This document shows positions 1 through 64,000 of a stretch of 64,000 nt of DNA, one piece after another (position 1 is the first letter of the stretch; each line of letters begins with the position of its first letter). The translations under genes and the position numbers were made by a program. Origin of the DNA: a virus; IMG/VR virus record IMGVR_UViG_3300023174_000065; one strand, given 5' to 3'. The notes below the pieces were generated by a model. It was not told the DNA's origin, made no database searches, and worked only from the letters and a program-made list of their open reading frames with translations.

Positions 1-1
1 T

Positions 2-2110
2 ACTAGTTTATTTGGACAGGCAGGCGCCGATATCTTAAAAGCTGGCTCTCAGGGAATACAAGTACAAACTGAAGAGGGTCAAGCATTTGCCAAGGTCAGT
101 AGCAGAGCATATGCAGACATGTTAAGATATGGCGAAGCTGCTAAAAATGGTACTATGTCATCTGGTGAATTGGCTAAATTACAAAATAAAATTAGACAAG
201 AATTTTCAGAGGACGCCGCAAAATTTGGAACAGGAGTGGGAGCGGCAGCACAGGTGTTTGCTAAAATACAAGAGGCTGGACTCCAGGCAGCAAGAGATCA
301 CGGAAAATCATCTGCTCAGCTAGATGCAGTTGATGCAAGAATAAAAGAAGAACAAATAAACAGAGGAAAAAGCCAAGCAGCTTCACAAGCTGATCAGCAA
401 GTTGCAATGATTAAAATGGCAAATGATGTTATGGCAGCCCTTCTATCACTTTCCCGTCAATTGCAACCTATAATGACACAGATTTTAGGATATTTTCAAA
501 CATTTATTAAGTCATTGTCCGATTATGTAGTACATCATCCTAATACTATCAAAGATTTAGGAGATCAGCTTTCAAAGTTAAAAGACAATATCGTATATAT
601 CAAAGATATATTGAAAAACACATTTATTAATATAGACAGTACGTTAAAATCTTTGGGAATATCTTGGGGAACAGCAATTGGTGGTGTTATTCTTGGAATT
701 ATTGCGCTCCAGAAAGGCCTCGCGGGTATGGTGTTTGGAGGTGTTAAAGGATTAATTTCAGGAGGAGGAGGCGGTGCAGCAGGAGGTGCAGCAGAAGGTG
801 CAGCAGGAGGTACGGCAGGAGGAGTATTAAAAGGGTTAGGAGCTGGATTTGCTAGTGCTGCTAGTTGGCTTTTCAAAGGAATTGCAATAGGAGCATCACT
901 ATACGCCATTGGGTGGGGTATGGAAAAACTAGGCACTGGATTATTACCCTTTCAGCAATTAGATTGGGAAACAATAGGTAAAGGCCTAGTTGCAATGACC
1001 GGCCTAGGAGCACTTGGTGCTGCTGCAGGTGCTCTGAGCGAACTTATACTCCCAGGAGCGCTTGCTATAGGAGCCCTAGGATTAGCGCTTCAAACATTTC
1101 CTAGTGGAATTTTAGGAGAGTTAGGAGATCTATTTTCCAAAGTATCTCACGCAATAGGAGATCTATTCGTAAGTACACTCAATGCAGTTGTCGAAGGATT
1201 GACTAACTTAAGTAATATAAATCCAGCAGGTTTGCTTGGAGTAGCAGCAGGAGTTACAACATTAGGTGGAGCATTTGCGGTTTTTGGAGTTGGCACATTT
1301 TTAACAGCATTAACAAATTATGAAAGTCTGACTAATGGATTGTCAAAACTTACTACAATTGATCCTAGTAATCTTGAAAATATAGGTAAAGGAATTAAAA
1401 ATTTTGTTAAAAATCTTCCAGGAGCAGTAGACTCTTTGAGCAGTTATTGGGGAGGAATAGGCAGCACTCTTGATTCTATCGGAGATGGAATGATAAAGAT
1501 TTCACAATCATCTCCAAATAATTTAATATTACTCACTAAATTTATTCAAACAGTATCTGCTGCCAAAATTGGAAGCAGTGGAATAATAATTTTTAATGAT
1601 AATACAGTTAAACTATTGGATACTTTTTCAAAATTGCCGTTGAAGCCAAATGTAGACCAGGTAGAGAAACTAAAAATGCTAGCATTAACTAACATGGATG
1701 CCGCTACAAGAAATTTAAACAACTTTGGAACAAGTCTTGATAAGTTAATAAAAATTGATACTACCAAAATGGACATATTGTCTGAATCAATTACCAAATT
1801 AAAGACTGCTATTACTCCTGATAAACAAGAGCAAAATATTGCTAGACAGGGAATTAATTATATTGTTGGACTTTTAGGAGGCACAACATCTGATATGGGA
1901 CCAGGCACCGGTAGCGACACAAATGACACTAGTAAATATTTGAATACTAATATTGGTATTCCCGAAGGTGCTAGTGCTCAGGAAATAATAGAGAAAGAAT
2001 TGCAGATATTAAATAGTAACATAGCAAGACTTGTAAATTTAAATGTCGATATTAAAGATAACACCAAGCGCACCGTTGATAATATGAATACAAATCTATT
2101 TAGAAGATAA
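2..2110 (+). CDS. Tape-measure/baseplate-hub-like virion protein, 5'-truncated by the window
   Basis: Frame is open from nt 2. Long amphipathic helical and Gly/Ala-rich hydrophobic segments typical of tape-measure proteins. Lies directly upstream of the portal gene. Confidence 0.55.
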   Translation, partial: TSLFGQAGADILKAGSQGIQVQTEEGQAFAKVSSRAYADMLRYGEAAKNGTMSSGELAKLQNKIRQEFSEDAAKFGTGVGAAAQVFAKIQEAGLQAARDHGKSSAQLDAVDARIKEEQINRGKSQAASQADQQVAMIKMANDVMAALLSLSRQLQPIMTQILGYFQTFIKSLSDYVVHHPNTIKDLGDQLSKLKDNIVYIKDILKNTFINIDSTLKSLGISWGTAIGGVILGIIALQKGLAGMVFGGVKGLISGGGGGAAGGAAEGAAGGTAGGVLKGLGAGFASAASWLFKGIAIGASLYAIGWGMEKLGTGLLPFQQLDWETIGKGLVAMTGLGALGAAAGALSELILPGALAIGALGLALQTFPSGILGELGDLFSKVSHAIGDLFVSTLNAVVEGLTNLSNINPAGLLGVAAGVTTLGGAFAVFGVGTFLTALTNYESLTNGLSKLTTIDPSNLENIGKGIKNFVKNLPGAVDSLSSYWGGIGSTLDSIGDGMIKISQSSPNNLILLTKFIQTVSAAKIGSSGIIIFNDNTVKLLDTFSKLPLKPNVDQVEKLKMLALTNMDAATRNLNNFGTSLDKLIKIDTTKMDILSESITKLKTAITPDKQEQNIARQGINYIVGLLGGTTSDMGPGTGSDTNDTSKYLNTNIGIPEGASAQEIIEKELQILNSNIARLVNLNVDIKDNTKRTVDNMNTNLFRR

Positions 2111-2121
2111 GGATACTTACA

Positions 2122-3846
2122 TTGAGTTGGAAAAAATATTTTACTCCCGTAAACACTGATGGCGCCAATAGTCCAGTAGGAAGTACGTCAAATAGAGCAA
2201 ATCCCAGTCGTGCAAATTACTCTAGTTTTTTGCCAGATGTGTATTCAGGTCACCCAAACCGTCAGGAAAGATATTCCCAATATAACACCATGGACTCAGA
2301 TTCAGAAGTCAATGCTGCACTTGATATTCTTGCTGAATTTTGCACTCAAATTAATGATACCAACCGTACTCCATTTGAATTCTTTTTTAGAGACACTGCG
2401 ACTCAGGCTGAGATTCTAGTCTTAAGAAAATATCTCCAGCAATGGTGCAAGATGAATAAGTTCACAAACAGAATTTTTAAAATAGTCAGAAATGCATTTA
2501 AGTTCGGTGATGTGTTCTTTGTCAGGGATCCTGAAACCCAAGAGTGGATGTATATTGATCCATCAAAAGTTGATAAAATCATTGTCAATGAAAGCAGTGG
2601 AAAATTACCAGAGCAATATGTAATTAGAGATCTTAATATTAATTTGCAAAATTTGACAGTAACTCAGATTAATCCTAGTAATACCTCAGGTACACCAGGA
2701 GGCACCAATTACATGACTGCTGGCACTCAGCAACGAGGCATGGCTGGAAGCATTCCAGGAAATGTTGGAACCAGATTTCAACTTAATCAAAATCAGTATG
2801 CTATAGATGCCAAACATGTAATTCACCTATCGATGAGTGAAGGATTAGATGATAATTTTCCCTTTGGTAACAGTCTATTAGAAAGTATTTTTAAAGTTTA
2901 TAAGCAAAAAGAATTACTTGAAGACGCGATTATCATTTATCGTGTGCAACGTGCTCCAGAGCGTAGAGTATTTTATATTGACGTTGGTAACATGCCAAGT
3001 CACCTAGCAATGAGCTTTGTTGAAAGAGTCAAGAACGAAGTAAATCAACGAAGAATTCCTAGTTTGACCGGTGGCGGAACAAGCGTTATTGACACTAGCT
3101 ACAACCCATTAGCAATAGGTGATGATTTCTTCTTTCCACAAACTGCGGAGGGAAGAGGTAGTAAAGTTGAAATTCTTCCAGGCGGATCAAATTTGGGGGA
3201 AATAGATGATTTACGGTACTTTACTAATAAGCTTTTTAGAGCGTTGCGTATTCCTAGCAGCTACCTTCCCACCGGTCCTGATGATGGAGGCTCTGCCTTT
3301 AACGATGGTAGAGTGGGAACCGCCTATATCCAAGAGTTGAGATTCAACAAATATTGTCAGAGATTACAAGGAATCTTAAACGAGCACTTTGATAATGAAT
3401 TTAAATTGTATCTCTTTAACAAAGGGGTTAATGTTGATCCTAATATTTTTGATATTAAATTTAATCCTCCTCAGAACTTTGCCTCATATCGCCAAGCAGA
3501 AATGGACACCGTTCGGGTTTCCACGTTTGCAAGTATGTCAGAGGTAGCCTTTATTAGTAAGCGATTTGCATTAAAGCGTTTCTTAGGTATGAGCGAAGAA
3601 GAAGTTGCAGAAAATCAAAAGTTGTGGAGAGAGGAAAATCTGGAAAATATTCATCAGGGACTAGGTGCTAGTGCGGAAATGAGATCAGCGGGAATTACAG
3701 CAGGTGGTGCAGCAATGGATCTAGGTGCAATTGATAATGCTGGTATTCCTCCAGAAGGAATGACAGACGGTGATACGGGAGCGGCACCACCAGCTCCAGG
3801 AGCGGCACCAACGCCAGGAGCTACTTCAGCTCCTCCGCCGATGTAA
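2122..3846 (+). CDS. gp20: Portal vertex protein (T4 gp20-like), TTG start
   Basis: Motifs LLEDAIIIYRVQRAPERRVFYIDVGNMP, EGRGSKVEILPGGSNLGEIDDLRYF and ELRFNKYCQRLQ. Confidence 0.95.
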   Translation: MSWKKYFTPVNTDGANSPVGSTSNRANPSRANYSSFLPDVYSGHPNRQERYSQYNTMDSDSEVNAALDILAEFCTQINDTNRTPFEFFFRDTATQAEILVLRKYLQQWCKMNKFTNRIFKIVRNAFKFGDVFFVRDPETQEWMYIDPSKVDKIIVNESSGKLPEQYVIRDLNINLQNLTVTQINPSNTSGTPGGTNYMTAGTQQRGMAGSIPGNVGTRFQLNQNQYAIDAKHVIHLSMSEGLDDNFPFGNSLLESIFKVYKQKELLEDAIIIYRVQRAPERRVFYIDVGNMPSHLAMSFVERVKNEVNQRRIPSLTGGGTSVIDTSYNPLAIGDDFFFPQTAEGRGSKVEILPGGSNLGEIDDLRYFTNKLFRALRIPSSYLPTGPDDGGSAFNDGRVGTAYIQELRFNKYCQRLQGILNEHFDNEFKLYLFNKGVNVDPNIFDIKFNPPQNFASYRQAEMDTVRVSTFASMSEVAFISKRFALKRFLGMSEEEVAENQKLWREENLENIHQGLGASAEMRSAGITAGGAAMDLGAIDNAGIPPEGMTDGDTGAAPPAPGAAPTPGATSAPPPM

Positions 3847-3847
3847 G

Positions 3848-3855
3848 TATAAATA
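3848..3855 (+). promoter_or_regulatory. T4-type late promoter TATAAATA, 5 nt upstream of ATG 3861
   Basis: Exact T4 late consensus in the intergenic gap. Confidence 0.75.
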
Positions 3856-3860
3856 ATCAT

Positions 3861-4112
3861 ATGCTGCTAAGAGAATTCATATATTTCAATGACAAAGATC
3901 CTGATCAGAAACAGGACCGTCGTTATGATCCTAGAGACGATAAAAGTATTCTAGATGTCAATAGTACTAGAAAGACTCGTCTAACACTGGGAATGATAAA
4001 CAAGCTTCGCCTAGCAGGTGAAGCGCGTGAGCAAGAAATCGAAGAAGATATGGTATTAATTAGAGCCATGTATGCTATTCCACCTGTACAAGATGCAGCA
4101 CCTATGATGTAA
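3861..4112 (+). CDS. Small head-module protein (MLLREF N-terminus)
   Basis: ORF between portal and core genes, with a late promoter. Confidence 0.7.
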   Translation: MLLREFIYFNDKDPDQKQDRRYDPRDDKSILDVNSTRKTRLTLGMINKLRLAGEAREQEIEEDMVLIRAMYAIPPVQDAAPMM

Positions 4113-4126
4113 AATTTTTTATTTTT

Positions 4127-4210
4127 TATAAATATAATTTTGCCCAGTAAAAATCAAAAACCTCTATTTTAGGTGCATTCCACCCGCTATTTTAGCGTTA
4201 TTTGTAAATA
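4127..4210 (+). promoter_or_regulatory. Late promoters TATAAATA (4127-4134) and TGTAAATA (4203-4210) upstream of the prohead core gene
   Basis: Consensus boxes in the intergenic region. AAGGAG SD before ATG 4248. Confidence 0.6.
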
Positions 4211-4247
4211 TACAAAACAATCCACACATTATCAAGGAGATTAATTT

Positions 4248-5282
4248 ATGTCTAAATTTGAACAACTATTAGACTTAATTGTAAATGAAGAAAAAGCAAA
4301 GGCTGACGAGCTATTTCATGAAATTGTCGTAGAAATGTCACGCAGTATTTATGAAAAAATTCTTTCTGAAGAAGAACAAGAAGAGCAAGATTCAGAAGAT
4401 GAAGAATCAGAAGATGATACTAACGAAAGTTATGTTGACGAATTCGCAAAAGGTGATGAATTTGGTGATGAATTCCCTATTCAGGACAAAACTGATGACT
4501 TTGAGGACGATGTTGTAGATCACGAGTTTGGTGATGAACATGATGACGAATTGGGTCATGAAGAAGATGAAGATGCGCCTGCTACTAAAGACGATATTCA
4601 TGATCTAACAGATTCTCTAGAAGAGCTAAAAGCCGCATTTCAAAAAATACTAGACGGTGGCTCGCTCGATCTTGATTCCGAAGAAGATGATTCAGATATG
4701 GACTCAATGGGTAATTTTGATGATGAAGAATCAGATGACGAAGAGTCAGATTATGAAGAAGAATCAGCCGATGATGAAGAGTCAGATGACGAAGAATCAG
4801 AAGATGAAGAGTCAAAAATGCCGTTTGAATCCCGCAAGAGCCAGGGTGAAACCATGCGTGAATACATCGAAAAGATCACTGCAACAATGGATGGCGGTCT
4901 TGTAGGCGGTCGAACAGGCGAAACAATGTCTGCTCCTAAAGAAGGCAAGAGTGTAGTTAGTTCAGGATCTGGTAAACCAACCAGTGGTGCTAATGCAAAA
5001 AATATTGCACAATCAGGCGATTGCACTGACGAAGATGGTACCTCACCAAAGGGTAAAGTTGGCGGTCTAGTTAAGAAGGGCGGTGATTATCCTCACGCTG
5101 GCAACTTTGAAAATTCCCAGAATAAAGGTCGTACCACAAAGAACATTTGGGGCCAGGCTAAGAAGCCAGGCAACAAAGAAGGTGCTGGAGTTGGTGCAGT
5201 TGCCGGCGGCGACAAAGCAGGTCAGACAGGTGGTGTAATCACCAAAAGTCCTATAACTGGCGCCCCTAATAGAGCAAAGTAA
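4248..5282 (+). CDS. Highly acidic prohead core protein (gp67/gp68-like position)
   Basis: D/E-rich with DDEES repeats and a G/K-rich tail. Lies between portal and protease. Strong SD. Confidence 0.65.
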   Translation: MSKFEQLLDLIVNEEKAKADELFHEIVVEMSRSIYEKILSEEEQEEQDSEDEESEDDTNESYVDEFAKGDEFGDEFPIQDKTDDFEDDVVDHEFGDEHDDELGHEEDEDAPATKDDIHDLTDSLEELKAAFQKILDGGSLDLDSEEDDSDMDSMGNFDDEESDDEESDYEEESADDEESDDEESEDEESKMPFESRKSQGETMREYIEKITATMDGGLVGGRTGETMSAPKEGKSVVSSGSGKPTSGANAKNIAQSGDCTDEDGTSPKGKVGGLVKKGGDYPHAGNFENSQNKGRTTKNIWGQAKKPGNKEGAGVGAVAGGDKAGQTGGVITKSPITGAPNRAK

Positions 5283-5291
5283 GGAATCACG

Positions 5292-5918
5292 ATGTCGCGC
5301 TACTTACGAGAACATTTGAGTTTTGACCAAGCTCGCGTCATTTTAGAAAATGATGGAGAGAATGGTAAAAATCTTTGGTTAAAAGGCATTTGCATCCAAG
5401 GCGGGATCCGCAACGCTAATCAGCGTGTTTATCCAGTTAATGAAATTGGCAATGCTGTCAAGACATTGAATGACCAGATTCAAAACGGATATAGTGTTCT
5501 CGGAGAAGTTGACCATCCAGATGATCTTAAAGTAAATTTAGACCGTGTGTCGCACATGATTACAGAAATGTGGATGGACGGTCCTAATGGATATGGCAAG
5601 ATGAAAATTTTGCCAACTCCTATGGGTAATCTCATCAAGACAATGTTAGAATCAGGCGTAAAACTTGGCGTAAGTTCCAGAGGTAGCGGAAACGTTAAAG
5701 ACGGAACTGGAGAAGTTTCTGATTTTGAAATTATCACTGTTGATATTGTTGCCCAGCCGAGCGCGCCTGGAGCTTATCCAACTCCTGTATACGAGCATCT
5801 TATGAATAATAAGGGCGGATATCAAAGTTGGAGAGTTGCGCAAGAAGTTAAAGAAGATCCAAAGGCCCAAAAATATCTGCAAGAATCTATCGTGCAGATT
5901 ATTAAAGGTCTAAAATAA
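5292..5918 (+). CDS. gp21: Prohead protease (T4 gp21-like)
   Basis: Motifs NANQRVYP, GEVDHP, VSHMI, LGVSSRGSG and DIVAQPSAPGAY. Confidence 0.95.
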   Translation: MSRYLREHLSFDQARVILENDGENGKNLWLKGICIQGGIRNANQRVYPVNEIGNAVKTLNDQIQNGYSVLGEVDHPDDLKVNLDRVSHMITEMWMDGPNGYGKMKILPTPMGNLIKTMLESGVKLGVSSRGSGNVKDGTGEVSDFEIITVDIVAQPSAPGAYPTPVYEHLMNNKGGYQSWRVAQEVKEDPKAQKYLQESIVQIIKGLK

Positions 5919-5934
5919 GCCCGAGGAGAAATAG

Positions 5935-7017
5935 ATGTTGGATGCATTCAAACAGTTAGTAGAAAGCGGCATGATGTCAGAACAAGTTCGTTCTGCTGTC
6001 CAAGAAGCTTTTGATCTAAGAATCCAAGAGAATCGCGACCAAGTCACAGCCGAACTCCGTGAAGAATTTGCTCAAAAATACGAACACGACAAAGGCGTTA
6101 TCATTGAATCTATGAATTCAATGCTAAGTGAAAGATTGGCCGCAGAAATTACTGAATTTGCTGAGGATAGACGTGCTTTGGCCGAAACCCGTGCCAAGTA
6201 TGTTGAAAAAATGAAAGGTGACACCAGAATGATGGAATCTTTTGTTACTCATCAATTAGCTAATGAACTTAAAGAATTCCAAAGCGACCGAGTAAAAGTC
6301 GCAGAGAATTTTGAAAAGCTTGAGCAGTTCGTTGTAAACGCACTTGCAAGAGAAATTTCTGAGTTTGCCGAAGACAAGCGTGATCTAGCTGAAACTAAAG
6401 TCAAGCTAGTAGCAGGTGCTAAGGCAAAACTTGACGAAGTTAAAACACAATTCATCAAACGCGCATCTACAACTGTACAGAAAACAGTAGAAGCAACTTT
6501 ACGTAATGAGATTTATCAGTTGCGTGAAGATATTGATTCTGCTCGAACAAGCAGCTTTGGACGTCGTATTTTTGAAGCATACGCTCAAGAATTCCAGCAC
6601 AGTTTTCTTAATGAAAAGTCAGAAACATCAAAATTGTTGAAGATCATCAATAAGAAAGATGCTGAAATTGCCGAAGCAAAATCATCCCAGGTAGAAGCTC
6701 TCCAACTAGCAGAATCCAAAGAACGCGAACTTCGTGTTCAGAAAGATTTGATGGAGCGTAAAGTCGTAATGGGTGAACTATTAGCACCTCTAAGTGCTGA
6801 TAAAAAAGGAATCATGCGTGAACTATTGGAGTCAGTAGACACCAATCGTTTAGCAGGAGCCTTCGATAAATACCTACCCGCAGTCATGGAAGGCGAAACA
6901 CGAAAGCCAAAAACTTCTGCTGTTTTAACAGAAGCAGTTGGTGATCGTAACGTAAAAAATACTGAGGTAGGCTTAGATAATATAGTAGATATCCGCAAAT
7001 TGGCGGGTCTAAAATAA
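5935..7017 (+). CDS. gp22: Prohead scaffold/core protein (T4 gp22-like)
   Basis: Coiled-coil, E-rich. Lies between protease and capsid. Ends IRKLAGLK. Confidence 0.8.
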   Translation: MLDAFKQLVESGMMSEQVRSAVQEAFDLRIQENRDQVTAELREEFAQKYEHDKGVIIESMNSMLSERLAAEITEFAEDRRALAETRAKYVEKMKGDTRMMESFVTHQLANELKEFQSDRVKVAENFEKLEQFVVNALAREISEFAEDKRDLAETKVKLVAGAKAKLDEVKTQFIKRASTTVQKTVEATLRNEIYQLREDIDSARTSSFGRRIFEAYAQEFQHSFLNEKSETSKLLKIINKKDAEIAEAKSSQVEALQLAESKERELRVQKDLMERKVVMGELLAPLSADKKGIMRELLESVDTNRLAGAFDKYLPAVMEGETRKPKTSAVLTEAVGDRNVKNTEVGLDNIVDIRKLAGLK

Positions 7018-7036
7018 CATTTTCAAGGAGAAAAAA

Positions 7037-8212
7037 ATGTCACAACTTCTGAACGAAAGATGGTCAGAAACCAAAGAAGCTCTGCTTGAAGGCCTCCAAG
7101 GGACCCGCAAAGCTTCGATGTCTGTATGCCTAGATAATACACGTCGTTACCTTTCAGAAAGCGCTTCCTCTGGTGCGACTTCTGCAGGCAACATTGCTAC
7201 ACTAAACCGCGTCATTCTTCCAGTAATTCGACGTGTTATGCCAACTGTTATTGCTAACGAAATCGTTGGTGTTCAGCCAATGACTGGTCCAGTTGCTCAG
7301 ATCCACACTCTACGTGTTCGTTATGCTGATAACGCATCAGACGTAGTTGCTGGTGAAGAAGCACTATCACCATTCAAGATTGCTGCTGCATACTCAGGTA
7401 ATGATTCTGCATCAGCTCCAAAGGCAACTTCAACTGCACAGCTTGAAGGTACTCCAGGTCGTAGAATGAGCATTCAGATCTTGAAGGCACCAGTTGAAGC
7501 AAAGAGCCGTAAGCTCTCTGCTCGTTGGACCTTCGAAGCTGCTCAAGATGCACAGGCTCAGCAGGGCATTGACATCGAAGCAGAAATCATGGCAGCTCTT
7601 GCACAGGAAATCACAACTGAAATCGATCAGGAAATCCTTGCATCACTCCGTGCTCTTGCATCAGTCGAAGAAACATATGACCAGTCACTTGTTTCTGGTA
7701 CAGCAACATTCGTTGGTGACGAACATGCTGCTCTTGCAATTCAGATTAACCGCGTAAGCAACAAGATTGCACAGCGTACTCGTCGTGGTGCTGGTAACTG
7801 GGCTGTTGTGTCTAACCAGGCACTAACAATCCTACAGTCAGCTACCACTTCTGCGTTTGCTCGTACAACTGAAGGTACTTTTGAAGCACCTACAAACACT
7901 AAGTTCGTTGGTACTCTAAACGGTGCTATGCGCGTTTATGTTGATGCATATCGTCCAGATAGCGACGACGACAACCAGGTTCTTATTGGTTATAAGGGTT
8001 CGAGCGAAGCAGACGCTGCTGCGTTCTACTGCCCATATATTCCTCTAATGAGTTCAGGTGTTGTTCTTGACCCAGCAACTTTTGAACCAGTTGTTGGTTT
8101 CTTGACCCGCTACGGCTACATCGAATTGACAAATACTGCATCGAGTTTGGGAAATGCTGCCGATTACTTGGGCAAGGTTTCAATCACTTCTGCAAACGTA
8201 AGCTTCAAGTAA
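7037..8212 (+). CDS. gp23: Major capsid protein (T4 gp23-like)
   Basis: Motifs IRRVMP, VGVQPMTGP, AKSRKLSARWT, FYCPYIPL and TRYG. Strong codon bias and SD. Confidence 0.97.
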   Translation: MSQLLNERWSETKEALLEGLQGTRKASMSVCLDNTRRYLSESASSGATSAGNIATLNRVILPVIRRVMPTVIANEIVGVQPMTGPVAQIHTLRVRYADNASDVVAGEEALSPFKIAAAYSGNDSASAPKATSTAQLEGTPGRRMSIQILKAPVEAKSRKLSARWTFEAAQDAQAQQGIDIEAEIMAALAQEITTEIDQEILASLRALASVEETYDQSLVSGTATFVGDEHAALAIQINRVSNKIAQRTRRGAGNWAVVSNQALTILQSATTSAFARTTEGTFEAPTNTKFVGTLNGAMRVYVDAYRPDSDDDNQVLIGYKGSSEADAAAFYCPYIPLMSSGVVLDPATFEPVVGFLTRYGYIELTNTASSLGNAADYLGKVSITSANVSFK

Positions 8213-8237
8213 GTTTAACTCACAAGTACAAAAAATT

Positions 8238-8268
8238 GAAAGCGCGGCGAAAGTCGCGCTTTCTTTTT
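8238..8268 (+). terminator. Rho-independent terminator after the capsid gene
   Basis: GAAAGCGCGGC-GAAA-GTCGCGCTTTC followed by TTTTT. Confidence 0.9.
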
Positions 8269-8291
8269 GTATAGAATTTAAAAATAATAGC

Positions 8292-8314
8292 AATGCAGCA
8301 GACTATAATAAATA
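8292..8314 (+). promoter_or_regulatory. Late promoter AATAAATA (8307-8314) with an abutting putative operator AATGCAGCAGACTAT
   Basis: The box is 4 nt upstream of ATG 8319. The preceding 15 nt read NAADY, matching the capsid C-terminus. Confidence 0.6.
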
Positions 8315-8318
8315 TAAG

Positions 8319-9119
8319 ATGAAACATTTTATATACAAAACAACTCACGTTAATGGCAAATACTACATTGGTCGTCATAGTACCGATAATATAGATGATG
8401 GTTATATTGGATCGGGAAGATGGCCCAGGTCTATCAAAGATAAGTCAGTATTGACTAGGGAAATTCTAGAATTTGCCGAAGATTATGATCATCTAATTAG
8501 GTTAGAAAATCAATATCTAGTAGAACATTATGGAAAACCAAACTGCATGAATATGAGCAATGTTAGTACTGGATATGCGACCGGCAATGCTAATCCAATG
8601 AATAATCCAGAAACTGCTTCAAAAATTAGTGGTGATAATCATTGGTTAAAAAAGAATCCAGAAAGGATTGAAGAAATAAAAGATAGACAACTAATTGCAT
8701 CAAAAGACGGGACACACAATTGGTTAGGCTCAAGAAATCCTAATAAAGATGGTTCTATATCTAGAAAAACTGCATCTGAAGGATGCAATATATTTCAAAC
8801 CAACAATCCCAGTATATGGAGAAGTGAGCAAGGAATTCATCATTGGCAAAATGGTAATAGTCCTAACTATGAAGGTAAACTTAATAAAAAATTAGTTGAA
8901 GAAGGTCGGCATAACTGGCTAGGTCCAGATGCAAATAATAAACGAATTTCAGAGGGTACACATAATTTTCTTGGCAGTGCAAGCAATGAAAAAATGCTGG
9001 CAGAAGGCAGTCATCCGTCTCAGCAAAAGAAAATATGTGAACATTGTGACAAATCTATGAGCGTGGGCATGTACAAACGTTGGCATGGCGACAATTGCAA
9101 ATTTAAGGAACCACGATGA
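8319..9119 (+). CDS. Free-standing GIY-YIG (Seg-like) homing endonuclease
   Basis: N-terminal FIYKTT...YYIGRHST...YIGSG. About seven GxHxW/F repeats. C-terminal CxxC...RWHGDNCK. Confidence 0.85.
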   Translation: MKHFIYKTTHVNGKYYIGRHSTDNIDDGYIGSGRWPRSIKDKSVLTREILEFAEDYDHLIRLENQYLVEHYGKPNCMNMSNVSTGYATGNANPMNNPETASKISGDNHWLKKNPERIEEIKDRQLIASKDGTHNWLGSRNPNKDGSISRKTASEGCNIFQTNNPSIWRSEQGIHHWQNGNSPNYEGKLNKKLVEEGRHNWLGPDANNKRISEGTHNFLGSASNEKMLAEGSHPSQQKKICEHCDKSMSVGMYKRWHGDNCKFKEPR

Positions 9120-9361
9120 AACTATATGAACATAATGGCAAAATATATGAAATAAAAATTGTCGAGGGCGTTGAAATTATTGAATCTGAAGAAAAGCCTG
9201 GTCCAGGATGGATACAGGTAGATGTTGACAATTTAATGATACTCAAGCACTTTCAGAAAAAAAGTCAACGCCGTGTTGAGAGTTTAACAGACTTTCTTAA
9301 GGATATAGAACTATCTTCAGATTTTAAGGATTCGGCAAGTGAGAATATTCGAGATAACTGA
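9116..9361 (+). CDS. Hypothetical protein (MKLYE N-terminus)
   Basis: ATGA overlap with the upstream gene and AAGGA SD. Confidence 0.6.
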   Translation: MKLYEHNGKIYEIKIVEGVEIIESEEKPGPGWIQVDVDNLMILKHFQKKSQRRVESLTDFLKDIELSSDFKDSASENIRDN

Positions 9362-9635
9362 TAAAAATAAAACATGGAATGCAATATCAGGAATTAGTAC
9401 GAATTATGAAGAAGAATATACCCTACTTCTGAGAGTCCATAATCTTTACACAAAGATGAAAAGACATCACCAATATCCTGCTATTGTTTCTCAGATGGAT
9501 GATTTTATTACGGATGCTACTAAATTTGTCAATGTTGTATATCCAGATAAAAATGATCCGGACATAGATAATATTAAAAATAATACAAAACAAATGATAA
9601 GTCATATAGAACAACTGCGAACCACCTTACTTTGA
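9339..9635 (+). CDS. Hypothetical protein (MRIFEI N-terminus, GTG start)
   Basis: ORF fills the gap. N-terminus resembles other putative head-packaged proteins in the window. Confidence 0.55.
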   Translation: MRIFEITDKNKTWNAISGISTNYEEEYTLLLRVHNLYTKMKRHHQYPAIVSQMDDFITDATKFVNVVYPDKNDPDIDNIKNNTKQMISHIEQLRTTLL

Positions 9636-9718
9636 CTAAATAGATTGTCAGGTCTTAAAAAGTATTATGCAGAAACCCGCTGCGTATGTCATAGAATGAC
9701 ACATCAAGGAGAAAACAA
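9636..9718 (+). promoter_or_regulatory. Late promoter CTAAATA plus structured 5' leader (two hairpins)
   Basis: TATGCAG-aaacccg-CTGCGTA (9666-9686) and TGTCAT-aga-ATGACA (9687-9701), then AAGGAG SD. Confidence 0.6.
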
Positions 9719-10642
9719 ATGGGACGTCCAATTAATAGTAAGTTTTTCGGTAACTTAAACCGACCATATAATAATTTTGCCACTGGTGGTCTTACTGGTG
9801 TTGGCGGAGAAAGCATTGCAACTGTATCAGTTTCAAACAGTGGTACGCTATACTCACAAGGTGCTGTTGTAACAATCTCTGCTCCAAATATCACTGGTGG
9901 TATTCGTGCAACAGTTTCCACGACTGCTAATGCCGCTGGCAATGTTGCTGTTACTATTGCTAATTCTGGTACTGGTTATACTGCAACTAGTACATTATCA
10001 ATCTCAACTGCATCTGCTGTTACAAAAGTTACAACTGGTACATCTGCTACTACTGTAATTTATCCTGCTACTACAAGTGGTATCTATGTTGGTATGAAGG
10101 TAATTGGTACAGGTATTAGTGCAAGTGCTACCTATGTAACTTCATTCACTGGTGCAGCAGTTAACTTAACTTGGCCAAATGCTACCGCAATTTCGACATC
10201 TGTTAACTTCGTTGATGTTGGTACTGGATTTGCAGGAATTGTTTCTGCTCTTACTACTACTACTCAAAATGCACTTAGAATTACTACATATCTAACAACC
10301 GGAAGTTCCGCGGTTACTGGCGGCGATATCCTTAAGCAGGATTCAAGCCGTAAATATTTGGTACAGAATTCACAGGGTCGAGGCGTAGTTAAACTAAGCG
10401 CAGGAACTGGAACAAATCATGTGCTAGAACCAGGCGGAATGCATTTGATTGCAACTGACTTTGGTGGTTCAACTTATTATGTTCTTAAGCTAACTGCTCG
10501 TCGTGTAACTTTAACAGATCGTTCGGGTACTAGTACTGCATTAGTAACTCTAACAACTGGCACAGACGGTGTAAAAACTGGATCTGCTAAATGGACTCTT
10601 GGTGCAGCAACAGGCACTATTGTCACTCTTTCTAACGCTTAA
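9719..10642 (+). CDS. Abundant virion protein, Thr/Ser/Gly-rich (possible decoration protein)
   Basis: Capsid-like codon bias, with its own promoter, SD and terminator. Confidence 0.6.
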   Translation: MGRPINSKFFGNLNRPYNNFATGGLTGVGGESIATVSVSNSGTLYSQGAVVTISAPNITGGIRATVSTTANAAGNVAVTIANSGTGYTATSTLSISTASAVTKVTTGTSATTVIYPATTSGIYVGMKVIGTGISASATYVTSFTGAAVNLTWPNATAISTSVNFVDVGTGFAGIVSALTTTTQNALRITTYLTTGSSAVTGGDILKQDSSRKYLVQNSQGRGVVKLSAGTGTNHVLEPGGMHLIATDFGGSTYYVLKLTARRVTLTDRSGTSTALVTLTTGTDGVKTGSAKWTLGAATGTIVTLSNA

Positions 10643-10648
10643 AAACAG

Positions 10649-10676
10649 AAATTGGGGGAGAAATCCCCCAATTTTT
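10649..10676 (+). terminator. Rho-independent terminator
   Basis: AAATTGGGGGA-GAAA-TCCCCCAATTT followed by TT. Confidence 0.85.
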
Positions 10677-10687
10677 AAGGTCAATGA

Positions 10688-11227
10688 ATGAACTTTACCT
10701 ATTATCCATCGCAAGTAATTCAAACAAGTAGTTTGCCCGATCAAGAAATTGGATGGACGCAATACTCAATAGGTAATTCTGAATATCTCCTGGGTTCAAG
10801 ATGGAAAACCAATAAACCACTATTGCATATTTCAAATCCTGCAACTGGTGATTTGCGAAATTCAACATGGACATTGACTTGTACGGGTTTTAATATTCCT
10901 TTATTGAATACAATTACTGGAATAAAATTAAATGTTAAAGCACAACGAAACGGAAGAATCGTTGATGATATAATTCAATTAACATATCAAGGATCTGCGA
11001 TTGGAGCAAATAACTTTTCATATATCACTGATAGTGAGGGGCATTTTCTTTTGTTAAATGATACTTATTATGGTGGTGAATTTGATTTATGGGAATCAGA
11101 AGTTACGCCAAGTATGTTAACCGATCCTAGTTTTGGAATAATATTAAAATTTCAAAGTCATCCATTTTATCCACACAACTGTGAAATGTATCTGGATTCG
11201 GTGTCTTTAACTGTTTATTCCGTATAA
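10688..11227 (+). CDS. Hypothetical virion-associated beta-sandwich protein
   Basis: ORF in the structural module with a beta-strand-rich pattern. Confidence 0.55.
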   Translation: MNFTYYPSQVIQTSSLPDQEIGWTQYSIGNSEYLLGSRWKTNKPLLHISNPATGDLRNSTWTLTCTGFNIPLLNTITGIKLNVKAQRNGRIVDDIIQLTYQGSAIGANNFSYITDSEGHFLLLNDTYYGGEFDLWESEVTPSMLTDPSFGIILKFQSHPFYPHNCEMYLDSVSLTVYSV

Positions 11228-11230
11228 ATA
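11223..11230 (+). promoter_or_regulatory. Late promoter TATAAATA
   Basis: Exact consensus, followed by GAGGA SD and ATG 11249. Confidence 0.7.
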
Positions 11231-11248
11231 TTACAGAGGAAAATATCA

Positions 11249-12316
11249 ATGGCTACAACTGTTTCAAGAGTAAATGGTAATTATAAAATTCAGTCATCTT
11301 CTGGTACAGATGTTCTAGTTGTTGATACCACTGGTGCTGGCTATGATATGCCATCTTCGTATACTAACTCTAAAGTTGTGATCACCGGTGATTTGTACGT
11401 ATTAGGAACTAAGACAGAAACATCTTCTACTACAGTCACTATTAAAGATCCTTCGATTACATTAAATCAAGGAAATACATTTACATTACCTGGCAGTCCT
11501 CTTGTTTCAGGAATTGACATTGATCGAACTCCAAATCCATCAGCATTTATACAGTGGTATGAAGGTGGTACTTGGACTGGATTTGGAGGAGCAACTACTT
11601 CTACTGGTTACTTTGAATTTAGAACTGGACCTCGAAATTCAGCAAACTACAGCGCAATTAAAGTTAATAAAATTTTACTCGGTGATTATGACGGATTTAC
11701 TGAGGGTCCTTTAAGAAATCGATTAAATCTTCTCGGTGCAGAAAATCCAGTGGGAGTACTTAGTGTTTCAGGTACTAATAATTACGCCAGTCGTGTTATA
11801 GATGCTGACGATATTCCTAATAAGGCATATGTTGACCAAATTCAACAATATTCGGTCACTGAACGTACATTTAGTATTGTCACTGGTTCTAACTATCTAA
11901 CATTGACTAATCCTGCTACCGAAGGTATTCCTAGTGCGATATTAGGCGTTCTTAATGGTAATCCTGTTACAAAAACAAATATTACAACTGGAACAATTGT
12001 TCTTAACATAACAACTTCTACTGCTTTAGTAGGCACAATAGATATTGTTGCCGCACAAATTTCTCCAGTTTTGCCCTATGTTGATTTAGTATTATTTGCT
12101 AATACAGGCGGCCAAGTAAAATTGAATTCTCCATTATTGTTACAGGCAAATGGAGATGTGCCAATACCTCAATCAGGACAAACTGGTATATACTCGGATG
12201 ATCCAGCTGGAGGAGGCACCGGTCTTTATTATATAAATAGTAGTACATCAGGCAGAGTCCTACAGGATGAGTTTATCAGTCGTAGAAAAGCATTGATTTA
12301 TAGTATAATTTTTTAG
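11249..12316 (+). CDS. Virion structural protein
   Basis: Late promoter. Fibre-like motifs ITGDLYVLGT, IKDPSITLNQG and DIPNKAYVD. Confidence 0.65.
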   Translation: MATTVSRVNGNYKIQSSSGTDVLVVDTTGAGYDMPSSYTNSKVVITGDLYVLGTKTETSSTTVTIKDPSITLNQGNTFTLPGSPLVSGIDIDRTPNPSAFIQWYEGGTWTGFGGATTSTGYFEFRTGPRNSANYSAIKVNKILLGDYDGFTEGPLRNRLNLLGAENPVGVLSVSGTNNYASRVIDADDIPNKAYVDQIQQYSVTERTFSIVTGSNYLTLTNPATEGIPSAILGVLNGNPVTKTNITTGTIVLNITTSTALVGTIDIVAAQISPVLPYVDLVLFANTGGQVKLNSPLLLQANGDVPIPQSGQTGIYSDDPAGGGTGLYYINSSTSGRVLQDEFISRRKALIYSIIF

Positions 12317-12324
12317 GAAATTTC

Positions 12325-12639
12325 ATGATAATAAACAGAACATTAGCTACAACACCGGTAGCGGCTATCTTTACAGCCACTTTTCAAACCGCGATTACTA
12401 CCGTGATGTTTTGTAATATTACTACCAGTACAGACGCTACTATTAAAGTATATGCGGTTGCAAGTGGGCTTAATCCAAGTCCTAGTACACAAGTTATAAA
12501 CAACGTCACAGTTCCTGTGGGAGAAACTTTTGTCCTAGACACGGAAAGATTGATTCTAGATGCAGGTGATGCACTATGGGCAACTGCCAGTGTCTCTGAC
12601 ACAATTGTTGCAACTGCAAGTTTGATGGTAACTGGCTAA
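12325..12639 (+). CDS. Small virion protein, paralogous in pattern to 21378-21764
   Basis: Shared pattern IF/YTA...TAI...NI and ERLILD/GKLIVE...D. Confidence 0.6.
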   Translation: MIINRTLATTPVAAIFTATFQTAITTVMFCNITTSTDATIKVYAVASGLNPSPSTQVINNVTVPVGETFVLDTERLILDAGDALWATASVSDTIVATASLMVTG

Positions 12640-13379
12640 TGAAGTTTTATAAACGCCTCTCAATTGATAGCAAGGATCCTATGAACAATTCGCTTGCTGT
12701 CGAAACCGATGGCAGAATTGTAACAGATACCACAAAAAGTATACAGATACCAGCAGGCACTACTGCTCAACGGCCTGGTGTTCTTAACAATGGCCAACTT
12801 CGTTACAATTCTAGTATTGGATCTTCTGGTGGTGAATTAGAGGCATATGTTGGTGGCAAATGGCAAGTTATAAAAACGGTTAGACAGTCGGAAATATCTC
12901 AACAAATATTTTATAATGGCAATTATGCAAATACCATATTTGGACCTCTGAGCTATAATGTGGATATTACTAGGCCACAAAATGTAGTAGTTTTTGTAGA
13001 AAATGTGCCTCAAATTGCTAATTTAAATTATACGCTAATAAGTTCGCCTATAACAACATCAACAACTGCTACAGTTCGAGTTGTTTCTGGTACAGTTCTA
13101 ACAGTAAAATCTGTTGCAGATTTTAACGTTTCAAATATAATTACTCATTCTGGAAATGCAATTTCTGTTGGTACAACTATTACCTCCGTTAATGTTACTA
13201 ACTCAACAATATCTATTTCTAATGCTTTAATTGGTACAATAAACACTGGTGATAGTCTGACCACTAGTTTTTCGTCAGGAACTTATATAAAATTTGTCGA
13301 AGACTCATTACCTGTTCCCACTAAACCAGTGATTGCTATATTAGGATTTGACGGATATACACCTCCGTTTGCTCCCTAA
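12639..13379 (+). CDS. Virion/baseplate-associated protein
   Basis: IPAGTTAQRP...GQLRYNS...LEAY motif common in phage fibre/baseplate proteins. TAATG coupling. Confidence 0.65.
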   Translation: MKFYKRLSIDSKDPMNNSLAVETDGRIVTDTTKSIQIPAGTTAQRPGVLNNGQLRYNSSIGSSGGELEAYVGGKWQVIKTVRQSEISQQIFYNGNYANTIFGPLSYNVDITRPQNVVVFVENVPQIANLNYTLISSPITTSTTATVRVVSGTVLTVKSVADFNVSNIITHSGNAISVGTTITSVNVTNSTISISNALIGTINTGDSLTTSFSSGTYIKFVEDSLPVPTKPVIAILGFDGYTPPFAP

Positions 13380-13402
13380 CAACATAGTTTTTCATAAATC
13401 AG

Positions 13403-13497
13403 CTAAATAATAGTACTGTCATAAATGACAGCCGGACTGTGGTAAACCCGCAATGTAATGTGGTTATCCGTGAAACACGGTGTATTGGGGAGCAAGT
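13403..13497 (+). promoter_or_regulatory. Late promoter CTAAATA plus structured 5' leader (three hairpins)
   Basis: CTGTCA-taaa-TGACAG (13416-13431), TGTGG-taaac-CCGCA (13438-13452) and CCGTG-aaa-CACGG (13468-13480), then GGGGAG SD. Confidence 0.6.
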
Positions 13498-16400
13498 ATG
13501 GGCATAGGTCGTATTACTGGTCCGCTGCTCGCGAATAATCTTCTTCGCGATGGTCGGAACTTAGCAGTTGAAACAGATTTACTTTATCTAGACGTTACTA
13601 ATGGACGCATCGGCGTTAAAAATGCAACTCCTCAATATAATTTAGATGTACAAAATAACGCTAGAATAGCAAATATATCCTTCACTGCAACAAACACTAG
13701 CAGTATTATTCTTAACACAGTTGGTAATTTGATTATCTCCTCTGGAGGAGATGATACCGATATAGTGATGCGAAATAATCTATCAGTTGAAGGTAATATT
13801 CATGCTGTTGGAAATATTACTGCCGGTGGAAACGTCCAAATTGGCAATGGCTCAGGTTCAGATGTTGTTGGAATTTTTGCAAATGTCATATCGGATATTG
13901 TTCCTCAAACAGACAATGAATATAATATAGGATCTGAACAGCAGTCATGGGCTACCGCATACGTTAACTCACTCATAGCAAGTAAGCTAGTGAGTCCAGC
14001 TGGCCAAGAAATTAATATCGGAATGCCGCTAAAGCAAGATGTTAATATAACCGATATTACAAATCCTACTATAAATTTAAATGGTCCTGTTAGAATTTGG
14101 GGAGATAATCCACTAGGAACTGCTCCTATAACTAGTAATGTTCTCTATGTTACTATGGATGGAAGCGATACGAATGATGGTCGCGCCCAAGATCCATCTC
14201 GTGCATGTAGAACAATTACTGGAGCACTCAGGAGTCCATTTTATCAACCTGGCACAAGTATTAAAGTTGCTGCTGGTAGATATTATGAAAATAATCCACT
14301 TGAATTAAAACCATATACATCCGTTATTGGAAGCGATCTTAGAACAACAGTAATTGAACCAATAAACAAAACACAAGATTTGTTTCATGTTCAATCTGGG
14401 TGTTATCTAGCACAAATGTTGTTTGCAAATGGTCAAAGTGGATTGCTTCCAGGACCAGGATATAAGCCAGGAACAAATCGCGGAGCATATGCTACTGCAT
14501 TTCCTCCTAACTATAGCTCACAAAAGATTGATCTTTATCATTCGCCATATATACAGAATTGTACTAACCAAAGTGGACCTTGGTTACAAGATGGCACAAT
14601 GTTTCTGCCAAATCAGACCGTGCAAATTCCACAGGCTGTTGGAACAGCAACCTGGATAGTTAATACAACTACACTGAGAGTCGTATTAAGTGAAGGTACC
14701 TTGTCTGTTGGTCAGAGTATTAATGCTGGACCGACTCCTCAAAGTCATATTAATGCTAGAACACTTCTTCTTGCTAATAAGCCATTTATTCAAGAACAAG
14801 TTATTGCATATATAGGTGTTAATTATCCTACTTTTGTTTATAATAAAGCAACATATCGTAGAGATATTGGAGTAATTGTTGAAAATATTGCTTATGATGC
14901 TGCATTTGGTGGAAATGAAAAATCTGTTGAAGGTGGATTGTTATATTGGGACGGTGTTACTAGTGTAATTGCAGATGGAATTACACAAACTGCCAGTGCG
15001 ATTAATTATATCAATACGCTATCACAATATATTATTGCAAATAATACTGCGACAAATTTATTAGGACAAGCACAGCTAGCTCCTCAGGTAATCAATTACA
15101 ATTTAACAGGTGGTTCTTCTGCTGGCTCGGTTATTACAAATCTAATAGGAATAATTTCAACAGTAGTTCAAAGTGGTCCATCTAGTGCTCCGCAAATTCA
15201 AGCTGGTAACGGTCCAGACTGGGGATCAGTGTCGGCAGAAGTATTATTACAATCAAATAGATCGTTTATACAAAACGAAGTTGTGAGTTATGTTAATTCT
15301 ACATATCCAGATTTTGTGTACAGAGAAGATTTGTGCTATAGAGATACGGGATTAATAATTGATGCTATTAGTCAGGACATTATTCTTAACGCGAACGCCA
15401 AGACAATTGAAGCCGGCAAAACATATTGGACTGGTAATATTAGTGCTGTTACTGGACAGATAACAGAAACAGTTAATGCTCTCTCTCGCGCAAAAGATAT
15501 AAGTCTGCAAATTGTCAATAATACAACAGTAACTACTACTGCATTTACATTTAATTCTACTAAATGTGCTCGTGATACTGGCCTAATTGTTGATGCAATT
15601 GCACAAGATCTTTTATTTGGAGGCAACAGTCAATCAACATTTGCAGGAATTCAATATTGGAATCATGGTGACTATGTTGGAGAAATTGGCAACGAGATAA
15701 CCACTACCACCAATGCCATCAAATATATAAGTAGCCTGACACAGCGAATTATTTTGAATCAACTAGTTACTCCTCTGCAAAATGTTGTTTCTCAAGTTAC
15801 TGCGACTTCTACTGCAACGGCAGCTGAAGTCACTATCATACGAAACGAATTCAACATTATCACTGATATTTTGACTAGTGGAACGGTTGGAGTGACTAAT
15901 TTAATTGTTCCAAATAGATTGACACCTAGTACAACAGCATCCGTTATTACTGCATATGATTTGATACAAAACAATGTTAATTTTCTAAAAGAAGAAGCAA
16001 TTGCTTGGGTAGAACAAAATAAAAATTTCAGATATACTACTGCAACTTGTGCAAGAGATGTTGGATTGATTGTTGATAGTATTGTTCTTGATCTCAACTT
16101 CCCTACAACCGCTTTAAGTCAGTCAACATTTGCAGGATTGCAATACTGGAATCAAGGCGGATATACTGGAGATATTGGAAGCGAAGTAACAGCTACAGTA
16201 AATGCAATATCTCATCTATCAGAAATTGCTAGTTATGTAATTGTGAATAATACCTCGAGTGGAGTGAGATACGCAGGAGTTCAACCAGTAACTAATCTTC
16301 CTGCGGCAGGAGCATCAGAACAATCGTTCCTGACCAAAGAATTTACTACAATCACAAACATAATTCTAAATGGAACAACAGGCACAACAGATCAAATTAT

Positions 16401-19400
16401 TTCAAACGGAATCGTTGCATCTTCTAGCTCTACTGTAAACAATGCATATAATATTCTTCAAGCAAATAAAGCATATTTACAAGCAGAAACTGTTGCATAT
16501 GTTGAAGCAACTAAGTCACCTGGATTTGTTTATAATACATCCACTTGCTACAGAGATGTGGGATATATGATCGACTCGGTAAGTTTTGATCTTCTTTATG
16601 GTGGAAATAGACAAGCAATTCAAAGCGGAGTATATTATTATAGTTTCAACGGTAGTACTGCTGTTCCAAATGAAATCGAACAGGTAATATCTGCCTATAA
16701 ATTTATTCTTGGGTTAAGTAGCAGTATTATCAGAAATGATCCAGTTAATGCTCTGCAAACAACAGTTGATCAAGTTTACACTACTACATCATCAAATATT
16801 ACAGTGTTCGATGATATCGATGAAATAGTAACACGAATTACTGATATCATTGAGTATGGTCCTGGAGTTGTTGATGTAAAGCAGCCTATCAGTTTGACTA
16901 AAACTAACGAAATAATGAAGGAATATGCTGCTAAAAATCTTCTTGCAAATAAAGATTTTATTAAAGCAGAAACAATTGCTTATATTGACAAATATCTAGT
17001 ATTTCAGTATGATCCTGAAACTTGCAGAAGAGACGTTGGATATATTCTAAATTCAGTTAGTTTTGACCTTCTTTATGGTGGAAACAGACAGGCAATTCAA
17101 AGTGGAGTTTACTATTGGGGATACAGTAATGTAAGTACTGCATTACCTAAAGAGCGTTCTGCCACCACACTTGCATATCAATACATGAAAAGATTGATGT
17201 CAGATATCGTTGTTAATAATAGAATAAGTACAACTTACCAAACATCATCAACTCAGGTAACTGGACTTTCTCCTGCAACACAAATAGAAGTTGATGCCAT
17301 TTCTGTGAATATTGACAAAATTGTCAATATCATTAACAGAGGTCCACAAACAGCTGGTGCCAAAACTCCAATTGGACTAGTTAGAAGCAACAATGTTTTT
17401 GTTCAAAATGCTGCTAATTTTCTGTCTGCTAACAGGGATTTTATTCAAAAAGAAGTTAACGCCTTTGTTAGTGAAATGCTGGTAAACAATGCTCAGGTAT
17501 TTTTACCATTCTATTCTAAGGGATCACAAGCAACTCTATCAATAACTAGAAACTTTAATATTATTTCAGACATAATTGAAAAGGGACCAGGAGTTGCTCC
17601 AATAATATCACAAGGAAATGGCATTTTTATTAAAACTGGCCTAAGTCCTGACGATATTAAAATTGCACCAGTTATTACTAATATAACAACTATAACTACT
17701 GGAGTATATCAAGTAGACATCAGCCAAAGTACCATTGGCTTTGGTGATAGTACTGTTCTATATTTTGGAGAAACTGCTGTATTTCCTCTACTTGACAACG
17801 ATGTTCCTGATAGATGGCAACAGCGTAGAATTAATCCAATTGGGTCAATGGGTGGAAGTCTTGTTGACGGTAAAGTAATATCAGACAGAAGTCCGATTAA
17901 GTCATTTGTTTATGATGCGTATACTCAAGTGAATCAGGGCGGCCGAGGCGTTCACGTTATTAACAATGGATACGCTCAGTTAGTTTCTGTGTTTACTATT
18001 TTCTGTAGTGATGCAGTGACCGTTGAGAATGGTGGTATCTGTTCAATAACTAACTCCAATAGTAACTTTGGTGATATATGTTTGGCAGCTAAGGGATATG
18101 GATTTAGAGAATTCTCTGGATATATCAAGAATCCGCCGGTTCTGCCTTATTTTCCTAATGGATTTTATCCTCAAAGAGGAACAGTGCAGGTTTATATTGC
18201 TGACCCAAGACTGCGCCCACATATTGCGCTAGTTATGGAAGTTGAACCTCCTGCTGATTTTGTTAATAATCAAGGACTTCCTGGATTCTTATCAGGAAAC
18301 ACTAGTATAGCTACATTGACAACTGGAACTATTACAATCTCTGGAATTGATAATACCGGAATGGTAATTGGACAGAAAGTATTTGTAAGAGATCAGTTTG
18401 GCAGAACATACGATAGTAATGGTGAACCTTATATAGTACCAGGCACACTTGTTGCAGATGTTTCTTACCAAAGTGTTACTTTAAATTATCCATTAAATTC
18501 AGGGGGCGGCGATCCTAATAACTCAAACTATTTTAGTTTATACACTTGCGGCAATGCTTATTATACAGTTCTATCAAGTACGGTTGCGGAAGATAAATTT
18601 AGCAGCAATCGTGTTCTTAAAGCATATAACTTACTACAGGCCAATAGAACATTCTTACAACAAGAAACAGTTGCATTCGTTGAGGCAACTAAGACGTTGG
18701 GATTCTCATATAATACATCAACATGTTATCGAGATGTTGGATATATTGTTGATTCAATAAGTTTTGATTTATTGTACGGAGGAAATAGGCAAGCTACACA
18801 AAGTGGTGTATATTACTACAATTTTGCAGGATCTACATCTATACCTGGAGAAACAACTGCAACTGTCGCTGCATTTAATTATATTGGAACACTATCGAAT
18901 AAAATTATTCAAGGAACAACGATTACACCATTGCAAACGGTTATTCCTCAATTTAAAAATGGAAATTATGGCACAATTAGTGAGGCAAACAGTGTTACAA
19001 ATAATATTAGTATTATAAACGATATTATTATAAATGGACCAGCTGGTTATGCAAAAACTCCGATAAGTTTAAATAGATCAACTAATCCTAATGTGCTAAA
19101 TGCTGCTAGGATTTTAAGCGCAAATAGGTCATTCATTCAAGCGGAAGTAATAAAGTTTGTTTCAAATAATTATCCGCTGTTGTCGTATACCACTGCCACT
19201 TGTAGAAGAGATACAGGTTTAATTGTTGACTCATTGGTTCAAGACTTGTTATACTCAACATCAAGTCAGTCAACATTCTCAGGTATGCAATATTGGAATC
19301 AAACCGGTTATACTGGCGGTATTGCCAGTGAGATTACTACTACTACCGCTGCGATAAGCTATTTAAAGAGTATTGCTGAAAATGTTGTACAAGGTATTGT

Positions 19401-21372
19401 GTCTCCTGGATATTCGACTGGCACACAGGTAACGAATCTTCCTTATTCTACTGAAATTGAAGCAAAAACAATAGGTTCAGACTTTGATGTAATTCTAAAC
19501 ATTTTAAATAATGGAACAGCGGGTGTTTCTGACGCAATTATTCCAAATAGTATAGATCCAATTGGCGCAGGATATTCACTGTTGCCAAGTCCTCAAAATG
19601 TCGAAGAACTATATAGTTTACAGTATCTAAGTACAATCACCCAATATATTGTTGCAAATACAACAGTTACTAATAAGTACGGCAAGGCTGCGCAAATTTT
19701 TGATAATAGTCTTGTGGGTGGAAGTAGCGCAACTACATTTATTACTGATAGACTTGCTCTTATAGGAAGTATAATTGTAAATGGTCCTGATAGTGCTCCT
19801 GCTATTACAAGAACAGGAGTTCTTCCATCTGGAGCAGCTTCCGCCGCTAGCTTACTTAATAAAAATAGAGCATTTATCCAAGATGAAGTAGTATCATTTG
19901 TTAATATAACAAATTATGGATTTACCTATAGTGAAGACAAGTGCTCAAGAGACTCTGGCTTAATTGTTGATGCGATTGCGCAAGATATACTATTCAGTAC
20001 TAGTAGTCAATCGACATTTGCAGGATTACAATATTGGAATCAAGGTGGTTATTCAGGAACTCTTCCTTCTGAAATTAATACAACTACATCTGCAATTCGT
20101 TATATTAGTAGTTTGACTCAGCAAATTATACTATCAACCACTGGAACAAGATACCAAAGTGTAAGTTCACAGGTTACTAGTGGCAATATAGGAAGTAACT
20201 TAGAAGTATATAAGGTAAAAACGGAATTTAACACAATTGTTGACATTCTTGTAAATGGTACAGCTAGTGTATCGGACATAATTCAACCAAATAGCTTAAC
20301 TTCAAGTACTAATGTAAATGTCATTAATGCCTATAATTTGCTACAGTCAAACAAAAATTATATTAAAGACGAGTTTATTGCATATATTAATTCTACAACG
20401 GTTGGATTTTCATATAACGAGGCCAACTATCGTAGAGATATTGGATATATTGTTGATTCTGTGAGTTTTGATATACTATATGGAGGTAACCGCCAAGCTG
20501 TTCAAAGTGGTGTATACTATTACAGTTATAATACAAGTTCGTCTGCAATTTCAAATTATGAAATAACTCCTACGATAGATGCATATAATTACATCAATTC
20601 TTTGACAACAAAGATTATATTAGGACAGGCGATTACTCCTAAACAAACCAAGGTTGCTCGTGTATTTTCTACAACTGCAACATCTGTGGAATCAAATCTT
20701 GCTCAAACTAATCTGAATCTGATTAAAACTATAATACAAGATGGTCCTACTGGATATGCGAACACTCCTATTTCTTTAACAAGAAGTACCAGTACTAATA
20801 AAATCGCAGCAGCTACTATTTTACAAGATAATAGAAAGTTTATTCAAGCAGAAGTGATTGCATATATTAATAACAAGTATCTTCCATATAATCAAACAAA
20901 ATGTAGAAGAGATGTTGGATTTATTGTAGATGCTATAATTTACGATCTAGATAAGGGTGGAAATTATAATAGTGTTATTGCCGGAAAGAGTTATTTTGCT
21001 ACAAGTGGTACGTATCATGTAGTGTCTCTTGAGGAAAATATTACAGATCCAGCATTGTTCCCGGATGATGCAATTGTAACTTTCTACCAAAGAAGTTATA
21101 TGTCTGCAAGTGGTTATTTGTTTGAATATGTTGGCGCCGGAACAAATTACGGATCTCTACCACAGGTAGGCAGAGCAGATCCTGTACAAAGTAAAGAAGT
21201 AGTTCAGTTAAATAATGGTAAAGTATTCTTTACTTCTACTGACCAAAACGGAGATTTTAGAATTGGACCAGGATTAGTAATTAGTCAGGCAACCGGTGTA
21301 TTGTCAGGTAGAACCTTTACAAAATCACTATTTGCTAATCTAACACCATTCATCTTAGCAATTGAAGGATAA
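13498..21372 (+). CDS. Giant (about 2620 aa) virion structural protein with beta-helix-like segments and 11 helical (C)xRDxG repeats
   Basis: ATG 13498 preferred over GTG 13480 because of SD position. Motifs LYVTMDGSDTNDG, SPYIQNCT, DAYTQVNQGG and FTSTDQNGDFRIG. Confidence 0.75.
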   Translation: MGIGRITGPLLANNLLRDGRNLAVETDLLYLDVTNGRIGVKNATPQYNLDVQNNARIANISFTATNTSSIILNTVGNLIISSGGDDTDIVMRNNLSVEGNIHAVGNITAGGNVQIGNGSGSDVVGIFANVISDIVPQTDNEYNIGSEQQSWATAYVNSLIASKLVSPAGQEINIGMPLKQDVNITDITNPTINLNGPVRIWGDNPLGTAPITSNVLYVTMDGSDTNDGRAQDPSRACRTITGALRSPFYQPGTSIKVAAGRYYENNPLELKPYTSVIGSDLRTTVIEPINKTQDLFHVQSGCYLAQMLFANGQSGLLPGPGYKPGTNRGAYATAFPPNYSSQKIDLYHSPYIQNCTNQSGPWLQDGTMFLPNQTVQIPQAVGTATWIVNTTTLRVVLSEGTLSVGQSINAGPTPQSHINARTLLLANKPFIQEQVIAYIGVNYPTFVYNKATYRRDIGVIVENIAYDAAFGGNEKSVEGGLLYWDGVTSVIADGITQTASAINYINTLSQYIIANNTATNLLGQAQLAPQVINYNLTGGSSAGSVITNLIGIISTVVQSGPSSAPQIQAGNGPDWGSVSAEVLLQSNRSFIQNEVVSYVNSTYPDFVYREDLCYRDTGLIIDAISQDIILNANAKTIEAGKTYWTGNISAVTGQITETVNALSRAKDISLQIVNNTTVTTTAFTFNSTKCARDTGLIVDAIAQDLLFGGNSQSTFAGIQYWNHGDYVGEIGNEITTTTNAIKYISSLTQRIILNQLVTPLQNVVSQVTATSTATAAEVTIIRNEFNIITDILTSGTVGVTNLIVPNRLTPSTTASVITAYDLIQNNVNFLKEEAIAWVEQNKNFRYTTATCARDVGLIVDSIVLDLNFPTTALSQSTFAGLQYWNQGGYTGDIGSEVTATVNAISHLSEIASYVIVNNTSSGVRYAGVQPVTNLPAAGASEQSFLTKEFTTITNIILNGTTGTTDQIISNGIVASSSSTVNNAYNILQANKAYLQAETVAYVEATKSPGFVYNTSTCYRDVGYMIDSVSFDLLYGGNRQAIQSGVYYYSFNGSTAVPNEIEQVISAYKFILGLSSSIIRNDPVNALQTTVDQVYTTTSSNITVFDDIDEIVTRITDIIEYGPGVVDVKQPISLTKTNEIMKEYAAKNLLANKDFIKAETIAYIDKYLVFQYDPETCRRDVGYILNSVSFDLLYGGNRQAIQSGVYYWGYSNVSTALPKERSATTLAYQYMKRLMSDIVVNNRISTTYQTSSTQVTGLSPATQIEVDAISVNIDKIVNIINRGPQTAGAKTPIGLVRSNNVFVQNAANFLSANRDFIQKEVNAFVSEMLVNNAQVFLPFYSKGSQATLSITRNFNIISDIIEKGPGVAPIISQGNGIFIKTGLSPDDIKIAPVITNITTITTGVYQVDISQSTIGFGDSTVLYFGETAVFPLLDNDVPDRWQQRRINPIGSMGGSLVDGKVISDRSPIKSFVYDAYTQVNQGGRGVHVINNGYAQLVSVFTIFCSDAVTVENGGICSITNSNSNFGDICLAAKGYGFREFSGYIKNPPVLPYFPNGFYPQRGTVQVYIADPRLRPHIALVMEVEPPADFVNNQGLPGFLSGNTSIATLTTGTITISGIDNTGMVIGQKVFVRDQFGRTYDSNGEPYIVPGTLVADVSYQSVTLNYPLNSGGGDPNNSNYFSLYTCGNAYYTVLSSTVAEDKFSSNRVLKAYNLLQANRTFLQQETVAFVEATKTLGFSYNTSTCYRDVGYIVDSISFDLLYGGNRQATQSGVYYYNFAGSTSIPGETTATVAAFNYIGTLSNKIIQGTTITPLQTVIPQFKNGNYGTISEANSVTNNISIINDIIINGPAGYAKTPISLNRSTNPNVLNAARILSANRSFIQAEVIKFVSNNYPLLSYTTATCRRDTGLIVDSLVQDLLYSTSSQSTFSGMQYWNQTGYTGGIASEITTTTAAISYLKSIAENVVQGIVSPGYSTGTQVTNLPYSTEIEAKTIGSDFDVILNILNNGTAGVSDAIIPNSIDPIGAGYSLLPSPQNVEELYSLQYLSTITQYIVANTTVTNKYGKAAQIFDNSLVGGSSATTFITDRLALIGSIIVNGPDSAPAITRTGVLPSGAASAASLLNKNRAFIQDEVVSFVNITNYGFTYSEDKCSRDSGLIVDAIAQDILFSTSSQSTFAGLQYWNQGGYSGTLPSEINTTTSAIRYISSLTQQIILSTTGTRYQSVSSQVTSGNIGSNLEVYKVKTEFNTIVDILVNGTASVSDIIQPNSLTSSTNVNVINAYNLLQSNKNYIKDEFIAYINSTTVGFSYNEANYRRDIGYIVDSVSFDILYGGNRQAVQSGVYYYSYNTSSSAISNYEITPTIDAYNYINSLTTKIILGQAITPKQTKVARVFSTTATSVESNLAQTNLNLIKTIIQDGPTGYANTPISLTRSTSTNKIAAATILQDNRKFIQAEVIAYINNKYLPYNQTKCRRDVGFIVDAIIYDLDKGGNYNSVIAGKSYFATSGTYHVVSLEENITDPALFPDDAIVTFYQRSYMSASGYLFEYVGAGTNYGSLPQVGRADPVQSKEVVQLNNGKVFFTSTDQNGDFRIGPGLVISQATGVLSGRTFTKSLFANLTPFILAIEG

Positions 21373-21377
21373 AACAA

Positions 21378-21764
21378 ATGGCACTATTACCGTTAAACAC
21401 GTTTAAAACCAAAACATCAATACTAACTACAAATTCATCTACGAGAGTATATACTGCTCCAGTAGGGGTTACGGCAATTGTGCTTATGGCAAATGCATCT
21501 AATATTGATGCTGATAATACACATTTGATTACCTTTTCTCATTATAGAAATTTGCCTGTTTTGCCAGATACACAAGGAAATGGAGGACAGAGCGGCAACG
21601 TAATAACTGAGCAAGTAAAAGATTTTCCAATACCAACTAATAATGCAGCCACATTGTTGTCCGGTAAGTTAATTGTTGAAAGTTTGGACAGTGTTATTGC
21701 ATATGCAGATGCACCGGGAGTTATTAAATTAACTCTCAGTGTTCTAGAGACGGCTAACCAGTAA
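21378..21764 (+). CDS. Small virion protein
   Basis: Coupled to the giant gene. Paralogous in pattern to 12325-12639. Confidence 0.65.
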   Translation: MALLPLNTFKTKTSILTTNSSTRVYTAPVGVTAIVLMANASNIDADNTHLITFSHYRNLPVLPDTQGNGGQSGNVITEQVKDFPIPTNNAATLLSGKLIVESLDSVIAYADAPGVIKLTLSVLETANQ

Positions 21765-21765
21765 G

Positions 21766-24700
21766 ATGCCTACGCTATTAAACAACTCAAAAGGATTAGT
21801 GGGTACTTCTGGCACCGGTACCTTCTTTATTACCCTCGAAACGGCCCAGCCGCTATTGGGACGTACTCCTAGTACTGAGACTGGATTTACATTAGTAACA
21901 GGTCCCGCTGGTCTTTTGGTGTTTACTAGTACCATAGGACAAGTATATTTTGCTGACAGTACCATAACTTCTGCTAGACAAAATGGTATATTGACCATTA
22001 CTTCGGTTGGAACTGGTACGGTTAACATTACAGGAAACTCATATTTTGACGGCCAACGAGTAACAAGTAATGTTGCAAACATCACTGAAGCCAACTTAAC
22101 TAAGTTAAATGTACTAAGCACTGCTAGTTTCTATGGACCAGTGCAATATTATAATACTGTTACATATGTTACTAGTCAAAATACGCAGTACACTGATAGT
22201 ATTGTTGAATTACATGTGGCGAATACTGCATCAGTTGATACTTTATGGACCACTGATGATGCTAAGAATATTGGATTTAGATTCCATTATTATAAAGGAG
22301 TCTATCCAGATGGTACTGGCACACAAGGCGCATTAATTTTAAATAGTGTTACTGAGGATCTTGAATGGTGGAGTGATGTAACCACCGGAACTAGTTTCAC
22401 CGGAGTTACTTATGGAAAATTTAGAACTGGATCAATTCATTTAACTAGTTCAACAAATGCAGTTTCTACAACTACTGGTGCATTTACTGTTACAGGTGGT
22501 ATTGGAATTGGCAAAGACATATATGCTGGTGGTAATGTAAAAATATTAGGAACTGCTACTAATTATTTTGTAGGTCCTATTAGTATTGGCACACAGTCTA
22601 ATAATGATCAGATTCACATTAAAAATTCTACTGCAGGAATTAGACTAGAAAGTACTACAACAAATTATGCAAGATTTAGAACTGATTCCAGTGGCTCGGT
22701 ATATCTTGATGCCAATCAGTCTGCAAGTGCGGTTCCAAGTATTATTGCGTTTACTAATAAAAATGTAGAAGTCGCAAGATTTAATAGCCTAAATTATCTT
22801 GGAATTAATAACACTGATCCTCAATATAGATTAGATGTTAACGGACCTACTAGATTTACAAGCGCCACTCTTTTTACTTCTAATATTGATAGCAATTCCA
22901 CTGGATCTGGCGCAGTAATTATAACAGGTGGATTAGGTGTAGGTAGTCAACTTACTGCTAACACTGTTGCAACAACCTATCTTACTGGAGATAACAATTC
23001 CGATATTACAGTACGAGCAACAGGATCTCTGATTTTAACATCTCCTACTAAATTGGCAGTCAATAGTACACTTGATAGTACTGGCACAGATAACGGTTCA
23101 GTTGTTATAAAAGGCGGAGTTGGTATTGCTAAAAAACTTTATGTTGGCAATTTAATTTATAGCCAGGGAAATGAAGTTTTAACTACCGCCACTAGTTTAA
23201 ATTTTGGTGTTTCTCAGTTAACGGCAGGCACCGATACTGCGGTGTCAACCTCCACTGGTATAGTAACAGTATGGAATACTAGCACACTCCAAACAATAAC
23301 TGGTAGAGGTAATTCAACTACTAATACGATTATTATTGCAAATACAGCATCATCTACTTCTACCAATACTGGTGCGTTAACCGTTGCAGGTGGCGTGGGA
23401 GTTGGTGGTGCAATTAATGCAAAAACTATATACGAAGATTTGGCAAGAGTTGTTAGTACAGCAACTATTAAGAATTATGCAGTTACTACTGCCACTGCTG
23501 GAACTGATACATCGGTTTCTCTTGATACATTGACCGGCAATCTAACAATTTGGAATATTAGTACACTCCAAACAGTAACGGGTAGAGGCAATTCAACCAC
23601 TAATACAATTAGTATTACAAATACTGCATCATCAACTTCTACTAATACTGGCGCATTAACAGTTGCCGGCGGCGTTGGTATTAGCGACAGTTTGTATGTA
23701 GGAAATTATATTGCTGTTAAAAATATTACTTCTTTTCCTACTAACTCTAATATTAATATTGATCCTGACGGCACTGGAAGTGTAGTTTTTACTACCTCTA
23801 CCCAAGTGTATGTAAACAGCAATGTTGCTAGTACAACAACTAATTCTGGTGCATTGATAGTCACTGGCGGAGTAGGTGTTGGTGGAACTATTTCAAATCG
23901 TGGATTAATTGTTGTAAGCACTAATACAGTTGTTGGATCAGTCTGGATAGGTGGTACATATCCGGTTGGCGGCGGATCTTTTGTGTATGATGGCGGTAGT
24001 GATGGCGTTTTTCCATTTACAAATATTGCGACAACAGCAGGTGCTTATACTGCGTTTAGAACCAATGGTCAAGTTGATCTCCTATCAATCTATAATACCG
24101 GAACAGTAATTGTTAATTCTAACACATCGGCCACAAGCACTAATTCTGGAGCATTTCAGGTTGTTGGTGGTGCAGGAATTGGACGAGATCTGTATGTAGG
24201 CGGAAAAATCGTAAGTTCAGGCAGTAATGTTATAACTGAGGCAACAATAGCTAATTATGGCGTTTCTAAAATAAATGCTGGTACCGGTACTGCTGTTAGC
24301 ACATCATCGGGTGTTGTTACAATTTGGAGCACTGCAAGTTTACAAACGGTAACTGATTATGGAAATTCAACTACAAATATTGTTATAATTAATACTACTA
24401 CAAATTCAACGTCAACTAATTCTGGTGCATTACAAGTTATTGGTGGTGTTGGAATTGGCGGTAATATGCATCTTGGTGGCAACATTGTTATGTACAATGC
24501 CGCATTGGTTCAAAAGTTATCAGGAATAGCAGTAGGAATAACATCTGCTACTATTGATACTTTCTCAATGAGTGCATATCGATCTGCAAAATATGTTGTT
24601 AGTGCAAGTAATAGTTTTGTTAATCAATATCAATCAAGTGAAATATTAGTAGTACATGATGGTATTACTCCTTATCTGCAAAGTACATCCGTGTTCACTG

Positions 24701-24819
24701 GTTCAGAACCTATTGTAACATTTTATATAAATACATCAACTGGAAATGTAATTTTACAGGCAGTGGGAGTATATACAACAAATACTATCAAGGTTCATAA
24801 AATGTACATAGAAATTTAA
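21766..24819 (+). CDS. Tail fibre-like protein, Thr/Ser/Gly-rich
   Basis: Repeated TGAL.V.GGVGIGG..Y.GG units. C-terminal IDTFS...YRSAKYVV...SEILVVHDG domain. Confidence 0.75.
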   Translation: MPTLLNNSKGLVGTSGTGTFFITLETAQPLLGRTPSTETGFTLVTGPAGLLVFTSTIGQVYFADSTITSARQNGILTITSVGTGTVNITGNSYFDGQRVTSNVANITEANLTKLNVLSTASFYGPVQYYNTVTYVTSQNTQYTDSIVELHVANTASVDTLWTTDDAKNIGFRFHYYKGVYPDGTGTQGALILNSVTEDLEWWSDVTTGTSFTGVTYGKFRTGSIHLTSSTNAVSTTTGAFTVTGGIGIGKDIYAGGNVKILGTATNYFVGPISIGTQSNNDQIHIKNSTAGIRLESTTTNYARFRTDSSGSVYLDANQSASAVPSIIAFTNKNVEVARFNSLNYLGINNTDPQYRLDVNGPTRFTSATLFTSNIDSNSTGSGAVIITGGLGVGSQLTANTVATTYLTGDNNSDITVRATGSLILTSPTKLAVNSTLDSTGTDNGSVVIKGGVGIAKKLYVGNLIYSQGNEVLTTATSLNFGVSQLTAGTDTAVSTSTGIVTVWNTSTLQTITGRGNSTTNTIIIANTASSTSTNTGALTVAGGVGVGGAINAKTIYEDLARVVSTATIKNYAVTTATAGTDTSVSLDTLTGNLTIWNISTLQTVTGRGNSTTNTISITNTASSTSTNTGALTVAGGVGISDSLYVGNYIAVKNITSFPTNSNINIDPDGTGSVVFTTSTQVYVNSNVASTTTNSGALIVTGGVGVGGTISNRGLIVVSTNTVVGSVWIGGTYPVGGGSFVYDGGSDGVFPFTNIATTAGAYTAFRTNGQVDLLSIYNTGTVIVNSNTSATSTNSGAFQVVGGAGIGRDLYVGGKIVSSGSNVITEATIANYGVSKINAGTGTAVSTSSGVVTIWSTASLQTVTDYGNSTTNIVIINTTTNSTSTNSGALQVIGGVGIGGNMHLGGNIVMYNAALVQKLSGIAVGITSATIDTFSMSAYRSAKYVVSASNSFVNQYQSSEILVVHDGITPYLQSTSVFTGSEPIVTFYINTSTGNVILQAVGVYTTNTIKVHKMYIEI

Positions 24820-24857
24820 AATTTCGTTAAGATTTGCTGTTAGGGAGATATGGAACT

Positions 24858-27800
24858 GTGGCAAACAATTATTTTTACGTTCACAATGGTCTGACGGCAG
24901 GTGCATTAAGCATCGATGCAGCAACTGGCAATCTAACCACATTAGGTATCATAACCTCTACATCTACTCAAGTAGCAAATAATACGTTTTCTGGAGCACT
25001 TGTTGTTACCGGTGGCGCAGGAATTGGCGGCAAATTGTATGTTGGTGATGATATCTACAGCAAATCCAGTCTCGTTCTTACTACTTCGAGTGCAAGATCT
25101 TTTGTAGTAACCTCTCTCAGGTCAGGAACTGGTACTGCCGTAAGTACATCAACCGGTGATGTAATTGTTTGGAGCACTGCAAGTTTACAAACAGTAACTG
25201 GTTTTGGAAATTCAACTGATATCGCAATCAAAATCACTAATTCAACTTCAGCAACCAGTACTTCAACTGGCTCATTGGTAGTTGCAGGCGGTGTTGGTAT
25301 CGGCGGCACATTGTGGGTTGGCGATGATGTATATAGTAAAGGCAATTTAGTTTTAACAACTGCTTCAATAAAAACATATGGCGTTTCTAAAATAACGCCG
25401 GGAACAGGCACTGCTGTTAGCTCATCGACCGGAGAAGTTACTATATGGAGTACCGCCACTTTACAAGATGTTACTAGTCAGGGTTCATCTACGGATCGAT
25501 CTATTTCTATTACTAATAGTACTACCAGTACAGACACTGGATCAGGTGCTCTAAAAGTAACGGGCGGAGTTGGAATTGGTGGCAATCTAAATGTTGGCGG
25601 ACAGTTAAAAGTAAATAACGAAGCTACATTTTTAGGAAATGTTACATTCAGCGGAAATGCAACATATGTTTATTCTACTAACACTCTTTACACAGATAAT
25701 ATTCTAGAACTTCACACTCCATCTGATGGACAGTGGACACTTGATGACGGCAAATCTATTGGGTTAAAATTTCACTACTTTAATAATGCAACTAACACAA
25801 ATGCCGCGCTTGTATTAAAAAATGACAGTAAATTCTTAGAATGGTTTTCTTATGGTGTTACTGGAGATAGTACATTTACGAGTGCAACCTACGGTACATT
25901 TAAGACAGGTTCTATAAGACTTGCTGACTCAACCTCTGCTACTAGCACAGTTTCTGGTGCATTACAAGTTGTTGGTGGTGCAGGAATTGGCGGCAATCTT
26001 TATGTAGGCGGAGATATTTATTCTAGTGGTTCAAGAGTAGTAACTGAAACTAATCTAGGAACTTATGGTATTTCTGCGATTTATGCAGGAACAGGAACTG
26101 CTGTTAGTTCAAACACTGGATCAGTGACGATCTGGAGTACCGCAACTTTACAAGATGTTACTAGTCAGGGTTCATCTACCGATCGGTCTATTTCAATTAG
26201 TAGTTCCACAAATTCAACATCGACTAATACTGGAGCATTACGAGTCACGGGTGGTGTAGGTGTTGGTAGAAATCTATATGTTGGCGGACAGTTGGTAGTG
26301 ACCAATTCCACTGTTTCCACTGTTTCTGATGGTTCACTACTGACAATAAATCATCCTGGAAATAAAAATTGGGCAGTGTTGATAGGAGATGCTGTTAATA
26401 CTGGATCAACAACTGGTATATATTTAAGATCAACTACGACCTCATATATAGCATGGGGCGCACAAGGCTCATTGGTATTTACATCAAGTGGTGTTGGAAT
26501 CGAGCGTATGCGCATAGATTCTTCTGGTAGTTTAGTAATTGCAACAACTACCGCTGCTATAAATTCTCAGTCAGGAGCTCTTCAAGTTGCAGGAGGAGCA
26601 GGCATTGTTGGTGATCTTCATGTGGGTGGTAATATTTACGGAAAAATCAGCGGCACGGTAACCGCTACTACTCACATTGTAGGAGGTGCTGCTAATCGAA
26701 TTGTTTATAATACAGGAACAGATACTACTAGCTTTATTATTGCACCACCATCATCAAATGTTTTTCTACAATATACGGGTAATAATGCGTTCACTTGGAC
26801 ATCGTTCTCGGCAGGAACTGATACTGCAATAAGTGTAACAGGCGCAGATGTAAAAATTTGGAATAACAGTACACTACAGTCTATTACTAACAGAGGAAAT
26901 TCAACTTCTAATGCAATTAGTATTACTAGTAGTACAGCATCAATATCAACTACTACCGGTGCGTTAACTGTTTTAGGTGGTGTTGGTATTCAGGGAGATC
27001 TCTATGTAGGTAAAACTATTTACGGAACAATCACTGGATCTATAACAACTGCTTCCAACATTGCATCAGGCAGTGCTAATAGAATATTATATCAAACTAG
27101 TACCGGCACTACTGGATTTATTGCAACTCCAACTAATTTTGGTACATTTTTACAATATTCTACAACTAATACCTTTGTTTGGACAACTGTTACAGCAGGT
27201 GTTTCTAAAATAAATGCTGGCACCGGAACTGCTATTAATACATCAACTGGAGAAGTTACTATATGGAGCACTGCAGGTTTACAAACAGTAACTACTATTG
27301 GAAATTCAACCGATAAAGCAATCAGAATCACTAATTCAACTTCGGCAACCAATACTTCAACTGGCTCATTGGTAGTCACAGGTGGTGTTGGTATTGGCGG
27401 CGATCTTTATGTAGGCGGTACATTTTACGGAAAAGTCAGTGTTGATGGAGTAGTTGAATATGCTAAGGCATTGGGTGGAGGATCATCAGGACAATTGCTA
27501 TATCAATCAGCAACTTCCACTACTAGTTTTGTGTCCACTGCTGCATCTGGATGGTTACTACAGAGTAACGGTAGTAATGCTCCTTCTTATGTAAATCCAA
27601 ATAGTTTAACGGTCAGTAAAGCTGGTGATATTACCGGTGGATTGAATAATCAAATTTTATACCAACAGTCAGCAGATCAAACATCATTTATAGATGCTCC
27701 CACTGATGCTAATACATTCCTGTTGTTTAGGGGTGGATCATTTGTATGGTCATCAACGATCAATAATACTGCGCAAGCAACTTCAACCAATTCTGGAGCA

Positions 27801-29042
27801 TTTCAAGTTGTAGGAGGTGTTGGAATTGGCGGAAACTTATATGTAGGCGGAAATATCGTTGCGACTAATGCACAGATATCCGGCTCTATCGACTCTGCTA
27901 CCACTGCAACTCATCTAGCAAACGGTTCTACAGGAAGCATTCCATATCAGACCAATGTTGGTAGAACTGGGTTTATTCCAATTGGAACAACTGGCACTGT
28001 ATTGGTCAGTGATGGCACGACTGCTACTTGGAAAGCTTCGAGTGCAATTTCAGCCAGTACTGCGAGTACTGCTACTAATTTAGCGCGCGGTGTAAGGGGA
28101 AGTATTCCATATCAAACCAATACTGGCACTACTGACTTTATTCCAATTGGAACAACTGGCACTGTACTGGTCAGTGATGGTACAACTGCTACTTGGAAAG
28201 CACAAAGCACATTGTCGGTGGGTACAGCGACGACTGCTACTCATCTAGTAGGTGGTGCTCTGGGAAGTATTCCATATCAAACCAACACTGGTACTACTGG
28301 ATTTATTCCAATTGGATCTCAGGGACAGATATTAGTAAGTGATGGTACTACTGCTACTTGGTCAACCGCTTCAATATCATTGTCCGTGAGTTCTGCTACT
28401 ACTGCTACTAATTTAGCAGGCGGCGCAACAGGAAGTATTCCATATCAAACCAATACTGGTACTACTAAATTTATTTCAATAGGAAGTACAAGCAGTTTAT
28501 TAGTAAGTGATGGTACTACTGCTACTTGGAAAGCGCCAACCACGATATCAGTGAATACTGCTACTTATGCAACCAATATTTCTAATAATAACTACAGCAG
28601 TGGATTCCAGATTGCATACAATAGTGATAGCGTTACTACAAAGTTTGCAAATTCTGCGACTACTACTGGTACATTCTTAAAATACAGTGGCGATAGTGCA
28701 TATCCATTTATATGGGACACTGTATCACAGGGCGGTGTTACCTCGGTTAATCCAGGCACCGGGACTGCGGTTAGCTCCACTACTGGCAATGTGACTATCT
28801 GGAGTACAGCAACTCTTCAAAACGTCACCGACAGGGGAAGAACATCTACTAATGCAATTTCAATTACATCCACTACGCAATCAACGGGCACAACTACTGG
28901 CGCGTTAACAGTTTCAGGTGGTGTTGGTATAGGTGGCAATATTTATACAGCCGGTGAAATACATATTACATCTGCTACAGCATCGGTATTTTATATGAAG
29001 TATAATCCCGCTGCCGGTGCAGTAGACTTTATATTTGGTTAA
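24858..29042 (+). CDS. Tail fibre-like protein (probable GTG start, MANNYFYVHNGL)
   Basis: GGGAGA SD 9 nt upstream of GTG 24858. Same fibre cassettes plus four GSIPYQT repeats. Confidence 0.75.
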   Translation: MANNYFYVHNGLTAGALSIDAATGNLTTLGIITSTSTQVANNTFSGALVVTGGAGIGGKLYVGDDIYSKSSLVLTTSSARSFVVTSLRSGTGTAVSTSTGDVIVWSTASLQTVTGFGNSTDIAIKITNSTSATSTSTGSLVVAGGVGIGGTLWVGDDVYSKGNLVLTTASIKTYGVSKITPGTGTAVSSSTGEVTIWSTATLQDVTSQGSSTDRSISITNSTTSTDTGSGALKVTGGVGIGGNLNVGGQLKVNNEATFLGNVTFSGNATYVYSTNTLYTDNILELHTPSDGQWTLDDGKSIGLKFHYFNNATNTNAALVLKNDSKFLEWFSYGVTGDSTFTSATYGTFKTGSIRLADSTSATSTVSGALQVVGGAGIGGNLYVGGDIYSSGSRVVTETNLGTYGISAIYAGTGTAVSSNTGSVTIWSTATLQDVTSQGSSTDRSISISSSTNSTSTNTGALRVTGGVGVGRNLYVGGQLVVTNSTVSTVSDGSLLTINHPGNKNWAVLIGDAVNTGSTTGIYLRSTTTSYIAWGAQGSLVFTSSGVGIERMRIDSSGSLVIATTTAAINSQSGALQVAGGAGIVGDLHVGGNIYGKISGTVTATTHIVGGAANRIVYNTGTDTTSFIIAPPSSNVFLQYTGNNAFTWTSFSAGTDTAISVTGADVKIWNNSTLQSITNRGNSTSNAISITSSTASISTTTGALTVLGGVGIQGDLYVGKTIYGTITGSITTASNIASGSANRILYQTSTGTTGFIATPTNFGTFLQYSTTNTFVWTTVTAGVSKINAGTGTAINTSTGEVTIWSTAGLQTVTTIGNSTDKAIRITNSTSATNTSTGSLVVTGGVGIGGDLYVGGTFYGKVSVDGVVEYAKALGGGSSGQLLYQSATSTTSFVSTAASGWLLQSNGSNAPSYVNPNSLTVSKAGDITGGLNNQILYQQSADQTSFIDAPTDANTFLLFRGGSFVWSSTINNTAQATSTNSGAFQVVGGVGIGGNLYVGGNIVATNAQISGSIDSATTATHLANGSTGSIPYQTNVGRTGFIPIGTTGTVLVSDGTTATWKASSAISASTASTATNLARGVRGSIPYQTNTGTTDFIPIGTTGTVLVSDGTTATWKAQSTLSVGTATTATHLVGGALGSIPYQTNTGTTGFIPIGSQGQILVSDGTTATWSTASISLSVSSATTATNLAGGATGSIPYQTNTGTTKFISIGSTSSLLVSDGTTATWKAPTTISVNTATYATNISNNNYSSGFQIAYNSDSVTTKFANSATTTGTFLKYSGDSAYPFIWDTVSQGGVTSVNPGTGTAVSSTTGNVTIWSTATLQNVTDRGRTSTNAISITSTTQSTGTTTGALTVSGGVGIGGNIYTAGEIHITSATASVFYMKYNPAAGAVDFIFG
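27930..28535 (+). repeat. Four tandem GSIPYQTN.G.T.FI.IG....LVSDGTTATW units
   Basis: Visible at protein and DNA level (ggaagtattccatatcaaaccaa recurs). Confidence 0.85.
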
Positions 29043-29057
29043 ATGGAATTTAAATAA

Positions 29058-32000
29058 ATGGCAATAAAATATTGGACAGGTCGGGTTGATAGACAATGGA
29101 CAAACCAAGCTAATTGGTCGTTGACCCCTGGAGGAAATACATCGGTGCAATCACCGGGCTCAAGTGACGATGTAATTTTTGATTTTTCTGCGTTATCTTC
29201 GGGATCTTATACGGTGTTAGGACCACCGTCGGCTTTAACAATTCGATCACTTAGTTTAGGAAATCCATCAAATGGAACTGTTACATTAACCTTGCAAGCT
29301 GCATTAACTTGTTCTACAAATCTTACAACTATTTCAGGAATAATAGAATGCAGTGGCCAAAACTTTACAGTTAGGACCTTTGCAAGTAACTCTCTTTATT
29401 TTATAGTAACTTCAACTGGAATAGTAAGAAATTTTGCAGCATTAATTACAAAATGTATTTCTCAAATTGATGGTCAAGTAACCTCTTCATTAGGATATTG
29501 GAATAATTCCTATAATGCTGACGTTAATGGACTAGTAGATGTTAGTAGATATATATCTATTGGCAGTACTTTAACTATTAATATTAGTGGAAGTGTTACA
29601 TCTAGAGGATATCCTACAACTCTTACCGATGGAATTACATGCGATTATCTATATAATTATGGAACACTTAGAGCTATTACTTATGGAATTAGTGTAAGTT
29701 ATGCTTTAACTACTGGTTCAAGAAGTACAACTTCGATAGATGGATCTTCTAGATTTGGAACAGCGTCGTCACTATTATATACTAGTAGTCTAGAAGGTCC
29801 AGTTACTGTTGGCAATGATTTATATGTTCGAATAAATTTAAACGTTTATTCTACTCTACAAGTTAATGGGGTGATGACAACAATTTATGGAGCTCATATT
29901 TATTCTCCAGGCATAGTAACTGTATCGAAATATATGGATAATAACGCAGGTAATGTGACTATAGAAAGCGGAGCACGTATTACAACTAATGGTGCTAATT
30001 CTACCTACGGTCAAGGATTTATTTGTAATAATCTATATAATCATGGAATATTACAAGTTAATAATGGCGCACTATTAATTGCCTATGAAATGAAAACTTT
30101 TCCAGAAAGTACAACATCAGCTGGCCCTAGCCCTACTGGATACTTGTCTAATATTGGTAATGCTAGTTTATCGTATACTAGCACACTCAATGGCCCGGTT
30201 ACTGTTAGTGGTAATTTATATTTTAAATCAAATTTACAATCTAATAAACCGTTATCTATTACCAATGGAGGATATTTAAGAGTTTACGGAACTGCTGTAT
30301 TTACTGATAATTTAGATGTAGATAGCTACCTTGATGCAGGATATGACACTACTTTTGGAATTTTAAATCAAATAGCTAGTCCTATTTATACTATTGGAAA
30401 AGCCCTATTATCTACCGGAGGGTTAATTACAAATTCTACCTCAGTTTTAACAATTTATAAAGGAACTCTTATTACTTATGGTGTCACAAATGCTATATAT
30501 GGATTAGGTGTAGACTGCGGTTATTTTATTAATTATGGATCTGCTACTATTAATGGCGCAATTAAAGTTAATTATTATATGGATACTAAAGATGGAACTA
30601 CAACTATTGTAGGACCTTCGACCAATTTATCGACTATAGGAGATAACTCTTATACTAGCACGCTAAAAGGTATAGTTACTATTAAAGGAAATACTAAAGT
30701 TGATTATTTAAATTCAACTGCAATTTTAACAATTAACGGGTATCTTGATGGCCAGTACGCAGTTGTGTTAGGAAATTCTACAATTATTGATGGTTACGCT
30801 AATAGTAATAGTGGATATGATTTTACAATAGATCAACAAATAATTTCGAATATAAATGTTCCATTTAATGTTTACATTGGCGGGGACTTAAGAGTAGGGC
30901 GTAATTTATATGTTAGAAACTACACTTCTGTTGACGGAATTGTGAATTTCTTATATTCGTATAGTCGAGGACTATATTTACAAGGTGGTGATTTAACAAT
31001 AGGCCTTCCAGTTTCTTTTACATCTTATCCTCCACAATTTAGATTTTTTTACTTAGCTCTTGGTAACAATACATTATATTGTCCTGCATTAACACTTACA
31101 CCGTCTTCTATGGAATGGAATGAATCTGGAGCAATTTCTCTTACAGGAGAACCTGATACAGGTGTCACACTCACTGTTTTAGATTTTGATACAACATACC
31201 TTTCAGTCTTTGATACCACCAAATATCCGCCTACAGTTACTTTAGATGGCACTGGATCATTAGGAACTCGGAGAGTTATCAATTCAGGACCAGGAAGTAA
31301 ATTACAAAATTTAAACATTAATGTAATTGATGATGCCAGTGACACCGTTGTTATAACTGGACCAGTTAATGATATGTTGTTTGACGATACGTACTTGGGT
31401 ATTGGAAATTTAGCTGCTTGTACTGGAATTTATGGAAATTTTGCATCATCGGATAATATGACTTTTACTCCATCATCTAACCTATTATATTTTCTAGGAA
31501 AAGATGCAGTAGATTTAAATATGAATGGCGGTGTTTTAAATCAACCAGTTCAATTTTTAGGAAGAGATCCTAATGTTACTTGGTATTTGAGTTCTGATTT
31601 TGCAGTAAGTAGTGCTTATACTGCCACATTTTATCAAGGAACTTTAGATTTTACTTTTGGTAATATATATTGCGGTCTATTTAATTCATCAACTGCAAGT
31701 TCTGTGACAAGATATTTTAATAACGGCGGAGGTGGCACCGGCGTTATTTCAGTTTCGTCGTCGTCGGGTGTTGTATTTGATACATCAATTAATACTAATT
31801 TAGAACTTACAAGTTTTGTTGATGTTGTATTAACATCTAATTCGAGGTCTGGAGCTATTCGAACTATTCGGGTAGGTGCACCGTTAGAAGGAAACTGTTT
31901 TAATTTTGTTGTCAGTAACGGAACATCTGGGAGCATTGTGAATTTTACTTCTGGCAATAATGTAGGAGGTTTAGATTTTAGAGGAACATATTCATCTATT

Positions 32001-33590
32001 AATTCTGCATCGGTAGTAACTTTAACATGCTATAATGATATATATTTAGGTAATACTGCTAGGTTTTATAACAATCTTACTCCTTTGCAACTTACATTTT
32101 GTACTTGGAGACTATTTTCGTCTGGTAGTAGTCAAATGGTTGATACAGGAAGACAAAATATAAATTGGCCATTAGAACTTGATGGTTTAAGTTACACTGA
32201 ATTCAATTTAGGAACTTCGTCATTTACCTATACTGCAAGTGTTCCTCTAAGACTTGGGTATGGTATACTGAATATAAACTCTCAAACTGTTTCTGTTAAT
32301 ACTACTACTATTAATGGAATTAATAATACTCCTGCTCTTTTTGAGATACAAAATGGAACATTTACATCTACAATAATAAATCATGTGTCTAGTAGCACAT
32401 TAACTCTGTCAAATTCTGGTAATATTAGCACAAATTACTATAACTTTAGTACTGGAACATTAAATTTAAATGCGCAGACTATTGTTACTGGTATTTTTTC
32501 TGCTACAAATAATCTCGTTGCACCAAATTTAATAAACTTTAGTACTGGAAAAATACAATTAACAGGTACATCAGGAATTCTTTGGAATTCAGATGATAGT
32601 CTGTTGTCAACAAAAACTACCGGAAGGGTTGAATTAATTAATAAAAATGCAAATAATGTAATTATAAATCAAGGAACTCCAATTGAAAATAATAGTATTT
32701 CTTTTGCTATTACAACTGGAACTGGAACGGTAACGTTTAATGGTAATTCTGTAAATAACTTTGATATAGCTGGATTTGCTGGAAGACCGGTTATTTCAAG
32801 CAATATGCGCATTTATGGAGATATTGTATTTTCACCTTCGGCAAACTTAAGTGGTATTAATTGGAATTTAAGTGCCACTTCAGGAACAAAAAAAATTACA
32901 GGAAATAACTCTTCACTGACTAACACTATCATTAATATTGGCGGTACTACAGGTAATCCAACTTATAGTTTAACTGATAATTTAGGAAATTCATTGTTCG
33001 AAGGGCCAGGAATTTCACATCTACGCGGAACATTTAACTTAAATAAAAATGATATAACTATTTTGTCTTATAATAACGCCAGTAGCGGTGTATCTAACAC
33101 ATTAAATATGTCCAGCTCTACGGTTACATTATTCAACGGCACAAGTTCTCAAAGTTGTGTTTGGACAGCAGGTGTTCAGTCAACTATAATTGATAATTCT
33201 GATAGTAAAATATATTTTGCTGGAACTAATACCAATATATTCCAAGGCGCTGGAAAATCTTATAACTTTTTAGGATTAAAAAATCAAGGAATTTCTGCGG
33301 GAATTTCAATAACAGGTAACAATACTTTTAATACCCTTCAACAGGATGTATATACTGCTACTACCTGGACCTTTGCATCATCATCAACTACAATTGTAAC
33401 TAATTTTAATATTTCTGGAAAAGATGCTGCAAATAGAGCAAATATTAGAAGCTCAACACCAGGCACTCAGTTTACATTAAGTAAAAGCTCAGGAATAGTA
33501 TCAGTTCAATACACTAGTATTAGAGACAGTAATGCAACTGGTGGTGCAAGGTGGTTTGCATTAAAGAGACAAGGAAACATAGATGGCTAG
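29058..33590 (+). CDS. Large beta-solenoid/adhesin-like virion protein (1510 aa)
   Basis: N-terminal YW.G....W....NWS.T.GG....P...DDV.FD motif. N/T/S/Y-rich solenoid pattern. Confidence 0.65.
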   Translation: MAIKYWTGRVDRQWTNQANWSLTPGGNTSVQSPGSSDDVIFDFSALSSGSYTVLGPPSALTIRSLSLGNPSNGTVTLTLQAALTCSTNLTTISGIIECSGQNFTVRTFASNSLYFIVTSTGIVRNFAALITKCISQIDGQVTSSLGYWNNSYNADVNGLVDVSRYISIGSTLTINISGSVTSRGYPTTLTDGITCDYLYNYGTLRAITYGISVSYALTTGSRSTTSIDGSSRFGTASSLLYTSSLEGPVTVGNDLYVRINLNVYSTLQVNGVMTTIYGAHIYSPGIVTVSKYMDNNAGNVTIESGARITTNGANSTYGQGFICNNLYNHGILQVNNGALLIAYEMKTFPESTTSAGPSPTGYLSNIGNASLSYTSTLNGPVTVSGNLYFKSNLQSNKPLSITNGGYLRVYGTAVFTDNLDVDSYLDAGYDTTFGILNQIASPIYTIGKALLSTGGLITNSTSVLTIYKGTLITYGVTNAIYGLGVDCGYFINYGSATINGAIKVNYYMDTKDGTTTIVGPSTNLSTIGDNSYTSTLKGIVTIKGNTKVDYLNSTAILTINGYLDGQYAVVLGNSTIIDGYANSNSGYDFTIDQQIISNINVPFNVYIGGDLRVGRNLYVRNYTSVDGIVNFLYSYSRGLYLQGGDLTIGLPVSFTSYPPQFRFFYLALGNNTLYCPALTLTPSSMEWNESGAISLTGEPDTGVTLTVLDFDTTYLSVFDTTKYPPTVTLDGTGSLGTRRVINSGPGSKLQNLNINVIDDASDTVVITGPVNDMLFDDTYLGIGNLAACTGIYGNFASSDNMTFTPSSNLLYFLGKDAVDLNMNGGVLNQPVQFLGRDPNVTWYLSSDFAVSSAYTATFYQGTLDFTFGNIYCGLFNSSTASSVTRYFNNGGGGTGVISVSSSSGVVFDTSINTNLELTSFVDVVLTSNSRSGAIRTIRVGAPLEGNCFNFVVSNGTSGSIVNFTSGNNVGGLDFRGTYSSINSASVVTLTCYNDIYLGNTARFYNNLTPLQLTFCTWRLFSSGSSQMVDTGRQNINWPLELDGLSYTEFNLGTSSFTYTASVPLRLGYGILNINSQTVSVNTTTINGINNTPALFEIQNGTFTSTIINHVSSSTLTLSNSGNISTNYYNFSTGTLNLNAQTIVTGIFSATNNLVAPNLINFSTGKIQLTGTSGILWNSDDSLLSTKTTGRVELINKNANNVIINQGTPIENNSISFAITTGTGTVTFNGNSVNNFDIAGFAGRPVISSNMRIYGDIVFSPSANLSGINWNLSATSGTKKITGNNSSLTNTIINIGGTTGNPTYSLTDNLGNSLFEGPGISHLRGTFNLNKNDITILSYNNASSGVSNTLNMSSSTVTLFNGTSSQSCVWTAGVQSTIIDNSDSKIYFAGTNTNIFQGAGKSYNFLGLKNQGISAGISITGNNTFNTLQQDVYTATTWTFASSSTTIVTNFNISGKDAANRANIRSSTPGTQFTLSKSSGIVSVQYTSIRDSNATGGARWFALKRQGNIDG

Positions 33591-33831
33591 TGCAGGTAAT
33601 AATACAGGTTGGATATTTAATATAACAATTAGATTGACCAATACTGGTACATTATATACGGGGTCAACTGAACTTGATGAAGTGACGACGTCAACTATTA
33701 GAATGTCTGACTTTGTAATAAATGCTAACCGATTTGATGAAGTCACAACATTGCCAGTTGCAATGCGTCATACTTCTACTGGAACATTTATTGTTTCAGG
33801 GGAATTTAATGAAATAATATTAAACAGTTAA
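33583..33831 (+). CDS. Small virion protein with DEVT repeats; possibly the detached C-terminus of the upstream gene
   Basis: AAGGA SD and overlap with the upstream stop. Begins AGNNTGWIF. Confidence 0.6.
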   Translation: MASAGNNTGWIFNITIRLTNTGTLYTGSTELDEVTTSTIRMSDFVINANRFDEVTTLPVAMRHTSTGTFIVSGEFNEIILNS

Positions 33832-33852
33832 ATATATGAAGAGAGAAATTAT

Positions 33853-36189
33853 ATGGCACAATTACTAGGCGGAACACGCATATACGGAAATGCTACCGTT
33901 GACGGGCAACTATTTTTGACTACAAGTACACAATCATCATCAACTGTAACAGGTGCGTTGATTGTTACTGGCGGCATTGGCATCGGTGGCACGGTATATG
34001 CATCGACCATGTATGAAAATTCTGCTAGAATTGTCAGCACTTCTACTATTAAATTGTATGCAGCAACCTCTGTGCAAAATGGAACAGATACTGTTATAAC
34101 TCTTTCAACAACTACAGGACAGTTGACAGTTTGGAATACTAGTACACTGCAATCTATCACATCTCGTGGTGCAACTACTGATAAAGCAATCACAATAACA
34201 AATACAACTCCGTCATCAAGCACCTCAACTGGTGCATTAGTTGTCACAGGTGGCATGGGGGTCGCAGAAGACATCTATGTGGGCGGACAAATTGCAGTTG
34301 CAACGATCACATCGATATCAGGTGATATTACAATTGATCCTGCTGGCACAAGTAATGTTGTTTTTGGCACAGGCGCACAAGTAAAAATTCAAGATACAAC
34401 TGCTGCATCAAGCACTGCGACTGGTGCATTGGTTGTTTCTGGAGGACTTGGTGTAGCAGAAGATGTTTATGTAGGCGGTCAAATTGCCGTATCAACAATC
34501 ACATCAATTTCAGGTGATATTACAATTGATCCAGCGGGAACTAGTAACGTTGTATTTGGCACAGGTGCTCAAGTAAAAATTCTCGATACTACTCTTTCAT
34601 CAAGTATTGCAACTGGCGCATTGGTAGTTTCTGGAGGTGTAGGAGTCGCCGAAGATGTCTATGTAGGTGGACAAATCGCAGTTGCAACAATCACGTCGAT
34701 ATCAGGTGATATTACAATTGATCCCAATGGCACAAGTAATGTTGTTTTTGGCACAGGCGCACAAGTAAAAATTCAAGATACAACTCCGTCGTCAAGTACT
34801 GCATCTGGTGCATTGGTTGTTTCTGGAGGACTTGGTGTAGCAGAAGATGTTTATGTAGGCGGTCAAATTGCCGTATCAACAATCACATCAATTTCAGGAA
34901 ATATTACCATTGATCCTAATGGTGTTAGTGATGTTGTATTTGGCACAGGCGCTCAAGTAAAAATCAATGATACTACTGGTGCAACCACCACTGCAACTGG
35001 TGCATTGGTAGTATCAGGCGGTGTTGGCGTTGGCGGAGATCTTTATATTGGCGGAGAAATAGTAGCTCAAAAGTTAACAATTCAATTAACGACTATTACT
35101 ACTACTATGGTACAAACCGATGACATTATAAAGACTGTAAATACCACAGCGGCAACGAACACTACAACTGGTGCATTGGTTGTTTCAGGTGGTGCAGGCA
35201 TAGGTGGCAACGTCTATGTAGGCGGTCAGATTGCCGTTGCAACAATTACTTCAATAATTAGTAATTCCGATATTACAATTGATCCCAATGGAACTGGTAA
35301 TGTTGTATTTGGCACAGGCGCTCAAGTAAAAATCAATGATACTACTGGTGCAACCACCACTGCAACTGGTGCATTGGTAGTATCAGGCGGTGTTGGTGTT
35401 GCAGAGGACATCTATGTAGGCGGTCAGATTGCCGTTGCAACAATCACATCGATATCAGGTGATATTACAATTGATCCTAATGGTAATAGTAATGTTGTAT
35501 TTGGCACAGGTGCACAAGTAAAAATCAATGATGTTACTGCTGCATCAAGTACAATAACAGGTGCATTGGTAGTATCAGGCGGTGTTGGTGTTGCAGAGGA
35601 CATCTATGTAGGCGGTCAGATTGCCGTTGCAACAATTACTTCAATAATTAGTAATTCCGACATTACAATTGATCCCAATGGAACTGGTAATGTTGTATTT
35701 GGCACAGGTGCACAAGTAAAAATCAATGATGTTACTGCTGCATCAAGTACAATAACAGGTGCATTGGTAGTATCAGGCGGCGCGGGTGTAGGCGGCAATA
35801 TCTATCTGGGTGGAGAGTTAAGGGCTAGTGGAAATATTACAGCTTATAATTCCTCAGATATTAGGTTTAAGGAAAATGTTACCACAATTACAAACGCAAT
35901 CGCTGCGTTAACTCAAATCAATGGTGTGCGATTTGATTGGACCAAGGACTATATTACAAATAACGGTGGTGAAGATGGATATTTTGTTCGAAAAAATGAT
36001 GTTGGTGTAATTGCTCAAGAAATTAAAACTGTCTTACCAGAAATAGTTGGCACACGAGATGATGGATTTTTAGCAGTAAGATATGAAAAAATAATACCTT
36101 TACTTATTGAAGCGATTAAAGAGCAACAAACACAGATTGATAATTTAAAATCTGTAATTAATCAGTTGGTTAGTAAGGACAACAAATAA
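33853..36189 (+). CDS. Tail fibre with C-terminal peptidase S74 intramolecular chaperone
   Basis: AYNSSDIRFKENV...GVIAQEI...LPE.V...VRYEKIIPLLIEAIKEQ. Tandem 64-66 aa repeats. Confidence 0.9.
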   Translation: MAQLLGGTRIYGNATVDGQLFLTTSTQSSSTVTGALIVTGGIGIGGTVYASTMYENSARIVSTSTIKLYAATSVQNGTDTVITLSTTTGQLTVWNTSTLQSITSRGATTDKAITITNTTPSSSTSTGALVVTGGMGVAEDIYVGGQIAVATITSISGDITIDPAGTSNVVFGTGAQVKIQDTTAASSTATGALVVSGGLGVAEDVYVGGQIAVSTITSISGDITIDPAGTSNVVFGTGAQVKILDTTLSSSIATGALVVSGGVGVAEDVYVGGQIAVATITSISGDITIDPNGTSNVVFGTGAQVKIQDTTPSSSTASGALVVSGGLGVAEDVYVGGQIAVSTITSISGNITIDPNGVSDVVFGTGAQVKINDTTGATTTATGALVVSGGVGVGGDLYIGGEIVAQKLTIQLTTITTTMVQTDDIIKTVNTTAATNTTTGALVVSGGAGIGGNVYVGGQIAVATITSIISNSDITIDPNGTGNVVFGTGAQVKINDTTGATTTATGALVVSGGVGVAEDIYVGGQIAVATITSISGDITIDPNGNSNVVFGTGAQVKINDVTAASSTITGALVVSGGVGVAEDIYVGGQIAVATITSIISNSDITIDPNGTGNVVFGTGAQVKINDVTAASSTITGALVVSGGAGVGGNIYLGGELRASGNITAYNSSDIRFKENVTTITNAIAALTQINGVRFDWTKDYITNNGGEDGYFVRKNDVGVIAQEIKTVLPEIVGTRDDGFLAVRYEKIIPLLIEAIKEQQTQIDNLKSVINQLVSKDNK
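34228..35790 (+). repeat. Seven 192-198 bp tandem repeats in the tail fibre gene
   Basis: Units start near 34228, 34420, 34612, 34804, 35167, 35365 and 35557, with long identical DNA stretches. Confidence 0.9.
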
Positions 36190-37136
36190 TGACTATGACC
36201 AGCACAGGTTATATTAGCCTAGGCGGTGGTTCACCGACATTTGTCGTTGGTTCAGGAGGAACTCAAAAACACACATCTATACAATATGAATTATATGCGG
36301 TAAACACGGTTACTTATTCGTTAGCAGGCACTCGACAAATATCTTTAAATGATTCGGATGCGCGTACACTAGCTAGCAGGCCTTCAGGTGCTATATCATT
36401 TAGCGATTTTTATAATAAGAGTTCGTTTGTTTCTACAACTACATATTTTCAAACTCCTGGAATTTATACTTATATTGTGCCATTTAACTATAATTCATTA
36501 ACAATAGAAGTATGGGGCGGCGGCGGCGCTGGTGGCGAGGCTGGAACTATAGGTAGTGGTGCTAACGGTAGTACAAGTATAGTAACTGGTACAGGTATTA
36601 CTTCAATAGTAGCAAATGGCGGTCAAGGTGGCTCGGGTTTTATAACTAACCCAGCTTACAACAATAACACTAGTCCAGGTGGTACAGGTGGCACTGCAAG
36701 CGGCGGCAGTGTGAATGTTAATGGAAACTCAGGTAGCAGCGGATTTATTTTTTATGTTCCATCCGGATTAGGCGGAACACCTGTTCCTAGTGGCGCATTT
36801 GGTGGTCAAGGTGGTACAGGAACAAATGGTCTTTCCTTACAGGGCGGTATAGAAGGAATTCCTGGCTTTGTCGCAAATAATTCAAATGTGTTTCCAGGCG
36901 GCAATGGTGGTATTCCTGGAGCCGGAGGAGCTGGAGCATACAGAAGCGGCGGCGGCCCTCAAGGCCAAGACACTTATAATGCTGCTGGCGGCGGGGGTGC
37001 CGGCGGATATGCTAGATCAGTTATTTCAACTTTAAATTATTTTGCTGTACTAAACATCACCGTGGGCCAAGGTGGTGTTAAAAACGCGGTTGGCGGTGAT
37101 GGCGGTGATGGTACTATAGTAATTACAGTCACATAA
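36189..37136 (+). CDS. Glycine-rich fibre-tip adhesin (gp38-like architecture)
   Basis: TAATG coupling to the S74 fibre. Short N-terminal domain ending SGAISFSDFYNKS, then polyglycine motifs. Confidence 0.65.
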   Translation: MTMTSTGYISLGGGSPTFVVGSGGTQKHTSIQYELYAVNTVTYSLAGTRQISLNDSDARTLASRPSGAISFSDFYNKSSFVSTTTYFQTPGIYTYIVPFNYNSLTIEVWGGGGAGGEAGTIGSGANGSTSIVTGTGITSIVANGGQGGSGFITNPAYNNNTSPGGTGGTASGGSVNVNGNSGSSGFIFYVPSGLGGTPVPSGAFGGQGGTGTNGLSLQGGIEGIPGFVANNSNVFPGGNGGIPGAGGAGAYRSGGGPQGQDTYNAAGGGGAGGYARSVISTLNYFAVLNITVGQGGVKNAVGGDGGDGTIVITVT

Positions 37137-37151
37137 ATTATAATAAACCTA

Positions 37152-37946
37152 TCATGTTAGTTTTGTTTTTATATACTCAAATACAGAAATACACTTTTCA
37201 TCAGAAATTGATGCGCGGGTATAGTACTGATACTTGTCATGAAGATGTTTAGGAAACGAAATAATTTCAAGTTTTGCGTTAAATTTTCTAGCAATTATTT
37301 CTGCAACACTACTAAACAGCACAGGAACACCAGTGCCTAGATCATAGATTCCCGAAGGTCTGTTATCCTCTAACATCACGCGGCATACATCTCCTACCCA
37401 AATAAAGTCCCTGCACCCGTCACCTGATCTTTCAAATATTTTAATAACACCTGTTTCTTTGGCTTGTTTTGTAAATTGAAATAGAGGACTTGCTTGACTA
37501 CCTTTGTGATCCTCGCCTTCGCCGTAGACATTAAAAAATCTATATCCCCTAATATTACTAAATTTATCAATATTATCTCTGACCCATAAATCCACAAATG
37601 CTTTTGACATTGCATAATAGTTAAGTGGATTAATCAGTGGATTATGTGTGTTGCTATTTCCGTATACGGAAGCAGATGATGCATACGATATTGGAACATT
37701 ATAATCGATGCATTTTTGAAATAATTTAATAGAATAATCTATGTTATAACGATAAATTTTATCAATGTCCGTTTCCGTAGTGTCAGAAATTGCACCCATA
37801 TGATAGACTCTAGACAATCTTGAAAAATCCATTTCATTGATTACATAATCTGCATTATGAATATCACACTCAAATACCACTTCTAAGTCAAGATATTTTG
37901 CTAAATTTTTTCCAATAAATCCATTACTTCCAGTTACTAAAATCAT
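37152..37946 (-). CDS. hldD: ADP-L-glycero-D-manno-heptose 6-epimerase-like SDR
   Basis: Motifs ILVTGSNGFIG, HMGAISDTTE, YASSASVYG, YYAMSK, FNVYG.GE.HKG and RDFIWVGDV. Confidence 0.85.
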   Translation of the reverse strand: MILVTGSNGFIGKNLAKYLDLEVVFECDIHNADYVINEMDFSRLSRVYHMGAISDTTETDIDKIYRYNIDYSIKLFQKCIDYNVPISYASSASVYGNSNTHNPLINPLNYYAMSKAFVDLWVRDNIDKFSNIRGYRFFNVYGEGEDHKGSQASPLFQFTKQAKETGVIKIFERSGDGCRDFIWVGDVCRVMLEDNRPSGIYDLGTGVPVLFSSVAEIIARKFNAKLEIISFPKHLHDKYQYYTRASISDEKCISVFEYIKTKLT

Positions 37947-37998
37947 AATACTCTTTCAAAATAATACGTTGTTTGATACTTATCAATTAAATAGTTTA

Positions 37999-38556
37999 AT
38001 GAATACACTTAATAATTTAACAGGAAATTTATTAATATCTCATCCTGCAAATTGTGAAAATTACTTTTCAAGGTCCGTTATATTATTGGTACAGCATACA
38101 TCTCAGGGATCATGGGGCGTGGTTGTTAATAGAAGAGCTAAAACCGTGAGTATGCAATCTGTGATGAATACAATAGGCATAGAATACTCGGGTCTTGAAC
38201 CAGTGTATATAGGTGGTCCTATAGAAACATCTAGGGTTCATATAATTCACACACTGGACTGGATAAGTTCAGGAACCTTGTCAATTACTGATGATATTGG
38301 CATTACTGGTGATATGTCAATATTGGCTGCAATTAGTAAAGGCATGGGACCTGCCAAATTTAAAACAGGAGTAGGATTAGTTTTATGGGGTCCAGGACAA
38401 CTTGAACAGGAGCTACAGAACATGTCACTAAAAGCCGGTCAAAGCTGGTTAACTATTCCTGCCACTGTTGATCTTTGTTTATCTGAATCAGGAGATAAAC
38501 AATGGCAAAGAAGCATTGACACAGTAATAACTCAGCAAGTTTCTGAATTATTTTAA
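37999..38556 (+). CDS. YqgE/AlgH (DUF179) family protein
   Basis: Motifs LLISHP...YFSRSVILL.QH...GSWGVVVNR, VYIGGP and WGPGQLEQEL. Start 37999 lies 5 nt after TTAAATA. Confidence 0.85.
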   Translation: MNTLNNLTGNLLISHPANCENYFSRSVILLVQHTSQGSWGVVVNRRAKTVSMQSVMNTIGIEYSGLEPVYIGGPIETSRVHIIHTLDWISSGTLSITDDIGITGDMSILAAISKGMGPAKFKTGVGLVLWGPGQLEQELQNMSLKAGQSWLTIPATVDLCLSESGDKQWQRSIDTVITQQVSELF

Positions 38557-39992
38557 TCTTTTTCGGAATTCATGGATGCTAGCATTTCCCTGATCTTTGA
38601 ACTACCTGCACTTGCTTTTATCTTACCTACATTTATTCCATCAGATGGATCTCGGACTTCTCCTGTTTCAGGATCATGATCAATTATAGTTGAAGTTTTT
38701 TTCAGGCCTTCATATATACTAGGTTTAGGAGTTGAATTGCCTTCTTCCTCGCCCAAGTCTCTAATTCTCAATGTATCTAAATCAAATTCTAAATCAACTT
38801 TTTGACCAACGCCACTAGAACTACGAGTTTTCATAAACTGGATCTGATATCTACCTCGTTCCTTCATAGCTCTGCTTGTAAAAATGCCAATAACATTATC
38901 TGCTGTCTGAATCTTACTAAGTCCGCCAGAAATGTGACTGTGATCAAATTCTATTTCTTCAACAGCCGCACGATTAAGCTGACTAGCTGTTACCACGATT
39001 GCTTGTGTTTCCATTGCTAGATTTCGTAACTCCTCACTGACATACTTGTCCTTGACGAATAGGTCCGAGGGACTAACCTTGACCGACATCGGCATCATCA
39101 AATCAAGATAATCTATCAACAGAATATCTGGCTTAAATCCTTTTTTAACTTGATACTCTTTTAAATATGCTCTTATGTCGTTTGTATTTTTCCCACTTGG
39201 CATATACTTGATTTGTATACTTCCGGACTGTTTTCCTAGCATTCGAACTTTAAGCTCAACATCATCAAGATTTTTAAATACTTCTCGTGTTGCAATCCCA
39301 GTTAACATACTATCCATTCGCATGGCAACTAGTGCCTCGCTGAGTTCGAATGTTAGATATAGTACATTAAGTCCTTGAAGTGCCCAATTACATCCTAAAT
39401 TTGCAAGAAATAGTGACTTACCGCCGCCAGAAGCAGCACACCAAATGTTAAGTTCGCCTCGGTTGAATCCGCCATAAAGTTTCTTATCTACACTTGGCCA
39501 ACCAGTGCTTATTTGACCATTTGAGTTTTTCAGTCCCTCTAGTCTAGCTCTAGGATCTTCAAAATAATCAGTGCCCATATCTTTTTGTAGTGATATCTGC
39601 ACAGCATCCTTGATCATTTTTTCTACAGGACCATAATCGCCTCTTTCGAGTAAATCCGCAGATTTGATAATTGCACGTTCTAGACCTTTGTGACGAGAAA
39701 ATTGTTCAAACTCATTCATTAGCCAAGTATAATTTTCTTCCGGTAATTGTACTGGATTCATATCAACATTGCAACTTGCGTTAACGATGCTTGTCTCAGG
39801 CATAATCTTGTATTGGTCAACATATTCTTTGATGAATTCGGCAGTTTCTTGGAGTTTTCTATCAAAATTTTCTGGATCAAAAATACTGGCACAGCGTACA
39901 AAAGTTACTGCATCACTCATGAACATTTCTAGATATAATTTTTGAACATCGTAGCTATAGTTTAACACATTAGATTTCTGCATTTCGTTCAA
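38553..39992 (-). CDS. gp41: Replicative DnaB-like helicase (T4 gp41-like)
   Basis: Walker A ASGGGKS, LIDYLDLM, TASQLNR and STGWPSVDKKLYGG. Confidence 0.92.
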   Translation of the reverse strand: MNEMQKSNVLNYSYDVQKLYLEMFMSDAVTFVRCASIFDPENFDRKLQETAEFIKEYVDQYKIMPETSIVNASCNVDMNPVQLPEENYTWLMNEFEQFSRHKGLERAIIKSADLLERGDYGPVEKMIKDAVQISLQKDMGTDYFEDPRARLEGLKNSNGQISTGWPSVDKKLYGGFNRGELNIWCAASGGGKSLFLANLGCNWALQGLNVLYLTFELSEALVAMRMDSMLTGIATREVFKNLDDVELKVRMLGKQSGSIQIKYMPSGKNTNDIRAYLKEYQVKKGFKPDILLIDYLDLMMPMSVKVSPSDLFVKDKYVSEELRNLAMETQAIVVTASQLNRAAVEEIEFDHSHISGGLSKIQTADNVIGIFTSRAMKERGRYQIQFMKTRSSSGVGQKVDLEFDLDTLRIRDLGEEEGNSTPKPSIYEGLKKTSTIIDHDPETGEVRDPSDGINVGKIKASAGSSKIREMLASMNSEKD

Positions 39993-40965
39993 TTCTCTTT
40001 TTAATCATTTTTAATTTTATTTCACCATGTTGGCGATATTTCAATATTGAATATAACGTATATATTCTTCCATAATTTAGTACAGCATCGGCCACATCTT
40101 TTATTCGTGAATGCCATTCAGGAGAACTCACTGACCATCCTTGTTCTATAGCAATATCTATTAGCTTTGTTCCAGCTAGGTCGCGATCAGGCACAACTAT
40201 TACCTCTTTACGCAGGGAATTTATCCTGAAGATTTGCTCTGTGTTAAGGGCATTACTCATCACAGCAACTCCATCAATGGATATCGCATCAATTGGTCCT
40301 TCAACAACTATAACATAGTTTCTTTCATATGTCTGTCGGTCTAAGTTAAACACATAACTAGGTTGTGAACTAGTTAGATATTTAGGTCTACCCTCAGAAA
40401 TTTTTCTAGCAGTCCAGCCTACTATTTTGCCTGAATAAAAATAAGGAATAATTACTCTGTCTTGATATCCAGGCGATGGACTCCACATCCATGGATACCA
40501 TTCTAATTTCATGCCTCTATCTAGTACATAAGCAACAGCAGATGCAAAGTTTTCATCATTGCATCCTTCTTTTATATATTCGTCGAAATTTTTGCAATTT
40601 TCGGGTAAAACCACCGGATTTATACCAAGATTTAAGCTTTTTTCGATAGGTTTCATGTCTTCTTTTGCACGAATTGCTTCTAGTGCAAATTTCTGTACAT
40701 CAGTACTGGGAATGCCCATCCATAGCATTAAATTCCGTGTGTTTTGTGATAGCAGATGTCCAGGAGTCCATCCGGCTTTGAAGTTGCAATTAAAACAATG
40801 AAAGACAAATCCATCACCTTCAAATTTGATTCCACCACGCCCTCGTGTATCCATGCTTTCACCTCGATGATGACAGCACGGTGAATCAAATGTAGTCCAT
40901 CCACCCGACGCTTGTTTGCGTTTGGCAGGCAGGACAGTGTGAACTGATTCCTGGATTATGTTCAT
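39970..40965 (-). CDS. gp61: DNA primase (T4 gp61-like)
   Basis: Zn-binding PCCHH...HCFNC, GWTARK and TOPRIM motifs VEGPIDA and PDRD. Confidence 0.88.
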   Translation of the reverse strand: MNIIQESVHTVLPAKRKQASGGWTTFDSPCCHHRGESMDTRGRGGIKFEGDGFVFHCFNCNFKAGWTPGHLLSQNTRNLMLWMGIPSTDVQKFALEAIRAKEDMKPIEKSLNLGINPVVLPENCKNFDEYIKEGCNDENFASAVAYVLDRGMKLEWYPWMWSPSPGYQDRVIIPYFYSGKIVGWTARKISEGRPKYLTSSQPSYVFNLDRQTYERNYVIVVEGPIDAISIDGVAVMSNALNTEQIFRINSLRKEVIVVPDRDLAGTKLIDIAIEQGWSVSSPEWHSRIKDVADAVLNYGRIYTLYSILKYRQHGEIKLKMIKKRIERNAEI

Positions 40966-40974
40966 AATGTTATT

Positions 40975-41874
40975 TTAACTGAAATATTGTATTTGGTCAA
41001 CAAATCCATTGGGAAATTTGTTATTATTTGATCCAATAGGATTTCCAGTAGGATAATAATTTACACCAAAAGCATCATTCTTTGGTTTGATTTTAAATCT
41101 TACCGCAGTGTATGCTCCTGTCCATGAAAGTTGAATTATTCCATGTGCCGCTGTGCTAGATATATAATTTGTCACGGTAAATGCCTGTGCATTTGCCTGG
41201 CCAGCGGGACTAGGATTACTATCAATCGTTGCCTCTACTGTAATTTCTCCTGCAAAACTTGCTAGTGTAACAGCGGCGGTCGATGTGGTAGAATTGTAGG
41301 TAGAACTGATTTTAGGTCTAAGCCACTCGCTTACAAAAATGTATCCCATGCTGTTAGGAGTTCTATCATATGCTTTGCCTGTTTCTAATTTGTCAATATC
41401 AACTGTTTGAATAGGATATCCTATTGCAAATCCATCTTCTACTATTTCAATGTCACCGGTAATTTCATAATATGTATTTGCATACGCAGGAGTGAATGTT
41501 CCATCTCCATTATCTTTCTTTACCAAAAACTTGTAACTAGCAGCTTGTAAATTAATTGTGTCCAGTGGATTGAATGTAACAACCGCTAGTCCTTTGGTAG
41601 ATGTAGTCACTCCGTTGTCTATGACTGATAGTTTTTTGCTGAAAACCAACTCTCTGCCAGTAGTGTCAATAAGGTCTACATAATAATTAGTAGTAGTAGA
41701 AAGAAACACAGGCTTTTGATCAGAATTTTTGAACTGTATCTGTACTGAATCTTTAAATCCTTTTTGAATTTTGATCTTTCTTTGATACATAACCTTATAA
41801 ATTCCTCTGGTTTGATTGGTATCGAATATTACATCGATCTTATTTGGATATAAATAAACTGGCAACTTGTTCAT
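40975..41874 (-). CDS. Late-expressed, probably structural Ig-like protein
   Basis: TATAAATA (41882-41889, - strand) lies 7 nt before the ATG. Beta-rich sequence. Confidence 0.55.
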   Translation of the reverse strand: MNKLPVYLYPNKIDVIFDTNQTRGIYKVMYQRKIKIQKGFKDSVQIQFKNSDQKPVFLSTTTNYYVDLIDTTGRELVFSKKLSVIDNGVTTSTKGLAVVTFNPLDTINLQAASYKFLVKKDNGDGTFTPAYANTYYEITGDIEIVEDGFAIGYPIQTVDIDKLETGKAYDRTPNSMGYIFVSEWLRPKISSTYNSTTSTAAVTLASFAGEITVEATIDSNPSPAGQANAQAFTVTNYISSTAAHGIIQLSWTGAYTAVRFKIKPKNDAFGVNYYPTGNPIGSNNNKFPNGFVDQIQYFS

Positions 41875-41894
41875 GACGTTGTATTTATAAAAAT

Positions 41895-42281
41895 ATGAAA
41901 CATATAAAAACAGAAGAATTTCAAATTAAATTTCCATTTGTATCATGCATTCGGTGTGGTAATGAAGAATACGTGGGTATAATAATCAATCATGACACAC
42001 TTGTAACAAGTATGTACGATATCAGTGTGATTAAATCTGAATCTGATCGACAGAAATTATTAGATTTAGGTGACACATGGTGGTGGGAATCTAATAGAAA
42101 AATACCCATTAGTATATTTTTAAAGTCCGATATGATAGTATTTCGTCCTATTATAAAAACATTCAATAGTAAAGATGTTACTATAATTTTTGGACCAGTT
42201 GTTAATCTTAGTGAAATATCCGAAAAACGAGTTAAGCGGAAGTCGATACAATTAATCAGGGCGCCGTCGAAGAGCCGCTGA
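41895..42281 (+). CDS. Hypothetical protein (WWWESNRKIPI motif)
   Basis: Divergent ORF filling the gap, with a protein-like sequence. Confidence 0.7.
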   Translation: MKHIKTEEFQIKFPFVSCIRCGNEEYVGIIINHDTLVTSMYDISVIKSESDRQKLLDLGDTWWWESNRKIPISIFLKSDMIVFRPIIKTFNSKDVTIIFGPVVNLSEISEKRVKRKSIQLIRAPSKSR

Positions 42282-42828
42282 GATACTCACATAATAAATT
42301 CATGTGTATTATCACCGCTATAGCATAACTGAATGCGTGACTTTTTTTCCAGTAATATTCTCCATTAGTTGGTTTTATCCATACTTCATTTAATATAGTA
42401 TTCCAATCTTGGCCTACTAAATGAATTTTTGCAGGTCGAATCATTGCAAGAACTGCTGCCAGCTGTTCTACTGAAGTAGGACAATTCTTTTTTAAAATGT
42501 CTGCATGGCCGCTTAGTTGAAATAATAAATCCACAAACTCAGACTGTTTTAAAAGATCCCACAGTGGCTCAGTGTTCATTAACTCAATTAAATGATTTTC
42601 GTCTCTTACATCTTTATAGAAATTGACATTCAATAAATCAATTTTAAAATATCCACGATCTCCTGCCTGTTTGTAGTCTATTGCAGAGTTGCCTGTTAAC
42701 GGATTAATAGGAATTTCTTGACAATATATTCCTGTTTTATGCATTCTGCCATCTACTAAAGAAGCAGGAATATGTTTTATTATATTGAGGATATCATTCC
42801 GATCTGCAAAATCAATATCAACGTCCAT
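42256..42828 (-). CDS. Miniature C-family DNA polymerase (DnaE) palm-domain protein, 190 aa
   Basis: Motifs MDVDIDFADR, HKTGIY, GYFKIDLL, LAAVLAMIRP and KKSHAFSYA. GGAG SD before ATG 42828. Confidence 0.8.
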   Translation of the reverse strand: MDVDIDFADRNDILNIIKHIPASLVDGRMHKTGIYCQEIPINPLTGNSAIDYKQAGDRGYFKIDLLNVNFYKDVRDENHLIELMNTEPLWDLLKQSEFVDLLFQLSGHADILKKNCPTSVEQLAAVLAMIRPAKIHLVGQDWNTILNEVWIKPTNGEYYWKKSHAFSYAIAVIIHMNLLCEYLSGSSTAP

Positions 42829-43222
42829 TATTTTCTCCGGACATTGCAAGTTTATACAACATTTGATATTGATCGTATGCTTTTTGAACAGCGGGATGTT
42901 TTTCTCGAAATGATTTCTCGTCATTCCGTCTCTGGATATAATGGTTAAACACATCCATACTTCCAGTATATTTCATGCTTTCTTCAACACGTTCGTAAAA
43001 TTCCATCAGGCGTTCTAATGAGCTTTCTGGAATCTGAATGGTGTGCAGAGTTTCAGTTTCATAAGGAATGTCGTAGGAATAGGGATCTTTGCCATATTTG
43101 TCAAGACCTCGAACCCTCATTGGCGGGTATCGGTGATAGCGGCGATTACTATCTACAATATTCATATCATATCGGTATAAAAACTCTTTTGCTTTTATTG
43201 TTTTATTTACAGAGTTGTCCAT
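42818..43222 (-). CDS. Hypothetical protein
   Basis: Coupled ORF ending HPAVQKAYDQYQMLYKL. Confidence 0.7.
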   Translation of the reverse strand: MDNSVNKTIKAKEFLYRYDMNIVDSNRRYHRYPPMRVRGLDKYGKDPYSYDIPYETETLHTIQIPESSLERLMEFYERVEESMKYTGSMDVFNHYIQRRNDEKSFREKHPAVQKAYDQYQMLYKLAMSGENNGR

Positions 43223-43917
43223 TATTCTATTCCGGTTTCTTTACAAATTTCTTTTACTAGTGCTACATCTGCTGGATTGTCTTTGAATTTTTTAACCCAA
43301 TACGGCATATCAAGTGCTGGAGCAATTAGGTCAAGTTGTTCATCGCTAAACTTTGCTAACATATTTTTGCCGCTTTTACAGTTTAACAGCATCCAGCAAC
43401 TAATTTTTCCATTAACAATATCGTGTACTGCTCGGTTTAAGTTAGCGTAATTAAAGTAATGTACATAGGTTGACTTATTTGTATCAGCCCATTCGATCAT
43501 AGTTGTAACGCTACGGTGGACTGCAGCCTCGACTGGTTCTACTTTTAACATCTCAAAAAGATATTTTTCATATAACTCATCCCTGCACCAATGGTCTAGT
43601 TTAACACCGCTTTTGATAACATAATCAATAAACTTGTCAGGATAAAGGGGTTTAACATTATTAACAAAACTTCCAAATTTAACAAAAGCATTATAGTAAG
43701 ATGTCTTGCAAAATTCTTCATATGTTTTGTTCTTTTTTGCATTTTGTGTTAGTTGAAAAAATCTATTAAATGCCATAAATCCAGCCTGTACTCGTTTCTC
43801 ATCTTTCTGCAAAGCACGGCGTTTGGACTCACAAAGATGACTAAAGAGCGTGGTCTCTCTCATGAACTTTTTTCCACAATGGACACATAGATGTGGTTGA
43901 TCGGCCAATAGAATCAC
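43222..43917 (-). CDS. Hypothetical protein with N-terminal zinc finger
   Basis: CVHCGKKF.....LFSHLC. Coupled within the operon. Confidence 0.75.
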   Translation of the reverse strand: MILLADQPHLCVHCGKKFMRETTLFSHLCESKRRALQKDEKRVQAGFMAFNRFFQLTQNAKKNKTYEEFCKTSYYNAFVKFGSFVNNVKPLYPDKFIDYVIKSGVKLDHWCRDELYEKYLFEMLKVEPVEAAVHRSVTTMIEWADTNKSTYVHYFNYANLNRAVHDIVNGKISCWMLLNCKSGKNMLAKFSDEQLDLIAPALDMPYWVKKFKDNPADVALVKEICKETGIE

Positions 43918-44114
43918 TCGTATCTACTTCCTAGTTGCCCGGGTTCGTTACTTCCAGTACATTCTAATCTATGATCCGTTGATTTTGGACATCTTTTATT
44001 TCCACAGATAGGACATAGTATCATCATAGTTGAAGTGATAGGTAAAGAAACTTGATCATAATCAACTCTGACATCTTTTAGACAATTGTAGCATTGACCA
44101 CACAAATCACTCAT
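43914..44114 (-). CDS. Small Cys-rich zinc-binding protein
   Basis: CGQCYNC...CPICGNKRCP...H...C. Start chosen at the ATGAGTGA overlap. Confidence 0.7.
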   Translation of the reverse strand: MSDLCGQCYNCLKDVRVDYDQVSLPITSTMMILCPICGNKRCPKSTDHRLECTGSNEPGQLGSRYE

Positions 44115-44562
44115 ATTCTTTTCTTTGTTTTTTATCAAGACCCATGCTGTTGAACAACTCTTCTTTGTCGGCGGGAGTCATCATTGATGCCATCAATTTA
44201 ATCTCGTCCATTTTCATTGCCGGATACATTTCGCATAATAATTTTTCAATTTTATTTGCTTTTTCTTTAGTGCCACTTTTCAAGTAAGGATGAAACAACT
44301 TGCTTCCAATACCACATCCTGCATATAATTTCCACAATAATGCTCTATGATCTTTGCTCAATATCCAGTGATTTTTATTGACCAATTCATTGGTCATTTC
44401 AACAAACCACTCTTGTGTATCTCTAGATCCATTTACATTGCTTACAAAACGCAATAGAACATATGGACTAAATTCTTTCTTTTCGCCATCATCAAGTTTA
44501 TCATAAAAATCGTAATTTCTAAGATCAACTGCTGCAAGTTCTCGTTTAATATCTAGAGCCAT
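44107..44562 (-). CDS. Possible clamp-loader small subunit (gp62-like)
   Basis: FSPYVLLRFVS...EMTNE pattern, size and replication context. GGAG SD before ATG 44562. Confidence 0.45.
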   Translation of the reverse strand: MALDIKRELAAVDLRNYDFYDKLDDGEKKEFSPYVLLRFVSNVNGSRDTQEWFVEMTNELVNKNHWILSKDHRALLWKLYAGCGIGSKLFHPYLKSGTKEKANKIEKLLCEMYPAMKMDEIKLMASMMTPADKEELFNSMGLDKKQRKEYE

Positions 44563-44563
44563 A

Positions 44564-44719
44564 TTATTCTTCTCCAAACAAATATTGAGCCATTCTCTTT
44601 TCAGTGGTTTCTCGATCCTTCATTCCACAATCAAAGCATATCTGTTCTCCGTTGGGTCCATACGGTCTACACTCTTTGATTGCATAACAAAGTTCACATA
44701 CTTGCGATGGTTCTGCCAT
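44564..44719 (-). CDS. 51-aa CxxC...CxxC zinc-finger protein (not in the ORF track)
   Basis: MAEPSQVCELCYAIKECRPYGPNGEQICFDCGMKDRETTEKRMAQYLFGEE. GAGGA SD. Fills the operon gap exactly. Confidence 0.8.
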   Translation of the reverse strand: MAEPSQVCELCYAIKECRPYGPNGEQICFDCGMKDRETTEKRMAQYLFGEE

Positions 44720-44741
44720 TATAATTCCTCGACCACTCATA

Positions 44742-45245
44742 TTACCAGGCCTTACAGTATTGAACTATTTCACTTTGACGACTTACTTCCTTGACGAAAT
44801 ACACGCACGTGGGATTATCACCGGAATGCAAGGGAGTACATAATAGTTGACCTGGCTTCATTTTTGGAAAGTACCATTTGACATCTTGATATACATTAAT
44901 GATATCAATGTCATAAAACTCAGGCCTAGATGACGTTAGTGGATTAAATGCAAATGTTCTAAATCCTCTATCGTTGAGGCTCGTCAATGGCAATACTTCC
45001 AAATCTGGTCCAGTGGGATCTCCTACTATTGTGCACCAATCTAACGGCATTGTAATTTCATGTTTTCCTATACGCAATACTACAGCAGGACCAGTAAAGG
45101 ATTCAAGAAAAATCAACGGTAAAAAGAAATAATCAGGATTATTATTATCACTATTGTCCAATACCGCATATCTAAGATCCTCATCAATAGTATCGGGTAG
45201 ATCATTTAATAATAGTGTTCGATTATCCAAAGTGAGGATTTGCAT
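44742..45245 (-). CDS. Hypothetical protein, possibly a degenerate Hint-fold
   Basis: TAATG-coupled to UvsW. Strand pattern discussed in findings. Confidence 0.65.
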   Translation of the reverse strand: MQILTLDNRTLLLNDLPDTIDEDLRYAVLDNSDNNNPDYFFLPLIFLESFTGPAVVLRIGKHEITMPLDWCTIVGDPTGPDLEVLPLTSLNDRGFRTFAFNPLTSSRPEFYDIDIINVYQDVKWYFPKMKPGQLLCTPLHSGDNPTCVYFVKEVSRQSEIVQYCKAW

Positions 45246-46729
45246 TAGATTTTAACCTTTTCAATTGTAAATGGATATTGAGCGTCTTTGTAAAAAGTCT
45301 TACGCTCCGATAAATGACGTTTTGCATATTTTGTATTAGCAGTAAGATCCCATATATTAACAAAGTCTTTGTCTTCGGCTCGTCTCACTCCTCGACCAAT
45401 ACTTTGAATAACTCGAACAAAACTCTTTCCTGGTTCAATTAATACAAGGTTGAAAATTCTGGGAATATTAATTCCCACTGCTGCTACTCCATAAGTCGCC
45501 ACTGTGATTCTGTTATCTGAGGTTGCAACTTCTGCATATTCTTTTTTTCGATCTTTAGTTTTAACAGCACCAGATATAAATGCAACATCTGGATCTTCCT
45601 TTAGAACACTGAACAGTCCACTAAGTTCTTTTTGTAAAAATTTACCAGATTCAATTCTATCAACCAATACAAGGGTGTTTCCAGCTGTAGAAATTTCCTT
45701 TATCTTATTTGCCATCCATGTCAATCTATTTGAGTCAGTGACTAGATATTTTAACTCTTCAGGATAAGATCCAAACTCTTTCCATTCCTGTGTTTGTACG
45801 ATGTTTACATGACATCCGCTGAGAACGCCTTTTTGCTGAAGCTCATATGCGGAAACTCTTCCTATAACGTCGCCTAGACTACATCGTATGCTCTCAAAAT
45901 CAAGAGGATCTTTTGGAACAGTTCCAGTAATACCCCATCTTATAGATGCGTTTCTTAAGTTTTGCGTAAGAAGATTTTTTAAGACATTTGCAGATGCTTG
46001 ATGAACCTCATCAACTATCACTGTGTTAACGTTTTCTAAAAACTCAGCTAGTGTAACTAAATCTGCTTCGCCATTTTTAGTTTTTTTATCCAGGACATTG
46101 AGACTCTGCCAGGTGCATATTGTATGAGTTTTATTTAATTCTTTTCTATCCCCATAAAAAACACCAACATCAAGTCCGACATTGATAAAGTCTTCCTCTG
46201 TTTGTTCTACTAGAGTTTTGTTAGGAACAATCACTATTGTTCTGCCATATTTTTCACAAATTTTACATAGTGTTGCTGTAAGAATAGTTTTTCCAAAACC
46301 TGTTGCCAATTCTGCAATCGCCTGTGGGTTATTCAAAAAATCATTCACGGCGCCTACCTGATCATCGCGTAACCTAATTGGCTGTCCTGCAAACCTATGA
46401 CCATCTGGCCAGGATTGATCGCCCCAAAATTCTTCGGTAATTTTTTTAAATTCCAAACATTCAGCGGTGCGTAAATCTTCTACCTCTATATAATATCCAG
46501 CTTGTTCTAAAAATGGTAATATTTTATCAAGTAGATTGACATACGTAGTGCCACCAAGGCCAAAGAATCCTACATATCCATCCCATCTGCCTAGTTTGAA
46601 TGCGGGTTGGTACCTAGCACTTTGTTGAAAGTATCTAAATTTCTTTACTAATTCTTTTCTAGTATCTAAGGCTAATCCGTCAATCTTAACATTGACTTCA
46701 TCCTTGATTATAATTCGTGCGGTAGCCAT
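45245..46729 (-). CDS. uvsW: UvsW-like SF2 DNA helicase
   Basis: Motifs LATGFGKT, VDEVH, GITGT, VGINIPRI and QSIGRGVR. Confidence 0.93.
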   Translation of the reverse strand: MATARIIIKDEVNVKIDGLALDTRKELVKKFRYFQQSARYQPAFKLGRWDGYVGFFGLGGTTYVNLLDKILPFLEQAGYYIEVEDLRTAECLEFKKITEEFWGDQSWPDGHRFAGQPIRLRDDQVGAVNDFLNNPQAIAELATGFGKTILTATLCKICEKYGRTIVIVPNKTLVEQTEEDFINVGLDVGVFYGDRKELNKTHTICTWQSLNVLDKKTKNGEADLVTLAEFLENVNTVIVDEVHQASANVLKNLLTQNLRNASIRWGITGTVPKDPLDFESIRCSLGDVIGRVSAYELQQKGVLSGCHVNIVQTQEWKEFGSYPEELKYLVTDSNRLTWMANKIKEISTAGNTLVLVDRIESGKFLQKELSGLFSVLKEDPDVAFISGAVKTKDRKKEYAEVATSDNRITVATYGVAAVGINIPRIFNLVLIEPGKSFVRVIQSIGRGVRRAEDKDFVNIWDLTANTKYAKRHLSERKTFYKDAQYPFTIEKVKI

Positions 46730-47901
46730 TTTGTTTTATTTGGTGCTTTCATGTTATAATACACTAAGTTGCAGGCATTATCAACCATTGTTGCCATAGA
46801 AAAGTGCATATAATTATAATATCCTAAATTTATCACACTTCTAAAATTTATTCCAGATTTAATTAATGGTTTAGTTATTTTTGTACTAACAAAAACAATT
46901 TTAGTGTGAGAATCAACTGGAGTGTTTAGTCCATTTTCTTTTATGTACTGATTAAAGTCTGCTTGGTTATTTGGAAGTCTAAACATTACGGACATTTCAT
47001 TCGATAAAATGCCCTGACTTAATGCAAACTTTGACCATTCCTTGACCAGTTGGTATTCACTACCGCCTGGCACAATTACCAAAAGTGGTCCTCCAAAATT
47101 CAGCAAATCTCCAAAAACATCATCTATTTTTGCTTCATCGCTATTAAACCATGGACGATCATGAATGGAAGATTCTATTATAACTTTAGTATAGGAGTTC
47201 AACTCGTTTTTAATTTTTAAACTAACTTCTTCGTCCCATACAGTGATTCCATAATTTTTTGCGTGAAATAGCGCTTCTGTTAAATTTATCGTATCAGGCT
47301 GAGGTATCGAGCGATGGCCATTAACTATTGTATATTTTCCATCTTTGATAGATAACATGGGAACATAAGTCTCTACATTTTCCCTGATTACATTGATATC
47401 ATTGTATAATGATAATAGTTTTTCTGAAATTTGAAAATCTCGGTCTTTCAATGAATCTATTATCCATAGAACATTTTTTTCAGTTAATGAAAATTTCCAT
47501 TTTTTAATACCTGCATCCCACAATCCCCGGTGGAGTTCATGTATTGTAGAATTTCTTGTTCGAAATAATGTAACGATGTCATCGCTATATGGAAATTCCA
47601 CAGTTATTTTATTATCTTCGATATCAATCTTACGAATAGACGATATTTTTCTAAATGGATATTTCCACTTAGGCGATGTTAGTATACTATCTATGTCACT
47701 AATGATGGGACGAATATTATTCTTGTACTTGTCCAAAAGTCTAATAGCTAGCATTGCCTGTTTTTCGGTAAGTGCCTGACCAGAACTGACCTGGTCTGAC
47801 AGACTAACCATAATACTATGTTCGTTGTGATTTAAAAAATGCGGCACAGGAATTGAAAATCCGTATCCTATATTTTCAATCACATCTTCAACATAGGTCA
47901 T
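46708..47901 (-). CDS. Hypothetical protein between uvsY and uvsW
   Basis: Coupled 397-aa ORF. Confidence 0.7.
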   Translation of the reverse strand: MTYVEDVIENIGYGFSIPVPHFLNHNEHSIMVSLSDQVSSGQALTEKQAMLAIRLLDKYKNNIRPIISDIDSILTSPKWKYPFRKISSIRKIDIEDNKITVEFPYSDDIVTLFRTRNSTIHELHRGLWDAGIKKWKFSLTEKNVLWIIDSLKDRDFQISEKLLSLYNDINVIRENVETYVPMLSIKDGKYTIVNGHRSIPQPDTINLTEALFHAKNYGITVWDEEVSLKIKNELNSYTKVIIESSIHDRPWFNSDEAKIDDVFGDLLNFGGPLLVIVPGGSEYQLVKEWSKFALSQGILSNEMSVMFRLPNNQADFNQYIKENGLNTPVDSHTKIVFVSTKITKPLIKSGINFRSVINLGYYNYMHFSMATMVDNACNLVYYNMKAPNKTKWLPHEL

Positions 47902-48353
47902 ATTTGAACATCTTCCATTCCAGCAGTGCGTAATTTAATAATATTACTCATCTGCCACTGTTTAATATCTAGTGCCTTGATAATTCCAAGCCACTGGTTT
48001 CGTAAAAGTGCAAACTCATTAACTATTTTTTCCAAATCAACGACATTTGCTTCTCCGTCAACATATTTTTCACAATCTCTGCTACTGAGTGCTCGTTGAT
48101 AGTTTTCCAGATATTTTTTAAATGCTTTACTACGCTCTCGTCGGAGCTCAATATTCAAATATTCTAACACTGCCTCAATTTCTTGAAGCTGATTGAATCT
48201 TTGCTCGACGATGCCCGGCAAGTTAGCAGAGGATCTTTCTAAGTTTCCAAAGACCTTTACTTCTTTCCGGGCATCGTCTATTTGTGCATAGAAGTACTCA
48301 ATACAATCTGGTAAATGATTTATATCTTTACTGACTTTTGAGTACCAAGACAT
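47898..48353 (-). CDS. uvsY: UvsY-like recombination mediator
   Basis: Helical, YLENYQRALSSRDCEKYVDGE...IIKALDIKQWQMSNIIKLR. Near uvsX. Confidence 0.8.
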   Translation of the reverse strand: MSWYSKVSKDINHLPDCIEYFYAQIDDARKEVKVFGNLERSSANLPGIVEQRFNQLQEIEAVLEYLNIELRRERSKAFKKYLENYQRALSSRDCEKYVDGEANVVDLEKIVNEFALLRNQWLGIIKALDIKQWQMSNIIKLRTAGMEDVQI

Positions 48354-48574
48354 TAGTAGTCTTCTTCATTTTCTTCGTCAGGTTGATCTTCATCAATATC
48401 TTCAATAGCTATGTCCAAATATTCGTCATTGCCTGAAATTGCATGAAGGTCCTTGAGTTCGAATTGATCAGTTAACAAATACTCAATATATTGAGTTGCC
48501 GCCGATGCACGATTTTTTTCTGGAATGAAGTCTAAGAAAACATCCCATATTTCAACAATTTGATTTTCTTCCAT
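48353..48574 (-). CDS. Small acidic hypothetical protein
   Basis: TAATG coupling on both sides. Confidence 0.7.
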   Translation of the reverse strand: MEENQIVEIWDVFLDFIPEKNRASAATQYIEYLLTDQFELKDLHAISGNDEYLDIAIEDIDEDQPDEENEEDY

Positions 48575-49629
48575 TATTCTGTCACTACTTCTTCTATAAT
48601 ATTAACTGGTGGAGTAATTATATCATCCCATTGATTCATAATCAATGTAAGTTTTTCTTCCGTCCAATTTTTACGGAATTCAGAAATTATTTCACCAGTT
48701 TCTTTGTCTGTATATGCTAGTTTATTACCAGACTTGGTAAGTACTCCCATTTTTTCAAACATATCAACCAAACCGGAGGTTGGCTTCATGCCAGTTGAAT
48801 ATGGGATTTGTACCTGCACTGATTCAAACGGTTTTGCATAACGGGTCTTCATGATTTTACATGCGGATCGAATGCCAACAACATCACTGATCTTATTGCC
48901 GTTTTCATCTTCCTTTAGTTTAAGCTTCTTCATTGCAACAACAATAGATGATGCATAAATGAAGCCCTGGCCTCCGGATATCTTATCGTCTGGATCAAAC
49001 ATATCTTGCGAAGCGTATGTGTGATTGGTGCAAACCATTCCTACATTGTATGATCCAAACATATTAACACAGTTGCGAACAAGAGAAGTAAGTGCTTTGG
49101 GTTTGCGACCCATGTCACCCTTCATTTCTCCTGCCTCAAACTGATTAACATCTGTTGGTGTTAACAACATACCTAAAGAGTCTACTACAAACAATATCTT
49201 GGGACGAGTTTCCGGTTCCATTGTCTTGTATTCTTTCATAAACTCTGAGATAGTTTTTGCAACATCATCAATCATTGCCATGTTTAACTTGAGAAGTTTA
49301 TCCTCAGATGTATCTACATCCAATGCCTGTAGCCAAGCTTCATCCAACGCATTTTCGCTATCAATTAGAACAACATAAATGCCTTGTTGCTGTGCATGTT
49401 TTACAATGTTGCCAGCGCAGATATATGATTTACCCGCGCCAGATTCTCCTGCAAACACCGTAACCTTGCCCATAGGAATTCCTTTAAAGAAATTTCCAGA
49501 TATGAGGTAGTTTAGTGCGTAATTGCCTGTTGAAATCCAATCTGTAGGATCGTTAAACCCAATACCAAGTCCGTCAATGGACTTGGTAATGGATTTGCGG
49601 AACTTAGAGATGTCAAAAAGTTTCGACAT
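48574..49629 (-). CDS. uvsX: UvsX/RecA-like recombinase
   Basis: Motifs AGESGAGKS, IDSENAL, VVDSLGML, TNHTY and ISGGQGFIYASS. Confidence 0.93.
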   Translation of the reverse strand: MSKLFDISKFRKSITKSIDGLGIGFNDPTDWISTGNYALNYLISGNFFKGIPMGKVTVFAGESGAGKSYICAGNIVKHAQQQGIYVVLIDSENALDEAWLQALDVDTSEDKLLKLNMAMIDDVAKTISEFMKEYKTMEPETRPKILFVVDSLGMLLTPTDVNQFEAGEMKGDMGRKPKALTSLVRNCVNMFGSYNVGMVCTNHTYASQDMFDPDDKISGGQGFIYASSIVVAMKKLKLKEDENGNKISDVVGIRSACKIMKTRYAKPFESVQVQIPYSTGMKPTSGLVDMFEKMGVLTKSGNKLAYTDKETGEIISEFRKNWTEEKLTLIMNQWDDIITPPVNIIEEVVTE

Positions 49630-49644
49630 ATATGTTCCTCTCTA

Positions 49645-50622
49645 TTAGTTTGATGATTGTCGTGCGCGAATTGTTGCAAGAATGTCCTGTGCCCGCGAAC
49701 TTGCCTCGCTGCCACTTGATACAGGTGCCTTGTCTACTTCAAAAGGCACTTCGTCATCATCGGAAACTACCGGCGAAGGAGTACGAGCAACCTGTGCTGA
49801 TGCAGATGAACCTTCACCTGTTGCAACTCCGCTGCCGCCCATTCCGGCTGGCTTGAAGTACTGACCCCAACGATCCATGTCAAATGCATCGCCATCAACT
49901 GACGCCTCAAACATTTCCTTCATGACTTTGAGTTCTACTTCACCTGGCTTCTTAGGAAGAAAGCTCTTGAGATCATATAGATCGTGTTGTGCAATCGCAG
50001 CTTTTTCTTCATCACTCAGGGCCCGCTCACGACGAGCCCATGTTGAGGTTGAATAGTCTGCATATCCACCTTTAGTTGTCTTGACGATCTTGAAGTCTAG
50101 ACCACGAACATAATCAGTTGGTAGTTCTTCGATTTCGCTGTCCATCAATGCATTCTTAACAATGTTAAAAATTTGACTACTGATGATAAAACGACGAATT
50201 GGATTTTCTGGCGTCTTGTCTTCCTTGAGTTCAGAGTTAACTACAAACCCTTGGAATAGATATGAACGCTTCTTCCAGTATTTGCGTCCCAACTCTTCCA
50301 GACTCTTGTCCTTGAACCAAGGACGAACTTCTGCAAGAATAGGACAAGCTTCGCCCCACATTTCCATGCAGGGAACTTGTACAGTAACTGGCTTGGAGTT
50401 TGCTTCGCCCTTGACGCCTGCAAACGGCAACTTGATCATTGCGCGTTCAATCCAGAAAAATGTGTTATTGGAATCTTGATCAGGAAGGAAACGAATAGTA
50501 GTTGTACTACCTTCTGCTGCATTCCAATGTGGGAAAATTGCGTTGTCGCCGCCGCTAGAGTTATTAGAATTTTGAGTATTTGCCGCTTGAAGTTTTGCGC
50601 GGATTTCTGCTAATGAGGCCAT
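49645..50622 (-). CDS. gp32: Single-stranded DNA-binding protein (T4 gp32-like)
   Basis: Motifs IRFLP, CPI, YWKKRSY, GLDFKIVK and YADYSTS. Acidic tail. Confidence 0.9.
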   Translation of the reverse strand: MASLAEIRAKLQAANTQNSNNSSGGDNAIFPHWNAAEGSTTTIRFLPDQDSNNTFFWIERAMIKLPFAGVKGEANSKPVTVQVPCMEMWGEACPILAEVRPWFKDKSLEELGRKYWKKRSYLFQGFVVNSELKEDKTPENPIRRFIISSQIFNIVKNALMDSEIEELPTDYVRGLDFKIVKTTKGGYADYSTSTWARRERALSDEEKAAIAQHDLYDLKSFLPKKPGEVELKVMKEMFEASVDGDAFDMDRWGQYFKPAGMGGSGVATGEGSSASAQVARTPSPVVSDDDEVPFEVDKAPVSSGSEASSRAQDILATIRARQSSN

Positions 50623-50703
50623 GATTATTTTTCCTTTTTATGCCTAAATATGCCTGTATCTTTCTGTGCCACTACACAGTAAAGAACATTTTTGCATATA
50701 CGA

Positions 50704-50732
50704 ATTATATGCGCTTTTATTTATCTTGTCAA
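50704..50732 (-). promoter_or_regulatory. Consensus sigma70 promoter TTGACA-17-TATAAT with a late box GATAAATA in its spacer, driving the gp32/uvsX operon
   Basis: -35 at 50727-50732, -10 at 50704-50709, GATAAATA at 50718-50725 (all - strand). Confidence 0.85.
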
Positions 50733-50750
50733 ATAAAAAGTGTTGTATTA

Positions 50751-51632
50751 TTATGATTTTTTGCTACGAGGAAACACTTCATCCAAATCAGTATAACGAG
50801 CGTTAACTGTTTTTTCACCTCGTAATTTTGCAGCCATTATTGAATGATGTCCGTCTGCAATAAAATCTTTGCCCTTATATCTAACAATATGAATATTGTC
50901 AGGATTTAGATTTGCAAGTTTTTCTGCGGTCATGTCATTATCGGTATGTCTAGTAATTGGCTGTGTTGGTATTAAAGTGGAAATATCAAAAGATCTAAAT
51001 GATTGTAGTGATTCTAGTTTCTTTTTTGCTGCCGCCCTAATCTCAGGATCCCGACTGTTCATTCCCAAAGAGTTTACAAAGTCATAAAATCTATTTTCAA
51101 GTGCATATGCGGTGTTTGCGTTATATGGACGAAGAGGAATATGTTGTCCTTTTACGGCATCATCCCAGAATTCTCCATATTTTGTTTTTTTGCCATATCG
51201 CCTGGCAACTCGTTGTTGTAATGCAAGTGGGTCAACTTTGCGTTCTTCATCGATTGCAGGATCATTATTCATTGCTAGGAACAATGATCCGCCCTCTTCT
51301 TTCCATAGACTTACATGATCTTCAAAAGATCCATGTGGTATTTTTGGATGTCTAAAACCGTTATTAAAAAACACCTTTAGTGATGCAAGTGAACTAATTT
51401 GTGCACCTAAATCATTGTATTTTTTCATAGCCTGTTTTACAAGCCAGTCACCTATTCCTTTATTTCGGAGTTCTTCTGGAACTACAAAATCAATCACACT
51501 TTGCGATCTAGGAGAAAGAGTTGTTTTTTTCATTATATCAATATAGCCACCGTCAGGATGCTGAATAACTTCTCCGTTATCCCCCATCATTGACTGGCGC
51601 TCATTAATTAATGAAAACTCATGAAACCTCAT
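50751..51632 (-). CDS. GNAT acetyltransferase + ParB/Srx-like two-domain protein
   Basis: VPEELRNKGIGDWLVK...FFNNGF (GNAT). LIPTQ...FIADGHH (ParB/Srx). Start MRFHEF at a TAATG overlap. Confidence 0.7.
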   Translation of the reverse strand: MRFHEFSLINERQSMMGDNGEVIQHPDGGYIDIMKKTTLSPRSQSVIDFVVPEELRNKGIGDWLVKQAMKKYNDLGAQISSLASLKVFFNNGFRHPKIPHGSFEDHVSLWKEEGGSLFLAMNNDPAIDEERKVDPLALQQRVARRYGKKTKYGEFWDDAVKGQHIPLRPYNANTAYALENRFYDFVNSLGMNSRDPEIRAAAKKKLESLQSFRSFDISTLIPTQPITRHTDNDMTAEKLANLNPDNIHIVRYKGKDFIADGHHSIMAAKLRGEKTVNARYTDLDEVFPRSKKS

Positions 51633-53914
51633 TAGTGTTTGATATTTTTCCACATGGCTACTGCTGCAATTTTTTTGCCTTTTTCTCCGCCTCCTGCTGC
51701 CTTTGCTACTTTATCAAAACTCTTGCCTTTCTTGCCAATATCGCCTCCGGACTTTGCTTTTTTAACAATATTAGACTTCTTTGCTTTGCTAAGTCCTTCA
51801 CTTGGCTTCTTAGCTTCGACAACTGGAAGACCTGCCAATCTACGCATTTCTGCGACGTGATGAGATTCTTCATGCTGTTGATTGAGATGACTGATTAATT
51901 TTGCTGCCAATTCTGCTTCTTGATCACCGCCGTTGCCATTATCGTCACTGAACTGGCGCTTGACGTGTGTTACAACGCCGTGCTCACCTTTTGTCCATGT
52001 TCCATTATCACGATCATAGAATCCCATGACAAGTTCGGCAACTTTATTAATTTTTGTTTTATTATCTGAACCAGGTTCAATTAGCCTATGTTCGTCATCG
52101 TGTTCAATGCTATCATTTTCACCAACTGGCTCTTCTGGTGTAGGTGTTACTTGGGCTGGCTCAGTAGTTTCCCAATCAATTTTATCAGCATCATTTCCCA
52201 TATATGTCTTGATAATTTCACGAGCATCCTCATCTGCGCCGTTAGGCATGTTTGCAATAGCTTCAATCGCATCGAGTAATGATTGGTCAGTTATTCCTAT
52301 ACCTTTTAGTGCTTGGACAGCTTCTCCATTGACTCCCAGTGGTAATGGATTTTTTACTAGTTCCTGTAGATCATCAAGTTGATCCTGAGAAAATCCTTCA
52401 CCTACTATTGAACTTGCCCACGATTCAAATGACGCTATTTCTTGAGTTTGATTCTTGGACTTGTCTGCTGCAATGATTCTTTCAATTTCAGCATCCAACT
52501 GTCCTGGTTTTCTTCCAATTGAATATGGACTAACATTTGCAGATGATACTAATTTGAATTGGTCACTCTTGCCGGGAATTTCCTTTAGTACTATCCAATT
52601 AGCTTTATGAAACCCTTCATCGTCGTCATAGCCATCATCTGCCAGATGGTATCCATCTCCAAGGTCTGATACTATTTCCGTGTTATATCTAGTATATACA
52701 TATCCATCTTGTGATTCATGTACATAATCTGACAATTCAATTTCATCTGCTTCCTTCATGATGGAATGAAGTAGGGGAAATAATTCTAACAATGACTCGT
52801 CAAATTTGTTTACTGTGAATGCATCTCGGTAAGTTTCTGTCGTGACTTCATCCAATTCGGTACTGGTGCCTTCTTCGGTAGATGATTCCATCCAAGTTTC
52901 ATAATATTTTTGTTTGCACATAGATTCCATGTGATTTCGTAAGCTCTTCAGCTTCTGGTTTGCACGTTCTACGATAGAATTTGCACTATCGGTCAATGTT
53001 GAATTACGGACCTTTCGTCCAAAATTACTAAGTTGCATAATTTCTTCGCAAGTTTTCGTAATTTTTTTACCCGCGTCATCGTGTGGATGTCCACCGTTTG
53101 CAACATGACGTTGCATTGCGCGAGCACCAGGCAAGTAGATAAATGGAAATTTAAATCTTTCTCCATCTTTGTTTTGAATGAATAGATTTTTAATCTTGCG
53201 ACTTCTTGCACCGGGCTTAGAAGGATCAATTGCCTCACTGTGTCTGATAATCAAGTCGGTATCTTCAATTGTTCTATGCGATGTTTTAGAACTTCCATAC
53301 ATAGATGATTCTGAAAAATTTGACTTACGATGAGCATCTACATCATCTAGTGACATATACATATCAGTATCTCTGTCATAATATTTGCCTTCTTGTGGAT
53401 CATAATAAACGACTTTTCCTGATTCCAGTCTAAATGGGCCTTCTAGACCTTCATGTGATAAATCAGTATATCGTTCAGTATCTATATTAGGTAATACTTT
53501 ATGTCCTTCTTTAACGCTTGTCATATTCTTTTCCTTGGATCCGGTTTGAGCAAGATATTGAAAATCTGTTTTATCTAGATTACCCTTGGCAATATCCCTG
53601 GTGTCAAATCTCAATAATCTTCTTTTAGCAAAAAACCTCATTTCTCTAAGAAAATCATACCAGTTTTTTCTAGTAATATTATCTGATTTTTCAGTGATTC
53701 CTTGGCTATAGAATACTTTTAGATTGCCAATATCGTTAATAGATATACTGACTCTGCCTAAATTTATTTCTTCAGCAACAAAATCAAAATCAAAAAATCT
53801 TGCATCCTGTGGCACAGATGTTACTGCGCTATTTTCGTCTCCCATTTGTAAATTGGAAAACCGACTTCTAATTTTTTCAAATAGGTCGTATGCGATCATT
53901 TCAATAGGTGTCAT
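51632..53914 (-). CDS. Large modular late protein, probably head-associated
   Basis: TATAAATA (53920-53927) lies 5 nt before the ATG. Contains EMRRLAGL. Acidic body with a basic C-terminal module. Confidence 0.65.
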   Translation of the reverse strand: MTPIEMIAYDLFEKIRSRFSNLQMGDENSAVTSVPQDARFFDFDFVAEEINLGRVSISINDIGNLKVFYSQGITEKSDNITRKNWYDFLREMRFFAKRRLLRFDTRDIAKGNLDKTDFQYLAQTGSKEKNMTSVKEGHKVLPNIDTERYTDLSHEGLEGPFRLESGKVVYYDPQEGKYYDRDTDMYMSLDDVDAHRKSNFSESSMYGSSKTSHRTIEDTDLIIRHSEAIDPSKPGARSRKIKNLFIQNKDGERFKFPFIYLPGARAMQRHVANGGHPHDDAGKKITKTCEEIMQLSNFGRKVRNSTLTDSANSIVERANQKLKSLRNHMESMCKQKYYETWMESSTEEGTSTELDEVTTETYRDAFTVNKFDESLLELFPLLHSIMKEADEIELSDYVHESQDGYVYTRYNTEIVSDLGDGYHLADDGYDDDEGFHKANWIVLKEIPGKSDQFKLVSSANVSPYSIGRKPGQLDAEIERIIAADKSKNQTQEIASFESWASSIVGEGFSQDQLDDLQELVKNPLPLGVNGEAVQALKGIGITDQSLLDAIEAIANMPNGADEDAREIIKTYMGNDADKIDWETTEPAQVTPTPEEPVGENDSIEHDDEHRLIEPGSDNKTKINKVAELVMGFYDRDNGTWTKGEHGVVTHVKRQFSDDNGNGGDQEAELAAKLISHLNQQHEESHHVAEMRRLAGLPVVEAKKPSEGLSKAKKSNIVKKAKSGGDIGKKGKSFDKVAKAAGGGEKGKKIAAVAMWKNIKH

Positions 53915-53932
53915 AGAGATATTTATACAAGA

Positions 53933-56229
<2,297 letters not shown>

Positions 56230-56234
56230 GTTGA

Positions 56235-56258
56235 TATTTATACAAATGCAAACTCGTC
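56235..56258 (-). promoter_or_regulatory. Late promoter TATAAATA (56235-56242) overlapped by a putative operator GACGAGTTTGCATTTGTA (56241-56258)
   Basis: The box is 5 nt before ATG 56229. The upstream 18-mer encodes DEFAFV, like the C-extein. Confidence 0.7.
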
Positions 56259-56877
56259 ATGTGATTATTTGATTCGCATTGTATGTTCTTGAATATAAAT
56301 CGACAAGTGAAATATCTTCTTCGACCAGTGTATTTTTATTGCGTATTCTTACAGTAGTGTCTCCATCTAAACAGTAGAGTAATGATAGTGACATACCTCG
56401 GCCAGTCGTTGGCGTAGTAGTTTGCGCTACAATTCTTGAACCGTTGTCGAACTCAATGCTTTGTTTGTTGTAACTAGTAACGCCTGCTCTAATACTATCT
56501 GGACATAGTTCATATGCATATCTAATCCTAGACATGATTTCCATAGCACCGGTGTGTTTATGCGCTGCTACTAGAATTGTACTATTGTCGATAAACATTG
56601 CATACCATAGAAGATATCCGGCAGCAGTGGTGGTCTTGCCTGTTTGTCTAGGCAACATATTTACATTGAATCTATTATCGTGATAACTGTCTATTAATCT
56701 TTTTTGATATTCAAATGCCGTATAGGACATTTTGCCTTTTGTTGGATGTTGGATATGAAAGTAATTATCAAGAAAATAATGAGGATCTTCAAGGCATTTT
56801 GCAAATTCTATTAAGTCTTGTTCGGTAAATACCTGTTTTTTGTGCGCTGTTTTAATTAATGAATTGTCTGCTGCCAT
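56257..56877 (-). CDS. gp17: Large terminase N-terminal ATPase fragment followed by split-intein N half (IntN, 38 aa)
   Basis: Walker A LPRQTGKTT, IEFDNGSRI, then GRGMSLSLLY followed by CLDGDTTVRI. Confidence 0.92.
   Translation of the reverse strand: MAADNSLIKTAHKKQVFTEQDLIEFAKCLEDPHYFLDNYFHIQHPTKGKMSYTAFEYQKRLIDSYHDNRFNVNMLPRQTGKTTTAAGYLLWYAMFIDNSTILVAAHKHTGAMEIMSRIRYAYELCPDSIRAGVTSYNKQSIEFDNGSRIVAQTTTPTTGRGMSLSLLYCLDGDTTVRIRNKNTLVEEDISLVDLYSRTYNANQIIT
56260..56373 (-). mobile_element. Split intein IntN
   Basis: Block A CLDGDT.V...ISLVDLY, then stop. Confidence 0.9.
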
Positions 56878-56890
56878 ATAAGTATCTGAT

Positions 56891-56925
56891 AAAGAGAGTA
56901 GATCACATGCGATCTACTCTCCTTT
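56891..56925 (-). terminator. Hairpin (probable terminator) just upstream of the terminase start
   Basis: 11-bp perfect stem GAGAGTAGATC/GATCTACTCTC with short T-runs. Confidence 0.6.
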
Positions 56926-56933
56926 CCTTTTTA

Positions 56934-57785
56934 TTATTGTGCGTTTTTAAACGCCTCGTATTCTTTTAGCAGCTGAGACGAAAGATTGTTAATTGATTCA
57001 TGTGCCATTTTGTAAGGATTATCGCCTAATCTCTGCGCAAATCCCTGCTGTTTTGGTTTAACTTGTTTATCACCATAGTCATGTGGTTCAATTTCTTGTT
57101 CAGGACTGTTGTCATACATTGCTTCGGATTTTTCTTCCTGTTCATCGTTGTGATCCCACTCATCAAAATCAGTTGCTTCATCATCAGCCGTATTATAACT
57201 ACCATCTGAGTTAAAACTTCCTGGCATTTGTGATTGATCACCATATGCTTCGGCTTGTTCATCATCTGTTCCCCAGCCATCCGCTTCTGCATCTCTACGG
57301 GCACGTGCTCGTTCTTTATCTCTTGATGAAACAGTGGGATCAGTAGAATCATCGTCATACTTGGGATCATTATGATCGCTGTATGCCCATCCCTCATCGG
57401 CCATTTTATGGTGATCTTCGGAATTATCAATCATACTGATCATCTTGGCCATGTCATCATTGTCGGTGTGTGCAGCATGTGGAGATGAAACTTCAATCTC
57501 TTTGTGTGAAGGCATTGATGAGGTATTTGACAAACCAGATAACGCCATCAAACTTTTTAACATACTCGCAACTTCGTCACCGCTGTTTGCAGTCACGCTG
57601 ATATTTGCAGCAGAGTGCGGAGCAGCGGATGGGGCAGGCATATCACCGCACTCTTCAACAGAATTTGTATCTTCATATACATTTGATACGGTTGCTATTG
57701 GAGTATCAACCGTCATTCTGTTTTTTACATTTGGGTTGCCAGAGTCCAACTCGGCCAATCTTTTGAGTACGTTGATCATTTCCAT
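56934..57785 (-). CDS. Acidic low-complexity protein, probably prohead-associated
   Basis: LKRLAEL, LMALSGL, many xxE sites and AAGGA SD. Confidence 0.65.
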   Translation of the reverse strand: MEMINVLKRLAELDSGNPNVKNRMTVDTPIATVSNVYEDTNSVEECGDMPAPSAAPHSAANISVTANSGDEVASMLKSLMALSGLSNTSSMPSHKEIEVSSPHAAHTDNDDMAKMISMIDNSEDHHKMADEGWAYSDHNDPKYDDDSTDPTVSSRDKERARARRDAEADGWGTDDEQAEAYGDQSQMPGSFNSDGSYNTADDEATDFDEWDHNDEQEEKSEAMYDNSPEQEIEPHDYGDKQVKPKQQGFAQRLGDNPYKMAHESINNLSSQLLKEYEAFKNAQ

Positions 57786-57787
57786 GA

Positions 57788-58369
57788 TTATTTTCCTTTT
57801 CTTGAGCCAACTGGGCTGACATTATTTTGTGGAATACCGTTAGAAGTTTCTGAAGAATCTGCGGTAGGACGAATTTCTCCTCGATCCTTTTGCTTTTCTT
57901 TAAGATCATCACTCAATGTTTTTACAAAATTCGCATTATATTTGTCGCCATAGTATTCGTCGAAGTTTGCATTTGGAGACTCTTTATAAGTAGAATCAGT
58001 CAAAAGTGGACCATCATATGTTTTGCCAGGTGATTGATATTCCTCGCTTGGCTCATTTGGATTCCTCACAACAATTCTTTGCTCATTGATTCGTAATCCA
58101 TTTCCTAGGTAATTAATCAGTTCATGGGAAGTTACTGGATAATCCAGTGTAATATCCCAGATGTTAACTTCAGTGTTTGATAGTCTGGGAAAATCAAGGG
58201 GAAGTGCCTGAACTGGAGTTTTTGTTGATTTTGAAAATTCAACAATCTGATATTTTTCCAACAGACTCTTAAGCTTGGTCTCTTCCTCATTTGTGACATC
58301 GCCTGCAATCTTTACCTTAAACGAGTAGGTTTTTTTGCTTTCAAATAGATAATCTTTAAAACTTTTCAT
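57788..58369 (-). CDS. Hypothetical late protein (MKSFKDYLFE N-terminus)
   Basis: AGGA SD before ATG 58369. N-terminus resembles T4 internal-protein capsid-targeting sequences. Confidence 0.7.
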   Translation of the reverse strand: MKSFKDYLFESKKTYSFKVKIAGDVTNEEETKLKSLLEKYQIVEFSKSTKTPVQALPLDFPRLSNTEVNIWDITLDYPVTSHELINYLGNGLRINEQRIVVRNPNEPSEEYQSPGKTYDGPLLTDSTYKESPNANFDEYYGDKYNANFVKTLSDDLKEKQKDRGEIRPTADSSETSNGIPQNNVSPVGSRKGK

Positions 58370-58385
58370 AGTGGTTTCCTGTAAA

Positions 58386-58865
58386 TTATTTATCGATTCT
58401 CTTGAGTTTTTCCAGGAGACTGTTTCGATCCGTGACGATATAGCCTTTGCCTTCAACTGGATCATCAGGCACATCGGTTGTTTTTTTGTCAATTGCTAAC
58501 TTTTTAAGCTGTAATTCAACAATTTTTAATTTTTTATCAATCTTTGCACTCTTTGCATCTACTGCTGTTTTGAGCATATTGCCTGCTACCTCAAACATCC
58601 TGCTGCCATATTTTGCCTCTACGTTCATTCCTAGATCCATGAGATTATCAAATGCTTCTTCTGCTTTTTTGGCCAACTCGTCTAGTTCACCATCACTGGC
58701 ATCTCCCAGGCCTTTTACTTTAGGCAACGCCGCACTGATTTTGTCAAGACTTTCAAGACTATCTTTAAGATTGACTACCTTGGCGGCCTTTACTTTTTTA
58801 GGAGAAAGCACGGGTTCAGAATCCTGAACCGGTAGATTTAATATTGATTCCAATTTTTTTGTCAT
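58386..58865 (-). CDS. Probable small terminase subunit (gp16-like)
   Basis: Helical LMDLG.......RMFEVAGNMLK core and TDRNSLL tail. Near the large terminase. Confidence 0.6.
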   Translation of the reverse strand: MTKKLESILNLPVQDSEPVLSPKKVKAAKVVNLKDSLESLDKISAALPKVKGLGDASDGELDELAKKAEEAFDNLMDLGMNVEAKYGSRMFEVAGNMLKTAVDAKSAKIDKKLKIVELQLKKLAIDKKTTDVPDDPVEGKGYIVTDRNSLLEKLKRIDK

Positions 58866-58872
58866 ATGCTAT

Positions 58873-59316
58873 TTACCGTTTTTTACCGCCCATGTGAAAT
58901 AACTCCTCTTCTGTGATCACTCGAAACTTGAGTCCGGCTTTTTTACAGAATTGAGTGGCAACTTCCCACTTGGCCATGTTTTTAATATAATTTGCTTGTC
59001 GATACTTATCTTTTCCAACAGATTCTAATACAGCTTGATTCTTTGGCTTAACTTCCCACAATTCGGCATGCTTTTTTTGATTTTTATCGACATATACAAC
59101 TAAAAAATCTGGAACATATACAGTTTGTTTTCCTGTTAATGGATCTCGATATGGAATTTTTATGGACTCACTTGCCCATTGTTGTATTGCAGGATTCTCA
59201 TCACACATTCTCATGACTGAAATTTCCCAAGAACTGCGATACCTAGGAGTTCCTAATCCAATGTATTTTTCAGGATTTTTTAATTTGTATGATCCTTGAG
59301 AAAACTTCATTGTCAT
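58873..59316 (-). CDS. gp4: Head completion nuclease (T4 gp4-like, TnsA-type)
   Basis: Motifs NPEKY.G, YRSSWE, WASESIKIPY, YVPDF, EVKP, N.AKW and FRVITE. Confidence 0.9.
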   Translation of the reverse strand: MTMKFSQGSYKLKNPEKYIGLGTPRYRSSWEISVMRMCDENPAIQQWASESIKIPYRDPLTGKQTVYVPDFLVVYVDKNQKKHAELWEVKPKNQAVLESVGKDKYRQANYIKNMAKWEVATQFCKKAGLKFRVITEEELFHMGGKKR

Positions 59317-59690
59317 GCTGCAATGTTCCTAGAAATTTCTTCCGATGGTACAAATGGAGATGCATAGCCAATACTACTAGTTTTATACCTGTTATAATTT
59401 ACAATCTCGGTGACTAGATTGCTTATTTGCAGTTCACCCAGTCCAGTCAGTGTTTCGATGATTGTAAGTGGATTAAGACCGTCCAGTTTTGCCTGTCTGA
59501 TTATCACGCTAGTCATGCTTTCAGCGGCACTTTTTCCAAAACTTTTTGATTCAAAAAATGCAATCATTGCATCATATGTAGATGCATCTACTTGAATTGG
59601 ATTTTTATTATAATTGTCAAGAATGTTCACAGTTGATTGCGCACTATCCTTGGTTGATTTTGTCGATGGTAAATTATTATAGTAATTCAT
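59313..59690 (-). CDS. Hypothetical tail/baseplate-module protein
   Basis: Coupled ORF. Confidence 0.65.
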   Translation of the reverse strand: MNYYNNLPSTKSTKDSAQSTVNILDNYNKNPIQVDASTYDAMIAFFESKSFGKSAAESMTSVIIRQAKLDGLNPLTIIETLTGLGELQISNLVTEIVNYNRYKTSSIGYASPFVPSEEISRNIAA

Positions 59691-59704
59691 TTATATAATC
59701 CTAA

Positions 59705-61417
59705 TTAATTAGTGCCTGGACCATCTGGCAACGGAATATCACTGATTGGACCAGATGAAGTACTCACTGCTCCAGAGCTATTATCCATAGTCTCAACGAA
59801 ATCAATAAGGTCTCTCATTGCCTGTGATTCAGGGTCATAATAGTCAACAACTTGTTGCTGCTGTGATACACTAGTCTGTACTCTAGTTTCAGCTTCTGAT
59901 CTTACTACTGTGTATTCCTGCGGAGATGTTACGCTCCTAATAACTTCATTAACTTTATGACCTACCGGTGCTTCTCTTGCAACACGGTCATTTGCAGCAG
60001 CGTATGCTGAATCTACTTGTTGCTTTGCACTAATCAAATCTTCCTTTGGACTATTTGCCGTCAATCCACCTGTGATACCACTAAGGTCTTCGACTTCTAT
60101 TGGTGGAAGAGAATCAAAATATTGTCCTGGTGCAACTGTATTTCCTGCAGGAGTTTGGTCGGTTACTGGTAAAATCGAAGACACAGGAGGAGTTGTATTG
60201 AATGTTCCACCAAGGGAATTTAAGAAAGAGTCTGCCATTGATCCAGGATCTGTACTAGTGGGAGGAACATTACTTATGTTTGGAATATATGAGTTGAATG
60301 GATTTCGATCTTGGCCGATTGCAGCGCCTGTCAATACAGATACAGCGGTAGCTGCTAATTCTCCGGTTGTAACATAATTTCCAGATAAGTTTAGGTTCAA
60401 ATTTAATCCTAAACCGTTTAGTGCTCCTTTAATTACACCATCACCTATGCTATTCAATGCAGAGTATCCATTAACTCTGTATTCTCCTCGTGCCTTGCCA
60501 ATAACATCCTGTAATAAATTACTGCCAATATTTTGAATTATATTAGATCCATCGCCATTGAACAATCCAGTTGCATCGCCAAATATTTCGGCAGCTCCGG
60601 CAACTATGTCATCTAGAATTCCATTACGGCCTGTGCCCAATGGACTCGGACTGTTATCATACTGAAATACTGCAAATCCTGTTGGCTGATCTTTCCTGAC
60701 CCTACCACTACCATAGAATACCGCCTCGTATTCCAATGTCATTTTGCTTTCGGCCATTCTATTTCCTTGAGTCTGATCCATGCGATCATGGTCCCATGAC
60801 TTTATTTTAGGATTAACTAATTGATAACTCGTGAAAAGCTGCCTACTAAGCTGATATAATGTAATTGATCTAAAAAATGGCAGATTGGCTCCGTCTTTAA
60901 GACCGTAATCAGTGGGAGTAAATAGTTCATCCGATGACTTGTATTTTGTGTCGCCATATGCTCCAGTTTTGTTGTCTCGCGCTGTTCCAAATATGCTATT
61001 TGTTCCCAGCGATCCGCCTAGGTTAGGATCATTATAATAATATTTGTAATAATTAAGCCATAGATTATGCACGGTATTTGCGCTGTCATCGTGCATCGTA
61101 AGACTTACAGGAGAATATGTGATGCTTTTTTGTATAATCGTTTTTCTATTATACTGATTAACAGTTTCCGTGTTTACTTGATATCTAGGTAAGTCAGCGC
61201 CTTTTATTAATGCTCCTACTTGCTCAATTCTGCGTCTGTTTGCCCATGCCTTGTCCTTGACAACAGAAGTTTCTATGTCAAATACTGCATAATATATCCA
61301 GCCAGCTTTTGGAGTAAGAGCAAATGCTTGGTCTAGATAAAGACGACTGGCATGTGCAAAATCTTTAAGATTTACATTTCCAGGTTGTTGAGTTAAGTAG
61401 GAATTAACATTAGGCAT
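59705..61417 (-). CDS. Tail-tube-fold baseplate/tube initiator (gp54/gp48-like) with a long C-terminal extension
   Basis: Motifs ADLP.Y...T.NQYNRK, SLTMHDD, Y.LVNP.I and MTLEYE. Next to the tube gene. AATAAATA lies 5 nt before the ATG. Confidence 0.7.
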   Translation of the reverse strand: MPNVNSYLTQQPGNVNLKDFAHASRLYLDQAFALTPKAGWIYYAVFDIETSVVKDKAWANRRRIEQVGALIKGADLPRYQVNTETVNQYNRKTIIQKSITYSPVSLTMHDDSANTVHNLWLNYYKYYYNDPNLGGSLGTNSIFGTARDNKTGAYGDTKYKSSDELFTPTDYGLKDGANLPFFRSITLYQLSRQLFTSYQLVNPKIKSWDHDRMDQTQGNRMAESKMTLEYEAVFYGSGRVRKDQPTGFAVFQYDNSPSPLGTGRNGILDDIVAGAAEIFGDATGLFNGDGSNIIQNIGSNLLQDVIGKARGEYRVNGYSALNSIGDGVIKGALNGLGLNLNLNLSGNYVTTGELAATAVSVLTGAAIGQDRNPFNSYIPNISNVPPTSTDPGSMADSFLNSLGGTFNTTPPVSSILPVTDQTPAGNTVAPGQYFDSLPPIEVEDLSGITGGLTANSPKEDLISAKQQVDSAYAAANDRVAREAPVGHKVNEVIRSVTSPQEYTVVRSEAETRVQTSVSQQQQVVDYYDPESQAMRDLIDFVETMDNSSGAVSTSSGPISDIPLPDGPGTN

Positions 61418-61434
61418 GTGATTATTTATTCAAT

Positions 61435-61460
61435 AAAAAAGGCCCCTGTTTCCAAGGGCC
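61435..61460 (-). terminator. Rho-independent terminator after the tail tube gene
   Basis: GGCCCTTG-GAAA-CAGGGGCC followed by TTTTTT. Confidence 0.88.
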
Positions 61461-61482
61461 CTTCTTAATAATGTGAATAATA

Positions 61483-62112
61483 TTAACCAGTTGCCATTGA
61501 TCTAGTAACCGGGCGGCCTACATTTTCGCCAATACCTACTGGATTACCAGCCGAGTTTAACTGAATTGCATTGTCATATGAGATTGCAATGCTTATATCC
61601 ATTGGATCATTCGATTTATAATCGCCGCCCTGATATGTTGCCTTTTTGACATAGCATCCATAAAGCTCGAAGCTTTCTAGAACGACTGGCTCATAAGCAC
61701 CGTTGCCACCGTCTAGAATTTCAATTTGTGTAGTAAACTTGTAATCAATGCCAGATGCAGCACTTGATTGTTCAAAAAAGTCAAACTGCTTCTGAACTTG
61801 CTCGCCAACAAGTTTACTAACTGCTCCCGATGCGTCATCACGGACAACTAGTGTAATGTCTGCCCATGTATGTTTACCAGCAAGCTTGATTCTGCTGTTA
61901 TATGCATCAAGAACAATCTGCTCAAACTCAACGTCTGGTCGGGTGCAGGTCATTACTTGTTTGGTAATTTCAGTCGATGGTGATGTAATACCAAAGTTCT
62001 GGAGTGTCACTCTAAAGCGATACTTGAGCTTTGGCATTAACAAGCCCTGGTTAGGTGAGCTTTGGCCGGCCGGTAATGGGACCGTCAATTTGCTTAAACT
62101 CGCTACTGCCAT
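61483..62112 (-). CDS. gp19: Tail tube protein (T4 gp19-like)
   Basis: Motifs PKLKYRFRV, KLAGKHTW.DITLVVRDD, FELYGCY and ISYDNA. AAGGAG SD. Confidence 0.88.
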   Translation of the reverse strand: MAVASLSKLTVPLPAGQSSPNQGLLMPKLKYRFRVTLQNFGITSPSTEITKQVMTCTRPDVEFEQIVLDAYNSRIKLAGKHTWADITLVVRDDASGAVSKLVGEQVQKQFDFFEQSSAASGIDYKFTTQIEILDGGNGAYEPVVLESFELYGCYVKKATYQGGDYKSNDPMDISIAISYDNAIQLNSAGNPVGIGENVGRPVTRSMATG

Positions 62113-62135
62113 TTTGTTATGCTCCTTATTCTTTG

Positions 62136-62254
62136 TATTTATGACTATGGCACTATTTTGTGCTGTGCATTAATAATATTTATACAAAATTAAAATTTGT
62201 GAACATGCCGATTTTCTGATAAAATTGATCAAACCTGCCCGGTATTAATAAATA
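62136..62254. promoter_or_regulatory. Divergent late promoters: CATAAATA (62136-62143, -) and TATAAATA (62177-62184, -) for the tube gene; AATAAATA (62247-62254, +) for the endonuclease
   Basis: Consensus boxes in the intergenic gap. Confidence 0.65.
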
Positions 62255-62280
62255 GTTTTAACAGGATCTATGGGTATATC

Positions 62281-63894
62281 ATGTCAATCATTTGTCAAAT
62301 ATGTAAAAAAGAATTTAAAAGTATCATTAATAATACACACCTAAAAATTCACAATATAAGTGTCGATGAATATAAGCAAAAATTTGGCAGTAATTCAACT
62401 GTTTCAGATGAGTATCGCAAAGCCATTTCAGAACGGAACTCGGGAGAAAAAAATCCTAATTTTAATAACAACTGGTCAAATGAACAACGAGCAAATTTAT
62501 CAGAAAAAAATCGAGGAAAGGTGCCTGTAAATAAAGGAAAAAAAGTTAATTACGGGAATAAATTTCTAGAAAGCATCAGACATCGAGAAGAAAAATATAA
62601 ATCCGGGGAATTAACGCGAGTAATTTCAGAAATGACTGAAGATCGAAAACGTAAAATTTCCAAGTCTGTGAAAAAATACGCAGAATCTAATTCCACTGAA
62701 TTAAAAACCAGGGCCTATAAAGCCCTTGAAACTAAAAAACAGAATGGGATTGACTTGGCGTTCTGGCGAGGCAAAAAACATTCTCCGGAAACACTTGAAA
62801 AGTTAAAAGAAAATTCTATAAAATCCAATACTGAAAAAAAATTAAAATCATACGAGCGAATAACAGCACATTTACTTAATTCAAATCTAGAATTATTGTC
62901 TAGTATCTCAGATTCGCAGTTTCATCTTAAATGCACTATGTGCTTAAATCAATTCGCGATTGGAAAACAATATTTTAATGATTCAAAGTTCAAATTAGAC
63001 AGATGTCCAGTTTGTTTTCCCAGACAAGCAATTGCCAGAAGTGCGGCCGAGGAGGAGATATACCAATTCATCAATATGTTGACGGGCGATGCAGTTCCTA
63101 ATGCAAGAAATATTGTAAAGGGTGAGATTGATATATTTGTACCATCAAAAAATCTTGCAATTGAATTTAACGGAATTTATTGGCATAGTGAGCCTGTTTT
63201 AGAATCGTTGGGTAAATCTAAAACATCGGATAATGAAAAGAGAATTAGAGTCAAGAATGCAGGACTTAGGTACATAGGAATTTTTGAAGATGAGTGGAAA
63301 TATAAACAGGAAATTGTAAAAAGCAGACTTTCTGGGATACTAGGATTTTCAAATACAACTATCAACGGCAGACAGTGTGTAGTTAAAGAAATTTCATCGA
63401 AAGAATCATCGATGTTCTGCGATGCCAATCATATTCAGGGCAAAGGAAGAAGTAACATTAGGTATGGATTATTCTATAAAGAAGAGTTGTTGTCTGTGAT
63501 GACATTTTCAAAAAATAATATATCAAGAAAAATTAATAATTGGGAAATTAATCGATTTTGTACAAAAATAAATCATAGAGTTCATGGAGCAGCTAGTAAA
63601 TTATTCAAACAGTTCATAAAAGATCATGATCCATATTCAGTGATATCATATGCTGACTCTAGATGGAGTGATGGTGATTTATACAAAATGCTAGGATTTA
63701 ACTTTGAAAAAGATACCGTGCCAAATTACTGGTATGTTTATGGTGGATCATCTAAACGAGTTCACAGATATAGCTTGCGTAAAAATAAAAATGATGATCA
63801 AACAAAAACGGAAAAAGAACTCAGAACTGTACAGGGATATTATAGAATATGGGATTGTGGAAGTAGTAAATGGATATGGAAAAGGGGAGAGTAA
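62281..63894 (+). CDS. Hef-like free-standing homing endonuclease inserted antisense between sheath and tube genes
   Basis: N-terminal CxxC..H..H, NUMOD3-like GKKHSPET, EIDIF......IEFNGIYWH nuclease motif, and C-terminal NRFC...GAASKL...SYAD...WDCG. Confidence 0.8.
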   Translation: MSIICQICKKEFKSIINNTHLKIHNISVDEYKQKFGSNSTVSDEYRKAISERNSGEKNPNFNNNWSNEQRANLSEKNRGKVPVNKGKKVNYGNKFLESIRHREEKYKSGELTRVISEMTEDRKRKISKSVKKYAESNSTELKTRAYKALETKKQNGIDLAFWRGKKHSPETLEKLKENSIKSNTEKKLKSYERITAHLLNSNLELLSSISDSQFHLKCTMCLNQFAIGKQYFNDSKFKLDRCPVCFPRQAIARSAAEEEIYQFINMLTGDAVPNARNIVKGEIDIFVPSKNLAIEFNGIYWHSEPVLESLGKSKTSDNEKRIRVKNAGLRYIGIFEDEWKYKQEIVKSRLSGILGFSNTTINGRQCVVKEISSKESSMFCDANHIQGKGRSNIRYGLFYKEELLSVMTFSKNNISRKINNWEINRFCTKINHRVHGAASKLFKQFIKDHDPYSVISYADSRWSDGDLYKMLGFNFEKDTVPNYWYVYGGSSKRVHRYSLRKNKNDDQTKTEKELRTVQGYYRIWDCGSSKWIWKRGE

Positions 63895-63906
63895 AAACTC
63901 TCCCCT
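63883..63906. terminator. Hairpin between the convergent endonuclease and sheath genes
   Basis: AGGGGAGAGT-aaaa-ACTCTCCCCT. Confidence 0.7.
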
Positions 63907-63916
63907 AATCTTTTTA

Positions 63917-64000
63917 TTAAGCTAAGGTGTATGTACCAGCTTTGATTGATCCAGTATTGACTAGACGTAGTGGAATGTAGATGAATTCAACTGCTTTTAC
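63917..64000 (-). CDS. gp18: Tail sheath protein C-terminus (gp18-like, partial, not in the ORF track)
   Basis: Translates VKAVEFIYIPLRLVNTGSIKAGTYTLA*, a typical sheath C-terminus, upstream of the tube gene. Confidence 0.85.
   Translation of the reverse strand, partial: VKAVEFIYIPLRLVNTGSIKAGTYTLA

Follow-up and report, generated by a model that had tools for sequence, protein, structure and literature searches.

A conserved copy of capsid codons at the promoter of a free-standing phage endonuclease gene is a candidate operator mimicking a homing target

A gene for a free-standing Seg-like GIY-YIG homing endonuclease lies directly downstream of the major capsid gene (gene 23) in the window, the whole 64,000-nt stretch of viral DNA analysed here, and a 15-bp look-alike of the capsid codons for the peptide NAADY stands immediately before its predicted late promoter. 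Comparison with related loci suggests that this copy is probably an I-TevI-style autorepression operator that mimics the homing target of the enzyme in gene 23, and that the resident target in the capsid gene has been recoded. A free-standing homing endonuclease gene leaves its target uninterrupted, which makes the targets of such enzymes difficult to locate; in this case, the conserved look-alike on the promoter side and the recoding footprint in endonuclease carriers independently indicate the same 15 bases.

A Rak2/121Q-like jumbo phage (one of the Rak2/121Q/GAP32/XaC1 type) is the source of the window, and the region is its head-gene block (Table 1). At the DNA level, the capsid gene shares ∼70% identity with the major head genes in XaC1, BF, GAP32 and 121Q. 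Relatives without the endonuclease have a (T)TGAC-TAAATA late promoter immediately after the capsid terminator, and behind it a conserved leader and a homologue of orf307 (at 9719 in the window), which starts 125–161 nt past the capsid stop. A hairpin equivalent to the terminator of the window was found in all relatives, with or without the endonuclease, and the (T)TGAC TAAATA-type junction is common to the endonuclease-free loci, where it lies directly 3' of the capsid terminator. The block inserted in the window between the terminator and the orf307 promoter consists of the endonuclease with its own upstream region and two small ORFs, of 81 and 98 aa, for which Pfam and PHROG searches gave no family match. 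The endonuclease is thus an ORF of its own, placed between conserved genes with no intron or intein around it. A search of Rfam returned freshwater-2 (9653–9721) as the sole match above the gathering score; it lies outside the 15-mer copy, and the other matches were below threshold.

Table 1. Features of the capsid–endonuclease region and of the second endonuclease, with positions in the window.
Feature	Position	Strand	Basis or remark
Prohead protease, Peptidase_S77	5292–5918		
Major capsid gene, gp23 type, 391 aa	7037–8212	+	Pfam PF07068 Gp23, E 2.2e-99
Synonymous recoding zone, putative recognition/cleavage region	8105–8197	+	Codons ∼−16 to +14 around NAADY
Capsid NAADY codons (AAT GCT GCC GAT TAC), putative homing-target core	8153–8167	+	In frame
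Intrinsic terminator of the capsid gene (hairpin and T run)	8238–8263	+	Terminator scan
Intergenic 15-bp look-alike (AAT GCA GCA GAC TAT), proposed operator	8292–8306	+	Directly followed by AATAAATA
AATAAATA, late-promoter-like element	8307–8314	+	TAAATA at 8309–8314; 4 nt ahead of ATG 8319
Putative Seg-like GIY-YIG homing endonuclease, free-standing, 266 aa	8319–9119	+	PHROG, tblastn, fold
Predicted GIY-YIG catalytic domain, residues 1–86	8319–8576	+	Model pLDDT 82–94 over residues 1–80
C-terminal Cys-Cys-His-Cys cluster (C240, C243, H256, C260)	9036–9098	+	Invariant in 24 aligned homologues
Two small ORFs, between endonuclease and orf307	9116–9635	+	Absent in endonuclease-free relatives
TAAATA of the native late promoter of orf307	9637–9642	+	Right edge of the inserted block
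Second endonuclease, 311 aa	55294–56229	−	Between split-intein halves of the large terminase

The 266-aa protein matches phrog_314 (homing endonuclease; E 3.6e-21), and tblastn gave 24–46% identity with annotated Seg-like GIY-YIG genes from rhizobial and T4-like phages; against T4-type Seg proteins, the value is no more than 24–30%. Profile searches of Pfam, NCBIfam and PDB returned no match, PF01541 not being found, and the family assignment draws on the fold, PHROG and tblastn matches. An AlphaFold (AF2) model was built from 24 homologues. The best structural match to its residues 1–86 was the catalytic domain of I-TevI (1mk0; Foldseek prob 1.00, TM 0.59), with a 1mk0 alignment (VIA) of Z 7.8 and an rmsd of 3.2 Å covering 84 of 97 residues at 26% identity; the next-ranked matches were other GIY-YIG proteins. 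Y6, Y15/Y16, G18, R19, E63 and N78 are invariant across the 24 homologues, and these invariant residues would presumably equate to I-TevI Y6, Y17, R27, E75 and N90. Beyond the catalytic domain, the protein consists of repeats, each a helix plus GxHN[WF]xG, followed by the Cys/His cluster, and its C-terminus matches that of phrog_12324 (intron-like DNA endonuclease). Because the PHROG and tblastn matches, the modelled fold, the repeats and the Cys/His cluster agree, the protein is assigned as a modular GIY-YIG endonuclease of the Seg/I-TevI kind.

A preliminary description of this DNA had reported the two NAADY 15-mers and the adjoining AATAAATA, and its positions and letters proved exact. It had also stated that the 15-mers differ at synonymous positions only, and this holds: 11 of 15 bases are identical and the four differences all fall at third codon positions. 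The capsid site lies ∼140 nt upstream of the endonuclease gene. The degenerate pattern AAYGCNNSNGAYTAY has just these two matches in the 64 kb, against a shuffle expectation of 0.13. Of 20,000 shuffles, 75 produced a 5-residue capsid match in the 40 nt that precede the ATG, and 406 of 20,000 produced one anywhere in the 106-nt spacer. Taken from the window alone, scanned as a whole, the NAADY copy is suggestive and, with respect to chance, short of decisive; the case for both the copy and the codon shift in the capsid gene appears far stronger, and far above chance, once the comparative data are added.

The copy abuts a predicted late promoter. T4-type late promoters, TATAAATA, are gp55-dependent and located around −10 of late genes. 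TAAATA lies 5 nt before the endonuclease ATG in 43 of 53 unique loci, and the endonuclease mRNA would therefore be leaderless. In relatives, the dinucleotide ahead of TAAATA is GA, TA, GC, CA, AA or AC, and the window has AATAAATA; TAAATA also precedes other structural genes in the window. For CBB and GAP32, Rak2-like phages with a gene for a gp55-like sigma factor, the predicted late promoter consensus is ATAAATA (PMC5259590).

Two scans of IMG/VR were used for comparison. From the capsid scan came the 80 capsid loci of greatest similarity (L003–L082), all of them without the endonuclease. The scan for the endonuclease yielded 80 relatives (L083–L162; 50–81% identity), all of which lie beside the 3' end of this clade's capsid gene; 79 are downstream of it on the same strand, 96–163 nt past the stop, and one (L156) is inverted. 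The 79 relatives and the window form a same-strand set of 80 endonuclease-bearing loci. The 15-mer, with at least 9 of its 10 non-wobble positions, is present in 74 of the 80 and, when L084 (8 of 10) and four inverted copies are added, in 79 of the 80. Its end is 0–4 nt ahead of TAAATA. In endonuclease-free loci, the pattern occurs inside the capsid gene only and no copy was found downstream of it. Two loci, L156 with its inverted gene and L093, have an intact endonuclease gene and lack the copy. In L148 and L152–L154, which represent two lineages, the copy is inverted and still stands just ahead of the promoter.

The variation within the copy follows the codon phase of the capsid gene. Across 44 unique contexts, positions 1, 2, 4, 5, 10, 11 and 14 are invariant, 8 and 13 nearly so, and positions 3, 6, 7, 9, 12 and 15 vary; all five wobble positions thus fall among the six least conserved of the 15, for which the calculated chance is 6/3003. 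The family-wide consensus is AAYGCNRCNGAYTAY for the copy and AAYGCNGSNGAYTAY for the capsid site. The peptide SS[LF]GNA[AG]DY is kept in all 161 capsid alleles examined, and in four endonuclease-bearing lineages the second Ala is replaced by Gly (NAGDY). Position 8 of the copy is G in three of these four (L084, L148 and L152–L154) and in no NAADY lineage; in L127 and L137 the copy does not follow this covariation. Since the covariation may represent just one to three independent events, it is counted as moderate support.

The preliminary description had further noted a switch to rare codons in the last ∼35 codons of the capsid gene. The switch is real: mean ln(relative adaptiveness) is −0.89 in the last 35 codons versus −0.28 in the rest of the gene, GC3 is 0.54 versus 0.31, and only one of 72 sliding segments scores lower in codon adaptation than the last. 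It had called for per-codon adaptation along gene 23 to be compared with endonuclease-free relatives. Each capsid allele was scored against the codon usage of its own gene body, and the resulting dip is local to NAADY and linked to the endonuclease. Endonuclease-bearing and endonuclease-free alleles are alike along the gene until ∼40 codons before NAADY, and the strong difference between the groups is confined to the recoding zone, where mean ln w is ∼−1.1 to −1.3 in the former and ∼−0.4 to −0.5 in the latter. Typical changes in endonuclease-bearing alleles are GGT to GGG/GGA, GCT/GCA to GCC, ACA to ACC/ACG, and Ser TCN to AGY.

In the close clade (6 endonuclease-bearing versus 22 endonuclease-free alleles), the dip is deepest at codons −4 to +1, where the two groups differ by −1.44, and is gone beyond codons −17 and +14. 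Inspection by eye for fixed nucleotide differences between the two groups in this clade revealed none, and the recoding signal appears there as a shift in codon preference only. Among six independent sister contrasts, ∼5.5 are de-optimised with the endonuclease and none in the opposite direction (p = 0.031, the best value attainable with six pairs).

On a tree inferred from the capsid body alone, endonuclease status changes at least 7–9 times, a patchy presence among close relatives that points to a mobile element undergoing gain and loss. L061 carries no endonuclease and is recoded, and a remnant of the endonuclease C-terminus follows its capsid terminator, as would be expected of a decaying element. 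L012 and L002 are also endonuclease-free and look recoded; an endonuclease remnant was looked for in both and not found. A fold-back ∼10 codons past NAADY in L058/L059 was considered as a signature of a break. The arms differ at synonymous sites, and for this reason chimeric assembly is the more likely origin.

The copies were also matched to the capsid sites base by base. With a matrix derived from the copies and applied to the free positions, endonuclease-free capsid sites score 0.38 bits versus −4.03 for endonuclease-bearing ones; in independent contrasts, the likeness of the capsid wobble bases to the copy did not differ significantly by endonuclease status (p 0.22). A copy agrees with the capsid site of its own genome at 1.50 of the 6 free positions, compared with 1.79 for permuted partners (p ∼0.003) and 2.18 for endonuclease-free capsid sites. 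Gene conversion between the copy and the resident site was rejected because the free positions are anti-correlated rather than correlated.

These observations allow the proposed mechanism to be set out. The DNA-binding part of the endonuclease would recognise the capsid codons for the invariant NA(A/G)DY motif, and the enzyme would cut this region in co-infecting relatives free of the endonuclease gene. Repair of the break would copy the endonuclease gene, along with the flanking 3' end of the capsid gene, into the cut genome (intron-less homing). The TAAATA late promoter would drive a leaderless endonuclease mRNA, and the enzyme would bind the 15–17 bp target look-alike 0–4 nt upstream of TAAATA and so hold down its own transcription. 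In carriers, the capsid site and ∼45 nt on each side are rewritten in synonymous, non-preferred codons, and the resident allele would thereby be recognised or cut less well. Binding, cleavage, repression and immunity at the capsid site and the copy are what we infer from these sequence comparisons. The preliminary description had proposed an enzyme aimed at the 3' end of gene 23 in competitors, a resident allele recoded for immunity and an original target surviving as an operator. The comparative evidence (79 of 80 loci; six contrasts) favours the target, the recoding and the operator look-alike. As to how the copy arose, a surviving relic of the original target and a mimic that evolved or was maintained as such fit the sequences equally well.

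We consider it unlikely that the copy is a real operator while the recoded capsid 3' end is a hitch-hiking co-conversion tract or a by-product of repeated break repair, for example GC-biased repair. Endonuclease-bearing alleles do resemble one another in local codon states across clades more closely than they resemble endonuclease-free alleles, with a local-to-body ratio of 0.80 versus 0.66 and, in the close clade, a local identity of 0.44 versus 0.32, and the gene body shows no split by endonuclease status in such shared states. Convergent selection would produce such sharing, and so would transfer of the capsid 3' end along with the gene. The rise in local GC3 within the recoded zone, from 0.31 to ∼0.5, would suit a repair by-product. 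However, the switches between the serine families, which require two base changes, and a peak exactly on the motif suit selection on recognition better than drift, the anti-correlation of resident sites with their own copy at free positions speaks against co-conversion, and hitch-hiking would still need a donor tract that had been recoded once, for some reason.

It is improbable that the 15-mer is a promoter-proximal site for some other factor, be it a phage late-transcription protein or a host protein, or a functionless relic of a duplication, in which case its likeness to NAADY would say nothing about the target. Its position against the promoter would fit another factor, and the shuffle p from the single window is only 0.004–0.04. 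Yet the 64 kb contain no further match to the pattern although they include other TAAATA promoters, the copy is specific to the endonuclease cassette, and neither the degeneracy in wobble phase nor the covariation of G8 with the capsid residue would be expected of such a site; a relic would have eroded across a protein divergence of 50%.

There is very little to commend the idea that the copy acts in the RNA of read-through or early transcripts, for instance as half of a hairpin masking the start codon as in the translational control of T4 endonucleases (PMC2988022), a precedent to which may be added the sigma-70-like promoter upstream in 17 of 53 unique spacers, from which longer transcripts would span the copy, since pairing would leave the codon-phase variation unexplained and the inverted copies of two lineages would make a different RNA. 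No stable RNA structure was found around the copy (z −0.04), and this together with the inverted copies argues for a DNA site bound by protein rather than an RNA element.

The proposed operator of the window endonuclease has its closest parallel in I-TevI, which is encoded in the td intron of T4. The account in PMC2988022, in the part that cites Edgell et al. 2004, describes an I-TevI operator that overlaps a late promoter, is identical to the homing site at 15 of 20 positions, and is bound, with repression of I-TevI's own transcription, without being cut. Like I-TevI, the window protein combines an N-terminal GIY-YIG catalytic domain with a C-terminal metal-binding cluster, and in both cases a sequence resembling the target, which is putative here, is found at the late promoter that precedes the endonuclease ORF. 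In contrast to the intron-encoded I-TevI, the window gene is free-standing and the middle of its protein is made up of GxHN[WF]xG-type repeats. The target of I-TevI is its insertion point, whereas the putative target here is ∼140 nt away inside a neighbouring essential gene; and the I-TevI operator overlaps the promoter, whereas the copy abuts it, is degenerate in codon phase and can be inverted.

The arrangement also resembles T4 SegD, SegF and SegG, in which a Seg-like GIY-YIG gene lies beside an essential gene. T4 segD directly follows gene 23 in antisense orientation and lacks a promoter of its own; the target is listed as unknown. SegF and SegG, enzymes of intron-less homing and marker exclusion, cleave within the neighbouring gene, away from their own, and carry flanking markers with them (PMC2988022). 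The proposed target of the window enzyme, inside the neighbouring essential gene, is in this respect like those of SegF and SegG. Unlike the antisense, promoterless segD, the window gene is on the same strand as the capsid gene and has a predicted promoter of its own. In the searchable literature, no description of operator mimicry by free-standing endonucleases was found.

If confirmed, the copy would extend I-TevI-style autorepression from intron enzymes to free-standing ones, and would show a selfish nuclease shaping the codons that a large clade of environmental jumbo phages uses in its most conserved structural gene. Operator mimicry and the recoding footprint could together predict targets and immunity alleles. 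A bolder reading, which we regard as quite doubtful, is that the approximately seven GxHN[WF]xG helix-turn repeats read DNA in triplet register, with two informative bases per codon and the third ignored. The copy would then be a specificity logo, and the capsid 3' end, terminator, operator and gene would form one self-immunising, self-limiting mobile unit in jumbo-phage competition. Were this true, the targets of such endonucleases would be computable from their operators.

The preliminary description went further, and proposed promoter-side target copies as a general rule. In four other annotated Seg-like genes, those of phiM7, Vibrio phage D479, Aeromonas phage 25 and Acj61, none has a 5-residue copy of a neighbouring gene within 45 nt upstream, in a crude test that required an exact peptide match, covered ±3 kb only and included several genes without a spacer. 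The rule is therefore unsupported as a general one in the form stated, and it may be limited to endonucleases that own a late promoter in the spacer.

Within the window, the statement that two different nuclease families share this design was borne out. At 56235–56258 on the minus strand, upstream of the 311-aa endonuclease, the codons GAC GAG TTT GCA TTT GTA form a copy of terminase DEFAFV that overlaps TATAAATA; the C-extein of the terminase encodes CDEFAFV. Both the nuclease family and the putative target gene differ from those of the capsid-side case. The location of this second endonuclease, between split-intein halves in the terminase gene, is like that described by Dassa et al. 2009 (PMC2677866), in which an endonuclease lies between the split-intein halves of a 'fractured' gene. 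In L163, the one informative relative for this case, which is 61% identical and has the same gene layout, the DEFAFV copy is kept with one synonymous change, and the design thus appears to hold for two unrelated nucleases of this phage.

Between the endonuclease encoded downstream of the capsid gene (window 8319-9116) and that of L083 (3001-3804), identity is only 81%, against 98% for the two capsids. Around residues 110-160 (approximate boundaries), a different repeat module is swapped in, and this module also occurs in L095 and L121, which indicates that the DNA-binding part of the enzyme undergoes module shuffling.

In L061, a locus otherwise free of the endonuclease and recoded at the capsid site, the stretch 142-225 nt past the capsid stop holds a C-terminal remnant of the enzyme, including the Cys-His cluster, at 52% identity and with one gap; it looks like a decaying element. 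In L156 (2860-3880) the endonuclease gene has the opposite orientation, converging on the capsid gene, and is driven by a predicted sigma-70-like promoter. Neither TAAATA nor the 15-mer copy is present at this inverted locus, and the capsid site is recoded despite the absence of the copy. In two further contigs, L058 and L059, the sequence doubles back on itself some 10 codons past NAADY (~2930-3190). A break-induced origin is possible for these fold-backs, but the inverted arm carries synonymous differences, which makes a chimeric assembly of two strains the probable source.

Endonuclease-free relatives lack the two small ORFs of the inserted block, as do most of the other loci that carry the endonuclease; no family match was found for either ORF. 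NUMOD3-like repeats, weakly matched (E 0.73), lie 461-583 nt past the capsid stop in L062, a sign that here the same spacer may house another kind of endonuclease.

Features of the window besides the capsid and first endonuclease genes
Feature	Window position	Strand	Setting
Small ORFs of 81 and 98 aa	9116-9635	+	inside inserted block with endonuclease
freshwater-2 RNA match (Rfam RF02980)	9653-9721	+	conserved leader of orf307
Second endonuclease, 311 aa, and upstream copy	55294-56258	-	between split-intein halves of large terminase

The orf307 leader matches the freshwater-2 model at 51.3 bits (gathering score 49.9, E 1.8e-6; Rfam). Endonuclease-free relatives conserve this leader too, directly 3′ of the capsid terminator, a position that puts the orphan motif in the late mRNA of jumbo phages.

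Upstream of the second endonuclease, the terminase codons for DEFAFV recur in a copy that overlaps TATAAATA. This copy is kept, with one synonymous change, in L163 (2440-2500), a 61%-identical relative.

Follow-up and report, generated by a model that had tools for sequence, protein, structure and literature searches.

Organization of the fractured terminase locus

In the window, the 64,000-nt stretch of viral DNA that was analysed (IMG/VR record IMGVR_UViG_3300023174_000065), the large-terminase gene was fractured on the minus strand into three ORFs: TerL-N plus IntN, an endonuclease, and IntC plus TerL-C. The features of the locus are as follows.

56877-56257, minus strand: first ORF (TerL N-extein plus IntN)
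56374-56877, minus strand: terL N-extein, 168 aa, Walker A motif PRQTGKTT, C terminus ...GRGMSLSLLY (ORF list, Pfam Terminase_6N, phrog_5989)
56260-56373, minus strand: IntN, 38 aa, CLDGDTTVRIRNK...NQIIT (CLDGDT...NQIIT), the short N-half of an atypically split intein
56257-56259, minus strand: IntN stop codon TGA; the ORF ends ...ATC ACA TGA, and the G and A of the stop are bases 1-2 of the 18-mer
56241-56258, minus strand: candidate operator and homing-site mimic, the 18-mer GACGAGTTTGCATTTGTA, GAC GAG TTT GCA TTT GTA, DEFAFV in a virtual frame, untranslated
56235-56242, minus strand: TATAAATA, T4 late-promoter consensus, sharing the last two bases of the copy
55294-56229, minus strand: gene for a free-standing putative homing endonuclease, 311 aa; residues 1-140, conserved family-wide, putative DNA binding; residues 181-309, Vsr/EDxHD-like PD-(D/E)XK nuclease
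55327-53933, minus strand: third ORF (IntC plus TerL C-extein)
54998-55327, minus strand: IntC, 110 aa, ending ...CFITKN, weak Intein_splicing match
54977-54997, minus strand: start of the resident C-extein, TGC (Cys+1) and then GAC GAA TTT GCC TTT GTG = GACGAATTTGCCTTTGTG (DEFAFV)
53933-54976, minus strand: remainder of the terL C-extein, with the rest of the ATPase domain and the RNaseH-like nuclease domain

The N-half of the intein closes the first ORF, the C-half opens the last ORF, and the endonuclease gene lies between them, which is the arrangement of fractured genes; the first 34 nt of IntC overlap the 3' end of the endonuclease gene. The lengths of IntN (38 aa) and IntC (110 aa), the residues Cys1 and Cys+1, and the large-terminase host are those of a split TerL intein, and IntN homologues were present in all related loci. 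Splicing of ...SLLY/CLDGDT...IIT(stop) with M...FITKN/CDEFAFV would rebuild the Walker B strand LLYCDEFAFV, which is the exact sequence found in 74 intein-less relatives. The resident DEFAFV contains the Walker B Asp and the catalytic Glu. Upstream of the locus, a strong terminator-like hairpin (11 pairs plus a T run) was observed at 56894-56921, between the preceding gene and terL-N, so that terL-N seems to be the first gene of a transcription unit.

The endonuclease family combines one N-terminal domain with two nuclease domains

Sequence searches with the endonuclease gave no Pfam match and no PDB match, and a weak match to a PHROG of unknown function. The first-pass annotation had called the enzyme a PD-(D/E)XK nuclease, and an AlphaFold model of the 311-aa protein (pLDDT 80.6) supports this call at the level of the fold, the predicted C-terminal domain being Vsr/I-Bth0305I-like. 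The best structural match of residues 181-309 was I-Bth0305I (3r3p_A; Z 8.4, rmsd 3.2, 94 of 97 residues), followed by 1vsr with Z 8.1, and Vsr was the top Foldseek match (E 7e-3); Z values of this middling size denote a match at the level of fold. Residues D204, E207, D212, D222, E233, Q235, and H240 were invariant among 13 homologues. Modelled alone, the N-terminal domain (pLDDT 76.6) reached a best Z of 3.8 against 48,161 chains, and no recognisable DNA-binding fold emerged from that comparison; residues 40-83 weakly resemble the helix-turn-helix domains of sigma region 4 (Z 3.0-3.6).

Across the family, which comprises 330 clusters at 90% identity and 184 representatives at 50% identity, a single shared N-terminal domain of ~140 aa is joined to either of two unrelated C-terminal nuclease domains. 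Type A, to which the window enzyme belongs, carries the motif ...IEYQSSAWH..., and type B carries ...GAYHIDH... and is HNH-like. The nuclease type is strictly linked to the end of IntC, type A with ...TKN (Asn) and type B with ...SHQ (Gln). Two loci, L132 and L134, have identical IntN, copy, and gene start and differ in their nuclease and IntC modules, which points to recombination inside the conserved domain; from this comparison, one IntN seems to serve two IntC subtypes. Since the N-terminal domain stays constant while the nuclease is swapped, it is likely the sequence-reading part of the enzyme. The host context of the family was terL, interrupted at the same site, in every context examined.

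Many family proteins are ~400-430 aa long, as in forms extended at the N terminus. In one protein (P0154, 766 aa), the endonuclease N-domain is fused to IntC/TerL-C, either through a frameshifted call or as a real fusion. At L160:1350-3400, two family endonucleases (382 aa, Vsr-like, and then 299 aa) lie in tandem directly upstream of IntC/terL-C, and an IntN half was not located within that locus. At L159:1160-3244, the IntC plus TerL-C gene encodes 694 aa, with an apparent second, contiguous intein downstream in the ATPase domain (Pfam Intein_splicing).

A near-copy of the Walker B coding sequence precedes the endonuclease gene

The first-pass annotation had described an 18-mer directly after the IntN coding end, overlapping the TATAAATA motif of the endonuclease gene, and the coordinates agree with this layout. 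The remaining details of that description also hold: the copy (56258-56241) and the resident C-extein (54994-54977) are identical at 15/18 positions, the three differences all fall on third positions of the D-E-F-A-F-V frame, and the copy is out of frame with IntN (+1). When both strands of the whole window were searched at three or fewer mismatches, only these two sites were found, where 0.11 would be expected by chance. They lie on the same strand, 1.26 kb apart, within one mobile element, and their similarity ends at the limits of the 18-mer. The copy starts at approximately extein position +1, with the endonuclease gene 30 nt downstream. Together with the real site, it makes up a pair of direct repeats that enclose [promoter-endonuclease-IntC]. 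The 5-nt spacer TCAAC separates TATAAATA from the endonuclease ATG (56229). In seven unique relatives, TGT, which usually encodes Cys+1 in intein-less alleles, stands directly before the copy and extends it to 21 nt. The exact 21-mer GAGTTTGCATTTGTATAAATA was present in 7 IMG/VR contigs; on each of them, a diverged IntN end lay on one side and the ATG of a diverged endonuclease gene on the other.

The copy is retained at most loci and is lost together with the promoter motif

Related loci were collected by means of the endonuclease protein alone, which avoids selection on the motif. Alignment of the conserved N-terminal 140 aa yielded 61 viral loci, and protein look-ups yielded six more. After removal of duplicates, the element was found at the same place in 42/46 unique loci, and GTATAAATA was invariant across the aligned loci. 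The first-pass annotation had held that loss of the 18-mer beside a functional endonuclease gene would tell against an operator. Such loss was observed in a minority of five loci, namely one with an intact short-form enzyme (L129) and four with N-terminally extended enzymes (L097, L143, L155, and L156). All five loci without TATAAATA also lacked the copy, and this joint loss fits a replaceable promoter-operator unit rather than a refutation.

The extended enzymes carry an additional ~100-200 aa, with neither promoter nor copy upstream. In L097 and L143, no gap separates the IntN stop from the endonuclease ATG, which comes right after the stop or overlaps it, and the extended forms may be expressed by translational coupling instead. 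At L145:2501-2836, the endonuclease gene is truncated to 112 aa, the promoter reads GATAAATA, and the copy carries the sole change seen at a pseudo-second position (GCA>GGG); these changes fit relaxed constraint after loss of the enzyme. In a near-identical phage (L002/L012 and L003/L013), an 845-nt deletion between two TGCATT microhomologies, window 55400-56244, has removed the endonuclease gene. The deletion leaves the first 14 nt of the copy, then the last 36 endonuclease codons, and then IntC. Contigs from three freshwater runs, each of a different study, contained the deletion joint 55399>56245, and in two of these runs it was found alongside fragments carrying the endonuclease gene.

An untranslated sequence changes as if it were read in codons

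The copy is untranslated in 36/41 unique loci. Its frame relative to IntN varies among these 41 loci over all three frames: the IntN stop TGA overlaps the copy in 26; another 5 have a TAA and then the copy in the +2 frame; 5 more keep it in the IntN frame with a stop upstream of it; and only 5 read it as an in-frame IntN tail (...xDEFAFV, then stop). The loci in which IntN runs through the copy in frame are L094, L135, L136, L139-L141, and L145, where the N-fragment would end ...(S/T/G/N/D)DEF(A/G)FV; in L136 and L145, the IntN tail is longer by two residues (HK or DK).

The variation of the copy nevertheless followed codon positions. Over 24 haplotypes, the summed entropies were 7.0, 2.2, and 0.25 at pseudo-codon positions 3, 1, and 2, respectively, and the wobble set (positions 3, 6, 9, 12, 15, and 18) ranked first by entropy among 18,564 six-position sets. 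On a parsimony tree built from the flanking IntN and endonuclease sequence, 52 changes were inferred in the copy, with 42 at pseudo-third positions, 10 at pseudo-first positions, and 0 at pseudo-second positions (p=3e-12). Two-fold sites mostly underwent the synonymous transition, and the four-fold Ala site showed all four bases (p=0.002). No change was inferred at seven interior positions, the invariant set being A2, A5, T8, T13, T14, G16, and T17. Position 4 departed from the coding pattern with approximately four G>A changes (virtual GAG to AAG), which turn the virtual Glu into Lys in ~10 loci.

Among the twelve type-A loci, conservation of the copy was 0.96, 1.00, and 0.72 at pseudo-codon positions 1, 2, and 3, which is higher than in any flanking coding region, and the spacer between TATAAATA and the ATG scored 0.5. 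In a 24-nt sliding-window scan, the window on the motif ranked 162 of 1980, a low rank that reflects the variable wobble positions; the signal is a periodic pattern and not blanket conservation. It is documented that homing endonucleases recognise their targets through the codon positions under constraint, with weight on the first two (PMC3239194). The conserved place of the copy, combined with a constraint that mirrors that of the target, speaks against a relic in decay and favours a target mimic that is under selection and attached to the promoter. The best reading of these alignments is that the 18-mer is a selected cis-element and not debris.

The copy resembles intein-less terL alleles

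The first-pass annotation had proposed that the copy preserves the target present in intein-less terminase alleles. Upon alignment with 44 unique intein-less alleles, the window copy matched at 15.1/18 positions on average and the resident C-extein at 14.25/18, an outcome in favour of that proposal. The copy was the better match to 31 alleles and the poorer match to 2, with 11 ties, and its best match was 17/18. The Glu codon was GAG in 40/44 intein-less alleles and in 16/45 resident C-exteins beside an intein (p=5e-8), and the resident C-exteins showed parallel shifts from TTT to TTC and from TGT to TGC. The copy mostly retained the intein-less states (GAG, TTT, and often TGT). The systematic recoding of resident C-exteins is therefore GAG>GAA, TTT>TTC, and TGT>TGC, and does not concern the codons that had been named for it (GCC, GTG, and CCC). 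Because GAA also occurs in some copies, the recoding may be hitch-hiking of donor flanks rather than immunity.

At the wobble sites, no correlation was detected between the copy and its own resident C-extein (permutation p=0.18), which makes ongoing conversion between the two repeats unlikely. In a clade whose TerL has DELAFV (TTG), the copy codon is CTG or GTG, and in a clade with DEFSYV (AGC) it is ACT. The sequences of these two diverged clades are suggestive only, pointing to a copy that may co-vary with its target.

The copy abuts a start-associated late-promoter motif

Of the 12 TATAAATA sites in the window, 9 are in the sense orientation and no more than 120 nt ahead of a gene start (p=2e-10). 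This association marks TATAAATA as a genuine signal of gene starts, and its sequence is that of the T4 late-promoter consensus. The other sites in the window share at most TTTG upstream. No sigma-70-type promoter was found at the copy site. Likewise, no hairpin was found in the leader: five spans around the site folded no better than shuffled sequence (z +0.1 to +1.4), and the consensus fold of 17 loci reached -0.76 kcal/mol with no compensatory pair.

The motif stands 5-7 nt before the ATG of three genes, the portal gene (53920-53927, at a distance of 5 nt), the ORF at 40975-41874 (41882-41889), and the endonuclease gene (56235-56242). These three genes are without a Shine-Dalgarno sequence, and many other window genes have AAGGAG. 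If TATAAATA is the promoter, the three mRNAs would be leaderless or nearly so.

Proposed autorepression by a target mimic and competing explanations

The explanation that we regard as probable, though far from assured, is that the copy is an operator of the I-TevI type, which mimics the homing site and serves autorepression; it is reached by analogy with the T4 enzyme. The 18-mer would imitate the DNA that encodes the Walker B strand (C)DEFAFV of an uninterrupted terL. This DNA is the expected homing site of the endonuclease and is probably attacked in the terL of rival phages. The conserved N-terminal domain of ~140 aa would bind the mimic, and the bound enzyme would block RNA polymerase at TATAAATA and so hold down its own production, in the manner of I-TevI in the T4 td intron. 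Efficient cutting of the mimic would be avoided, since the sequences beside it, those of the IntN 3' end and of the promoter, are unlike the flanks of the real target. Three links of this scheme are inferred: the endonuclease is what binds the copy, its binding represses transcription, and TATAAATA is active as a promoter.

Several observations sit less easily with autorepression by a target mimic. The drift at position 4 speaks against a strict mimic, since the real target cannot change there. The copy spans the C-extein side only, and were it to make up the whole recognition site, binding to the resident C-extein would be expected too. Moreover, L129 and the N-terminally extended forms do without the element, which is hence dispensable. 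The lack of a recognisable DNA-binding fold in the N-domain model (best Z 3.8) and the junction-like start of the copy also count against it.

The endonuclease could instead bind the mimic for another purpose, such as tethering the enzyme to the genome that encodes it, flagging the edge of the cassette in repair, or activating or timing transcription. All evidence for selection on a target mimic applies equally to such functions, and only the overlap with TATAAATA and the joint loss point specifically to repression. We nevertheless consider them unlikely, as none has a known precedent, and the invariant abutment GTA/TAAATA together with the I-TevI precedent makes promoter occlusion the simplest function and autorepression the most economical.

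In a second alternative, no protein reads the copy; short-patch conversion in the course of homing or co-infection would re-template it time and again from real terL alleles. Its substitution pattern is exactly that of real alleles, and it carries their intein-less states where the resident C-extein carries element-linked ones. However, the copy is uncorrelated with the resident C-extein, just 18-21 nt of homology are available, and a recipient 3' end annealing on the copy would give products without IntN, which we infer to be inviable. Re-templating also leaves the placement at the promoter, the joint loss, and the drift of position 4 to A unexplained. Only re-templating and reading by a protein whose specificity was shaped by a coding target account for drift confined to the synonymous positions of the target; a decaying relic, a plain promoter, an RNA structure, and a translated peptide each fall short on one point or more. 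The fixed fusion to the promoter, the joint loss, the missing correlation, and the short homology favour reading by a protein, and we hold re-templating to be quite improbable. Separately, a "landing pad" role, in which the recipient 3' end primes on the copy, was rejected by reasoning, as the product would be without IntN.

The copy might also be a neutral relic, a target duplication made when the cassette was inserted, that is kept only for its service as the IntN stop and as the upstream portion of the promoter. Its start at about extein +1, the TGT before it in seven unique loci, the in-frame tail in 5 loci, the direct repeats that bracket the cassette, and the TGA within TGAY that serves as the IntN stop in 26/41 loci all suit such an origin. 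Yet constraint on a stop and a promoter alone would not give zero changes at seven interior positions next to free third positions, and the other TATAAATA sites of the window have no comparable upstream sequence beyond TTTG. A neutral relic is thus very unlikely as an account of the present copy. The start near +1 and the in-frame tails do have the look of a recombination junction, and the copy may have originated, at least, as a duplication of the target when the cassette entered the intein.

Two further roles are given hardly any credence. An RNA role, in which a 5'-UTR hairpin would contain the late promoter and, in read-through transcripts, mask the start codon, has precedent in 15/16 endonuclease 5' UTRs, 10 of them with TATAAATA (Dassa et al., PMC2677866), but is contradicted here by folding no better than shuffled and by the empty 17-locus consensus fold. 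Translation of the copy, for example as a DEFAFV tail added to IntN by frameshifting or readthrough, would agree with the coding-like substitutions, the 5/41 loci in which the tail is truly in frame, and the weak stop context of TGA followed by C, but it is opposed by the occurrence of all three frames, by a TAA or TGA 3-11 nt upstream of the copy, in its frame or +2, in 10 loci, by the absence of a shared slippery codon, and by the change of the virtual Glu to Lys in ~10 loci.

The candidate recognition sequence of 18-21 bp, with position weights, is G-A-n-R-A-n-T-T-n-G-C-n-T-T-n-G-T-A, and it would serve an abundant, unnamed endonuclease family that is without a Pfam model. The endonuclease-deleted, nuclease-exchanged, and promoter-less natural forms offer material on the life cycle of the element. 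The copy is in addition a non-coding element with codon periodicity, which could mislead gene finders and dN/dS-type screens. As a tentative and rather doubtful generalization, free-standing endonucleases of split inteins may generally carry a homing-site mimic fused to their promoter, an "address label" that drifts only where it is unread, and its position at extein +1 may record the entry of the cassette. If so, the natural operator variants would provide, ready-made, a specificity profile for an uncharacterised DNA-binding domain. The label may also record cleavage of, or recombination at, a target copy, which would offer a concrete route to fractured genes.

Comparison with known systems

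The layout of the fractured terminase and the atypically split TerL inteins are already known (PMC2677866, PMC11766414), as is autorepression through a mimic for T4 intron endonucleases. Fractured genes include a single terminase locus, from Lake Gatun, with an unusually long C-part (Dassa et al. 2009, PMC2677866). The window locus shares with fractured genes the TATAAATA motif in the endonuclease leader and the overlap of the endonuclease 3' end with IntC, 34 nt here and 6-69 nt there. That study describes leader RNA hairpins and promoter motifs but not a copy of the extein target, and a leader hairpin that sequesters the start is also described for Aeh1 mobE (PMC2677866); at our locus, by contrast, no hairpin was found. 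The AceL-TerL and GOS-TerL inteins, as summarised in PMC11766414, have an IntN of 25-37 aa, an IntC of 104-115 aa, a TerL host, and Cys+1. The window intein is likened to them by layout, through its TerL host, short IntN, long IntC, and Cys+1; those studies deal with protein splicing only.

I-Bth0305I, the prototype of the EDxHD (Vsr-like) homing endonucleases, belongs to a recA group I intron and has as its recognition sequence a pseudopalindrome with the cut at the centre; its specificity is reported to follow the first two codon positions of its target (PMC3239194). Like the window enzyme, it has an N-terminal DNA-binding region (putative here) followed by a C-terminal nuclease. The two differ in that they share no detectable sequence similarity, and no operator is described for I-Bth0305I.

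Loizos et al. are said to have put forward, in 1994, a model of endonuclease-ORF invasion in which the sequence flanking the ORF within the splicing element resembles the exon homing site. In collaborative homing, a splicing element that has no endonuclease occupies a site to which a free-standing endonuclease is already adapted (PMC2988022). The resemblance between the endonuclease-flanking sequence and the extein homing site is common to these models and our locus. The models, however, cover the origin of such a look-alike and not its maintenance, whereas the substitution pattern suggests that the one described here is under continuing selection.

In the literature, no description was found of a homing-site mimic for an intein-associated free-standing endonuclease. 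The closest counterpart is the I-TevI operator of the T4 td intron, which is identical to the homing site at 15/20 positions, overlaps a late promoter, and has a proven role in autorepression (PMC2988022). In both cases, a homing-site-like sequence (15/20 identity there, 15/18 here) stands just upstream of the endonuclease ORF and overlaps a TATAAATA late-promoter sequence, and the enzyme is modular with a separate DNA-binding part (putative here). I-TevI, on the other hand, is a GIY-YIG enzyme of a group I intron, and the present enzyme comes from an unnamed family, whose nuclease domains are Vsr-like or HNH-like, and accompanies a split intein in a protein-coding gene. Furthermore, the mimic here spans only the downstream side of the insertion site, autorepression is proposed here by analogy, and the codon-like drift of the operator over 40 loci had no counterpart that we found in the T4 literature. 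If autorepression by a target mimic does operate at these loci, self-limitation by mimicry of the homing site would recur as a design among phage homing endonucleases and not be a peculiarity of T4 introns, holding here in a different enzyme family and with an intein in place of an intron.
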